Shown here one piece after another: positions 1 to 64,000 of a stretch of 64,000 nt of DNA (positions within the stretch are counted from its first letter, which is position 1; every line of letters starts with the position of its first letter). The notes below the pieces were generated by a model. That model did no database searches. It had not been told where the DNA came from and saw only the letters and a program-made list of their open reading frames with translations. Source of the DNA: Pecten maximus (taxonomy: Eukaryota); the NCBI RefSeq assembly GCF_902652985.1, contig NC_047020.1, positions 38,068,001-38,132,000 of the forward strand, read 5' to 3'. Position numbers and translations under genes: made by a program.

Positions 1-3000
1 AGTTGTACTCTGTGAAGTGTGGGAGTGTCACCTTTAGTTGTACCCTGTGAAGTGTGGGAGTGTCACCTTTAGTTGTACACTGTGAAGTGTGGGAGTGTCA
101 CCTTTAGTTGTACCATGTGAAGTGTGGGAGTGTCACCTTTAGTTGTACCCTGTGAAGTGTGGGAGTGTCACCTTTAGTTGTACCCTGTGAAGTGTGGGAG
201 TGTCACCTTTAGTTGTTCCCTGTGAAGTGTGGGAGTGTCACCTTTAGTTGTACCCTGTGAAGTGTGGGAGTGTCACCTTTAGTTGTAATCTGTGGAGTGT
301 GGGAGTGTCACCTTTAGTTGTAATCTGTGGAGTGTGGGAGTGTCACCTTTAGTTGTACCCTGTGAAGTGTGGGAGTGTCACCTTTAGTTGTACCCTGTGA
401 AATGTGGGAGTGTCACCTTTAGTTGTACCCTGTGAAGTCTGGGAGTGAAACCTTCAGTTGTACCCTGTGAAGTGTGGGAGTGTCACCTTTAGTTGTACCC
501 TGTGAAGTGTGGGAATGTCACCTTTAGTTGTACCCAGTGGAGTGTGGGAATGTCACCTTTAGTTGTACTTTGTGAAGTGTGGGAGTGTCACCTTTAGTTG
601 TACCCTGTGAAGTGTGGGAGTGTCACCTTTAGTTGTACCCTGTGAAGTGTGGGAGTGTCACCTTTAGTTGTACCCTGTGAAGTGTGGGAGTGTCACCTTT
701 AGTTGTAACCTGTGAAGTGTGGGAGACTCACCTTTAGTTGTACCCTGTGAAGTGTGGGAGACTCACCTTTAGTTGTACCCTGTGAAGTGTGAGAGTGTCA
801 CCTTTAGTTGTACCCTGTGAAGTGTGGGAATGTCACCTTTAGTTGTACCCAGTGGAGTGTGGGAATGTCACCTTTAGTTGTACTTTGTGAAGTGTGGGAG
901 TGTCACCTTTAGTTGTACCCTGTGAAGTGTGGGAGTGTCACCTTTAGTTGTACCCTGTGAAGTGTGGGAGACTCACCTTTAGTTGTAACCTGTGAAGTGT
1001 GGGAGTGTCACCTTTAGTTGTAACCTGTGAAGTGTGGGAGTGTCACCTTTAGTTGTAACCTGTGAAGTGTGGGAGACTCACCTTTAGTTGTATTCTGTGA
1101 AGTGTGGGAGTGTCACCTTTAGTTGTACTCTGTGAAGTGTGGGAGTGTCACCTTTAGTTGTACTCTGTGAAGTGTGGGAGTGTCACCTTTAGTTGTACTC
1201 TGTGAAGTGTGGGAGTGTCACCTTTAGTTGTACTCTGTGAAGTGTGGGAGTGTCACCTTTAGTTGTACCCTGTGAAGTGTGGGAGACTCACCTTTAGTTG
1301 TAACCTGTGAAGTGTGGGAGTGTCACATTTAGTTGCAACCTGTGAAGTGTGGGAGACTCACCTTTAGTTGTACTCTGTGAAGTGTGGGAGTGTCACCTTT
1401 AGTTGTAACCTGTGAAGTGTGGGAGACTCACCTTTAGTTGTACCCTGTGAAGTGTGGGAGTGTCACCTTTAGTTGTAACCTGTGAAGTGTGGGAGACTCA
1501 CCTTTAGTTGTACTCTGTGAAGTGTGCGAGTGTCACCTTTAGTTGTACCCTGTGAAGTGTGGGAGTGTCACCTTTAGTTGTACCCTGTGAAGTGTGGGAG
1601 ACTCACCTTTAGTTGTACCCTGTGAAGTGTGAGAGTGTCACCTTTAGTTGTACCCTGTGTAGTGTGGGAGAGTCACCTTTAGTTGTACCCTGTGAAGTGT
1701 GGGAGTGTCACCTTTAGTTGTACCCTGTGAAGTGTGGGAGTGTCACCTTTAGTTGTACACTGTGAAGTGTGGGAGTGTCACCTTTAGTTGTACCATGTGA
1801 AGTGTGGGAGTGTCACCTTTAGTTGTACCCTGTGAAGTGTGGGAGTGTCACCTTTAGTTGTTCCCTGTGAAGTGTGGGAGTGTCACCTTTAGTTGTACCC
1901 TGTGAAGTGTGGGAGTGTCACCTTTAGTTGTAATCTGTGGAGTGTGGGAGTGTCACCTTTAGTTGTACCCTGTGAAGTGTGGGAGTGTCACCTTTAGTTG
2001 TACCCTGTGAAATGTGGGAGTGTCACCTTTAGTTGTACCCTGTGAAGTCTGGGAATGTAACCTTCAGTTGTACCCTGTGAAGTGTGGGAGTGTCACCTTT
2101 AGTTGTACCCTGTGAAGTGTGGGAATGTCACCTTTAGTTGTACCCAGTGGAGTGTGGGAATGTCACCTTTAGTTGTACTTTGTGAAGTGTGGGAGTGTCA
2201 CCTTTAGTTGTACCCTGTGAAGTGTGGGAGTGTCACCTTTAGTTGTACCCTGTGAAGTGTGGGAGTGTCACCTTTAGTTGTACCATGTGAAGTGTGGGAG
2301 TGTCACCTTTAGTTGTAACCTGTGAAGTGTGGGAGACTCACCTTTAGTTGTACCCTGTGAAGTGTGGGAGACTCACCTTTAGTTGTACCCTGTGAAGTGT
2401 GAGAGTGTCACCTTTAGTTGTACCCTGTGAAGTGTGGGAATGTCACCTTTAGTTGTACCCAGTGGAGTGTGGGAATGTCACCTTTAGTTGTACTTTGTGA
2501 AGTGTGGGAGTGTCACCTTTAGTTGTACCCTGTGAAGTGTGGGAGTGTCACCTTTAGTTGTACCCTGTGAAGTGTAGGAGTGTCACCTTTAGTTGTACCC
2601 TGTGAAGTGTGGGAGTGTCACCTTTAGTTGTACCCTGTGAAGTGTGGGAGTGTCACCTTTAGTTGTACTCTGTGAAGTGTGGGAGACTCACCTTTAGTTG
2701 TACTCTGTGAAGTGTGGGAGTGTCACCTTTAGTTGTACCCTGTGAAGTGTGGGAGTGTCACCTTTAGTTGTACCCTGTGAAGTGTGGGAGACTCACCTTT
2801 AGTTGTAACCTGTGAAGTGTGGGAGTGTCACCTTTAGTTGTAACCTGTGAAGTGTGGGAGACTCACCTTTAGTTGTACTCTGTGAAGTGTGGGAGTGTCA
2901 CCTTTAGTTGTAACCTGTGAAGTGTGGGAGACTCACCTTTAGTTGTACCCTGTGAAGTGTGAGAGTGTCACCTTTAGTTGTAACCTGTGAAGTGTGGGAG

Positions 3001-4074
3001 TGTCACCTTTAGTTGTACTCTGTGAAGTGTGAGAGTGTCACCTTTAGTTGTACCCTGTGAAGTGTGGTAGTGTCACCTTTAGTTGTACCCTGTGAAGTGT
3101 GGGAGTGTCACCTTTAGTTGTACCCTGTGAAGTGTGGGAGTGTCACCTTTAGTTGTACTCTATGAAGTGTGGGAGTGTCACCTTTAGTTGTACTCTGTGG
3201 AGTGTGGGAGTGTCAATTTAGTTGTACCCTGTGAAGTGTGGGAGTGTCACCTTTATTTGTACCCTGTGAAGTGTTGGAGTGTCACCTTTAGTTGTACTCT
3301 GTGAAGTGTGGGAGTGTCACCCTTAGTTGTACCCTGTGAAGTGTGGGAGTGTCACCTTTAGTTGTACCTTGTGAAGTGTGGGAGTGTCACCTTTAGTTGT
3401 ACTCTGTGAAGTGTGGGAGTGTCACCTTTAGTTGTACCCTGTGAAGTGTGGGAGACTCACCTTTAGTTGTACCCTGTGAAGTGTGGGAGTGTCACCTGTA
3501 GTTGTACCCTGTGAAGTGTGGGAGTGTCACCTTTAGTTGTACCCTGTGAAGTGTGGGAGTGTCACCTTTAGTTGTACTCTGTGAAGTGTGGGAGTGTCAC
3601 CCTTAGTTGTACCCTGTGAAGTGTGGGAGTGTCACCTTTAGTTGTACCTTGTGAAGTGTGGGAGTGTCACCTTTAGTTGTACTCTGTGAAGTGTGGGAGT
3701 GTCACCTTTAGTTGTACCCTGTGAAGTGTGGGAGTGTCACCTTTAGTTGTACCCTGTGAAGTGTGGGAGTGTCACCTGTAGTTGTACCCTGTGAAGTGTG
3801 GGAGTGTCACCTCTAGTTGTACCCTGTGAAGTGTGGGAGTGTCACCTTTAGTTGTACCCTGTGAAGTGTGGGAGTGTCACCTTTAGTTGTACCCTGTGAA
3901 GTGTGGGAGTGTCACCTTTAGTTGTACCCTGTGAAGTGTGGGAGTGTCACCTTTAGTTGTACCCTGTGAAGTGTGGGAGTGTCACCTTTAGTTGTAACCT
4001 GTGAAGTGTGGGAGTGTCACCTTTAGCTGTACCCTGTGAAGTGTGGGAGACTCACCTTTAGTTGTACTCTGTGA
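1..4074. repeat. 35-bp tandem satellite (~116 copies, continues off the left edge); the unit is the exon 3' end plus 5' splice site of the minus-strand gene
   Basis: Unit AGTTGTACCCTGTGAAGTGTGGGAGTGTCACCTTT recurs with period 35. Its reverse complement contains ...CACAGAGTACAACTAAAG|GTGAGTCT, the real exon/intron junction at 4056/4055. Confidence 0.97.
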
Positions 4075-7000
4075 AAGTGACAGGAAGTATTCTGTAGCCT
4101 GACTGATGTCCCCTCTGGCCCACAGAGCATACGGCAGGGCATCATCAAAACAGTAAGACACCACCGTCGGAAACCTTACAAAACACACAACATATTAATT
4201 ATCAACTATAGTAGTATAAGATTAAAATATCTTCAGAGAGATATATTATATTGATTATTAAGTGACACATGACTTCAACAACTTGTGTCATATGATTTTG
4301 ACAAAGCAATGTGACTTTAACAATGTGCCATCACATGACTTTACACAATATTAATTCGTCACACAACTTTAACAATGTGTCACACGTCTTTAACATTGTG
4401 TTACATAACTTCAACAATATGTGTCACATGACTTTTAGCATTATGTGTCACATGACGTTTGGCAATATGTGTCACATGACTTTTAGCAATATGTGTCACA
4501 TAACTATAACAATTATATGTATCCCATTACCTACCTGCTCTTCATGGCAGACTTCAGTCTGGATATCACACTCCTGGTCGCCCTAACAATGCGGTCATCT
4601 TCACTCTCTGACTGGTGTCTATAGGCATCCGCAGATAAAACTGGTGGCAACATCAGCTCCAAAGTGGCAGCAACCACTGTTGACAATGACAACATGGGTA
4701 TATCATCTCTACAGTATTTACTCACATGTAGATACAATGGGTTAGAATAGTTCTGAACATTTCTCTAGGATTCCAATACTCAGGTATTTCCTATCACTAG
4801 ACTGTTTAATGTCCAAAATGCAATGGCCAAGGCCATAATATATTTGATGACAGCTGGTGTCTAGGGATACACCAACAGCCAGGGTTATATATAAGGACGA
4901 TGTGTAGGGGGACACCAACTATCAGGGTTATATATGAGGATGATGTGTAGGGGGATACCAACAGCCAGGGTTATATATGAGGACGATGTCCAGGGGGATA
5001 CCAACAGCCAGGGTTGTTGATGAGGACGATGTCCAGGGGGATACCAACAACCAGGGATATATGATGACTGGTGTCTAGGAGGACACTAACAGCCAGGGAT
5101 ATATATGATGACTAGTGTCTAGGGGGACACCAACGGCCAGGGTTATATATGAGGACGATGTCTAGGGGGACACCAACGGCCAGGGTTATATATGAGGATG
5201 ATGTCTAGGGGGACACCAATAGCCAGTGTTATATATGAGGACGATGTCTAGGGGGACACCAACAGCCAGGGTTATATATGAGGATGATGTCTAGGGGGAC
5301 ACCAACAGACAGGGTTATATATGAGGATGATGTCTAGGGGGACACCAGCAGCCAGGGTTATATATATATATGAGGACAATGTCTAGGGGGACACCAACAG
5401 ACAGGGTTATATATGAGGACGATGTCTAGAGGGACACCAACAGACAGGGTTATATATGAGGATGATGTCTAGGGGGACACCAACAGCCAGGGTTATATAT
5501 ATATATGAGGACAATGTCTAGGGGGACACCAACAGTCAGGGTTATATATGAGGACGATGTCTAGGGAGACACCAACAGACAGGGTTATATATGAGGACGA
5601 TGTCTAGGGGGACACCAACAGCCAGGGTTATATGTGATATGAAGACGATGTCTAGGGGGACACCAACAGCCAGGGTTATATATGCGGATGATGTCTAGGG
5701 GGGACACCAACAGCCAGGGTTATATATGAGGACGATGTCTAGGGGGACACCAACAGTCAAGGTTATATATGAAGACGACGTCTAGGGGGACACCAACAGC
5801 CAGGGTTATATATGAGGATGATGTCTAGGGGGGACACCAACAGACAGGGTTATATATGAGGACGATGTCTAGGGGGACACCAACAGTCAAGGTTATATAT
5901 GAAGACGACGTCTAGGGGGACACCAACAGCCAGGGTTATATATGAGGATGATGTCTAGGGGGGACACCAACAGACAGGGTTATATATGAGGACGATGTCT
6001 AGGGGGACACCAACAGTCAAGGTTATATATGAAGGACGACGTCTAGGGGGACACCAACAGCCAGGGTTATATATGAGGATGATGTCTAGGGGGACACCAA
6101 CAGCCAGGGTTATATATAAGGACGATGTGTAGGGGGATACCAACAGCCAGGGTTATATATAAGGACGATGTGTAGGGGGACACCAACAGCCAGGGTTATA
6201 TATGATAATGAGGATGATGTCCAGGGGGACACCAACAGCCAGGGTTATATATAAGGACGATGTCTAGGGGGACACCAACAACCAGGGTTTTATCTGAGGG
6301 CGATGTCTAAGGGGACACCAACAGCCCGTGTTATATATGAGGACGAAGTTTAGGGAGAACCAACATCAGGGCTATATATAACGACAGGTGTTTAGGGGGA
6401 TACCAAAAGCAAGGGTTATATATGAGGGCGACGTCTAGGGGGACACCAACAACCAGGGTTTTATCTGAGGGCGATGTCCAGGGGGATACCAACAGCCAGG
6501 GTAATATGTTACAACATGTGTCTAGGGGAACACCAACAGCCAGGATTATATATGAAGACGATGTCTAGGGGGACACCAACAGCCAGGATTATATATGAAG
6601 ACGACATCTAGGGGGACACCAACAGCCAGGGTTATATATGAGGATGATGTCTAGGGGGACACCAACAGCCAGGGTTATATATGAAGATGATGTCTAGGGG
6701 GACATCAACAGCCAGGGTTATATACCTAAAACTGAGATGTGTTACTTTAGTCTGTAAAATATCAAGCTGAATATTTTTACTTCTACTGGGTCCTAAAATC
6801 ATGTTTTTAAAAATATTGTATTGTTCTGGTAACTACCAATTGCAAGAAGCAAATCGAAAGTGCATTTTTATACCTTTTTTGAAGACTTATAATTATTAGA
6901 GCTTTCAAGGGGACACCAATCCTGAAGCTGCATATTGGATAAGACAATTTAACCAGCAAAAGTACATACTATGTACCTACCTGCCCAAGTTGTGATGGCT

Positions 7001-7958
7001 TTCCTATGTTCCAACGACTTAGCCTGGTCAATAATGGTAAAAGGCAGTGTGGCCAACACATGACTATCCTTACCATCACTGCCTGTATGGTTCACACTGT
7101 ACATCTGGTTATTAACATTTCTGACCGAGTGTAACAACTCCGGTTTATCGACACTGGTCATACAATTTTTTGTAAATTTCTCCTTCGGTTCAAAACGTGC
7201 CAGTGTGGAATGTAACCAGGACAACTGCACTTTTTGTAAACAGAAATCTTCATCTGGATAGAAAAGTCGTTTAATTTTGTTTGGTAGTTCTGGCATGGAT
7301 TTTAATCTAATTTTATATGATGATTTGATACACAGTTGAACCAGTGAAGGAACATCTTTGGCTATGTCTAAAGTTTGATCAACAGAAGGACGTTCAGAAA
7401 GCATGTGTACAATATCATCTAACTCTCCCTCCATGAAAGGTGGGATTTGATTTTCATACATCATGCAAATATCTTTCGACGTTTTTTCTTTTGTTTTTTA
7501 CTAAGCCTAGGTCTTATATTTGAAGAACTGTTATTTAAACTGGAGTTTTCATCTATAAATACTGATGAGTCTTCATCACTTCCACATTCGGCCCCAGGAG
7601 TACCGACACAAGACACTTCCTGTTGATCATCACAACCCACAGACATGCTGCTATCCTCAGTAAGAGATTCTGAATCAGAAACCAACAATTCTTCCGCTGA
7701 AAAGAATTCTTCATCTGAATCGCTGAAACTCATGGACAGGTTTGACATGTCAGGGTTATTTTTATCACAATCTTCACTGTCATCATCACCCAATTGTTCA
7801 GTTGTCTCCCCTGATTGTTGTTTTGACCTCCTTCTGCGTCGTCTTTGCACAAGTTTTGTTTCATCAGCGTCATTGAACTCCCAAGATATCATACGAGTAT
7901 AGGAAGGTCGCTGACTTCTCTGGGCGATCAGCTCATCAAGTCCCTCTTCCTCATCCAT
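4056..7958 (-). CDS. Uncharacterised protein with acidic N-terminal region and a BC-box/SOCS-box-like motif; 3' part lies outside the window; one-base frame break at ~7465-7500
   Basis: Exons 7958-6977 (acceptor TTTGTAG, exon from 7983), 4708-4535 and 4174-4056 join with GT-AG ends and consistent phases (2,2,1): ...TWAGR-DDIPML...AMKSR-FPTVVSY...STTK. VPSLVQLC...LPNKIKRLF resembles an Elongin BC box plus cullin box. ORFs 7461-7958 and 6949-7464 overlap at ATGA. Confidence 0.7.
4265..4505. repeat. Degenerate ~21-24-bp intronic minisatellite (CAATATGTGTCACATGACTTTTAG)
   Basis: The TGTGTCACATGAC motif is repeated; it explains the repetitive spurious ORF 4311-4586. Confidence 0.8.
4853..6723. 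repeat. 43-bp intronic tandem satellite (~43 copies)
   Basis: Unit GATGTCTAGGGGGACACCAACAGCCAGGGTTATATATGAGGAC, period 43 (e.g. 5157 and 5200). Confidence 0.95.
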
Positions 7959-8150
7959 ATTGTTATTCTTTTATTGTGATATCCTACAAAGTAAAAGTGT
8001 ATTATAAAATTGAATACCAGTGAAACCAAAGTGAATTCTGAATAAACTATTACTTAGTTTGTGTGAAAAGTACGTTTTAGTTTTTTGTCTTTAAAAATTA
8101 TGTCTAGAAGTTCTTTTTGTAATTGTCAGATTCGTTTTACAGCATTTTTC

Positions 8151-8378
8151 GGGTCCCACTAATAATCCTACCGACAAGAGCCGACAAGAAACTAGATTTA
8201 CCGACAAGAGCCGACAAAATATTCCAAAATAAAAAAAATAAACAAATCATACATTTTATTGATAAATAAAAACTATTTTATCTCTCATTTTCTTTCTTGT
8301 CGGTAATTCTAACTTCTTGTCGGCTCTTATCGGTAAATCTAGTTTCTTGTCGGCTCTTGTCGTTAATTAGTGAGACCA
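8151..8378. mobile_element. MITE with long inverted arms and an 8(-9)-bp TSD
   Basis: Ends GGTCCCACTAAT...ATTAGTGAGACC. Internal CCGACAAGAGCCGACAA repeats are mirrored by TTGTCGGCTCTTGTCG. Both flanks read CATTTTTC (8143-8150 and 8379-8386). Confidence 0.8.
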
Positions 8379-9499
8379 CATTTTTCAAATGTTTAGGATC
8401 TCTTTTTGCAATTTTCAAGCAAAAATACATAATAATCATATGAGATGAATTTACCAATCAAATATAATGATAATAATCTGAAATCCAAAAATTCTGATGC
8501 TTTATAAAGGCGACCAATCTAATTAAAATCTAGATGGTCATTCTCACGATGTTAGGGACATGAACCAATGTTTGTTTACTTCACAACACCGGTTATAGAT
8601 TCTACTTCCTGTAAAATTTCTAACATTGCAAACGCACCCGGCTGCAGAAACGTCCATGTGTGATAAGTTTATGACACTTTCTCCTGAGTAGCTCTTGGTA
8701 TTTATACGAATGCCATCTTTCGGTGATGCAACTTTTCTACAACAACAGAAACAGCAGAATCTTTGATTGTACAACTACAATCTCATTCCATATGTTTTTG
8801 CAAGAGTTACTCCCCTTTACACTTCCGGCAGGCACTGCTGAGTTAGCAGTAGAAGAGACTTTGTTCATGAGACTCATTCCCAACAAAGCATCTAGTTTAG
8901 CTGGCCCTTAGGCTACTCCATTCCAGCTAGAGATTTCATCCGGTGGCTTGTTGCTCAAGTCTTGTGGATAAAGTGGAATCTGCCTGTGACTAATACCCAT
9001 TGTAAATACCCCTCAACTGAAAATGAAAATATTTTAAAATTCTTATATGCTTATATATATTCTTATATTCTTACATAAAATAATTAAGGCTCCAGTGATT
9101 ACTTGAGACAAGTCCCAAGGTGCATAAAACTGTACAACACTTACGCCGGCCTACAGCTGGTGGTTCTCCTACCAAAGGAGGGAATTACAGAAGAAGAAGA
9201 TATAGAAATTATATACTTATTTCTGCTTTAAAAATCACCTTGATTGTATCTGTAGGTGCTACTTTCATTATCACAATACACAATAATTTTGTCTTGTCTG
9301 AAAACATCCTTACAAAATTACACCACACTGTTTCCAGCCACGACTTTGGAGTATAGGGTTCTACACAGTTATATACATCTGTATGTAGTTATATTTATAT
9401 CTCTCCCTTCTACAGCTTAGTAAATTCTGACTACGTTAAAGTTAGCGTAAACGCAGTGAAAAGGGGCTAAGCGGTGTAATAAGCGCGGGAATCGGTAAC

Positions 9500-9560
9500 A
9501 TAATCGTGACGTCATCTCTTTGTGGCGTTACCGGAACGTCAACTAGACGGCGCCATTTTC
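9500..9560 (-). promoter_or_regulatory. Probable promoter/first-exon region of the minus-strand SOCS-box gene
   Basis: CpG-rich patch with CRE palindrome TGACGTCA (9507-9514), ETS-like CCGGAA (9531), YY1-like CGCCATTTT (9551-9559) and a minus-strand donor CCG|GTAACG. Confidence 0.5.
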
Positions 9561-9767
9561 AAAGGACTGATCAACGCAATTTTAGCGTTATCTCCTGTTA
9601 CCGATGATCTCTGTACAGAAAACTAGTGCCTAGTGAGTATTTTGTCAAAACTGAACTGAAGACTGCGGAATTGAATGAATATTTAACTTCTCCCGTGACG
9701 AGGAAAGCTAACAACAAATGGCTGAAGCGTTCGTATAGAACATTCGACCACGTCACTAATAAATATG

Positions 9768-10683
9768 CAGTGGCGTAGGAAGCGGGGGGGGGCAAACATA
9801 TCTTTTTGCCCCCCCACTTTTTGACATCCAAAATCTAAAAAAAGGGGATAAAACGCGAATTTATATATTCATTTCGATAAATATCTGTATATTTCCGAAC
9901 CGATAATGTTTTCTTGAAGGCAACGATAAAAACTTTATCTTGTACATCCGGAACATTCCGACTTTTATACTAGTATATCAATCCTCAGACCTGTGCAACA
10001 GCCTGGTAAGTCAATATTTATATCTTTATAAGAAATTTTGCTCAACTTCATCACATAGATTCAATAAGTTGATGATAATTTGTGAAGTTAATTGAGTTCA
10101 TAATGAGAAAAAAGACAGAAACACAACATGAAGAAGAATGCGCGGTTTTAACGTGAATAGAGTGATACTTATTACCGACAGGTACGAGGAAATACAAAAA
10201 AAAAAAATCGGCTCGCGCCTACGGCGCTCGCATGATCACTTAATTACTGGACCCCCCTTTCGAAAACTCCTGGATCCGCGCCTGATCCCGAATTATTGGA
10301 AATGTACTATATTCATTTTCCGCGGAGAGCTTAGACCCCCTTGACCCCATATCAGGGCGCTGCCCTGGACCCGCTGGGCGGCCCCTCGGACCCCGCAAAA
10401 AAAAATCGTCTCGCGCCTACGGCGCTCGCATTATTACTAAATTACTGGACCCCCCGCCCTGGGCGGGCCTGGTGATTCATGTTTTGCTATATTTAATATA
10501 TATATTCTGATTTGCGTAAATAACTTATTTTGTACTACATAAATTATCAAAACTATCATGGGATGTTGAAATGATAATTATTGGCTAATTTTGCGGAGAT
10601 GGCATACGATTTGTTTAGTGTGTAAAATTTAAGGTTAAAAAAAATTTTGCCCCCCCACTTTTTGACGACTTCCTACGCCACTG
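9768..10683. mobile_element. Non-autonomous DNA transposon (CAGTGGCGTAG-type, hAT-like termini) with nested fragments of another MITE
   Basis: 15-bp TIR CAGTGGCGTAGGAAG / CTTCCTACGCCACTG. ATATG on both flanks. Internal duplicated CGCGCCTACGGCGCTCGCAT...ATTACTGGACCCCCC and a CCTGGATCCGCGCCTG terminus. Confidence 0.8.
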
Positions 10684-12898
10684 ATATGTGTCAATACCCG
10701 CTGTGCTTGACAACCATAGTTAATACGAGCCGGAAATTGTGGATTGTGAACATATCAATTAATTGAAAACGTAAAATGTATTAAACAAAAATATTGTTAC
10801 TGGTGCTTTGACGTAGATTCACTGGAACTATATGATCTTAACAACCACGACTGCTGTAGTTACCTACGTCGCAACACATCTCGACTTTTGTTTTCTTCGT
10901 AAGGTTATAATATGCACTGAACGGTGTTTATTGTGTTAAAGGTGATATAAACGCAATGCATACAGACATGTTCAATATATAGCTCGTTAGCGCAAGAATA
11001 TGTCTGTATCCCATTGCGTTCATACCACCGTAAATGAAATAAAAACACCGTTCAATCCCTATACAGACAACCTGCATCAAAGTCATCAAATAATATATTC
11101 CCATCGTTTCCGCTTTGCAGTTCTCATCCAGATTTCTCAATCGTTGACCCCACTGTTTCTTGGATTGTTCTTTATTTGTCAGTTATGGAATGGAACCAAA
11201 TTTATGGTATTGCACGCTTGGTAGATAAATGACACGTGTGCAAGCTTTTAAGTGATGTACGATAGGCGGTAAACTGACCACCAGTCCCTAAGTTAAAAAA
11301 AAATCTGTGCTAGATTCAGTAATACTGACTAGGTTAACTCCCGCCAATTTGAAACTTGGGATTTCTAGAATAAGATATATCGTTCAGACTAAACTCATAG
11401 ATAATTTTAATATTCTAGATACAGGGAATCAATCTAGATAGGCGGAGGTGGATCAACAGTCGTGTCCTGCCATTATTGATAACTACCACGTACCAAATGC
11501 ACCTTAATTAAAGTTGACCCAAAATCAATTCCTAAATTTGAACATATATATTATATAGCCCCTGTGATTGTAGGTTGAGCTACCTGCACGTGATTTTATG
11601 ATATTTTACCCCTATCAAATGTACGTGGCAATGACAAACCTCGGGATACTTGTTCATTTAACATGTGTTTGTAGTTTATATTAGTTTAATGCATGTCCAT
11701 TCATCTGTCTTTTGGCCACTCTACCTCTTTGTGATTGTATTTCCTATATTGCCCCCATGTTGGCCGGAATTCGTTAATAAAGAAATAATTGTATTGTACA
11801 TCATTTTGTATATATGCAGTGTCATGGACGTATACATGCTGGTAGTATCAAAGGAAGGAAAATATATGACTCGTGTCCTGTGTCCGGGAATTGAAACCTA
11901 TAGACTTCATGATGTTCAGCTGTTTTGATTTTAGATGACGTTGAAATAAAGAATTTTCCTGACCAGCTGGTCAAGATTAAAAATACATTGGTGTTAATAA
12001 GCTTCACAATGTACCATGGTGTAGCCCATACATTCTAAATATTGTTCAGATGTGTCAGAGAGATTGAACAATGATAATAAAAGATGTTTTCCGAGGGATC
12101 CCAAATGTATAAAATATTTTCCATGTAAATGAAAGCGGGCATTCAAACATGTATACATATTAGGAGATATAGCTACATAAACTACTTAAAAAAAGGAAAC
12201 TTTGAATTTTTAAATTGATAAGTTTTAGGATATGACTGACTGGCAAAGGGTTAAATAAACATAGTTCGTCAGAATAATATGCATCTGTAAACCTGTAAAC
12301 GAGATGTAAAAAACCATATACGTAAAACATATACGTAACGGTTCATTACGAGTGCAGTCACAGAAGCCCGACTCGTTTTAATTTGTAAATTTATATGTAC
12401 TCTTATATGTTATTTTATAAAACGAGTCAGGCACGTACTGTGGTGCAATACTTGTACAATTTAAGTCTTCCAGAAAAAAAAAACTATGTAGCATTCTACA
12501 TATGCATATTAGAAATATCGATTTTTAATTCATGTATACAATATACATGTATCACATTAATACCTTGGTAACGTAAATAAATTCATCGTGATTGGAAAAA
12601 GAAAACCATGCAAAACAATATTAACCAATAAGAAAGTGTTTTATCACGCTTTAATAACAAATGTCAATACAGTTGTCTTATTATGTAAATGTAAATGTAA
12701 ATTGACCTAGCGAAGTGTCCTTATCTATGCTAATTTTAGAACAGGCTAAACAGCAGATAGAAGAAGGCGACCCTTGTCCTACATATACATACGAGGATAA
12801 ATATGTTTGTGTGGAGGAAACGTGTCTATCCTCAGCGTCGTACTCTGTAACACAGAAGACAAATATATTGTTAACCCATATCCGCAGTTTAAATTAAA

Positions 12899-15800
12899 AT
12901 GTCGGTCATGGCTGCTGAGAGTGTAAAGGGAACTTCGCCTCTAAGGTAAGTGTTACTCAGAACCGCTACGTACGATATTGATCTTTTTATAGGGATAAAG
13001 CTACTGTTACTATTTGATAACAATAGTGTATATATGTGAGGCAGTAGGGCGAAGGGGAGGAGCGAACATGTGATAAGCTCCGGAGACCTTGTTCTACGTT
13101 ATGAAACTATAAATAGAAAATGATAGCTTCCGTTTATATTACCAGACACGTGTTTATGTATTTTTACCTATTTATTTTACCCCCCCCCCCCCCCCCCCTA
13201 AAAAACCAAACTAATAAACAAATAAATATATAAAACAAACAGAGAATACTCGTTATGTAAACAAAATCTTAATTCTAAGTAAAAACCTATGACGGTCCAG
13301 ATGTTCCGGAAAAGTAAGCGTCTTATCTATTTCCACCGACGACACCCGCCACGTAAATATAGGTTAAATTTGGGTTAAACCACATTCTCAGACTAAGAAC
13401 TGTGGTGTTGACAACGGAACCACTAAGTATATCGACGAGCATGCTGGCATCATACTACACCAGGACATGGAGTATCTATAGACCATAACGTTGACAATGG
13501 TCTTCGTCAGTAAATATATCTCGAAACTTTTTCTCCTTATATGTTTCCATCTGTAGGTGTTTGTCATCGAAATCGTGAAATTAGCAACAAGTCCTGAAAT
13601 GTATTTCATTAACATTGCACATTAAGGAAATCATTTTTCTGTGCACTTACGTAGCAAAACGGTTCAGTTAGACGTCTGCGAACAGACACACGGGAAACAG
13701 ATTGTGAACACTTTGTGATTAACTTTGTAAGATATGGATTATAGATTGAGTTGATACCTTTTATGGAAAAATCACAGAGAACACGTAAGAGGTAGACACT
13801 TTTAAGTTGATAATCAGAAATAACAGAAAATTAATCCTTCGCATATATAAACGGAATCACAGAGAACACGTAAGAGATGTTAACTTTAAATTTGATAATC
13901 AGAAAATAAACCAGAAAAATATTCCTTCGCGGGTATTAAAAACGAAACCGAGTGCTGTTGAATTGTTGACCGATTTCAAAACGCCTTCATGAAACCACTG
14001 GCGTCTGTATCTGCTTAGTATAAATAACAGGCCAGAAACAGACGCCTGGGATCAAACCGAGCCTCTCATACACTATGGCTTACTGGCATGGCCCACAATA
14101 TGATTCCTCATCAGATATTTCATACATAACATAAGCTTAAAAGCTTGCATAGTGATATCAACAAAGTTTTGTTCCGTATAATATGCGTATGATATCTCTG
14201 CCCATTACATTAGCAGCGTGGGAAGTACGCAGTTCGGAGAAGACATCAGAGAGAAGGAATTCTGCATGAGGAAAGGGGCGACTTTTATCAACCATGGTTC
14301 ATACGGCATGGTGCCTCGACGTGTCAAGGAACTTCAGAAAAGGTAAATAAAGACACGAGATATCTAACAGATTCAAAACACGAGATTGTTAACTTTGATG
14401 TTTAGCTGAAATAAAAACAATAAAAAAAAAAACCAATTTCAGGTTCATGCTGTTTCTCAAACTCAAACTACCGTCCAAAAGAGATTCGAGTATCGATGTA
14501 TATGGGTTGTCTAAATATCCGTCGACACTGTAAACATAGTGCGGCTACGCTTTGTTCATAACCTGATCATAGATGTGCGACAGTCTATGATGCCCCCCCC
14601 CCCCCCCCCGTCCCGATTCGGAACCGGATTGCTTTCTTCATCCCGCTTGAAATGTGACTCTTTGTCAATCATGTTGTAATAATCTTCCCAGTCAACGATA
14701 TGATTTTGTAAAAAAGGCATTTGATTGTTCGAAAAAAGTATTAGACACCTGGGTGACTGACAGGGAAATCTGTGACTAATAAAATCATCAGATGGGAAAC
14801 AATAACATGTAATATGTCACAGATAACAATAATCACATGCGATATGTATGTAGTTAACATGATGGTGTTCCAGATATTTATACGTGACGGACGAACACCC
14901 GGATGACTGGTTCCAGAGAAAGAGCGAGAGGCTGTGGATGGAAGCAAGGGACGCTGCAGCAGCATTCGTCAACTCGGAGGATGAGGACGTTTTCCTGGTC
15001 CAGAATGCAACTACGGGTAACACTGAAACCGTAAAACTGATAGATGTTTTCTTTTCTGTCGAAACCTGTTTATGCTTTGAAACATTAAATGCTTATAATT
15101 AAAAAAACAAAAAGTAGCCAAACGAAGTATACAATAAGCTGTTTTATGATGTATTTTACATTGTACGTAATACGATTCCGTAGACGTACTTATTTTGGTG
15201 ACGTACTTATTTTGGTGACGTACTTATTTTGGTGAACTAACATGCTTTCAGCGCGAAACGCGCTAAAATAAGATAATCACTAAAATACCTCAATGTACGG
15301 TAATTGTTATAATCTTCGTAACAAAAGTAACATTACGATGACAATACAATATATTTACCACTTTCTGCCTTCCAGGTATCAACACAATATTAAAGGCACT
15401 GAGGCTGAAGGAGACTGAAGCGATCATGGTCACAAGCAACACATATAGAGCCGTACAGAACACAGCTCACCATATCTCCATGGGTGGGTGGTGTATGGCG
15501 GGGGTTTATACCGACACCTACTGGTGTCGCCGTGAAAATCTCCCATTTACACAAACAGCTCAAATTACGACTTGGTCATATCAAGCATTTTTAATCTATT
15601 TCATTTTTGTTTATAGTCATTATATTCTCTAATGTAATTGTGATGGTAATCTATTTGGTCACACATAACTCTGTTCAAATGCGTCTTATCTTACAAATGA
15701 CGGAATAATATAACATTGTTTCTAATATAAATAGGTGTAATGAAGAAGTACAACCTAAATATATAACATTTGACACAGTTAATCATATATTCACCATGGA

Positions 15801-18800
15801 GTTGCTGACATGTTGATACCATTCTCATACAGGGGCACAATTACACACGATGGATATTTGCTTCCCTATCAAATCAGAAGATGAAATCGTCCAGCAGTAC
15901 ATCAACTTCCTCAACGATCACCCCAATGTTAGGATTGCTGTGATTGGTAGGTTACTTTGCTGTATCAACGGACACTCAATGTTAGGATTGCTGTGATTGG
16001 TAGGTTACTTTACAGTATCAACGATCACCCCAATGTTAGGATTGCTGTGATTGGTAGGTTATTTTGTAGTATATTAACGATCACCCCATTGTTAGGATTG
16101 CTGTGATTGGTAGAAATTACCATATCAACGAACATCCCAACGTTAGAATTGCTGTGATTGGTTAATACTTTACAGTATCAACGGACATCCCATTGTCAGA
16201 ATTGCTGTGATTGGTAGATTACCATATCAACAGACATCATGACGTTAGAATCGCTGTGATTGGTAGATTGTTTTACAGTAGAACATGAATGACTGTGATT
16301 TTTGTTTTTGTAATTTTTGTGTAATTTCGTAACTTTAAAATGTATAGCAAACATATTTTTCATTTGGAAGCAATTATTTTTATCGGTCCGGTTTTTAACG
16401 TGCGTTGACTCTATCATATAATGGTACTTATCTCGGCGAACTAAAATTTTCTCGAATCACCATTTTTTATTTAATTTTTCTTTCATAGATCACATCACAA
16501 GCATCTCTGCTCTATACCTCCCGATTAAAAAGATAATTAAAGCGTGTCGGGACCACAACGTTCTTACCATGATCGACGGTGCGCATGCGCCAGGACAAGT
16601 TAAGATTGACATGAAGGATATTGATCCCGATTTTTATACAGGTGTGATATTATTTTAACTCTTTGTTCTGAAATCCATCTTCACCGATTTGACATTTGGA
16701 TATCATGCCATTGCTCACTGCTTTTAATTTTACCGCACTAGAGATGAAAACGGACAGTACATGTATTCAAAACAAACTCAGTATCTTATTTTATGGCTAT
16801 CATGACATGAGTACTTCAAATTAAATGTTATAATCCAACATGACATGGGTACTTCAAATTAAATGTTATAATCCAATGATGAGTTCAAATAAGAAATTAT
16901 CTTGATTCAACAGACTCCTTTCTTTTAGAAACATTTCGCAGTTTTACTAGAAAGCAAAACCAACATAACAAAGAAGATATATTTAGCAAATGAAAATAAT
17001 TTTATGAAAGGATGACAACAATTTTAGCAAATGAAAATGAACATATCAAATAATACACAATCAAGCACATTAACATTTCGATTTTTGGAAACTGATTCTG
17101 GTAATTATTCACAGGGAATTTCCACAAATGGCTTTACACACCCCGTGGGTGCGCTCTACTGTACATCAAGAAAGATCACCAAGAATGGGCGTGTCCGTTA
17201 GTAACATCAACCAATCACAGTAAAAGTTTGTCTCTACAGTTCTTTATGCAAGGGACACGTGATGATTGCCCATATTTCTGTTTACCGGAAGCTTTGCGAT
17301 TCTACAACAACATCGGTGGAATGGTATGATTTAAATATTCAATACAGAAAAACACGTTATACTGATGGCAATGCAATTTAAAACAATGCCTCCACTAGGG
17401 ATCGAACCCGAGACCTCTAGCTTACTAGTCACACGTTCAACCGATCCAGCTTAAAAGCTTATCTCTCTAGCGGATCGGTATATTGCGGCTAGTTTTTACC
17501 AGGGTAACATATACTCCGGATCCCCTCCAGGAAAAACTCGTCCCGGGTATCCAGGGGTTACAGCGATGCTTTTATAAGTAACACGAAGTATAATTCCCGA
17601 GTCCCTACATGGGCGCTTATGTAGCAGAGCGCACGATTTCTTAAACCCAAGTCACTACCTCCGCTAGGGATCGAACCGGGGCCTCTGGCTTACTAGACTT
17701 ACACGCAACCGATCGAACTTAAGAGAATATCCCTCTCGCCATGTGGTATATGCGGCTAGTAATGTACCAGGCTTACAAATATAAATCATATTAAAACTAT
17801 AAATCCATGCTGACATACCTGTATTGAGATAGCTTTTGTAAAACGCCAATAGGACCTTTAAAGTGTATTCAAAGTGTCATCCTACTGCTAATTAAATATG
17901 TCCGTTACTATTTTGGATTTGTTTCGACTACAGGAGGAGATAACACGTTACTGTTCACACTTACTGGACCAGGCTGCAAGTAAGATGGTAGCGGAATGGG
18001 GCACAGCTAAACTTCCTGTTCCTCGGGAGATGGAAGCTCCCTGTATGAGGATGGTCAAACTACCAAAATTGACTGGATTTGCACCATCTCAAGTAATCAG
18101 AATTTTAAACAAGCATTACTGTTATCAGTATACCACTATTCCAATATTCGGATATGTTTGCCCCTTTTGAGCTTATGTGCTGCAAAATCCAAAATAGGGA
18201 AAGGCTGGACCATATCACTAGCAGTAATTAAACCAGAGTTAAAATCCATTATTCTCAATAGTGCATATCGAGGATATTGGGTTTAACTGCAGGTGTTCAT
18301 TACCAGAAACAAGCGCCTGTGACCAAATTCAAAACCATCAAAGGCGCGGTCCTCTAACTTTTATATTTAAATAGTCTCAAAAATAGTCTTCATGATCTGA
18401 AAGCTAGTATAGCTTTGAGCACAATAGATGAACAAGATGCTAGATAGTGACGAAACTGGACTGGTGAGATATTTATGGTGTTCCGTTAGGGCCAAATTTC
18501 AAACATAGCTCCTTCGCTCCTTCGACCTAAAGGCGAAGGAGCGAAAACACGATGGCGAAGGAGCGAAAACACGATGACGAAGGAGCGAAAAAGCGAAAGA
18601 CTTATGGAGCGAGATTTAGATCAAACAGTCACAAAATTTGAGGGCAAGAAAGACAGAACCCTTGATTTTGTTTAGTTCCGATAGCTTTCTTAATTATCTT
18701 GGTCTCTTTTTTCTGTTTTCAATGGGTTCATTTCTCACATTGTGGCTAATCTTTGGTCAATTCAGCTTCATTTTCTCTTCAGTGTTTCGCGTTGATAGCA

Positions 18801-19314
18801 CGTGTATCAAGATCGACTGACTGAGCATGCATAAATAGACATTTCCGTTGAACGCCATCGTGTTTTCGCTCATTCGCGTTTAGGTCGATGGAGCGATATT
18901 TGAAATTTGGCTCCAACGGAACACCATATATATTGTATATATCGACACATTAACATTTCGTTTTGGGTTTCTATAATATAGACGACTTAATTCATAGCTG
19001 TCATTTAATGACAATATATTGTGAATCTATTGGCGTTTCCATGAAAATGCTTATCCGGCATCGTCGGTCATTCGCGACAAATCTACTCTTGTCGTTTGAG
19101 TCAATGGACAACAGCAGAGTATCCGACTATGCTTAGTTCACATTTTCAGACCGACTCAGAGCGGCTGATGGCCGAGATATATAGCCGATGGAACATACAG
19201 TCAACAACAGTGTGTGTGGATGGGGATCTGTACGCCCGACTTTCCGCTAATGTCTACAACACGGCAGCAGACTACGACAGATTTATAGAAGCGATCCGGG
19301 AAATGCGAGAGTAA
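12899..19314 (+). CDS. PLP-dependent class-V C-S lyase, hercynylcysteine sulfoxide lyase (Egt2) / L-cysteine desulfhydrase / isopenicillin N epimerase-like, paralog 1 (~407 aa)
   Basis: Exons 12899-12945, 14217-14342, 14874-15016, 15376-15483 (or 15492), 15833-15946, 16489-16641, 17115-17323, 17934-18092, 19150-19314 splice in frame. Motifs FINHGSYG, NATTG, DHITS, DGAHAPGQ, GNFHKW (PLP lysine), QGTRD, RLSANVYN. Confidence 0.9.
15178..15300. mobile_element. Small MITE-like element with CCGTA...TACGG ends and an internal 18-bp tandem repeat
   Basis: CCGTAGACGTAC...AATGTACGG ends; GACGTACTTATTTTGGT repeated 3 times. Confidence 0.5.
15911..16265 (+). repeat. ~54-bp tandem repeat (7 copies) of the exon-5 end plus splice donor of lyase 1
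   Basis: TCAACGATCACCCCAATGTTAGGATTGCTGTGATTG|GTAGG is repeated; the first copy is coding and the exon ends at 15946. Confidence 0.92.
17372..17777 (-). mobile_element. Degenerate TRIM (mini LTR element) with a tRNA-like sequence in both LTRs, in lyase 1 intron 7
   Basis: On the minus strand: LTR 17777-17620 (TGTAAG...CTACA), PBS-like AAGCGCCCATGTAGGGAC resembling a tRNA-Lys PBS, purine-rich GGAGGGGA near the second LTR, and LTR 17509-17372 (TGTTAC...TTGCA). Each LTR has a CTAGTAA loop and a GGTTCGATCCC B box. No TSD visible. Confidence 0.65.
18474..18928. mobile_element. MITE with TATGG...CCATA termini and internal 21-bp repeats
   Basis: TATGGTGTTCCGTTAGGGCCAAATTTCAAA / TTTGAAATTTGGCTCCAACGGAACACCATA inverted ends; GCGAAGGAGCGAAAACACGAT repeats. 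Confidence 0.85.
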
Positions 19315-20175
19315 GATTGGTACAGATGTATAATTATGTTGAATCCCTCCATGGGGAGAGATGTTGGTTACTCTTTCTAACCACAATATAATCAATCTAT
19401 GAAATTGACATGTTAAGTGGTTTAAATACATACGTACAATGATCAACCTGGTTAATAAAAAAATGATTTTACAACCAGACATTAATGTATTCTGCCTGTC
19501 CAGTAAAACGGTCATATCAAATAGGGTTCCCGTATCAGTCGGTTCTACTAACTCAGGGATTTTCCTACAATAAAAACAGGGTCCGTTTAAAGGACACATT
19601 CCCCTGAAAAAATCATTGAAAAAATTCCCAATTTGACACTGAAAATTTTAAAGTCACTTTTGAATGATTAAGTATGTTTTATATAACAAAACATATATTA
19701 AGGTAATTTAAAAAATAGAAAACAGCTATAGATAACAAAATGAATTCAAAAATAATGTAAAGGCAATATTTTCAAAGAAAAACTGAATGTGTATGAATTT
19801 CGCTATTTTTTGTTTTTCCCAATGTCACATTTTGTCGCGTAGAAATTCCCAATTCAATGGACCATGGACCCAGTTGAAAAATTGTAGAAGAATCTAATAA
19901 TATCTTCTAGACCAACAGATATTGTTACTCATAGCAACTATCACATATATACTCATTTTGTCAGTAAGTTTTTCGATTCATATTGCATGGCGCGGGACTT
20001 CCCAAATATATTTCGTTCGAATGTTATTCTAACGCGTTTTAAGTTGCAGCATTTTCCCCTATTTTTTTTTCAAATGCTGTGAAACTGTTTCTGAAAGTCG
20101 GTTGGATAAATACAAGCACATAATTGCAGATCACGGTAATACTACTTACATTTATCAGTACTTGACACGAATATT

Positions 20176-23100
20176 ATGTCGACGTGTTATTACAGGACAT
20201 CCAATCAGACGTCACCTGTCGTGACGCAATTTGGACATCCTATCAGGGAGGCGGAGTTTTCTCTGAGGAAAGGCTCCACATTTCTCAACAATGCGGCAAG
20301 AGGAAGTATTCCCAAACGAGTTCGAGAAATTCACCTAAAGTACGTAGGTAAAATCTGATAATTGATCATTGATCGGCACTACAATGTAATAAACTTCCTC
20401 GTTTCTAAAAAAAAATGCGGTCATATGTATATTTAATCATTTATGTTTTACAGGAGAAGACGGATTTTTAGTTTTAAACTTTTATCTGATCCTATTTGTA
20501 TATTTACAAATGAAATGTGTTTAATCCATTGAAAACAAATTTTTCGTCAGCATCGTAATAGTTATACTTCATCCAACGGCATTTCAGTGTTAGTCGCAGT
20601 GTGGTTTACTGTGGGCGAGATCTATACTATGTCTTGAAATTACTGTTTTCGGCAGCACCTTGCTTTTGTCTCTTGAGTTACATATTTTCTCGTCTCGGAA
20701 TCAGTTCAGCACAATGACACCTATCAAAGTGATTTCAGAAAACGGCAGTGAATGGATATTCGCATCATAAGATCGATTTTCTTGTTCACATTTAGTTTTA
20801 TTCGGATTCTATTTTCTATTTTCATTATCGCATCATTATGCAACCGTGTGATGGTTTCACAAATGTTTTTATAGATATATCGACGAAATCGATGATCACC
20901 CTGACGATTGGATGCGCAGGAAGGTACGCAACATGTGGATCGAATCCCGGGATTGTGCAGCTAGGTTCGTCAACGCTGATCCCGAAGACGTGGTGTTTGT
21001 TCAGAATGCAACGACAGGTTAGTGTTGTAAGTGGTCAAGGTAAAGAGTTTGACACGTTCCTGTAACCCAAAACGAAAAATTAAATGCAGGGTCCGATCCC
21101 TACATCAATGATAAGAATTTAGATAAATGTCATCGGGGACATATTTTCTCTCTTGCGTGATATGAACATCCAACACTTGTTTGCTTATTGCACTTTGATT
21201 TGTATTCACTTCTTCTGTTCTTGCTTTGCGAAAGCGACAGAATTTCGATTAAAGTAAAATTTGGGTGGCGTGTGTCCAGGATACATCAAAAGACGCTCTA
21301 ACTCGTGGAACATTTGGTCTTGCTCTCCTTGCAGAATAGCATTTCATAAAATTGTTTCTTCAGTTGGTATATGCCCTTAATTTTGTCAATTTTAACGATT
21401 TGTTCATAATGATGTTATCAAAAAAACAGTACAAACACGGCACTTTAGGAATTTTATACAAAAAGACAACTGTCTTGGCAAAGTATCATTTAGCCTGAGT
21501 TTCCTTTGGCCCTGACACCATGTCTGGTACCAGAGGAAACTCGGGCTAGGTATCATTGTCTAGATTCAAATGGAGTTGCATTATTTTTTGTATTACAGCT
21601 TTTAACTCGATCTTGAAGACCTACCCGTTTAAACCTGGCGATGCCGTGATGTTTACAGACAACTCATTCGGAGCATTACAGAACACGTGCCGCTATTTAT
21701 CGACTGATCAGAAAGGTTATTACACAGCACAGTCCTTATTTGGGTCCATGGCGTTTAACGAAGTATTATCCATACAAAGAGTTGTACAGATTGTAAACCA
21801 GAAAACACGTAGAGAGATAATATCTAATGTGTTTATGCTTATTGATAATTGTTTTAATGCCATAAGATCGATGAAAGCTAGAAACACTAGAACTGAAAGT
21901 CGTGAAGGCTAACCGATACCCCTGCCAACCATCAATTCAACACTTGTATAAAACAATGGTGAGGAGTATGGATGTCATAGACACTTGTATATCATTGAAT
22001 CTATGAAATTAAGAAAAGTTGACCAATCAAAAAGGAATAAAAATGAACACGATGAATACAATTCCGTTTAGGTCTCCTTCACTGAGACCAAATCGACAAC
22101 CAAGTATTATCCAAGGGCCGATGAACAGAACCTTGTAAAACGTGCTCAGGTCACTATTACAACCAAAATATCCACACAAAAAATAATAATGTACATCTAA
22201 GTAATTGTCAGAGCAAAATGTTTCTTACAGACATATGGTTAAGTATAACTTTATGGTCCTGTGGTGATAGGGGTGTATCAATAATACACGTTTTTATCAA
22301 CTTATTATTTAATGTTCATGGAATTGGATTTTTTCAAGGTATGAAAGCACACACTTTGGAAATATCATTTCCTATCGACAATGAAGACGATTTGGTTGAG
22401 GAGCATCGCAAATTCTTAAAAGATCATCCAGATATTAAACTGGTTGTCGTAGGTAAGCAAACTTACTTGTAATGGCAAGGTTTGTGGCCGGGTGGTCGAT
22501 ACTGTAACCTCATCTAGAGTTTACACAGCTAGGAAATTTGACTGAATGTCCAACTGGTAGAGTGTGCACAGCAATCGAGAAATTACACAGCTAGGCAATT
22601 TGACTGAAGGTCTAACTGTTGGAGAGTGCACAGCAATCGAGAGTTTACACAGCTAGGAAACTTGACTAAAATTGAAACTTTTAGAGAGTGCACATCAACT
22701 TTGGTACTGATCTACTAGTTACACGGACTTTATAGTACTTGTACTTTACTATGTGTGCTGTAGAGTTATAAGGTTGAAGTGTTTTTTCAACCTTGCAGAT
22801 CATATCACCAGTCGGACCGCTCTGATGTTTCCCGTCCAAAAGATGGTCGACATGTGTAAGAAGATTGGCGTGATGGTGCTAGTAGATGGAGCCAATGCGC
22901 CTGGGCAGGTATCTTTGGACATGAAGGCTTTGGATCCAGACTTTTATTCCGGTATGTGCATCTAGAGATGCTATTTGTACATTTACCATCATAAACATCA
23001 TATTATGAACAGTTTCGCCTTTTTAGTAGGACAATGATAATTTAACCCGTGCAAGAGCGGAGAAAGAATGAGGCCTGCTGTAACTCACCGTTTGTTGACT

Positions 23101-25901
23101 AAAAGTGGACATCTTGCAAATTTAGGAATTTTTCCGTGTCTTTTATTTAGGTGACATTAAAAAGACTGAAATAGATCTGCTGTCCCCTTGCAACACTTGG
23201 AGTCTTTGTTTTGTCCGTTAATCGTGTCTTTTCTGTCTTTCTGTACTTTGTTTTCCTTAAATAATAGAGGTCTCCTTGATAATTGTCCTCACATAACACT
23301 GGCTATTGCGAGGACGTTAAACCCCTTATTAACAAAACAAACTAAACTAAGCTCTGTCTGTCTTAATGTTTAAAACGAAATAAAAAATGTTTACAATAAA
23401 TCCTCTGACACTTAAGTTAATGCTTTCAAGAAATCTCATTGCAGGGAAGTTAATGCTTTCAAGAAATCTCACTGCAGGAAAGTTAATGCTTTCAAGAAAT
23501 CTCATTGAAGGGAAGTTAATGCTTTCAAGACATCTCATTGCAGGGAAGTTAATGCTTCCAAGAAATCTCATTGAAGGGAAGTTAATGCTATCAAGAAATC
23601 TCATTGAAGGGAAGTTAATGCTTTCAAGAAATCTCACTGCAGGAAAGTTAATGCTTTCAAGACATCTCATTGCAGGGAAGTTAATGATTTCAACACATCT
23701 CATTGCAGGAAACTTCCACAAATGGGCATTCACGCCTAGAGGGTGTGGCTTCCTGTACGTCAAGAAGGCTCATCGTCACCTCATAAAACCACTGGTGACA
23801 TCACACAACTACCAGCAAGGTCTTACAAACGAGTTCTTTAAGCAAGGATACCGGGATGACACGCCGTACATAACATTGAAACATGCTATTCAGTTCTGTA
23901 AAGACATCGGTGGAATGGTAACTTATCGATTACTGATTACTTGAAGGGAATGTCAAAACCGTATACTGACACCAGTTCAGTTCCAAGTACCAATGCTACA
24001 ATATGCAATAATATACCAATTTGAGATCTACGTTTTATTTGAATATGTGTTTTACTTACTGAACATACTGATATCATCTTGAAAAATACTGAACAAGTTT
24101 GTTAACATACGGTACAATGAGTTACGTCCCCCTTTCTCAATGTTTCTTGCCACCTGCTGTCACCTTATTATAAGGAGAGGACCTAGGTACTAGACTATAC
24201 CTGATGTCCAATCCTATTGACTATTCATTAAAGTCAATAAAGGTATGTTGAAAATGTGACCTTTTCGTGTATTCTAACCTACAATTTCTTTGAGATTTTA
24301 CGCTGAATCAAATTCTAACGTGGGTAGTACAACCAAATAGTTATGGGGGAGGGTATTAACATAGCTCTTTCAAAGCAACTTGCATGTCGACCTATTAAAT
24401 CATAAAATGCTACATTCAGCTTACATTTTCTTTCAAATCAGGGAAAGGTTATAGAGTACAACACAGAGTTGCTACAACAAGCAGTTGACCTCCTGGTCTC
24501 TAGCTGGGAAACACATACATTAGCCATTCCAAAGTCTATGGAGGCGCCATGTGTTCGGATGATCAGACTACCACTGCTCAAGGATTACGATGGCATAGCG
24601 GTCAGTGATACAATTATTATCAATCGGGGAAAAAAAAATACTCGGGCCTTTCCGTACACGTCATATCTTCCGAGATATGACGGAAAGGCTCGAGTGGTTT
24701 TCCGATTGGATTATTATCTTTGTCATCGTCGGCAAATGATACTTAACACATACGCAATCGCACTGTACTATAGTGATGTATCAAATCATATATACAAAAA
24801 GAAAATATAGACGCAATTAGCAAAAGATGGTATAGAATGTAATAATGGTGTAATTGAAGTTTTCACTGACAACTGAGTGGTTCCCTATCTCTAAATTACA
24901 TCAGTATTACATTCTATAGAATCTTTTTATTTCCCGTAAACCGGGCAATTTCTAATTGCGTTTCGTTTTCTTTCAATAAAGTAAACATCACAGCTTCAAA
25001 TTACGTTACCTCAGAGAAGAAATCAATTTCCACAAAATCATCGGCATTTGTAAATAGTTGCCTTTAATGATAATGTAATTTATTATGATTATATACATAT
25101 TTATGTAACTGTCACAATGTTCATGACAATAAGACATGCGTTTGTGCTTTATGTAATTTGGACTGCTTGATGCAGAAAAACATACAAAAACTATTTTAAT
25201 GAAGACATCAAAAGAATTCAATCATTTTTCAAAATGCTACAACCTAACATTTTTCTGTCACATGAGATGAAGTCTCAGTTGACCTATTGCAATCATCTTT
25301 TGTCTGGCGTTTTCCGTCGTGCGTCGTAAACAATTTACATTTTGACTTCTCAATAGCCAAGATGCCCAGAGTCATATTTGTCCAATAGCTTGCTGGGATG
25401 AAGGACTACCAATTTTGCTCAAATAAATAACCTTGACCCTCTCTCTTTTAAGGTCACAGTGGTCAAATATGTTAAAATCTTTAAAGAATAGCATGACCTT
25501 TGGCCTCAATAAGAGGCCAAGGGTTATGACATTGGGAAAGTGGCATGCTTGGAAAAAACTGAAAAGTTTGATCAGTTGAATGACCCTGGCTTACTTCAAG
25601 GTCACACTTGTCATATGTGTTAGTTTCTTCATAAAAAAACAACTCTCAGTATGTATTTCAGTCCATGAGTTTCTTTTATTTCACTAGCTTAAATGTTATA
25701 TTAATATACATTTATGTCATTGTTTTCATCTTACAGAAGGATGCTGTCCGCCTTGTAGACGACCTTTACGCCAAGTACGACATACAAACACAGGCGTTTT
25801 GTGTACAAGGTCAACTGTATCTGCGACTGTCCATACAGGTGTACAATGAACTGGACGACTGTAGGGCACTAATAAGTGTAATCAACAGTCTCCGGAAGTA
25901 G
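20176..25901 (+). CDS. PLP-dependent class-V C-S lyase-like, tandem paralog 2 (~407 aa) with divergent active-site motifs
   Basis: Exons 20176(or 20196)-20339, 20875-21017, 21599-21715, 22339-22452, 22799-22951, 23709-23917, 24442-24600, 25737-25901. Six exon lengths (143, 114, 153, 209, 159, 165) and all phases match paralog 1. Motifs NNAARG, NATT, DHITS, DGANAPGQ, GNFHKW, QGYRD, RLSIQVYN. The start is uncertain. Confidence 0.88.
21491..21548. mobile_element. 58-bp hairpin MITE, TAG...CTA ends, 8-9-bp TSD (Academ-like)
   Basis: TAGCCTGAGTTTCCTTTGG / CCAGAGGAAACTCGGGCTA arms; flanks AGTATCATT and GGTATCATT. Confidence 0.75.
22516..22700. repeat. ~62-bp intronic tandem repeat (3 copies)
   Basis: TTACACAGCTAGGAAATTTGACTGAA...AGAGTGCACAGCAATCGAGA is repeated. 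Confidence 0.8.
23414..23710 (+). repeat. 33-bp tandem repeat (9 copies) of the 3' splice acceptor of the lyase 2 PLP-lysine exon
   Basis: Unit AAGTTAATGCTTTCAAGAAATCTCATTGCAGGG. The last copy supplies CTCATTGCAG|GAAACTTCCAC. The array is open in frame (KLMLSRNLIAG x9). Confidence 0.95.
25255..25625. repeat. Fragment of a dispersed Helitron/HINE-like non-autonomous repeat
   Basis: GACCTATTGCAATCA...CGTCGTGCGTCGT head followed by ACCTTGACC / AAGGTCAC motifs. Recognised by resemblance only. Confidence 0.4.
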
Positions 25902-26750
25902 GCGTCAATAGTGATATATGTGGGGATGACTACAGGGCACTAATAAGTGTAATCAACAGTCTCCGGAAGTAGGCGTCAGTAGTGATATATGTGGGGACGA
26001 CTACAGGGCACTAATAAGTGTAATCAACAGTCTCCGGAAGTAGGCGTCAATAGTGATATATGTGGGGATGACTACAGGGCACTAATAAGTGTAATCAACA
26101 GTCTCCGGAAGTAGGCGTCAATAGTGATATATGTGAGTTCTGTGACGACTTCAGGAAACTGATTGGTGTGATAAATAGTCTCCAAATGAGGCATACATGG
26201 TGATTCGTGTGGGGACGACTACAGGAAACAGATTGATGTAATAAACAACCTCCTCCGGAAGTAGACATAAATGGTGATTCACATTGAGACGACTACAGGA
26301 AACTGACTGATGTAATAAACAGTCTCCGAACGAGGCATAAATGGCGATTCATGTTGGGACGACTACAGGAAACTGACTGATGTAATAAACAGTCTCCGAA
26401 TGTAGGTATAAATGGCGATTCATGTTGGGACGACTGCAGGAAACTGACTGATGTAATAAACAGTCTCCGAATGTAGGTATAAATGGCGATTCATGTTGGG
26501 ACGACTGCAGGAAACTGACTGATGTAATAAACAGTCTACAGGAAACTGATCATGATTGATGTAATAAACTGTCTCGGAATGAGGCATAAATGGTGATTCA
26601 TGTTGAGACGACTACATGAAACTGATTGATGTAATAAACAGTCTCCGAATGTAGGTATAAATGGTGATTCATGCGAGAACGACTACATGAAACTCGGTGG
26701 CGTTATAAACTTTATCCGGAAATAGACATCAAAAGTAGTACACATGGGTT
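25854..26750 (+). repeat. ~71-bp tandem repeat (~12 copies) of the last 15 codons, stop codon and proximal 3'UTR of lyase 2
   Basis: Copies at 25854, 25925, 25996 and 26067 are nearly identical (GACTACAGGGCACTAATAAGTGTAATCAACAGTCTCCGGAAGTAG...); more diverged copies follow to ~26750. Confidence 0.92.
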
Positions 26751-29700
26751 CTACAACAAACTCTGAAAGATACGTTTAATTTGCCAGAAAGAGGTCGTCC
26801 AAACAAATACCATGTGCAGTTCCTGGTGGAAATGATTTTATTTGTCGTTCAGAACTAAAATTCCTCATATTTAAGAAACAATGGTTCTTTATAATTAACC
26901 TGTAGATATGTAATTCGGTTTATTATTTTCGTGTACAAACCGTCAATTAAATCTGCCATATACAGGACCATTGACAGCAGCGATAGTCTCTGGAAACAAA
27001 CAATAAACTATTACAAATCAAGCCTAACATTGGTGAACACCCTCCAAAGCGAAACGTCGCATGAAGGAAGCGGTCCTCACTCGACATACATATCTTAACT
27101 ATTATATTCACACCATAGACACTTGTATCTGGTAATTAACACACAGTTAAAATAGTTTTCAATATGTATTATATACACCCATCATCCACACCTTTTAAAC
27201 GGGAAGACCTACCTGTAAACACTTCCAAGTTACAGATATGGAATTGAATTGGAAGCTGTACTGTATATATATCAGTTTATATACCCACAACACCTTCGAG
27301 TATGTATAGAAGAATAAAGGTGGTCTAGAAGCTCATAACTTATACAGACCGAAGATCAGATAAATCAGGTAAATTAGTAACGACGTAGCGAGATGATGTC
27401 GAGTTAACAATACCAGGCTACCATATTGCGAATCACTTTTCTTCAAAACATCTCGGCCAATCGTTCCAATTCTTGAATCTGTAAAAAGCTGAATAAATTC
27501 CACGGGCACTGATCAGTTTTCGTAGCAAATGATTTTGAGCAAAATGATCAAATTTTGCATAAATAATCACCACTTTTACGTAATGGGTGCTTAGTGTTCA
27601 GTACATAAGATATTTTCCATATACTATGTACGTCCATGGCTAAATAGCGTTTGGCCCAAAATGACACAATCAATCAATCAATCATTCAATAGTAGCCTAC
27701 AGAACAAAGCTGTGTAAAGATATCCGAGACATCTCGCCTATTTAAGAAAAATGAGCAATTTCAAACATTCTTCATTTGTCTGTAATTTAAATTTCCCTTT
27801 TTATGAAACGCTCAGATTCGAAACTTTGGAGTCAGAATGTTACTGAAAACTACGGACTGTTCAAGCACAAATGAGGTATATGGATATAGCTAGATTATGG
27901 TATAGTGTATGTTCGTAACTATGTAATTACTTTTTAGGGTGACTTACCTCATTTAATGCTTTCTGCACTGGTGGCCGCCATTTTGAGTTCGTGATAATCA
28001 CCAACTTCAGACCACGTGATTCCCCACCGTAATTCAGTGGTGGGCGCCAAGGCCCCTCTGCGATGTTTCATACATTTTGCTACTTAACTCATATCGACTG
28101 AGAAATTAGGTCTTGGCTAACTAAAGGTCAGTTGTCATAGAAAGATGTTCAAAGGATTGATTCATGATAAAAGGTCAACATGTCAATTTAACCTCTTGTT
28201 TAATGTCTGCAGATAGAATGTATATTGGATAGGTCTTTTGTCTATTGTCTGCAGGTCTATTAGACCTCTTGTTTGCCATAAGAATAATCAACAAAAATCA
28301 TTGCATGTACCATTATTTTATTTATAATTTTATGTACGTTTTATAAATTGATAATATACATAACATTTAATTTACAAAAAAATGCATGTATTCTTAAATA
28401 AGTAATAAAATATCACAATGATGCTTGATGGCTTATCTCCATTAAAAAGACCCGCAGAAATCAAAGAATGAACAAAAATATTGTTAATGCTTCATGGTCT
28501 TCAACAGATTACCGCAGCATGGACACTGACACCAGAGGCCTTGATTTCTCAAATAAATAAATAAATAATAAATAAATAAATATCAAAATATATTCAACAC
28601 CAGAGACTTTCAAACAATGGCTTTTTTATATGTAAATATTTTTGAGAATATATTGAATATTTCTTTTTGTTGATTTTTTAAATTCCAAAAAAATATTTAT
28701 TTATTATATTTATTTATTTAATTTATTTTTTGAGAAATACAACAGCCAAGTCAGGTACTAAACTCAAGATCAGGCACTTACTAAGGCGGCTAACGAACAG
28801 TACTAAGTAAAGTTACAAACTTTGATAGAAATTTCAATTCTAAATCTCCGGCATGCTCATGTTCAGAAGGACTTTTGCATACCTAAAAAGTTTATCAATA
28901 AAAACCATCAGGTAAATTTTCATGAAAATCTTACAAGTGGCTAACGAGACAGATTTTCATGAAAATTTGTTTTTATTTCTCTTTCTTAAAAATCAGATGA
29001 ATATACAGGTACAATTTTTTTTTTCATGGAAATCTACATTTGAAATTTACTTATTTTTATATTTACAACATTTTGTGTTCACATATAGGATAAAACATAT
29101 ACATGATTGTTCATGCACATGTATGCTTTCTGAATGATCATAAACTTGACACAGAAAAAAAAAATAAAAAAAATAAGAAAGTATATCATTGATGATGCAA
29201 AACATATATGCATATTCATATATTTATATAAACAGCAGTTTCAGCAGTATATTATCGAGCAGCAGTTTTCATACAATGGTGAAAAAACAGTACAAACGAA
29301 TGACTATATCATTATTTTAACATACATACCTCATCATAGATGAGATATTATGGTCAACACGATCGTTCAGCTGGTATGATTTTTTTTTTTAATTTTCATT
29401 CAAAATCATTTCACAGTTCCAGGTTATGCTTGTCAAAGAATCTCCAAACTTGCACTTTCATGAGTAGTAATGATTCGTTTGTGTTTCCTAAGAGCACTAT
29501 ATCTTTGCACATTTGCTTTGCATGGTTAACTTCGATACCCTGGTAGCTATATGAAAATATTTGTTTGAAAGAAATAAAGTTGAGATCTTCTTGATAAAAC
29601 AATATAAATTTTGAAATTCCTAGTTTATAGATAAAGGGTTTTGGACAAAACAAGGGAGATAATTCAGCAGTATTTTATCATTCAATGGTATTGCTAATCT

Positions 29701-30328
29701 AACAAGACATCATTGTTTGGCCGACATGCTGCCTATTTTACACGAATACAAATTCTTTAAGACAATTTTCGGACAGTGACATCATTCTAATTAATTATCC
29801 GTTGAAAAACTATCATTTTTTTTTAAATTTTCACATCATATGCTTTTCATATCAATATTGTTTTCTTAAAAGTAAATTCGAATTTATACAAAAAATTTTC
29901 AAATATACATTCCATATGTATTTAATATCGAATGCTATCTTTTTTCATGTAGTGATGCTTTTTTGGCAGAAAAGCAAAGTAAAAATGTAAAGAAAATTCA
30001 ATTTGAATTTTTTATATGAAAGGATTGAAAACTATCCCTCCCTCATGACCCCCACTGCCCACTTCCTTCAATAATCTCACTCCTCAATATACCTGGTAAA
30101 TGGTATACCTTCTTAGTTTTAACTACAGTCCATCCAGATCCCATATGGTCAGCTTTCAAAACGAAGCACGCATTTAACTTAGGAATGGGCTGTGATACAT
30201 AAAATACAAAAAAATTCTCAAGGTCAATGTCCTTGTAGACAATGTATTTTGTATGTTTTGCACGTCTCGGCTACCCTGGGTGGCGGGTGTGGCCCAGTTG
30301 ATGGGAGTGGTTGGACAACCTCCACGCC

Positions 30329-33300
30329 TCAACTGTCCATGGTGGTTGTATCCTCAGTCATGGTGGTTTCCCTTTCCTCAGGTTTGTCGACCTCCTCCTG
30401 TGTTGACTCGGGCTCCACCGGGGCGGGAGGGGCAGGTGTGGGAGGCTTTGGTGGTTCTTCTTCTTCTGTTCATACAGAATTTAAGACAAATCATTAGAAC
30501 TTTACCTATACAGAAATATCATATTTTTGCATAAAAAAACCAGTTTGAGAAAAAATTAAAATTATTTACAATTTATTATTGCTGAGAAAAGGGTGACATC
30601 GGTTGTAGTTATGCTATGTTTTTTTTATTTCAATAATTCTTGTTAGCATCTTGACTTTTAACTTATTATACCTACAAAAAACATGGGTGGGCTTATTACC
30701 AGGCATGCGTACAATTTATACTAAACTCATAACAAAAAAATCATGATACAAGCAAAAAATAACTTTCAGATAACATCAAAAATATTTTCTAATTTCAAAT
30801 TATTTTAAAGAAATTAAATGGAGCACACAAATTATTGTTAAGAACAAATAAACAGCAATATTGTTCAAAAGTGTTTACTTACTTGGTTCAGGGAATGGTT
30901 TCTCAAAATCATCAGTCCTTGCACTCTTCCACTCAATCATGCGCTCCAGAGCATTTCTATGTTCCAGTACCACATGGCCGTGAAAACCTCCCATCATTCT
31001 GTGGGCCATAGCAATACCAAACTGGACACGGTTCGTGTTGATGGCCTCTTTGTCGGAAAGTGTGCGGGCAATATTATAAGCTTTACTGAAATAATCTGTA
31101 GCCTCATCATAACGACCCTGAAATGAAATATATATCATGATGATATTTTAAGAACTTTATGAAATTGCCACTAATCTGACAAATTAGCTGGATTAGACAG
31201 GTGTTAGAATACAGAGGTTTTATTCAAGGAATAGTTGTCAATCACAACAAGCTCAGGATATAAATAGCTGAATTTTCTTTCATTAGGATATGTCTACGGA
31301 ACCACAAAAACTAAATTAAAGTAATGGCGTTGGCTCAACCCCTGGATTGATGTAGGTTTTATTTTGCTACAATATGTATATATTAATTCTGTGAGTAATA
31401 GGATTCCAGCTTTGTCCTGAGGGACTAAGCATATATTTATACAATACAAATAGATGATTCAATATATACCATGGGTTGGGAAATTTGTGCCAATTACATA
31501 AGGTCCCTGTGGGGCTTCAATCATATTAAACATGCATTGACATGTACTGATTATGGGAATAAAAAATTAAAAGACTAATTTTGACAAAGGTATCTTTTGC
31601 TCAAGACAAAATGAATTTTTGTGAAACTTTTTTTTTTAAGCTGACACTGCAGGGCTTTGAATCTGTAGACATAGAGTTAATTTGATTTGCTGAAATTTTA
31701 GATGTCATCAAATCTCGACAAATTAGCCCACCAACAATATTTTCCATGGAAAATAACATACAGAAACTACAATAGATACAATTACAAAATATGTACATAT
31801 GCTTTCAGTACAAAAACAAATCTAAAACAAAATTTACAAACAGAGATGATATATATAAATTCACAGTATTCAAATTATTGTTGGGTTAACCACAAATATA
31901 TTTAAAGATAATTGATTTGATTAATTATATGTGATTATGCCTGTCCCTTATAAAATCTGGTGCATGTAAACTTGAGACTTACCAATGAATTGAGGATATT
32001 TCCGAGATTGTGACAGGCCCGACTGTAAGCTATCTCCTCCCCGCTTTGTTCTGTAACCTCCACAAACTTTCTCAGGTATTCAATACTCTCCTCCAGTTTA
32101 CCTTGGCTAAAACATGAAAGTAAAACATCAGTAAAACAATGATATTAGACAGATTTATAATTATATCAGTTATACTTCAGAATCTTAAATCAATGACGTC
32201 TTCTCAAAGGTTTAAAGTGTATGGATGCGGAAATTTTTACAACAGAAAATCGGTAATCAGAATTAATCAACAGGCAGAAAATTTTCACAACAGAAAATCG
32301 GTAATCATAATTAATAAACAGGCATATTCATATTGTAAGTTATTTCTCATAAATCATCATTAATTTAATTCTTTCTGAAATTATACAATGTATTGGTACA
32401 TATATTTTTCATGGAGCCCTGATTGAAATTGCTTTTCTCTAGCTAGGATTCATTCTCACTATAATATCAAAAGTCTCTAAAATTATTATCTAATCATTTT
32501 TTATATAAAGATATGATTAGTACAATGTATAATGTTTTTTTTTTATTTTCATTTTTTAATACCCAGTCAAGATATGATTATGCTGTCAGATGACATTTAC
32601 AGGTAAATGAATGACAGTCATATCAGAAAAAAATCAACATAAAATCTAACTGTCTGTGATTATTTCAATGTAGAACTCAAAAATCATGCCAAAATTTAAA
32701 ACTATGAAAACTGGAAATTATATGAACGAGTGAATTTTGTGATACGTACCTGGCATAGGCCTTGGAGATAGCATCACATGCCTTTCCTATCCCCTCACTA
32801 TCACCTGACTCATTACATATGTCAAGGAAGTTATTCAGATGCTGCAACAAATTTTCATATTTTATTCAATGTGTTTTATCTGGTATGATACTCATTAATG
32901 TACTGATATCACTGTTAGGGTGAATAAAATATTGATGTTTCTTAAAGTGTAATATTGTAGACATTTTATATTTATCTTTCAAAAGTCTCCATGCAATAAC
33001 TTTATGAGTATCCTGTCATACTGCAAGACTACATATTCTATAAATTAATTGATTAAAAGGAAGTAGGTGGATTTAATATTAAATTTTGAGGTTTGAAATG
33101 AGAATTTAATATTTTTTGTGGAAATGGCATCATTCTCTGCTCTTAATCACAGTTTGAATATTTGATGTTTATTGTGTGGAAGATTTTGTCCCAAACATAG
33201 GGTTAAAAAAAAAAAGAAAAAAAAAAGAACATTATAGCAAATTTCTATGGAGTAATAATTGGTAACTTTAACGGCATGGCAGATTTACAGTAACTTAAAA

Positions 33301-36300
33301 CACTTACCACAAGTGCAGATTTGCCATCACCACACTTCTCATGTGTCAGACCCAGTGTGTATGAAGCTTGGCCTTCCAGTGTCTTGTCATTACCTGTGGT
33401 AGGGAATGTTTAGTTCACTTGCTGTACTTAAAATGTCATATAAATTCAATGAATAATGTCACAATCTGAATATTATCCAAATTGTTTTGGAAATTACAAA
33501 ATCATTTGATTCCCCCCCCCCCCCCCCCCCCCCCAAAAACAAATATGCAGCTAATGAAAATTTTCCAATAGTGGCATACATGTATAAGATAAAATACAAT
33601 AAGCATTTTTATTGTAATGTAATTTACATTACAAAATAATTTGTTAAATTTGTTAAATTTTGTTTTTCATTTTTTGGTTGTAATATCATTGGTTAAATTA
33701 TCAGTAATATACCTGAAAATGCTACACCTTTTTTGATTTTGTATTTAAAATTGATATCTAGAGAAATTAGGAAAACATTGTACAATGTATCAAAATATTT
33801 ATCCTGTAATAAGACCTGAGGCTAACACATAAACTCAATTCAAAGTAGTGTGTGGGCTTACTGGAGGAAAATGAAACAGCATTTGACATAATTTTCACTA
33901 AACAGCAATATGTATGGGTAGTTGGGTGGCACATTGACAACACACTTGTCTTTCACCTAGGGAACTGGGGTTCAATTCACCAATCAGACATGAAAAGGTA
34001 AGGGGACACCTGCCCGACCATGTAGGTTTTCCTGGGGTACTCCAGTTTCCTCTCACACTAAAACATGTCACGCGCTTCAAATCGGGCCAACAAGCATGAT
34101 TAATATAAGTTGTTATAACTTGTTTTGCAATTGTTGTCAAATGAATAAAGTTTACAATAGACATGGGTGGTCCTATTACCAGAAATGAGCTGATTACTGG
34201 AAAACTGGGAGATTTCAAATGACACTGCATGTACACTACTCACTTTCCTTGGCCATTTTGAGAGCCTTGGTAAGGAAATCCAGTGCCTTCTCCAACTCCT
34301 CCTGTCGCTCCAGGATCAGGCTGATGGCAGTGTATATTCTCCACAGGTTGAAACAGGCATCCGTGTGGAACGTTACATCATCAGCTGTAATCCACTCCTT
34401 GTGATCCACAGCTAATTTGTAGTATGCTTCAAAATGATCCACTGCCTCGTAGCTGTCGCCTGTGATAGTAAAAAAGTTCACCAGAGGTTTGTATAAAACA
34501 TGGTTTTATATCACAAGCATAATGGAGACTGTGCAATATACAATGTGGTAAGTAGTCCAAAGTCTGATTTATACAGGTATCCAGATTGTACAGGTTCAGT
34601 TTACACAGAAATTTCTATTGTGTAACATTATATTTGAAGGTCTGTTTTATACAGGTATCCAGATTGTATGAGTGTAAAAGTCTAGTACCATATTTATCCT
34701 CAAATAAGCTCTTCTCCAAATGTAAAAGTTCAGTACCATATTTAAACTCAAATGAGCACCTCTCCTAGTGTGAAAGTTGAGTACCATACTTGTCCTTAAA
34801 TAGCTCCTTCCCAAACTTTTGTAAAAGTTTATCACCATATTTATCCTCAAATAAGCCCCCTCAAGTGTAAAAGTTCAGTAATAAAGCTTGGAAAAGGCTT
34901 ATTTGTGAACCATTTTAGCCTACTCTTTCAAAATTGACAATTCTGCAAAAAATAAATAAGTGGGGGAGCTTATTTATGGGCAAGGACTTATTTGCAGACA
35001 GGAGCTTATATGCAGATAAATATGGTACATGTATCCCAGGCTTACCATTCTCTTCCAAGGACACTCCTACATTGTAATGGCCTTGGGCCTTCATTTTTCC
35101 ATTGTCACCTTTGACCTCCATACTTGTTTGTAAACAGGTTGTAAAGAAGTGATCTGCTAGCCATTTATCGTCCTTCATTGACTGGAAGTACCGCGCTAAC
35201 TCATACCTGTTTCTGTATACTTCAGAAAAGTCACCTGTAATGTTATCAACAAAGTTTAAGTTACCTACAAATAATTAAACAGTATCATGACTTTGTATTA
35301 CAGTTAACTTGATATCAATTACACATTATAATTCTTTTATAGATTTAAAAAAAATGGATTCCAGACAAATTATTTCATCATTATTGATTCAAATCTACAA
35401 AAAAGAAAAAAATCATGAACCTGCTTTAAAACCAAATGCTAATAATTTTTCTTATCCCAACAATTTTTGAAACAAACTCATCTGAGGCACTTACAAAATT
35501 ATCATTTTCAAAGAAATGCAAATTTAATACCATACTGAACTGTTTTTTTGCTTCTTTTTGATATGACATACATTGTGGAAAATTATTTGCTGTTCAGATG
35601 TAACAGTTTAAGCAGCATATAGGTTTATTTAAAATATGATGACTGTATCAAAAACTAAATTTTGACATATGCTAGCATATTCATGTAATATATGCATGGC
35701 TGTATGACTGTTATGAAATTACAGCTTTCTTTACCCTTTAGTATTATCTTCTTTTCAAATAAAACATATAATGGATGTTCTAGGAAAAATAATGAGATCA
35801 TACTTTGATGGTATACTTATCTATATACATACCGTATTTACGGCAATTAGCATCCCTCCCCCTATAAGCACCCCTCCCCTTTCCAGTGAAGAAATTGAAA
35901 TTATTTAGAAAAAAATTACTCCTAATTATGAAACAACTTCAAAATAAGTCATGTTACTTACATTTTATACGTAAAGACTTTGGTGATCAAAGCCAGACTC
36001 CCCCTCAATCTTAAACATCTGGTCAAAATTCATCAAACTTTTTTCTTACTGACATTTTAGACTTTTGTCCATAACACAGAATAGTTACCTTAATATTAGC
36101 GCCCTCTCTGCAGTAATTTTTTCTCCAGAGTCCTGGGCACTAATTACGGCAAATACGGTATGTTACAATGTTTAGAAAGTTTTTTACTTTATTGAAATGA
36201 TGGAAATATCTTTACCTTTTCTGTAGGCTTCCTCTGCTCTAGTTAAATGCGTTTTTAACATGTCCAATTTTGAATGTTGATCTTTTAACAAAGCCATTGA

Positions 36301-37152
36301 CCACATAATCGATTCTGGGCCTCTTTCAAAGCGCTCTTCCTCTTGCTGTTTTATTAATGCAAAAAGTTCACTAAATGACTTATGGTAGCCTTCTTGAAGC
36401 ATGTCCAAACACAAATTATGCTTGTATGAATTCCTGTAACTGAAATCAGAAAAAAAGAAAAGGTTAAAATGCATAAATATAAACTTAATTGTTAATACAA
36501 AATATATGATGTACATTAATACAAACTGTACAGTATTTAATTGATAATAAATCTTGCAGTAATTGATTTTAAGATATCTTCACATTGAAGCTGTCCCAAG
36601 AACCTTTTGAAGCATAGAAAATAAAAAGGACCCCATACTTTATCAGGATGTCCCTTCAAATTATACAAGGGGCCCCATTCAATCTGAAAAGGATTGAGTT
36701 AGGACCCAACTTATTAGATACCCAGCACAAACCCAGGACTGTTCAATCTCAGAGGTATTGAAAATACATGCTGGGATAATCTATAATCAGTAAAGAACTG
36801 AATCCTGGAAGTATATATGCAATTTTCTAACTGGATGTAGATGTAAGACACAATCAACTATTTATATACATTGTTCCAATCTGACATGAAAATATCTTGG
36901 TGATAGTATAAATTAATGTACAACAGAAACATACCCGGCTGTTTGCCTCTTAGAAAGATCAGGCTGTTGTTGCCGGAGTATATCATGTTTAACAAATAAA
37001 TCCCTGTCTGTGGGTGAACCAGGAACTTTACGTAGGGGTTTCAGCTTCTTTCCACTGGGTGGACCTTTAGGAGGGGAGGGCATGAAGTGTTGTACATTCT
37101 GCCCTTTCCTGCTCCCTGCAGACCCATTAATCGGCGGCAGAGTGGCCGCCAT
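30329..37152 (-). CDS. TTC29: Tetratricopeptide repeat protein 29 (~506 aa)
   Basis: Exons 37152-36935, 36439-36216, 35234-35046, 34459-34244, 33393-33308, 32841-32750, 32106-31983, 31117-30883, 30465-30329 are in frame (1521 nt). YRNSYKHNLCLDMLQEGYHKSFSELFAL...LTRAEEA matches the TTC29 N-terminal signature, followed by TPR helices. Confidence 0.9.
33920..34130 (+). mobile_element. Degenerate tRNA-derived SINE in a TTC29 intron
   Basis: GGGTTCAATTCAC B-box-like motif and the GGTTTTCCTGGGGTACTCCAGTTTCCTC core shared with the SINE at 43283. Confidence 0.6.
35832..36158. mobile_element. Tc1/mariner(pogo)-type MITE with TA TSD
   Basis: TA|CCGTATTTACGGCAATTAG...CTAATTACGGCAAATACGG|TA. Confidence 0.75.
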
Positions 37153-38652
37153 TGTGGCCCTCACTGAAACATAAACAGATCAATGTCAATACAGAATAAC
37201 TATACAATACCCTAAACATCATAGACAAGCATGTCAGTCAGTTGGACTGGGACCACCCAGAGTAATGACATACAATTAAAAACTATCATTTTTTCTGCAC
37301 AAAGAAATATTTTAGTTATCATAAATGATCATAATTACTGTTATAGCTGTCAAACCCCTGTATTGTTGATATTTTAATGTATATGTCATAGCTCTGTGCT
37401 TATGTATGCTATTGCTTTCATTTTACAGTATGCTATGCTTATAGTTCTACATTCTGGGGATCAAATTGTTTTTGTATGCTTCTATTATAAAGCAACACAA
37501 ATACCTGAGCCTTTATTTATGAAACCTGCATGCAATAATTCTCATACATGTAAACTGTGCTCAACCCAGTTTTCTTTGAACTCGCTTAAATTGTAAAATG
37601 TCAGTTAAAAAAAACAACTAAAAACATTGAAAATAATATCTGAATTTAAGTCTTTCTGAAATCCTTCAAATCAATGAAAAAGTATTTAATTTATATATGT
37701 AATTTATAACCCAAAGTATTTGATCCTGAGCACGTACAGAATGTGTATTTGAGCATAAGTATTGTTTATGGATTATACGGAATATGGACCAAGGACACAT
37801 TGTATAATATTGTTCAATATAAAAGACATTAATTATGTCTCTCATAACACTGCTGTAGATAACATACATGGAGTATAATGATGATATGTATTTTAATCTG
37901 ATTTATAGCAAGCAATGTACGACTGAAAGTTTTAAGATGAACTGCTAGACATTTGAAATTCGAATCCAATGAATAATTCCATAGGTAGGCCTAAATAAGT
38001 TGAAAACAAGTTTCTGTTTCACACAAATATGAATATATATTGTAGATCTAGTAGGCTAGTTACTGCGAGTAATTTATAATCGTTTGTCACGTTCTTGATA
38101 CACGATATATACATTGGATATATTTCAAATACGTTTAATTTTGCATCTAGATATTTCGTCAGAAAGTTAAGACACATACTGGAAGTATTGAACTGAGTAC
38201 AGTACTGAGTATGCAGTGATATGAGAATGAAACAACGAACTAAATTTGTTTCCTAACTTGATGATGTGCAGTACATACATGTGCATGTCAGTAAATGACA
38301 ACATAAAATAACCGACAAATAATGTCATCAATTTATATCAACACAATTAGGCATATATACTGCAAGTGTTATATTTCAAATATCATATCATTTGCAGCGT
38401 GCTATAGGGTCTACTTTAGTCAACATTCTTCGGATTCACCAAAACTAGATCGAGAACAACTTTCAATTTCAATCATATCAGCTAGAAATACATATGCGAT
38501 AACATATGAAACTTTGATTTAGATAAATTAATGTATATTTATGTTTTCCATTTTCTTATTTTGTGAATCCGTGGCATGACTAAGGCTTATTTTACCTCCT
38601 AAACAAGAGTCGACGATATACAAGGTAAGTCAACGGCTGCCATAAGTTTTTC

Positions 38653-38666
38653 GTTGCTAGGACAAC
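38653..38666. promoter_or_regulatory. RFX X-box at the likely TTC29 promoter
   Basis: GTTGCTAGGACAAC fits the GTTGCC-N-GGYAAC X-box palindrome. It lies ~60 bp from a minus-strand donor (GGAG|GTAAAA at ~38596). TTC29 is a ciliary/flagellar gene. Confidence 0.6.
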
Positions 38667-39227
38667 CTTAGCCGCGCAGTGAATAAACGTAAACCACACA
38701 CATATCACCATGACGTAAACATTTAAAATATTCTACCGAATCATTAACAATTAAAATATAAACTCAGTTTATGCTTTTAATATTGCATTTGTGTTTCTTA
38801 TGTATATTAGAGGATTGTATTATTCTTCCCCGAGACTACGGGCACTTCACTGTAAACTTCCGGTTAAATAACTGCTGTTGACTTGTGAGCCCGGCCGAGG
38901 TTGGCAGAGTCTATTTTAGGTTTGCCTCTCAGATGTTCGCTCCAGTTTAAGATTACATGGCGTGCATGATACATAAGCTAGACATATAACTAACAATATT
39001 CTGTCTGACTTCGCAATATTAATAATTATTTTAACAAATTTAAAACGGGCTTACTCAGATAGGATGTTGTGAGATTTCCCATTATTGTCGTGATCACTTT
39101 AAAAGCCTGATGTATGTCAATATACAATAAATTGAACTTAACCGGAAGCCTGTAAAATAATGAGAAGTGTTCCCTTGACCAAATTTACTGGCATGAAGTT
39201 CTAGCACCATATATTCCCTGTTTATTA

Positions 39228-39604
39228 TGTAGCGGAACTGGACCGGGTCGATCATCGGCGACCAGGTAGCTCAATTGGTAGAGCATCCGGCTAGTGTTCG
39301 GAGGTCTCGGGTTCGAACCCCGATCTGGCCGTGCATTTTTTCACTCCTATTACATTTGGTGCCTGTGACCAAACCTTGTTTCAAGTGAGGTGAATACTTG
39401 ACAAGGAGATACCCGAACCTGGGTTGTGAGTTGTGAAGTCTTCAGGGTCGAAGACTTAAAAAAATAGGAGGGAAGAGTGTAGCAGAACTGGACCGGGTCG
39501 ATAATCGGCGACCAGGTAGCTCAATTGGTAGAGCATCCGGCTAGTGTTCGGAGGTCCCGGGTTCGAACCCCGGTCTGGCCGTGCATTTTTCCACTCCTCT
39601 TACA
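39228..39604 (+). mobile_element. Intact TRIM (377 bp) with a tRNA-Thr(AGT)-like Pol III unit inside each 127-bp LTR
   Basis: LTRs 39228-39354 and 39478-39604 (TG...CA, 6 mismatches), ATTA TSD, PBS TGGTGCCTGTGAC (tRNA-His-like) right after LTR1, PPT AAATAGGAGGGAAGAG right before LTR2. Each LTR has A box TAGCTCAATTGG, B box GGTTCGAACCC and an oligo-T terminator. Confidence 0.9.
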
Positions 39605-39990
39605 ATTATATCTAGTATGTATACCAACAGGAGTTTCAAATGTAAACTGCAAAAAACTTGTCATTTTTCAAAAGGAGAAAAAGCTGATATGTTTGAAACT
39701 CTCTGGAAAAGACTGTATAAAAGTATGGATATTTTGCAATAAAACTTCGTGCAGATATGTTATCAGCTAATTGTAAATGCTGAATTATCTATAAAAAATC
39801 AGCAAGTAGTTGTATGTTGTAAATTGTAAGTCACCATGTCGCCAAGTATTTTATAACAATATATTCTCCATCGTTGTTTCAATTTTTAATGGTGAAAAGA
39901 TATATGTGTTTCACCAACAGGATACAAATCTCCCCGTTTCTAAATGACAGAACGACTTTTGATCTTTCAGTGATAAAGTTATAACCAAGA

Positions 39991-42900
39991 ATGACATCCA
40001 CAACTTATTGGGGTGAACTGCCCAGTCTTCCTGACACAGATTCAGGGATTGCGGCCATTGAGAGAGAGCAGATGACGAAACCTCGTCCGATGGATGTGGA
40101 GGGCCCAAGACTTCACCAGCCTTCCAGTAGACATCATCCTCCCACAAATGAGTATGTACTCGACATACATGTTACCCCAGTCTGTACTCAACATACATAT
40201 TACCTTTCACCCCACAATGAGTTATGAACACCTGTACTCTCTCAACATATACATATTGCCACCATCCAAACAATAAACATACCAGTACATGTATATATTC
40301 CTGCCAGACCCACAAAAACTATTTATATGGGTTCTGATGACGGTTGGCCTAGCCATCCGAAACATGTAAACATATTAAAACCTACAAGTTTACCGAATCC
40401 TTTGTGTTGATGCTCCATCCCTTATCTATTTGTATTTATATGTGTGTACATAATGCATGTAGTATGATCCTCTCCATTGTCAACAGCCCTTTATATTGTT
40501 CAACAATGATACTGCCCGCCTTCCTTTCATCATGTCCAGCTAAACCCCTCTAATAGAAGGACACACCTCCAGGCCACATTTAATAACATGTTTGATATAT
40601 TTTATCGATATGTTTTGAATTCTCTCAAACTCCTACCATCTGTTCATCAGACATCATTCTCCTTAAGTGAAGTCCAACTTAAGGTTCTCAGAGAATCAAT
40701 CAGATACCAAAGTAATATCTTTGAAATAAATTTAATAAAATATTTTGGTGGTGGTCCAAATTTTGCAAGTACCAGCAATTTGCCATTATTGATTTCAGTC
40801 CCCTGCCAAGTGAACAGTTTGAAATGGACCCCATCGTTTTACACACCATCCGACTTGTTCAACATGCCAAGAAACTCCGTCAACTCATCTCCAGCGTCCA
40901 ACAACAACAGGAAGCTGTTGTATGTATTCTTGTCAATGGTTTGATAATTTGTTGTACTAAAACATAGATGTAACATCCTTCTTAGGCATACAATGCATTG
41001 TAGCTTACTCAGCTTGTTCATTGTCAAAAAATAATAAACATCAGACATCATTCTATTGTTTAAGAAATCTAGCATACTTCTGGAGTTAAATTTTAACATA
41101 GAAATATCAATGCTATTTTGATGATTTCTATCTGTAAAACAAAAAATCCAACTTATCCATCAGAAATGGTAGGTTAGATAAATTACATCATTTTAAGGTA
41201 ATGGTTTGTCAAAAAATTCTGTACTGTTTCAAAATTTGAAATCATGAATGTATATATGTCAAATCCCTCATGGAACATTGACAATATGATTTTTAAAAAT
41301 AGATCACACATATATATAAGTATTGAAGTTCATATGGTTGCTCTGAGGTCATTGATCAGGTTCTTCTGTATCAAGGTTGCCACGGTGATTGACCATTCCT
41401 GTATTGTTTTGTAGAAAAACGGAGAGAGTGAGATAACATACCCAGCTACCCCACCTATCCCAGAATTCACTGGCTCTCTGCCGAAACACAAGGTTCAGGG
41501 ACCAGTGCCATTCATGCTAAAGGAAATGGAGAGGTTTGTAAGACAAGTGTAACACATTAATTCAGACCGAGGGATAAAGATTAATTACACACGGTGAATT
41601 TATCTGCACTAGAACATGACCTTTGCTAGAGTTAAATTGTCCAGGGGAGATAACTTAGTATTTCTTGTATCTTATTTGATACTTTATCTAATGATTATTT
41701 TTTTGTATTTCAATTGATGATTTTTTAAAATATATTTTTATTGGTGAATTTTTAAAATTTAATTGATGATTTTATTTAAACTTTTCTGAATATTTACACA
41801 TAAAATAATTATATATTTTTTTTTATCTTATTAAGTGTTCAGAATGTTGATATGCTTTAAGGAACTATACCGGTATGTTATTTGTATTATGAAATGTCTT
41901 TTTGCAGAATTATAAACAAATATATAAACGTGGGAATGACAAAGACCGACACATACATTAATCAAAATATCTTTCTTTTAATTTCAATCTTTGCATTCTT
42001 TTATCAAAATAAATAACATGCAATTCTAGGACATATCATAAATCATAAAACACCATTTTTGGATATTGAAAGAACGTAATGTAGACTAATAGTAATACAT
42101 AAAGAGATTCCCAATGATGTCGAAAATATTTCATTATGTTTTTGTGGCGTACGCTTTTGAACTTAAAATGGATTTGAACACTTCAACAGTATCTTCTCAT
42201 TAAACGTTGATAATAGACATCTTAAAAATCAAAAAGTTGAAAAAGGTAAAAATGGGTTTAAAATCTTATAGATATGACCTTTGACTTTGTGTTTATTGAT
42301 AAACATTGTTGTTAATATGAACTTTGCAGTGACTTTGTGAAGGGAATTGGTGAACCACCCCCGGAGATTGATGATCTTTCCTGTAGGAAACTTCTACGGA
42401 GATCAGTATCGGCCGTATGTGCACACACTGGTTATGACAGTAAGTATAGACATAAAAAAAAGACAAAAAACAAAAAACCATGCATGTATACTCAAAGGAC
42501 TTTGAGTTGAAGCTAAGTTGACCAATGTTATTTTAGGGAGTACAATGCAAACATGCACTCATATGTGTGCTGTTTGCCCTGTATCCAGAATTGGACTATC
42601 TGAAAATCACTGACTTGTCATTTTGGAATCATTTGTCAAGATGTTTGTATCTGTCATGTATAAGGATATATTTTGTGAAACATTTTCATGATTCGGTTTC
42701 ACTTTCATGCACATTGTATATGTCATTCTCTGTACTGTTGTCGTATACAGACAACAAAAAATTGTGACATCTCCTGCTCGTATTTTAAGTTCATGTTAAT
42801 AATTATATAGTAAAGGAATTTATGTTATTTTTCTTTGATCCTAATTAAGGCACGAGTGAATCAATCATGGAGACACTGACCGATATCACACATGAGTATT

Positions 42901-45900
42901 TTCAACAGCTGACCACTCACCTGCGGACTGCAGTGGACAACCGACTCCTACATGGATACAATGGCTTCCCGGTAGGTTACACAGAGCCATGCTCAATGAT
43001 TCTGGTTTAATTATAGTAATGAAAGTAGGTAAAATATTGTGTTAACTGTAATTTCCATCAAATTTCAATTACAGAGGAAATGTTATCAAGTCCACAAAAA
43101 GTGAAATATCAGTAATATAACTCAATAATGTTGATAGGCCAAAAATGATTTATATGCACAAAAATGAAAAGGTTTACAGTGAAAACTGTGATCTGAATAC
43201 AGTGTATGCTGACATGTTTCTGATCAGAATCCTGATGAAATAAGTCCTGTGTATTCAAACAGCCATCATCGTAATTTGACGATGGGGCCGCGGTGGCCGA
43301 GTGGTTAAGGTGTCCCGACACTTTATCACTAGCCCTCCACCTCTGGGTTACGAGTTCGAAACCTACGTGGGGCAGTTGCCAGGTACTGACTGTAGGCCGA
43401 TGGTTTTTCTCCGGGTACTCCGGCTTTCCTCCACCTCCAAAACCTGGCACGTCCTTAAATGACACTTGCTGTAAAAAGGACTTTTAACAAAAACAAACGA
43501 AACCACATGTAATCTGACATCCTGTCTTATCTGAATCATAATCCATCACAATGAAAACTATGGAATAAAACCTGTGTAGTCTGACAACTATCAGTGTAGT
43601 TGATAAATTTGGTTTGTCTAAGAGGCAGGGTGTGTCAGATTAGACAGGTTTCCTTGTTAACATATATGGAAGTCAACTATAAGGTTAAAAGTATGTAGGT
43701 AAAAATTGTAGTGATGCCACTTAAATCAATTTTAAGGGAGTCAACTCTGCCAAACCAAATTAAAAACTTTAAAAAAAAAGTATCTTGTAAATGAATAAAC
43801 AGACTGTATTCCTTGCAGTTTGTACTTGATTGCAGTTCATAGATTATAAATTTTAAATATATTTATTATTTATTTAGAAAAACACTTGAAATTTGTAGTC
43901 TGAATACTCTGCCCTTTTGTGTTGTAGGATGTTGTGGAGGAGGTGTTCCATCAGGTAGGAATCGGTAGTGTGACCACACTCCATGGCTTCTATCAAAATC
44001 ACATCATCAACTACCAGAAAAATATGGAACAGACGTGCCAGCAACTTGTCACTGAGTATGAGAAGATGAAACTACCAACCATGATAAAGATGGAGACTGT
44101 GCCGGTCATAAGGTAACAAGTTAATATGGTGGCCATTCTGTAGGTCTGAAACGCTTGGTCCAGGTTTTACAAAGCTGACAATATTAAAGCAATTTTTGAT
44201 CATTGGAATGTATAATAAAAAAATCTTGTTTTGTGATGTTTGTTAATTCAGTGGAAATGACAAAGTATCTCAACCTAGTATTTTGACCATTAGATTTTTT
44301 TTAAACATAACCTTACATTGTCTTATTGATGAAAAATTAAACTTGAACTGTAATGATTCACTATATAAGCTGAACTGTAAGTTTAGATCATTACATTATG
44401 TTGTAGACTCAGTGGGAGGACTTTGTCATAGCTTTCTTTTTATTTCTGAATATCGGCATTTGAATTTATATCATTATTTTATATAAATTCGAGAAATATT
44501 GATGCTGTAGCTTCCTTATATTTTATGAATATATTATAAGGGTAGAAATCTTAACTGACATACATCATCAAAGAAACTAAAAATGAAAATAAATAAAAGT
44601 ATTTCCCTTTTTTCCCCAAAGAATAAAAGAAGAGCCATGTTCAGAGATTCAGTTTCCTGTTTTGGATGAGAATGATGAGATCAATGATGCGGAACAGTTA
44701 CTACAATTGGAAGGTGAGAATGCAGTGTTGAGTGATGACCATCAACCTTACTTGAGTCAATATATTAGATTTTGCATTTTGGTGATTTGTTATTGAATAT
44801 TGGTATTTTTTACAGCCATCTAAATGGCTATTAAAGAAACTGAATGGGGTGGGGCTGTAAGGGGGTCTGAGGCAGGGATAGATCTTCGGTGACCATCTAT
44901 TTTCTTATTTGTTTGATTTGTTAAACAAATTTTACCTAAATTTTGACAGGTCTGAGTGGATTTGAGATAACTGTTGAACATGAATCAACAAGTGGTCTTA
45001 CAACAGAGATGGATTCCAAATGGCAGAGTGTGAAATCGGAATCTGCCGAAGGAGGCACAAGGTTGGTGTAAAAAGAACAGAATTAAATTATTGAATTTTT
45101 TTACTGTTGATAAGACGCAGCATCATGGTAGCGACTGTCGATCGCGAGACATTCAGTCCCTATGTTCCAGCACTATTGTCTGACAAATATTTGCCAGGAT
45201 GAATTGTTTTGGGCAATTACCCTAGATTTTATTTTTAGTCCCCTACTAGAGAAACCTGGTGGTGGGGTGGGGTTGGGGGCTTAAGTTTTCCTCTCTTCCC
45301 GTCTTGTGTGTATGGTACGTAACAAAAATTTGTTAGTGATCCAGTGGCTTCATTCACTAAGGGGTTTTGATCCAACTTCCCACTATTTTTGAAAAAATAC
45401 AAGATTCTTTGAAAATCATTATGGTGTAATAGCTGTTTAGCACTATTTAGGGGGCATGTATGCTATAGCAATGCACAGTATGCTTGTTAACCCTCTTTCC
45501 TTTGCTTGTAGCATTTTTTATGTTCGCTACTTATGGAGGTATTGCATTTACTGTCAAATGTATTGGTTTTGAAGACTCGGTTTATTACTGCATTAATCTA
45601 ACTCTCTCCTGTTATGTTGACATTGGGTCATACAACCTTTTTGACCTGTTGATTTTATTTTTCAGCTCACGTCTGAGTTTTGATGTGTTTGACGAGCCTG
45701 GGAGCGTGAAGCCACCTCGGACACCCGCCCAGCTGAGTGAGGGTGGTGACAGTATAACAGACCCTGCCTCTATACCAGGCTCCGACATAATGTCTCCCCC
45801 CTCCATAACCTCACGACCAAGTAAACCAAAGAAAAGGTAAGTAAAGAAAAATCAAACCAATAGTTTCTATGTTTGTCATTATGGCCAGGCCCCGCTTGCA

Positions 45901-48900
45901 CAAAACATCTCAAACTGAGCAAAATCTCAAACTCAAATCGATCTCAAATCCTTGAGATTTTTCTCACTTGAGATTTTCTCGAATATGGCTTTCACGAAAA
46001 ATCTCAACTCAGTTTGAGTCCGGTCTCAGCTGAGACGGCTATTTTTGAAAGTGAAAGTAGATCTTTTGTAATGGAGGTGAAAAAGACATGTCGCGCTATT
46101 TTTCGTATCACTATTTTTCCCGTACTCCTGTCAACTGACGTCTGCAGTTGTCGTCTGCACTTGTGGTAGTAATAATGGCAACAAAAAGAGCCATGAATTG
46201 GACAGAGAAGGAGAAGGTGGTCCTGGTGGAGGAAGTTGTTAGAAGGGAAGATATCTTATTCGGCAAATTCCGTGGGTCCGTAGTGACCCATGAGACAAAA
46301 CAGGCTGCATGGGATGCGGTGACATTCAGTGTTAATGCGTAAGTAAATGCGATATATATAAAATATGTACTGGTGATCCGATTTGGGCACTGTCACCTTA
46401 TACCAAGGGTATACATAGATAGATATATCATGCATAAGGACAGTAAGATCTCATAGAATGATATAAACCGATTATAACTTAATTGTGATACCTATAGCCT
46501 TACGGGAACTGTCGTAGGTTTTGATTGCATTCCCAAAACCTATCAGAAAATTTTGTGTATGTATATATGGCGCGGGAAGGATGTCATAATTAAATATTTT
46601 TGCCTTGCCAAAAATTAAATATTGTCCAGGCAAAGTTATTTCTGCCTAGACAAAAATCGAATATTGCTTAGGCAAAAATATTTCAGCCTAGGCAATATTC
46701 GCTTTTTGCCTAGGCAAAATTTTGTTTCGATTATTGCCTAGGGAAAAATCGAATTTTGCCTAGGCAAAAAATGATTTTGCCTGGGCAAAAATATTTGATT
46801 ATGACATCCTTCCCGCGCCATATATGTACAATGTGTATACGTCATGTACGTGGCCACTGTATGAGATATTGAAATGTTGTGCTTGATTTTTATAGTCCAT
46901 TTTAAATTTTGTGTGCACCATAATAGGAAAAGGCAATGAAAATGCAAGTAAATATACATATTTTTAAAGAAATTATTGATTTCCATCAGATTTTTTTCAA
47001 CATACATGTACATATATTTTATTTTGCAGTCACATTGATGTACAAGATACAAGTCATTGCAAGAAACATTTTACGTCGAATATACACAACATAGTATCAT
47101 GAGCTCGAAAGAGCTTGTATTTCGACAAACATCAATTAAAACAGATATACAAACAACAAATAAATATATCACAACACTTTACATAGTTGCAATCACAGAT
47201 ATAGATTTAACTTACATCACAGATTTATGGATTAAATAGATAAAGATCTGAGAATGAACACCAGTATAACATAGACACTGTGTTACTAGAGTTTTAATTA
47301 AAACACAATAGAGAAGTGTAATGTACATATATATGCTAATGTAGCAAAGAGTAAGAATTTTGAGAATACACTAATATAGTGTACATTAAAAGAAAACAAT
47401 CTTGATAGTAATTTAAATAGATGAAATTAAACTGAGGAATGAAATCAAAACTTGAGACAGCATATTATGAGATACAAAGTATAAAATATCCAGAATAGAA
47501 CGCCATAATTAAGCCACATCTCTGAAAGCACATATATAGAGAGTACGGAATAAATAAACATAGAGGTATACACAACGGGACAGTGTGTGAAACAAAACTT
47601 TACTCTAAAAGGTAATCATACATGTATTTGCATATGAATAAAATATTTTACAAATGTCTGAAATTTAAATGAAGAATTATGCAAAACAACTCATATACAC
47701 AATATATATACAAATAACTTTTTCCAAATTCTGAACAATAAAGAAGTTCTTTTTTTTCCATGAACTTTGTCATTTTATTATTTTGTTATCACAAATCATA
47801 GGAATATTTATGCAAGCTTTCATTGACCAAAAATAAATAGAAATAATTGAAATCTTACTAGATTCATGTAGTTTTTCCCAGTTAATTATGTTGAAGTACT
47901 TTGCCAAAAATTCCAGACATTATTGATGGTGACTCATGAAGATATGATGAATGGTGATGATGATGATTTAATGATGATATACATATGTATATATGTGTTT
48001 GGAAAAAAAAATTAAAAAAAATATTCCAGACATTAATTACAAACATAACAAAACTAATATGAATCCTCATTAGACCAGCCCTGGACTGTCAGTTTCACTT
48101 ACAGAACGTCACCATATATATGTACATGTATACACTGTATGTAAAACTTTTCTCATTAACATTCAAAGTGTAGATAATTACATACCATTGGTACATACAT
48201 ACAGGACACACATACAAATTATGTATCCACTAAGCAAAACTCAATTAAATATTGTTGAATCCGATACTTTTTTTCAGTTTTTGCTGAATTAACTTCAAAA
48301 ATGAATTCATCATCAATTTCGTTCTGGTTGCATAGATTACAGATTTTAATACAAGAGTTTTTTTAGGGCCTTTGTTCCATCTTCCATATGTTTGTTTGGT
48401 CTTACATAGATATTGCCATTATATGAGTTATCCATGGAAGTAGATATTTCTTCACGTTGTGGGTACACAACTGTATCTCTGATAACTATATGTACACCCC
48501 ATAATATATATTGATTTTAAAAATAATGGCATGTATGAAATATTGTTTTCAGCATTGCTCAAATCCAGAAATCCACTGACCAAGTAAGGAAGCAGTATTC
48601 TAATATTAAGCAGAGAGGTTTGTATTATTCACACAAAAAAATTCAAAAAATATACTTGCATGGTATTTTTGTTGAAAATTTGCATTTCAATTCTGTTACT
48701 CGGTATCCTTTGTCAATTAAATCTTCTCTTCTGCTTGAGAGTTTTGGAATTTGTTAGGTAGGAATTGCAACTCAGCAAAATGTTTTTAATTCATTTCAGC
48801 AATTTGATTATTATAGAATTTGATTTAAACTTTAATTAATTCTTTTCATTCATACACAATAATGATAACCACATACGAATGTAGTAAACTAATATAAATC

Positions 48901-51900
48901 AGTCTCCTTTAGATACGGAATTTATACCTGTAAATGAAATCACGAGAGCAAAAAAGACAATGTATACAGATATGATTTATATGCAATAATTTTTGTTTCA
49001 TTATTTTTACTGTGTTGATGCATTACATGGGGCTAAAATATATGTTTTCAGCCAAAGAGACAGTGGACCACATGAGAAAGACTGGCGGTGGTCCTAAAAC
49101 AGAGGCCACTGCAAGTCAGTCACTGCTTCTGGAAAACATTGGCTCAAGACCGGAAGTGGTGGGCCTTCCTGTCAACTTTGACACTGAAGGTACTAGATGT
49201 ACTCCTGAATGACTGCATTTCTTTGTCATAGATTAGCTAATCTTGTTTGACAGTCTGTCTAAATCTAATAAGTACTGAAGGGATCTTTCTCAAATGTTAC
49301 ATGCAGGTTCCTCTTGGTCAGTAGTTTTTCAACATGGCCGAGTGGCAGCCATCTTGGATTTTAACAATTGAAGTTTGTTACTGCTGCAATTTTAGTTAGA
49401 TGAAATAATTTTACATAATTTCCTGTTATTAAAGTATATGATATTGAAAGAAGAAAAACTCTGAGAAAAGATCAGTCTTTCATTTGACTAATATAGATCA
49501 TACAATGGTGGGTGCCAAGATCCCTCTGGGATCTCTTGTTGGACATACAATTATCACATAAACTGTATATATAAATGGGTAAGATCTTTACACAGTTTTT
49601 TTTCTTTTGCTGAAATGATGTGTTTTTATGCATCACAACAATTGGATGTACTGTGTCAGGAAGCACTAAGTTAAGTCTTATGAATTACAATATAACACAA
49701 AAAACAATTGCAAGGGTCAAAATTGTTATCATTATAGTTAACTTGTTGAAGTGTTAATAAAAAAAGTTCTTTGTTCATATTTTCAGATTCCAATTATAAC
49801 TTTCAACTGTCTGAAATGGACCAGGATCCAGAGGAAACCTGTGTCTTATCTGTGGTTTCTGATGACACATCTGGACCTTCTACTTTCAGCAGCAAAATGA
49901 GTATGTGTATATGCTAGCTATATAGTACAGCATAAGGATAGCATGTATAAATGACAGTATAGGGATATCTGACTACAGTAGCTTGCTAGAAATGTAAGGG
50001 ACTGAAAGTGAGCTACAAGACAGTGTAAACAAAGGAATTTCTAAAGCCAAGTGAATTTTATAAAAAAGAAATTGATGGCATGTATGCACATTTCAGATAT
50101 ATTTAATGAAATCTTTGGAAGTCACAAAGGAAAGAAAAGTAAGTAAGTAGAAAGGGGGTTTATTCAATATTGATTCAAATATTTAACTGATTTTAGGTGG
50201 TGGTACCATATTTTACAAAAAAAAAAAAAAGTGCATTACCCAAAAATGTTATCATATATCAATTATAAAGCCTACCGTAAATAAAAATCATAAAGATATG
50301 ATTTATAACCATACTTTTTTTTAATATTCTGTTCATTTGTAGATAACCAACATGGGATTAAAAGGAAGAACCTGGCTCAGGATTTCAGGGACGTAGAAAC
50401 GGAAAACATCAAGCTTGAGAACGTCAGAGTGAAAGAGGAAACAAAGAAAATATTGTTAGAACAAGAAAAACTGAAGCTTGAAATAGAGGTACTGAAATTA
50501 AAAAGGAATTACTACTCTTCCGAAGCAAGTCAGCTATGTGGTCCAACATTACTTTATGAATCCTAAATTATAATTCATTTTTGTTTTCATTAATTCATAA
50601 CTTCATTTAAAATTACATATCAGTAGGATAAATATATGGCTAATTATGTATTGAATTGATATTGGTTAGGGCCCCATAGAAAATGTCAGTGTCTTAATTA
50701 CTTTGTATGCCTGTCTAAAATTTTGATTATTATCATAGAGTTATACTGAAAAAATATCATTATATGTATGCGAGTACTTGCATCAGATGTTTACATATTC
50801 TTGTATGTATCAATGACTTTAATGGAATTTACATCTCATGTATATCAATATATCTTTGAAATTGTTGGATCTGTATGATGCAGCTAGCTATGTCTATAAA
50901 ATAGTTCAATTATGACTGATGAATGTTATCTTTTTTATAGGTTAATTAATTACAAACTTTATACAACTTACAATTAACCCAACCTTGTTCTGGATATGTC
51001 AGTATTCTAATTCTGTGTGTATTGAAAGAATTCATCAACGGAAATTATTTTGACAGATGTGGTTTCTCACTCCTGCACCACCAGCATCAGGACCAACATA
51101 GTTTAATTGATTTCCAACTTCATTATAATTATTTTGATGTTCACAATTCAACACTTCCTTCTTTTCTTGTGCTATGTTGTGTAATACTACACAGGCCATG
51201 ATTATCCCTGCTGCCTTGGTTGGTGCCACTCTCAACCCAACTGAAAGGCAAGCAAACCTTCTCTTTAATATGCCAAATGTCTGCTCAATAGTTGTTCTGG
51301 TCCTGCACAGGGAGTTATTGAACCTCTGCTGCTCATTGGTGCTGGGGTTGATGAAAGGTGTCATTAAGAAATGTCTACAGGGATACCCTGAATCTCCCAA
51401 CAGGAGCCCATCATATGTTCCTGAAAGCAAAATGTACAAAGCTGGGTCAGAATTTGTAGTTGATCGTGGCATCTTTTTATTTTTTTAAAGATGTTATTCT
51501 ACTTTAATAATACAAAATAATATAAAAAATTCAATTTCCAACGTTTTATGCCATATATGTCATTGAATATAATAAAAAAAGAATTATTTTTTTAAAAACT
51601 TGTTAAGGTTAAAATGTGTTCTCTGGGACTGAGTCATTAATGTACATGCCCCTAAATGTTATACCATTCTAGCCCGCTACCTATTGGTCAGGAGTTTGAA
51701 ACCCACATATATAGTGCAATTGATTGCCAGGTACTGACAAGGTTGATGGTTTTTCTCTGGGTATCCACCACCAAACCTGGCACAAACCGGTATGCTTAAA
51801 TAACCCTGGCTGTTTTTAAATAGGACATAAAACTGAAATACATTCTTGAAGTGTAATTGAATACACTACATCATGTATATATTAAGCAAGGACTTCATCC

Positions 51901-54900
51901 ATAATATGATATGTATTTCAACACTGACCATTCTCAAAACTTCTGCATAACTGACTGTCCCTAAAAATCCGAGAATCATGTACTGATCCAGGCCACTTTG
52001 CAACACAGCTAGTTATTAGAAACTCAGCATTGCATGTCATCTGCAATAAAAATGAAGCAGTTGTTTTAAAATATAACATTGTGACATCTATATTTGTGTT
52101 TCATAAACAATTTGCTGAATGTTTTCCATTTTAACAAATTGTGGTTGCATGTTCAAGATGATGTTAGTACATCAGGATTCGACAACAGACATATATTCTT
52201 TATCAGTCTTCTAAATGTTTTACATATTGTATTCAGATGTGGCAGGATTTAAATTATATATCTATTATTGCTTGACAATATTGTATGTGACATGTCATGA
52301 CTCCTATAGAAGCTACAGATAGTATGCATAGTCTTTGTAGATAAAGAGAGAGAGAATACATATTTAGGCCTATCTTGAAATGTATAAGCTTTAATGAAAA
52401 GGAACTAAAAGGACAAATTTGTATACCTGTGTGTGTGTTTATATTAGGGGTATACAATGTATATTACTTTCTGCAAATATGGTACATGTGCCTGGTATAT
52501 CCTTGTAAAGGTGTCAGAGTTAATTAGGGAAATTAATATTAGTTAAAGAAATTTGCATGGGATAATTGTAATTAATGACTTATTCACAAATCAACAAACT
52601 AATTAATGTCACATGATTTGTACCTGGACATTCAGTGAATGAAAGCCTTTGCGGTTCACAAAATCCTTCTCATTTTCTGTGGGTCCTTGAATTCTTACAT
52701 GTGTACAATCCAAACACCCAACAACATTGGGGAACCCTGTAATTAAATCATTTTATTTTCATTTGTAATGTTATTTTATTTGAAAAGTACATGCATATTA
52801 TTGTTTCTCAAGTCACTGCAGGATATATATATTCATCTACATGTATTACATTTTTTGTATATATATAAAATCAATCTACATGTACATGTGTAAGCTTCGG
52901 GGGGTGGCATATGGGGTTTTAGTGGAATGACTGAATGTAAAAAGTACTGAACATTATTTTTATTACATATATATATGAGAGTTGTCTTTGTGCATTAATA
53001 CTTAATGCATATCTCATTCAATTCAATCTTAACCATGCAGCATTCCTTACATTTTGAAAAAAAGAGAAATTGGAAAGAACTTAAGAAACCCATATTTACA
53101 CAAAATAGTTGCTAATAATGAACGTACATGTACAATAAGTTTGTTTTCACCTTTAGAAATTTATTGAATGAGTTTAATTTAGTTATAATTATATTTTTTC
53201 CACAAGAACAGTAAAATTATTAATTAATTCAGTTTTTTTATTTACAGTATTTGGTGTGTTTTGCGTGTGGCTTTTACATGAATGTATATTTAGATTATAT
53301 TTATTTATATCTTAATTTATTAAAACCAAACATAGTATTAGTAATTTGAAAAGGCTATTATTATATCAATATCATGATTAAAGAGTGGTACATGTGTATG
53401 TGTGTGCGTTTTGTGTCTTAAATTTGTAATATTGATATGTATAACGTTTCAATCTTAAAAACATCCTCGTTAAATGAAATAATGATAAATGATAAATATA
53501 TATCAAAGGGAGGTGTGTGCAAGGCTACATTGATATTTAGGAACATTAATTAATAATAATGATGTTGTTGAATAAATTATTTTTATTTGATTTAAATTTG
53601 ATTTCAATGTGCTTTTTTGTATTTCCTTGGTTATTAATCCGAGATAACTTGATTTAAGCAGAGACTTCAATTTAAATTGGTTTTCTTTAATTAACCAAAT
53701 CCGGTTTCATCTATTATGCACAACTGTTTACGCTTTCTTTACAATCGGAACACCTCGCCTCGGTCTGTTTTGAAGGATTCTGATATATGGTGCACTTGTT
53801 TAGCATGCTCCGAGTTTTCGTTCGAGGAATTTTCGTATCCTGATACTTATGGACTATAAATTTCAACAATTACAATACGATGTTAATTTCATCTTGAGAT
53901 ATGCTAGTTACACCAGACATTTCTAAATATTTGACACTTTGAGACCAGTACAATTCGGTGCCAAGACATAGACCTATCGACACAGTCAATCAAATGCGCC
54001 TTAATCTAAGGTCAAGGCCAACTTCGTACAAGGAAAAGTTGTGGATACTTACTGCTCAATTTGTAGAAGTGTTGCTTCGTGTTCACGTCGTCTGTAAAAG
54101 TGATAAATCGTCGAGCAAGTCTTGCTATTGCTGCTGATACTTTATGTACACAACGACATACCGATGCCTCGGACAAACCCACGGAATCGCCGATGAGACG
54201 AAAGAAGGACCCAGTAGCGTAAAACCTTAACGCTACTAACAACTGCAAAATTGGCGAGATAGCTTTGCTACGCGTAGTTGCAGTCTCAAGCTCCGGGCGT
54301 ATCAGATTTAAAATAAATAAGATACTTTGAAACGAAAATCTGTATCGTTCCCGATATTCCCTATCACAGAATGAATTAAGCCTGAAGCGCGGTCTGAACC
54401 TACGACAATCCCGGCGCATTCGTCGTCTCCTTAACGCGTAAGCGATCGCCATCATGGATTTGAGACTGCACTTGAGCTGTCTCAAATATTTGAGAAAAAA
54501 CTCAAAAGTTGAGTTGAGATTTTCTGGGTAAGTACTTTGTGAAAGCCAAGTTGAGAAAATACTCAAATTTGAGATCGAGTTTGAGTTCAAATCTCAATTT
54601 GAGCTCAAATCTCAGTTTGAGATGTTTTGTGCAAGCGGGGCCAGGTCACATATAAAGATATATCTATCCATTAATTTAATGTGATTAAAAAGCCAATTCA
54701 ATAGAATAAAAAAAATTCTTTGAAAAATAGATGTGAATATTAGATATCAAATTTTCCTCAAATACCATTGGCTAAAGCAGGGTCACATGGAGGTTAATAT
54801 TTTGTGATATTAACCTGATATTTCTTTTTTTAGAAACACTGAGTTAATATTGTATTCATGAAGTCATACCCCGGTAATCATTGTGACAGCAGAATGCCCT

Positions 54901-55198
54901 AATGTAAATTTCCCGTTATGAGTGTTACCAGGATAAATATAATGCAATTCCATCTATTTGCAAACAAATTTCATATCTGGAAAGATTTGATTCGCCCTCA
55001 GTCAATATTGGATTCTACCAGGTCGGTTTAACACTAAATTGACCTCACAAAATGTCCATAATTGATAAATGTAAATTGATGCTGAAAATTATTGGTGCCA
55101 AAAGTATAAAGTACTGGAATTAGAATTAAATTTTGATTTAGATTTTGAAAAAATATTTATTTGTGTTTTTTTTTTATTTCAACAATAGGAAAAAGTGA
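39991..55198 (+). CDS. SUPT7L: STAGA complex 65 subunit gamma (SPT7-like), ~400 aa
   Basis: Exons 39991-40151, 40799-40919, 41415-41533, 42330-42439, 42850-42971, 43928-44112, 44622-44713, 44950-45061, 45666-45836, 55189-55198 are in frame (1203 nt). [46 protein letters not shown] and IKEEP match SUPT7L. Confidence 0.93.
43283..43500 (+). mobile_element. tRNA-derived SINE (near full length) in a SUPT7L intron
   Basis: A box GGTGGCCGAGTGGTTAAG, B box GAGTTCGAAACC, conserved core GGTTTTTCTCCGGGTACTCCGGCTTTCCTCC, AAAC tail. Confidence 0.85.
46175..50566 (+). CDS. Harbinger Myb/SANT-like DNA-binding protein (~234 aa)
   Basis: Exons 46175-46338, 48553-48617, 49052-49189, 49787-49900, 50343-50566 are in frame (705 nt). 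[14 protein letters not shown]...KQAAWDAV trihelix motif, RKTGGGP motif, C-terminal coiled coil. Confidence 0.88.
46566..46822. mobile_element. MITE nested in intron 1 of the Harbinger Myb-like gene
   Basis: ~40-bp TIR TATGGCGCGGGAAGGATGTCATAAT / ATTATGACATCCTTCCCGCGCCATA, TA flanks, internal GCCTAGGC palindromic repeats. Confidence 0.88.
51035..54455 (-). CDS. Harbinger (HARBI1-like) DDE transposase, ~337 aa, intact
   Basis: Exons 54455-54053, 52736-52624, 52040-51929, 51420-51035 are in frame (1014 nt). Motifs [69 protein letters not shown]. Confidence 0.93.
51680..51835 (+). mobile_element. Decayed SINE of the 43283 family inside transposase intron 3
   Basis: GAGTTTGAAACCCAC...TTGCCAGGTACTGAC...GATGGTTTTTCTCTGGGTA...AAACCTGGCAC is collinear with 43350-43450. 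Confidence 0.7.
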
Positions 55199-55312
55199 AG
55201 AGCTAAGAAAAATTCCAGCAAGTTACTAAATATCAGACATGGATCCAATCCATCTACACTACAATGTCCGTGTTCACTTGGACTGACCAGCATTTTGTAT
55301 GCTTGTCTGTGA

Positions 55313-55492
55313 GCAGTATACATTCAGTATACTTCATGCAGATAGTGAAACCATACTGGATATGATTAAGATAATGTTATTTTGTCTGGCAGTATACATT
55401 CAGTATACTTTATGCAGCTAGTGAAACCATACTGGATATGATTAAGATAATGTTGTTTTGTCTGGCAGTATACATTCAGTATACTTTATGCT
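55313..55492. repeat. 76-bp tandem repeat (~2.4 copies) in the putative SUPT7L 3'UTR
   Basis: GCAGTATACATTCAGTATACTT at 55313, 55389 and 55465. Confidence 0.85.
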
Positions 55493-58465
55493 GACTGGGC
55501 GTTATTTATGTGAGTTTCAGTATAAAAAATGTAGAGATTGCAAGACAAGTGCAGATAAAGGAATTCCTCGGCGAAATCACTGTGATATTCTTCCTGTTGT
55601 ACTGCGTCAGTGATAGGAAGGGACCGTGATGAATCCTCAACTTCACAGGTTCGCTTGCATAGCAGTTACACTGGTATATGTTTTCAGTGATACAGAAGTG
55701 TGATTCTGAAGTGCTTACAGAAGCAGAAATAGACTGCACACATGTTGGTAAGAGTAGGTAGCTGTGGGATACCATGTGCAGTATAACTGTATTGATAATG
55801 CATTATGATAAGAAAATTCTGCGATTGAAGAAGTGTTCACCTGCATGGAGTCTTTATGCCTGAGCATCACGCTTAAATTCCCACTGCCGGGAATCGTTGC
55901 AGCAGCATATCAGCGGTTCTTACTGATAGTTGTCGGGTTATAAGGAATTGTTGAATCTAATGGATCTAAGTTGTCAGTTACCCTATATCATATCTACTGT
56001 TAATGGCAGGAGTGCCAGTCTCGGTGTCGGAAGGAGGGACTTTCTTTGTGACGAACTATTTTTAATGTTAAATGTCAGAGATTGATTAATCATAGATATT
56101 GATTGACCAATCATTAGTTGAGCTGCTCCAACGTGTTCTGTTGTGAACAGCTGTGCCGAATGAAAATGTGTTCAAAAGAAAACAACAAGATCTGTCTCCT
56201 AAAGGAGAAAATGATTATGGAATACAAAGCATCAAAAGATGTCTTTAGGAAAGAATTGATTTATAGGAATGAGGTCAAAGAAGAGATGTGAGCAGATTCT
56301 CATGCCGAAGGTTTTGTTAAATTCGCCTGATACATGTTGTCACCGTGCCAAGTAAAGCCTGTTGACCAGGTGTTTGGTATGCATGAATTGTCCTCTCGGT
56401 CAAGCTGGACACTAGATTATCCGGTTAAGTCATTGACAGTAGGAATGGAATCTGGAATCAAAAAACTAATTGTGTGTGAAAAAATGTGTGTGAAATTTTT
56501 ATGGTTTTTCAATAATTCATTACCAGAACATTGACCACCTTCAGCTAATCAAAGAAAATGATTTATGCATAGTATCCAGTCAAATTAAAGACGAACACAC
56601 ATGAAAATTTGATGAATAAAATTGAAAAGCATACATGTCTAAATTTTCATTTCATATTGTATTGTATATTTGTATTCAAGTAAACTCAGCAATTTCGATT
56701 GTGATATAGCAATCTCAGACGAAGCGATATAAATCTAAGGGAGATAACTCTCACTGGCATGTCATCAGAAAGTGGCAGAGACACTAGAAAAAAAGCATAA
56801 ACAAATCATCCTATATTTCAGTGTACTTTCTGCTTCGGAGATCTGAAAACTTTATATTAAATCTATTGTTCCTATTTCATCCTCATTTTGTTTATTTATT
56901 GTTTGTTTTTCTTGTTAATTTTTTAATTATTTTACTTGTGTTTTTTCTATTTATAGAGCTAAACTGTTTTTGACAAAGAATTATACTTACTTCATTGAAT
57001 ATTTACACTTCACAATTACACATTATATGTACATGAATAGCATAAGATTTAGTCTATAATTCATGCTATTTTTAATGTACATGTATTTTTGGTTTTAGAG
57101 TTTTTAAACACTAGATTTCAAAAATTTTACCAATGCATACCTACATGTACTTGTGTTTCTGACTTCTGATTGGCTGAGAATGTTAGTGCTCAAATCATAT
57201 TATCTAGCAATATTTTCATACTTTGCGGGATTGCTACACAAAGCATAAAATTGAAACTGTTCAATGGCCGATATCAAGATTTTGAATTCAAGATGGCTAC
57301 CAAGATTTTTTGTTTGATGAGTCAATATTATATAATTGTTGTAAGTTATTTTGTTGGCACCATGACCTTGTCAAATGGTACCCCATAATTATTACTGGTG
57401 TATCACTTCATATCAAAAATCCATCTTTTGTGTCCAGATTCAAGATGACTGCCCTTGTCTTTGATTGGCTGATTTCAAGATGGCTACCCTTGTTTTTGAT
57501 TGGCTGATATAATTATGATTACCAAGTGTATTATGCCTCTTGTCCAATTGTCTTTTGGTTATAACAAATTTTGTCTCATGTTCTACCATGTACATTTTGT
57601 TTCCATGGGAGACAGTACACATTATCAGAACCTTAGATAGTTGATTGCTTGTCATTTATGAGCCTATGAATGACAATTCAAATTCTCCAATGGCAGGAAG
57701 TCCTGCTGGTGAGCATGCTCAATGGAAAGATTTTCATGTCTATATTTTATATATATATTACTTCAGTCTGGTTACATTTTCCAATTAGGAGTAAAAATTT
57801 GAAAAAAAAAAACCCAAAAAGATGAGTTCAAACTTTTTGTTTGAATGTATGCAGTCATGGAATGACATCCTATACCAACATACAATGAACATTTAAATTG
57901 TAGACATTTAAAGTTCTCCGATACAGCTACGGTGGTGATATAGGTATAGAAATGAACTGGTCCCTAAATTTGACCCCCTAGCCACAGGGTAGTAAACTAA
58001 TACTTTAAAACTTTACTTCTGTATACAATAGCAGGGACAGGATAGACAAGATTGATATCGTACACATTGTGTGGGGGATGTTTGGTTAGACAGAAAATCT
58101 TATCACATGGCCTGTCTTACCCAAATCCCCTATATACTGGAAACATTTTTTTTAAAAATCCTGATTTTTAAGTAGGTTTAAATTGTGAAAATCCTACCTT
58201 TATTCTAAAAACATATTGACCTTAATGTTAATACTGTCCTATATTGAGACCTTATCTATATGAGAATTTCTCTTATTATCATTTGGTAGAGCGGCACTGT
58301 CATCAGTAAGCCACATATTTCAAGTTTAATCACCAAATTAATGAAGGTTTTGATTCTAATCAATGGTTTCTTTTACATTGACTCCCAATATGGGATCTAG
58401 AAATTAGTGACAAATGCTGAATTACCTAGCCTTGCTCACACAAATATTGCTACCTTTACTCATAG

Positions 58466-61400
58466 ATAACTCAATGATTTCCTAGAGTGGGAGTATAACT
58501 CAATGATTTCGTAGAGTGGGAGTATAACTCAATGATTTCCTAGAGTGGGGGTATAACTCAATGATTTCCTAGAGAGGGAGTATAACTCAATGATTTCCTG
58601 GAGTGGGAGTATAACTCAATGATTTCCTAGAGTGGGATTATAACTCAATGATTTCATGGAGTGGGAGTATAACTCAATGATTTCCTAGAGTGGGAGTATA
58701 ACTCAATGATTTCCTAGAGTGAGAGTATAACTCGATGATTTCCTCAAGTGGGAGTATAACTCAATGATTTCCTAGAGTGGGAGTATAACTCAATGATTTC
58801 CTAGAGTGGGAGTATAACTCAATGATTTCATGCAGTAGGAGTATAACTCAATGATTTTCTAGAGTGGGAGTATAACTCAATGATTTCCTAGAGAGGGAGT
58901 ATAACTCAATGATTTCCTAGAGTGGGAGTATAACTCAATGATTTCCTAGAGTGGGAGTATCACTCTATGATTTCTAGAGCGAGAGTATAACTCAATGATT
59001 TTGTAGAGTTGGAGTATAACTCAATGATTTCATGGAGTGGGAGTATAACTCAATGATTTCCTAGAGTGGGAGTATAACTCAATGATTTCCTAGAGAGGGA
59101 GTATAACTCAATGATTTCCTGGAGTGGGAGTATAACTCATTGATTTCCTAGAGTGGGAGTATAACTCAATGATTTCCTAGAGTGAGAGTATAACTCGATG
59201 ATTTCCTAGAGTGGGAGTATAACTCAATGATTTCCTAGAGTGGGAGTATAACTCAATGATTTCATGGAGTGGGAGTATAACTCAATGATTTCCTAGTGTG
59301 GGAGTATAACTCAATGATTTTCTAGAGAGGGAGTATAACTCAATGATTTCCTGGAGTGGGAGTATAACTCAATGATTTCCTAGAGTGGGAGTATAACTCA
59401 ATGATTTTCTAGAGTGGGAGTATAACCCAATGATTTCCTAGAGTGGGAGTATAACTCAATGATTTCCTGGAGTGGGAGTATAACTCAATGATTTCCTGGA
59501 GTGGGAGTATAACTCAATGATTTCCTAGAGTGGGAGTATAACTCAATGATTTCCTAGAGTGGGAGTATAACTCAATGATTTCCTAGAGTGGGAGTATAAC
59601 TCAATGATTTCATGCAGTAGGAGTATAACTCAATGATTTTCTAGAGTGGGAGTATAACTCAATGATTTCCTAGAGAGGGAGTATAACTCAATGATTTCCT
59701 AGAGTGGGAGTATAACTCAATGATTTCCTGGAGTGGGAGTATCACTCTATGATTTCTAGAGCGAGAGTATAACTCAATGATTTTGTAGAGTTGGAGTATA
59801 ACTCAATGATTTCATGGAGTGGGAGTATAACTCAATGATTTCCTAGAGTGGGAGTATAACTCAATGATTTCCTAGAGAGGGAGTATAACTCAATGATTTC
59901 CTGGAGTGGGAGTATAACTCATTGATTTCCTAGAGTGGGAGTATAACTCAATGATTTCCTAGAGTGAGAGTATAACTCGATGATTTCCTAGAGTGGGAGT
60001 ATAACTCAATGATTTCCTAGAGTGGGAGTATAACTCAATGATTTCATGGAGTGGGAGTATAACTCAATGATTTCCTAGTGTGGGAGTATAACTCAATGAT
60101 TTTCTAGAGAGGGAGTATAACTCAATGATTTCCTGGAGTGGGAGTATAACTCAATGATTTCCTAGAGTGGGAGTATAACTCAATGATTTTCTAGAGTGGG
60201 AGTATAACCCAATGATTTCCTAGAGTGGGAGTATAACTCAATGATTTCCTGGAGTGGGAGTATAACTCAATGATTTCCTGGAGTGGGAGTATAACTCAAT
60301 GATTTCCTAGAGTGGGAGTATAACTCAATGATTTCCAAGATTGGGAGTACAACTCAATGATTTCCTAGAGTGGGAGTATAACTCAATGATTTCATGGAGT
60401 GGGAGTATAACTCAATGATTTCCTAGAGTGGGAGTATAACTCAATGATTTCCTAGAGAGGGAGTATAACTCAATGATTTCCTGGAGTGGGAGTATAACTC
60501 AATGATTTCCTAGAGTGAGAGTATAACTCGATGATTTCCTAGAGTGGGAGTATAACTCAATGATTTCCTAGAGTGGGAGTATAACTCAATGATTTCATGG
60601 AGTGGGAGTATAACTCAATGATTTCCTAGTGTGGGAGTATAACTCAATGATTTCATGGAGTGGGAGTATAACTCAATGATTTCATGGAGTGGGAGTATAA
60701 CTCAATGATTTCATGGAGTGGGAGTATAACTCAATGATTTCCTAGAGTGGGAGTATAACTCAATGATTTCATGGAGTGGGAGTATAACTCAATGATTTCC
60801 TAGTGTGGGAGAATAACTCAATGATTTCATGGAGTGGGAGTATAACTCAATGATTTTCTAGAGTGGGAGTATAACTCAATGATTTCCTAGAGAGGGAGTA
60901 TAACTCAATGATTTCCTGGAGTGGGAGTATAACTCAATGATTTTCTAGAGAGGGAGTATAACTCAATGATTTCCTGGAGTGGGAGTATAACTCAATGATT
61001 TCCTAGAGTGGGAGTATAACTCAATGCTTTTCTAGAGTGGGAGTATAACCCAATGATTTCCTAGAGTGGGAGTATAACTCAATGATTTCCTGGAGTGGGA
61101 GTATAACTCAATGATTTCCTAGAGTGGGAGTATAACTCAATGATTTCATGGAGTGGGAGTATAACTCAATGATTTCCTAGTGTGGGAGTATAACTCAATG
61201 ATTTCATGGAGTGGGAGTATAACTCAATGATTTCATGGAGTGGGAGTATAACTCAATGATTTCATGGAGTGGGAGTATAACTCAATGATTTCCTAGAGTG
61301 GGAGTATAACTCAATGATTTCATGGAGTGGGAGTATAACTCAATGATTTCCTAGTGTGGGAGTATAACTCAATGATTTCATGGAGTGGGAGTATAACTCA

Positions 61401-62989
61401 ATGATTTTCTAGAGTGGGAGTATAACTCAATGATTTCCTAGAGAGGGAGTATAACTCAATGATTTCCTGGAGTGGGAGTATAACTCAATGATTTTCTAGA
61501 GAGGGAGTATAACTCAATGATTTCCTGGAGTGGGAGTATAACTCAATGATTTCCTAGAGTGGGAGTATAACTCAATGATTTTCTAGAGTGGGAGTATAAC
61601 CCAATGATTTCTTAGAGTGGGAGTATAACTCAATGATTTCCTGGAGTGGGAGTATAACTCAATGATTTCCTGGAGTGGGAGTATAACTCAATGATTTCCT
61701 AGAGTGGGAGTATAACTCAATGATTTCCAAGATTGGGAGTACAACTCAATGATTTCCTAGAGTGGGAGTATAACTCAATGATTTCATGGAGTGGGAGTAT
61801 AACTCAATGATTTCCTAGAGTGGGAGTATAACTCAATGATTTCCTAGAGAGGGAGTATAACTCAATGATTTCCTGGAGTGGGAGTATAACTCAATGATTT
61901 CCTAGAGTGAGAGTATAACTCGATGATTTCCTAGAGTGGGAGTATAACTCAATGATTTCCTAGAGTGGGAGTATAACTCAATGATTTCATGGAGTGGGAG
62001 TATAACTCAATGATTTCCTAGTGTGGGAGTATAACTCAATGATTTCATGGAGTGGGAGTATAACTCAATGATTTCATGGAGTGGGAGTATAACTCAATGA
62101 TTTCATGGAGTGGGAGTATAACTCAATGATTTCCTAGTGTGGGAGTATAACTCAATGATTTCCTAGAGTGGGAGTATAACTCAATGATTTCCTAGTGTGG
62201 GAGTATAACTCAATGATTTCATGGAGTGGGAGTATAACTCAATGATTTCCTAGAGTGGGAGTATAACTCAATGATTTCCTAGAGTGGGAGTATAACTCAA
62301 TGATTTCCTAGAGTGGGAGTATAACTCAATGATTTCCTAGAGTGGGAGTATAACTCAATGATTTCCTAGAGTGGGAGTATAACTCAATGATTTCCTTGAA
62401 TGGGAGTATAACTCAATGATTTCCTAGAGTGGGAGTATAACTCTATGATTTCCTAGAGTGGGAGTATAACTCAATGATTTCCGAGATTGGGAGTATAACT
62501 CAATGATTTCCTAGAGTGGGAGTATAACTCAATGATTTTGTAGAGTGGGAGTATAACTCAATGATTTCCTAGAGTGGGAGTATAACTCTATGATTTCCTA
62601 GAGTGGGAGTATAACTCAATGATTTCCGAGATTGGGAGTATAACTCAATGATTTCCTAGAGTGGGAGTATAACTCAATGATTTTGTAGAGTGGGAGTATA
62701 ACTCAATGATTTCCTAGAGTGGGAGTATAACTCAATGATTTACTAGAGTGGGAGTATAACTCAATGATTTTGTAGAGTGGGGGTATAACTCAATGATTTC
62801 CTAGAGTGGGGGTATAACTCAATGATTTCCTAGAGTGGGAGTATAACTCAATGATTTTCTAGAGTGGGAGTATAACTCAATGATTTCGTAGAGTGGGAGT
62901 ATAACTCAATGATTTCATAGAGTTGGAGTATAACTCAATGATTTCATAGAGTTGGAGTATAACTCAATGATTTCATAGAGTGGGAGTAT
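58466..62989. repeat. 29-bp tandem satellite (~156 copies) with higher-order blocks
   Basis: Unit ATAACTCAATGATTTCCTAGAGTGGGAGT, period 29. Confidence 0.97.
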
Positions 62990-64000
62990 TTAATGTCTTC
63001 TTACTCCACTTGAGGGATAATTTTTCTTCCCGTTTGGTAGCACCATCCTAGAAAACAATAGGTTTGAATTCCCAAGTAGGGGGATTTAGAAATAAAGACT
63101 TGTTTTGGTCTGGCTCCTATAGAGGGAGTTATTCAGTTCTGCTCTTACAAGCATCGCTGGTTACCTGAGAAGAATTGACTCGATCAGCTAGTGTCATTTC
63201 CCCTTTATTTGGTAGAGCTAGAGCGTCAGACTAACAAATGATAGATCAAGCTGGTTTGATCCCTTGTGGACAAAAATCTAAATGAGAATCAATTGAAAAT
63301 GTCTACAAATGAGGAAATGATAGGTATACAGAGAAACACACTTTCAGTGAAGAAAAGAAAATCAGATAAGATTTATCTGAAAAATATTGTATTTAAATCA
63401 ATCGAAGTTGAAGGATAGAATTAGGTATTTCATTGAAAAGATTCCATATGAAAAATATAAATATCTGTTTTTTAATATTTGTTGGAATTAAACCTTGATA
63501 TGGTTATTTATTATCAATAAATCAAATGTAAAAAAAAAATGTAAGATTTATTTACACTTTGAGTCAAGTTCTATACAGCCGTCGGGGACCAACACGTATA
63601 TGTATGTATGTAATTATATGATATTATACTGGACAAAACAGACCATATTTGTCCCTGGACCCTTTAAATTCCGCCTTCCTTCCTATGTTACTCAGTTATA
63701 AGTATGTGAAGTTGATAGGTCTAGGAGTAAATACCTGATTGATAGGACTTAGTTGGGGGTGGGAGGTCTGTAAACAAGCTATTTGATATTTGTCAGCTTA
63801 ACATGTCCATAACATCAACATTTGAAAAAGAAAATTGTATCTAGGCTTTAAATGTATCTTTTTTTTTTTAAATGGTAATTGCAATATACATATGTATATC
63901 CTTCAGGTAATTAAAAAATTGTCTAAAGTGTTTTAAAAGTGTCTATATTTGTAAGGAGTTTCCATATTTTAGAAAAAATCTGTCAACAAAATATTGTTTT

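What the first reader, a model, noticed from the sequence alone, without database searches (positions are those of the whole stretch)
45666..50566. Phase-compatible SUPT7L::Myb-like fusion and a buffered insertion site
Seen: the element lies 52 bp past the SUPT7L donor (45836, phase 2) with its Myb-like gene in sense. Myb exon 2 (48553) is also phase 2, so 45836-to-48553 splicing gives an in-frame chimera ...PKKS-IAQIQK...YES* that adds ~180 aa including the coiled coil. The true last exon encodes only RKK*, and unspliced read-through gives KKR*, so premature polyadenylation costs just two residues. Inference: a near-neutral landing site that could attach a transposon protein to a SAGA subunit. 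This is notable because Harbinger proteins have repeatedly been domesticated into chromatin complexes.
Basis: partly seen in the sequence, partly recalled or inferred. Interest (0 to 1): 0.7.

Follow-up and report, generated by a model that had tools for sequence, protein, structure and literature searches.

The report
Young transposon inside scallop SUPT7L intron
A recently mobile, intact jumping gene sits in the last intron of a scallop chromatin-complex gene; a fusion protein is possible on paper, but the assembled RNA shows only the normal splice, so this is likely an ordinary new insertion rather than the birth of a new gene.

Summary
The element (45889-54641, 8,753 nt, CAG duplication, intact Myb-like and transposase genes) is a young NuwaI-type PIF/Harbinger transposon with four near-full-length sisters (0.3-1.1% different). 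The phase match is unremarkable: 5 of 9 SUPT7L coding introns are phase 2, and a sister copy in another gene is also phase-compatible. RNA contigs show the normal 45836-55189 junction in 6 of 7 runs and no SUPT7L-to-Myb joint in the 4 runs with a complete joint table. Carrier status of those animals is unknown, so the fusion is unsupported, not excluded. The fusion would lack 49 of 78 Myb-domain positions, unlike known domesticated Harbinger proteins. 'Buffered' is only partly right: a KKR* isoform is annotated in another scallop, but the two lost lysines break a C-terminal basic motif found in 36 of 58 relatives, likely the nuclear import signal. A sister copy splits a coding exon, so the family does not need neutral sites. 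Side lead: 4 of 4 gene-resident copies carry Myb in the host's sense.

The parts
39991..45836 (+). SUPT7L (STAGA complex 65 subunit gamma) coding exons 1-9: 39991-40151, 40799-40919, 41415-41533, 42330-42439, 42850-42971, 43928-44112, 44622-44713, 44950-45061, 45666-45836
   Evidence: tblastn with scallop orthologues, open 400-aa model with AG/GT borders, Bromo_TP in the orthologue, match to human SUPT7L chains E 4e-60
45837..45842 (+). SUPT7L last-intron donor AAG|GTAAGT, phase 2; read-through gives R then stop
   Evidence: used in RNA contigs
45886..45888 (.). left target-site duplication CAG
   Evidence: CWG outside 19 of 20 exact element ends in the genome; single CTG at a paralogous empty site
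45889..54641 (.). NuwaI-type PIF/Harbinger (PHIS) DNA transposon, 8,753 nt, both genes intact
45889..45919 (+). left terminal inverted repeat (31 nt identical to the right one)
46148..46148 (+). weak cryptic acceptor; phase 0 for the Myb frame, so out of frame with the SUPT7L donor (gives KKSCRLHLW*)
   Evidence: not seen used
46175..50566 (+). Myb/SANT-like gene, 234 aa, exons 46175-46338, 48553-48617, 49052-49189, 49787-49900, 50343-50566 (intron phases 2,1,1,1)
   Evidence: Myb_DNA-bind_5; public 234-aa model; three of the four joints seen in RNA contigs
46563..46825 (.). 263-nt inverted-repeat (MITE-like) insert in Myb intron 1, shared by the sister copies
   Evidence: loose ends at 46566 show copies elsewhere
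48553..48617 (+). Myb exon 2, the phase-2 acceptor of the proposed fusion; seen joined only to the element's own exon 1
   Evidence: joint 46338-48553 in X6
51035..54452 (-). DDE transposase, 336 aa, exons 54452-54053, 52736-52624, 52040-51929, 51420-51035
   Evidence: open frame; DDE_Tnp_4 on two exons
54611..54641 (-). right terminal inverted repeat
54642..54644 (.). right target-site duplication CAG
55189..55198 (+). SUPT7L last coding exon (completes R, then K K stop); 3' UTR runs at least to 55405
   Evidence: joint 45836-55189 in RNA contigs; orthologues end KKRKK

Best explanation
An intact, recently active NuwaI-type PIF/Harbinger transposon has inserted at a CAG site in the last intron of scallop SUPT7L; assembled RNA shows only the normal splice across that intron, so the in-frame match to Myb exon 2 is likely a coincidence and the insertion is likely a young, probably unfixed passenger. 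Shown: element anatomy, CWG target, near-identical sisters, normal junction, separate Myb splicing. Inferred: the element's transposase and Myb protein cut and pasted it to a CWG site with no regard to phase; in carriers the strong AAG|GTAAGT donor most often still reaches 55189, helped by the Myb gene's apparently weak terminator; aberrant products, if made, would be minor and mostly unfavourable (stop codons ahead of further junctions, loss of the likely nuclear import signal).
For: Full element with 31-nt TIRs and CAG/CAG. Four sisters at 0.30, 0.31, 0.41 and 1.1% difference; both genes open in 3 of 5 copies. CWG at 19 of 20 exact ends. Phase 2 in 5 of 9 SUPT7L introns; the C1 sister also sits behind a donor (phase 1) that fits Myb exons 3-5. 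Normal junction in 6 of 7 runs laid, from 5 of 6 studies; no SUPT7L-element joint in 4 of 4 runs whose joint table was complete. Element RNA matches the C13 copy at 26 of 33 variant sites against 3-5 of 39 for the other sisters, and 4 of 4 element-end contigs with a flank come from other loci. No fused protein: exon searches for longer proteins gave only 400- and 433-aa SUPT7L and the 234-aa Myb protein; 0 of 150 SUPT7L relatives match a Myb profile. The C11 sister splits a coding exon.
Against: No contig shows that any sequenced animal carries this insertion, so normal splicing from a carrier allele is not shown. Contigs drop rare forms; 31 of 46 joints and 13 of 32 loose ends were not displayed; 7 of 24 listed runs were laid and most are RNA only by guess. 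The 48553 acceptor is real and scores like the true one in a crude 16-site matrix (7.0 against 7.4), so nothing in the sequence forbids the fusion splice. The public model of this gene ends at KKR*, which may reflect read-through in a carrier or only the annotation method. A last-intron insertion with an element-borne acceptor is how KRABINER arose.
Confidence: 0.78

Rival explanations
1. In carriers a minor share of SUPT7L transcripts does splice 45836-48553 and makes a 577-aa SUPT7L with the last Myb helix and the likely coiled-coil tail; a by-product that could be raw material for a fusion gene.
For: In-frame join; genuine acceptor used by the element and of similar score to the true one; stop in the last Myb exon, so it would escape nonsense-mediated decay (inference); precedent of capture from last-intron insertions (passages).
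Against: Joint absent in 4 of 4 complete tables; no fused protein on record; the Myb donor at 46338 (GTAAGT) competes for the same acceptor; the product lacks 49 of 78 Myb positions and the K[KR]x[KR] motif; the copy differs by 0.3% from mobile sisters and shows no sign of selection.
Confidence: 0.2
2. The insertion is mildly harmful: it diverts carrier-allele transcripts into cryptic exons or intronic poly(A) sites, giving unstable RNAs or a SUPT7L without its full nuclear import signal, and survives only as a heterozygous or rare allele.
For: 8.75 kb added 52 nt from a donor in a 596-nt intron; 14 AATAAA/ATTAAA hexamers in Myb intron 1; every alternative product loses the K[KR]x[KR] motif present at the end of 36 of 58 relatives against 11 of 1,429 background windows; SPT7L's import signal carries TAF10 into the nucleus in human cells (PMC1820849 passage); elements near exons are depleted and enriched among harmful insertions in mammals (PMC3088655 abstract); a sister copy breaks a coding exon.
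Against: A KKR* isoform is annotated in Mizuhopecten; contigs of the related copy run through the whole element, which suggests it does not stop transcription; no carrier expression data.
Confidence: 0.25
3. The site is an established, selected SUPT7L-Myb domestication that recruits a Harbinger module into SAGA.
For: Harbinger proteins have been recruited into plant chromatin complexes (PMC5339849 abstract; ALP1/ALP2 papers in the listing).
Against: TIRs, target duplication and transposase are intact and the copy is 99.7% identical to sisters; orthologues in three other scallops have no such tail; no junction and no protein.
Confidence: 0.02

Closest known systems
NuwaI group of the PHIS (PIF/Harbinger) superfamily (PMC4482050; first half of the text and supplement 2 read)
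   Same: 3-bp CWG duplication, DDE transposase plus Myb/SANT gene, TIR within 12-61 bp, animal host; the catalytic core resembles NuwaI_NVec most, by eye
   Different: 8.75 kb against an average of about 4.5 kb; TIR begins GCC, not the usual GGG; scallops were not named in the parts read; its TIR was not found in the paper's 3 supplements (one file cut)
Host-transposase fusion genes such as KRABINER, SETMAR, CSB-PGBD3 (bioRxiv 10.1101/2020.05.07.082677, passages)
   Same: DNA transposon in a host's last intron with an element-borne splice acceptor
   Different: those have RNA support for every junction, are shared across species, and in 8 of 9 cases use an acceptor just ahead of the whole ORF; here the acceptor is internal, the DNA-binding domain would be cut, and no junction was seen
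Domesticated Harbinger Myb-like proteins: NAIF1, MSANTD (PMC9392472, passages), HDP2 (PMC5339849, abstract), insect MADF partners (PMC9710019, passages)
   Same: same Myb/SANT trihelix protein class; the public model of this gene is even labelled NAIF1-like
   Different: they are stand-alone, immobile, conserved genes that keep the trihelix; this one lies in a mobile multicopy element, and the words fusion/fused/chimeric in the sense of a host fusion did not occur in the two reviews searched

Membership tests
NuwaI (PHIS superfamily) | 3-bp CWG target-site duplication, confirmed by an empty site | tested here: met
   CAG/CAG here; CTG/CTG at C1 and C4; CAG/CTG at C11; none at C13's right end; CWG at 19 of 20 ends; one CTG at the empty paralogous site of C1
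NuwaI (PHIS superfamily) | DDE transposase ORF | tested here: met
   336-aa open frame; DDE_Tnp_4 E 2.6e-18 and 7.5e-8 on two exons
NuwaI (PHIS superfamily) | second ORF with Myb/SANT domain | tested here: met
   Myb_DNA-bind_5 E 2.9e-18, residues 5-81
NuwaI (PHIS superfamily) | TIR of 12-61 bp | tested here: met
   31 nt identical
NuwaI (PHIS superfamily) | TIR usually begins GGG (a tendency, not a rule) | tested here: not met
   begins GCC
NuwaI (PHIS superfamily) | transposase falls in the Nuwa clade | tested here: inconclusive
   no tree built; by eye 11 of 16 and 15 of 17 residues of the first two blocks equal NuwaI_NVec in Figure S3
Classical PIF/Harbinger | TWA target-site duplication | tested here: not met
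   CWG instead
Host-transposon fusion gene | transposon domain in frame with host sequence | tested here: met
   on paper only; 49 of 78 Myb positions are left out
Host-transposon fusion gene | RNA support for the fusion junction | tested here: inconclusive
   not seen in 4 of 4 complete joint tables nor among 15 of 46 joints shown; carrier status unknown
Host-transposon fusion gene | kept in related species or under selection | tested here: not met
   orthologues in Ylistrum, Argopecten and Mizuhopecten end without the tail; 0 of 150 relatives match the Myb profile
Domesticated Harbinger gene (NAIF1/MSANTD/HDP2 type) | single-copy, immobile, without TIRs | tested here: not met
   five near-full copies with TIRs
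Domesticated Harbinger gene (NAIF1/MSANTD/HDP2 type) | physical presence in a host chromatin complex | not testable with these tools
   needs SAGA pull-down from carriers

The most novel reading that the evidence does not exclude
This scallop NuwaI family is a standing donor of C-terminal tails: its full-length copies sit in genes with the Myb gene in the host's sense (4 of 4 gene-resident copies), the Myb unit lacks a firm terminator, and in carriers the SUPT7L donor is captured by Myb exon 2 to give a 577-aa SUPT7L-coiled-coil chimera, a host-Harbinger-Myb fusion caught at birth in a SAGA subunit.
Probability: 0.12. Interest if true: 0.55.

Novelty: new member of a known kind. Interest (0 to 1): 0.2.

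Why it matters
As found, it is a clean example of a probably still mobile NuwaI-type transposon in a scallop, with three intact copies and insertions in genes, useful for studying insertion polymorphism and as a candidate active element. If carriers did make the chimera, it would let one watch the first step of transposon-domain capture in a core transcription co-activator, for a Harbinger Myb gene, for which the literature searches here found no host fusion. Nothing found here shows that step.

Tried and rejected
Other routes to a fusion with the whole Myb domain: of the 32 AG sites between the donor and 46338, four are in frame (46189, 46243, 46246, 46330) and all score 0.1 or less; the best upstream sites (45889, 46077, 46148, score 3.6-3.7) give stops. 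Joins to Myb exons 3, 4 or 5 stop within 15 codons. Search for an empty haplotype in the assembly: both flanks occur once, on C6 only, so no empty allele is held. Carrier test from RNA: intron 45400-45623 has no cover in 4 of 4 runs and no displayed contig crosses the insertion site in either form: no verdict. The primary paper on SPT7L's import signal was not held; only a later paper's account was read, and it does not give the signal's position. Naming the C1, C4 and C13 hosts by Pfam failed (0 of 51 frames above cut-off; none for these hosts); a methyltransferase likeness of the C1 host is recalled, not tested. The protein atlas could not read the C1 exon. The two short public Myb models at C4 (151 and 169 aa) could mean an upstream exon spliced into Myb exon 2 or 3, but equally a start inside intron 1 or 2; their RNA structure was not visible, so they are not counted. 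The TIR was not found in 12 of 33 supplements of the bivalve transposon survey; 21 were not searched and may hold this family. No fold or complex was predicted: the chimera is hypothetical and a model would not bear on whether it is made. Earlier-finding look-ups gave nothing on this element.
Full report
Observation. The window encodes SUPT7L in ten coding exons, 39991-55198, giving 400 aa ending PKKRKK. Named public records identify the species as Pecten maximus: its SUPT7L and Myb models lie on a contig of the same length as the window's. The donor after 45836 is phase 2. An element begins 52 nt later at 45889 and ends at 54641, with 31-nt identical terminal inverted repeats and CAG on both sides. 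It holds a five-exon Myb/SANT gene on the plus strand (234 aa) and a four-exon DDE transposase on the minus strand (336 aa); both frames are open.

What the element is. The genome holds 20 exact copies of the 18-nt end, 19 with CWG outside. A paralogue of the C1 host shows the empty site with a single CTG. CWG duplication plus transposase plus Myb gene defines the NuwaI group (PMC4482050, first half of the text read), and the catalytic core resembles NuwaI_NVec by eye (supplement 2; no tree built). Five near-full-length copies were compared: the window differs from C1 at 26 of 8,726 sites, from C4 at 27 of 8,726, from C11 at 36 of 8,746 and from C13 at 87 of 7,904; C1 and C4 differ at 9 of 8,755. 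Window, C1 and C4 have both genes open; C11 has a Myb frameshift (possibly an assembly error) and about 5.5 kb extra; C13 has a broken transposase. The family is therefore young and likely still mobile (inference). Young insertions in bivalve assemblies are often heterozygous (bioRxiv 10.64898/2026.02.10.705023, passages on oysters); that was not testable here.

Is the phase match special? No. SUPT7L's nine coding introns have phases 2,0,2,1,0,2,1,2,2; the Myb acceptors are phases 2,1,1,1. A sense insertion fits exon 2 in 5 of 9 introns and some Myb exon in 7 of 9. The C1 sister lies 112 nt behind a phase-1 donor in a last intron and fits Myb exons 3-5 in the same way.

RNA. Seven of 24 listed runs were laid, all as assembled contigs, most RNA only by guess. 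The 45836-55189 junction appears as a joint in 4 of 4 runs and as a loose end reading into the last exon in X5, X6 and X10; X8's displayed pieces do not reach the donor: 6 of 7 runs in all. In one search (45400-48750) the joint table was complete and held one joint, 46338-48553, the element's own first intron. In one search, 15 of 46 joints were shown and none joined SUPT7L to the element. Against over-reading: contigs drop rare forms, 13 of 32 loose ends and 59 of 87 pieces were hidden, and no displayed contig crosses the insertion site filled or empty. Element RNA mostly comes from elsewhere: of 40 variant sites (all 33 element rows shown, 7 picked), C13 has the RNA letter at 26 of 33 covered, the other sisters at 3-5 of 39 (the window at 0 by construction). 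The four element-end contigs with a flank (X6, X7, X9, X10) are from other loci, two matching C13 flanks. X8 and X9 do hold young-type pieces with 0-1 differences. So the fusion is unsupported but untested in a proven carrier.

Proteins. Searches with a SUPT7L exon and the last Myb exon among longer proteins returned only 400- and 433-aa SUPT7L and the 234-aa Myb protein (weak evidence by the tool's own note). None of the best 150 of 318 SUPT7L relatives exceeds 505 aa or matches a profile of this Myb family, and 0 of the 17 of them scanned in Pfam, mostly the longest, has a Myb domain. Exon 1 carries positions 1-49 of the 78-position Myb profile, so the chimera would keep only the end of the trihelix that binds DNA and protein (PMC9392472, passages). 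The coiled coil in exon 5 is read from the sequence by eye and was not tested.

Is the site buffered? For: Mizuhopecten has an annotated isoform ending KKR, and the public model of this gene also ends KKR. Contigs of the related copy run from the spliced Myb exon 4-5 joint unspliced across the transposase gene to or toward the right end in X1, X5 and X7, and no AATAAA or ATTAAA lies in the first 530 nt after the Myb stop, so the element may let transcription pass. Against: KKRKK or KKSRKK ends the other four scallop sequences; 36 of 58 relatives of at least 340 aa (92 shorter hits dropped) have K[KR]x[KR] in their last 15 residues against 11 of 1,429 background windows; read-through, the 46148 product and the chimera all lose it. 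Human SPT7L has an import signal that carries TAF10 into the nucleus (PMC1820849, passage reporting earlier work); that this C-terminal cluster is that signal is my inference. Harbinger Myb proteins can themselves drive import, so the chimera might still be nuclear. Read-through RNAs that then splice the Myb exons would have a stop ahead of several junctions and would likely be degraded (general knowledge). Survival at this site also proves little: the C11 copy splits a long coding exon of an HMG-box gene whose two halves align in order to residues 450-811 and 840-1094 of a Mizuhopecten protein.

Mechanism and rivals. Most likely (0.78): cut-and-paste insertion at a CWG site, spliced out with the intron in most transcripts, phase match by chance. 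A crude acceptor matrix from 16 local sites puts 48553 (7.0) near the true acceptor (7.4), so a minor chimeric splice in carriers stays possible (0.2), as does mild harm (0.25); these overlap with the main reading. Established domestication is very unlikely (0.02).

Comparison with what is known. It works like, and by target site and gene content is, a NuwaI-type PHIS element. It is not a host-transposon fusion gene by the criteria of the vertebrate survey, which need RNA support (bioRxiv 10.1101/2020.05.07.082677, passages), although that survey shows last-intron insertions can start one. Known Harbinger recruits into chromatin complexes are whole, separate proteins (PMC5339849 abstract; ALP1/ALP2 seen in a search listing). 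Searches for SUPT7L with fusion and transposon gave two unrelated papers (listing); searches on this species with Harbinger gave surveys with no mention of this locus in the passages read, with 21 of 33 supplements unsearched.

Side lead. Gene-resident copies all have Myb in the host's sense: SUPT7L, C11 (coding exon), C1 (last intron of a multigene-family member whose last acceptor appears deleted) and C13 (about 745 nt behind an exon inferred only from its AG/GT borders). C4 sits in unique, CpG-rich sequence 14 nt behind a GTAAGT, host unknown. Four of four is 1 in 16 by chance, noticed after the fact, so it is a lead only.

Verdict. Real, correctly described, ordinary: a new member of a known transposon group in a host intron. 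Interest 0.2.

Noticed in passing
G000:C11:12996425-13010724 (L031, L032): A sister copy splits a long coding exon of an HMG-box gene; the halves align in order to a 1,860-aa Mizuhopecten protein. Likely a null allele in this haplotype.
   Followed up: partly
window, G000:C1, C11, C13 copies: 4 of 4 gene-resident full-length copies have the Myb gene in the host's sense and the transposase antisense; the C13 host exon is weakly supported and C4 is unresolved.
   Followed up: partly
window 50343-54648: Contigs in three runs of three studies continue from the spliced Myb exon 4-5 joint unspliced across the transposase gene (two of them to the right TIR in one piece); if stranded data confirm it, Myb transcripts run antisense over the transposase and could silence it.
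   Followed up: partly
window 48407-48552 and 47254-48021: In X6, contigs start at 48407 beside an AG at 48408-48409, hinting at an alternative acceptor or start in Myb intron 1; intron 1 is often retained, and contigs stop at an A-run near 48021.
   Followed up: no
window 46563-46825: MITE-like insert with 51-nt arms and internal palindromic repeats in Myb intron 1, present in the sister copies and elsewhere in the genome.
   Followed up: no
G000:C13:36354182 onward (L026): The C13 copy's right flank is a tandem satellite with no target duplication, whereas an RNA contig with C13-like variants continues with CAGGTCA and other sequence, so alleles or loci differ.
   Followed up: no
window 45836; public model XP_033743679.1: The public SUPT7L model of this species omits the last exon and ends KKR, although RNA contigs support the KKRKK form: likely a mis-annotation caused by the nested element.
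   Followed up: partly
window 58466 onward: 29-nt tandem satellite, at least 51 copies up to 60000, with strong GC skew continuing to about 63000.
   Followed up: no
window 39260-39600 and 43284-43470: Two tRNA-like repeats in tandem upstream of SUPT7L and a very abundant SINE-like repeat in intron 5, both with very high contig depth.
   Followed up: no
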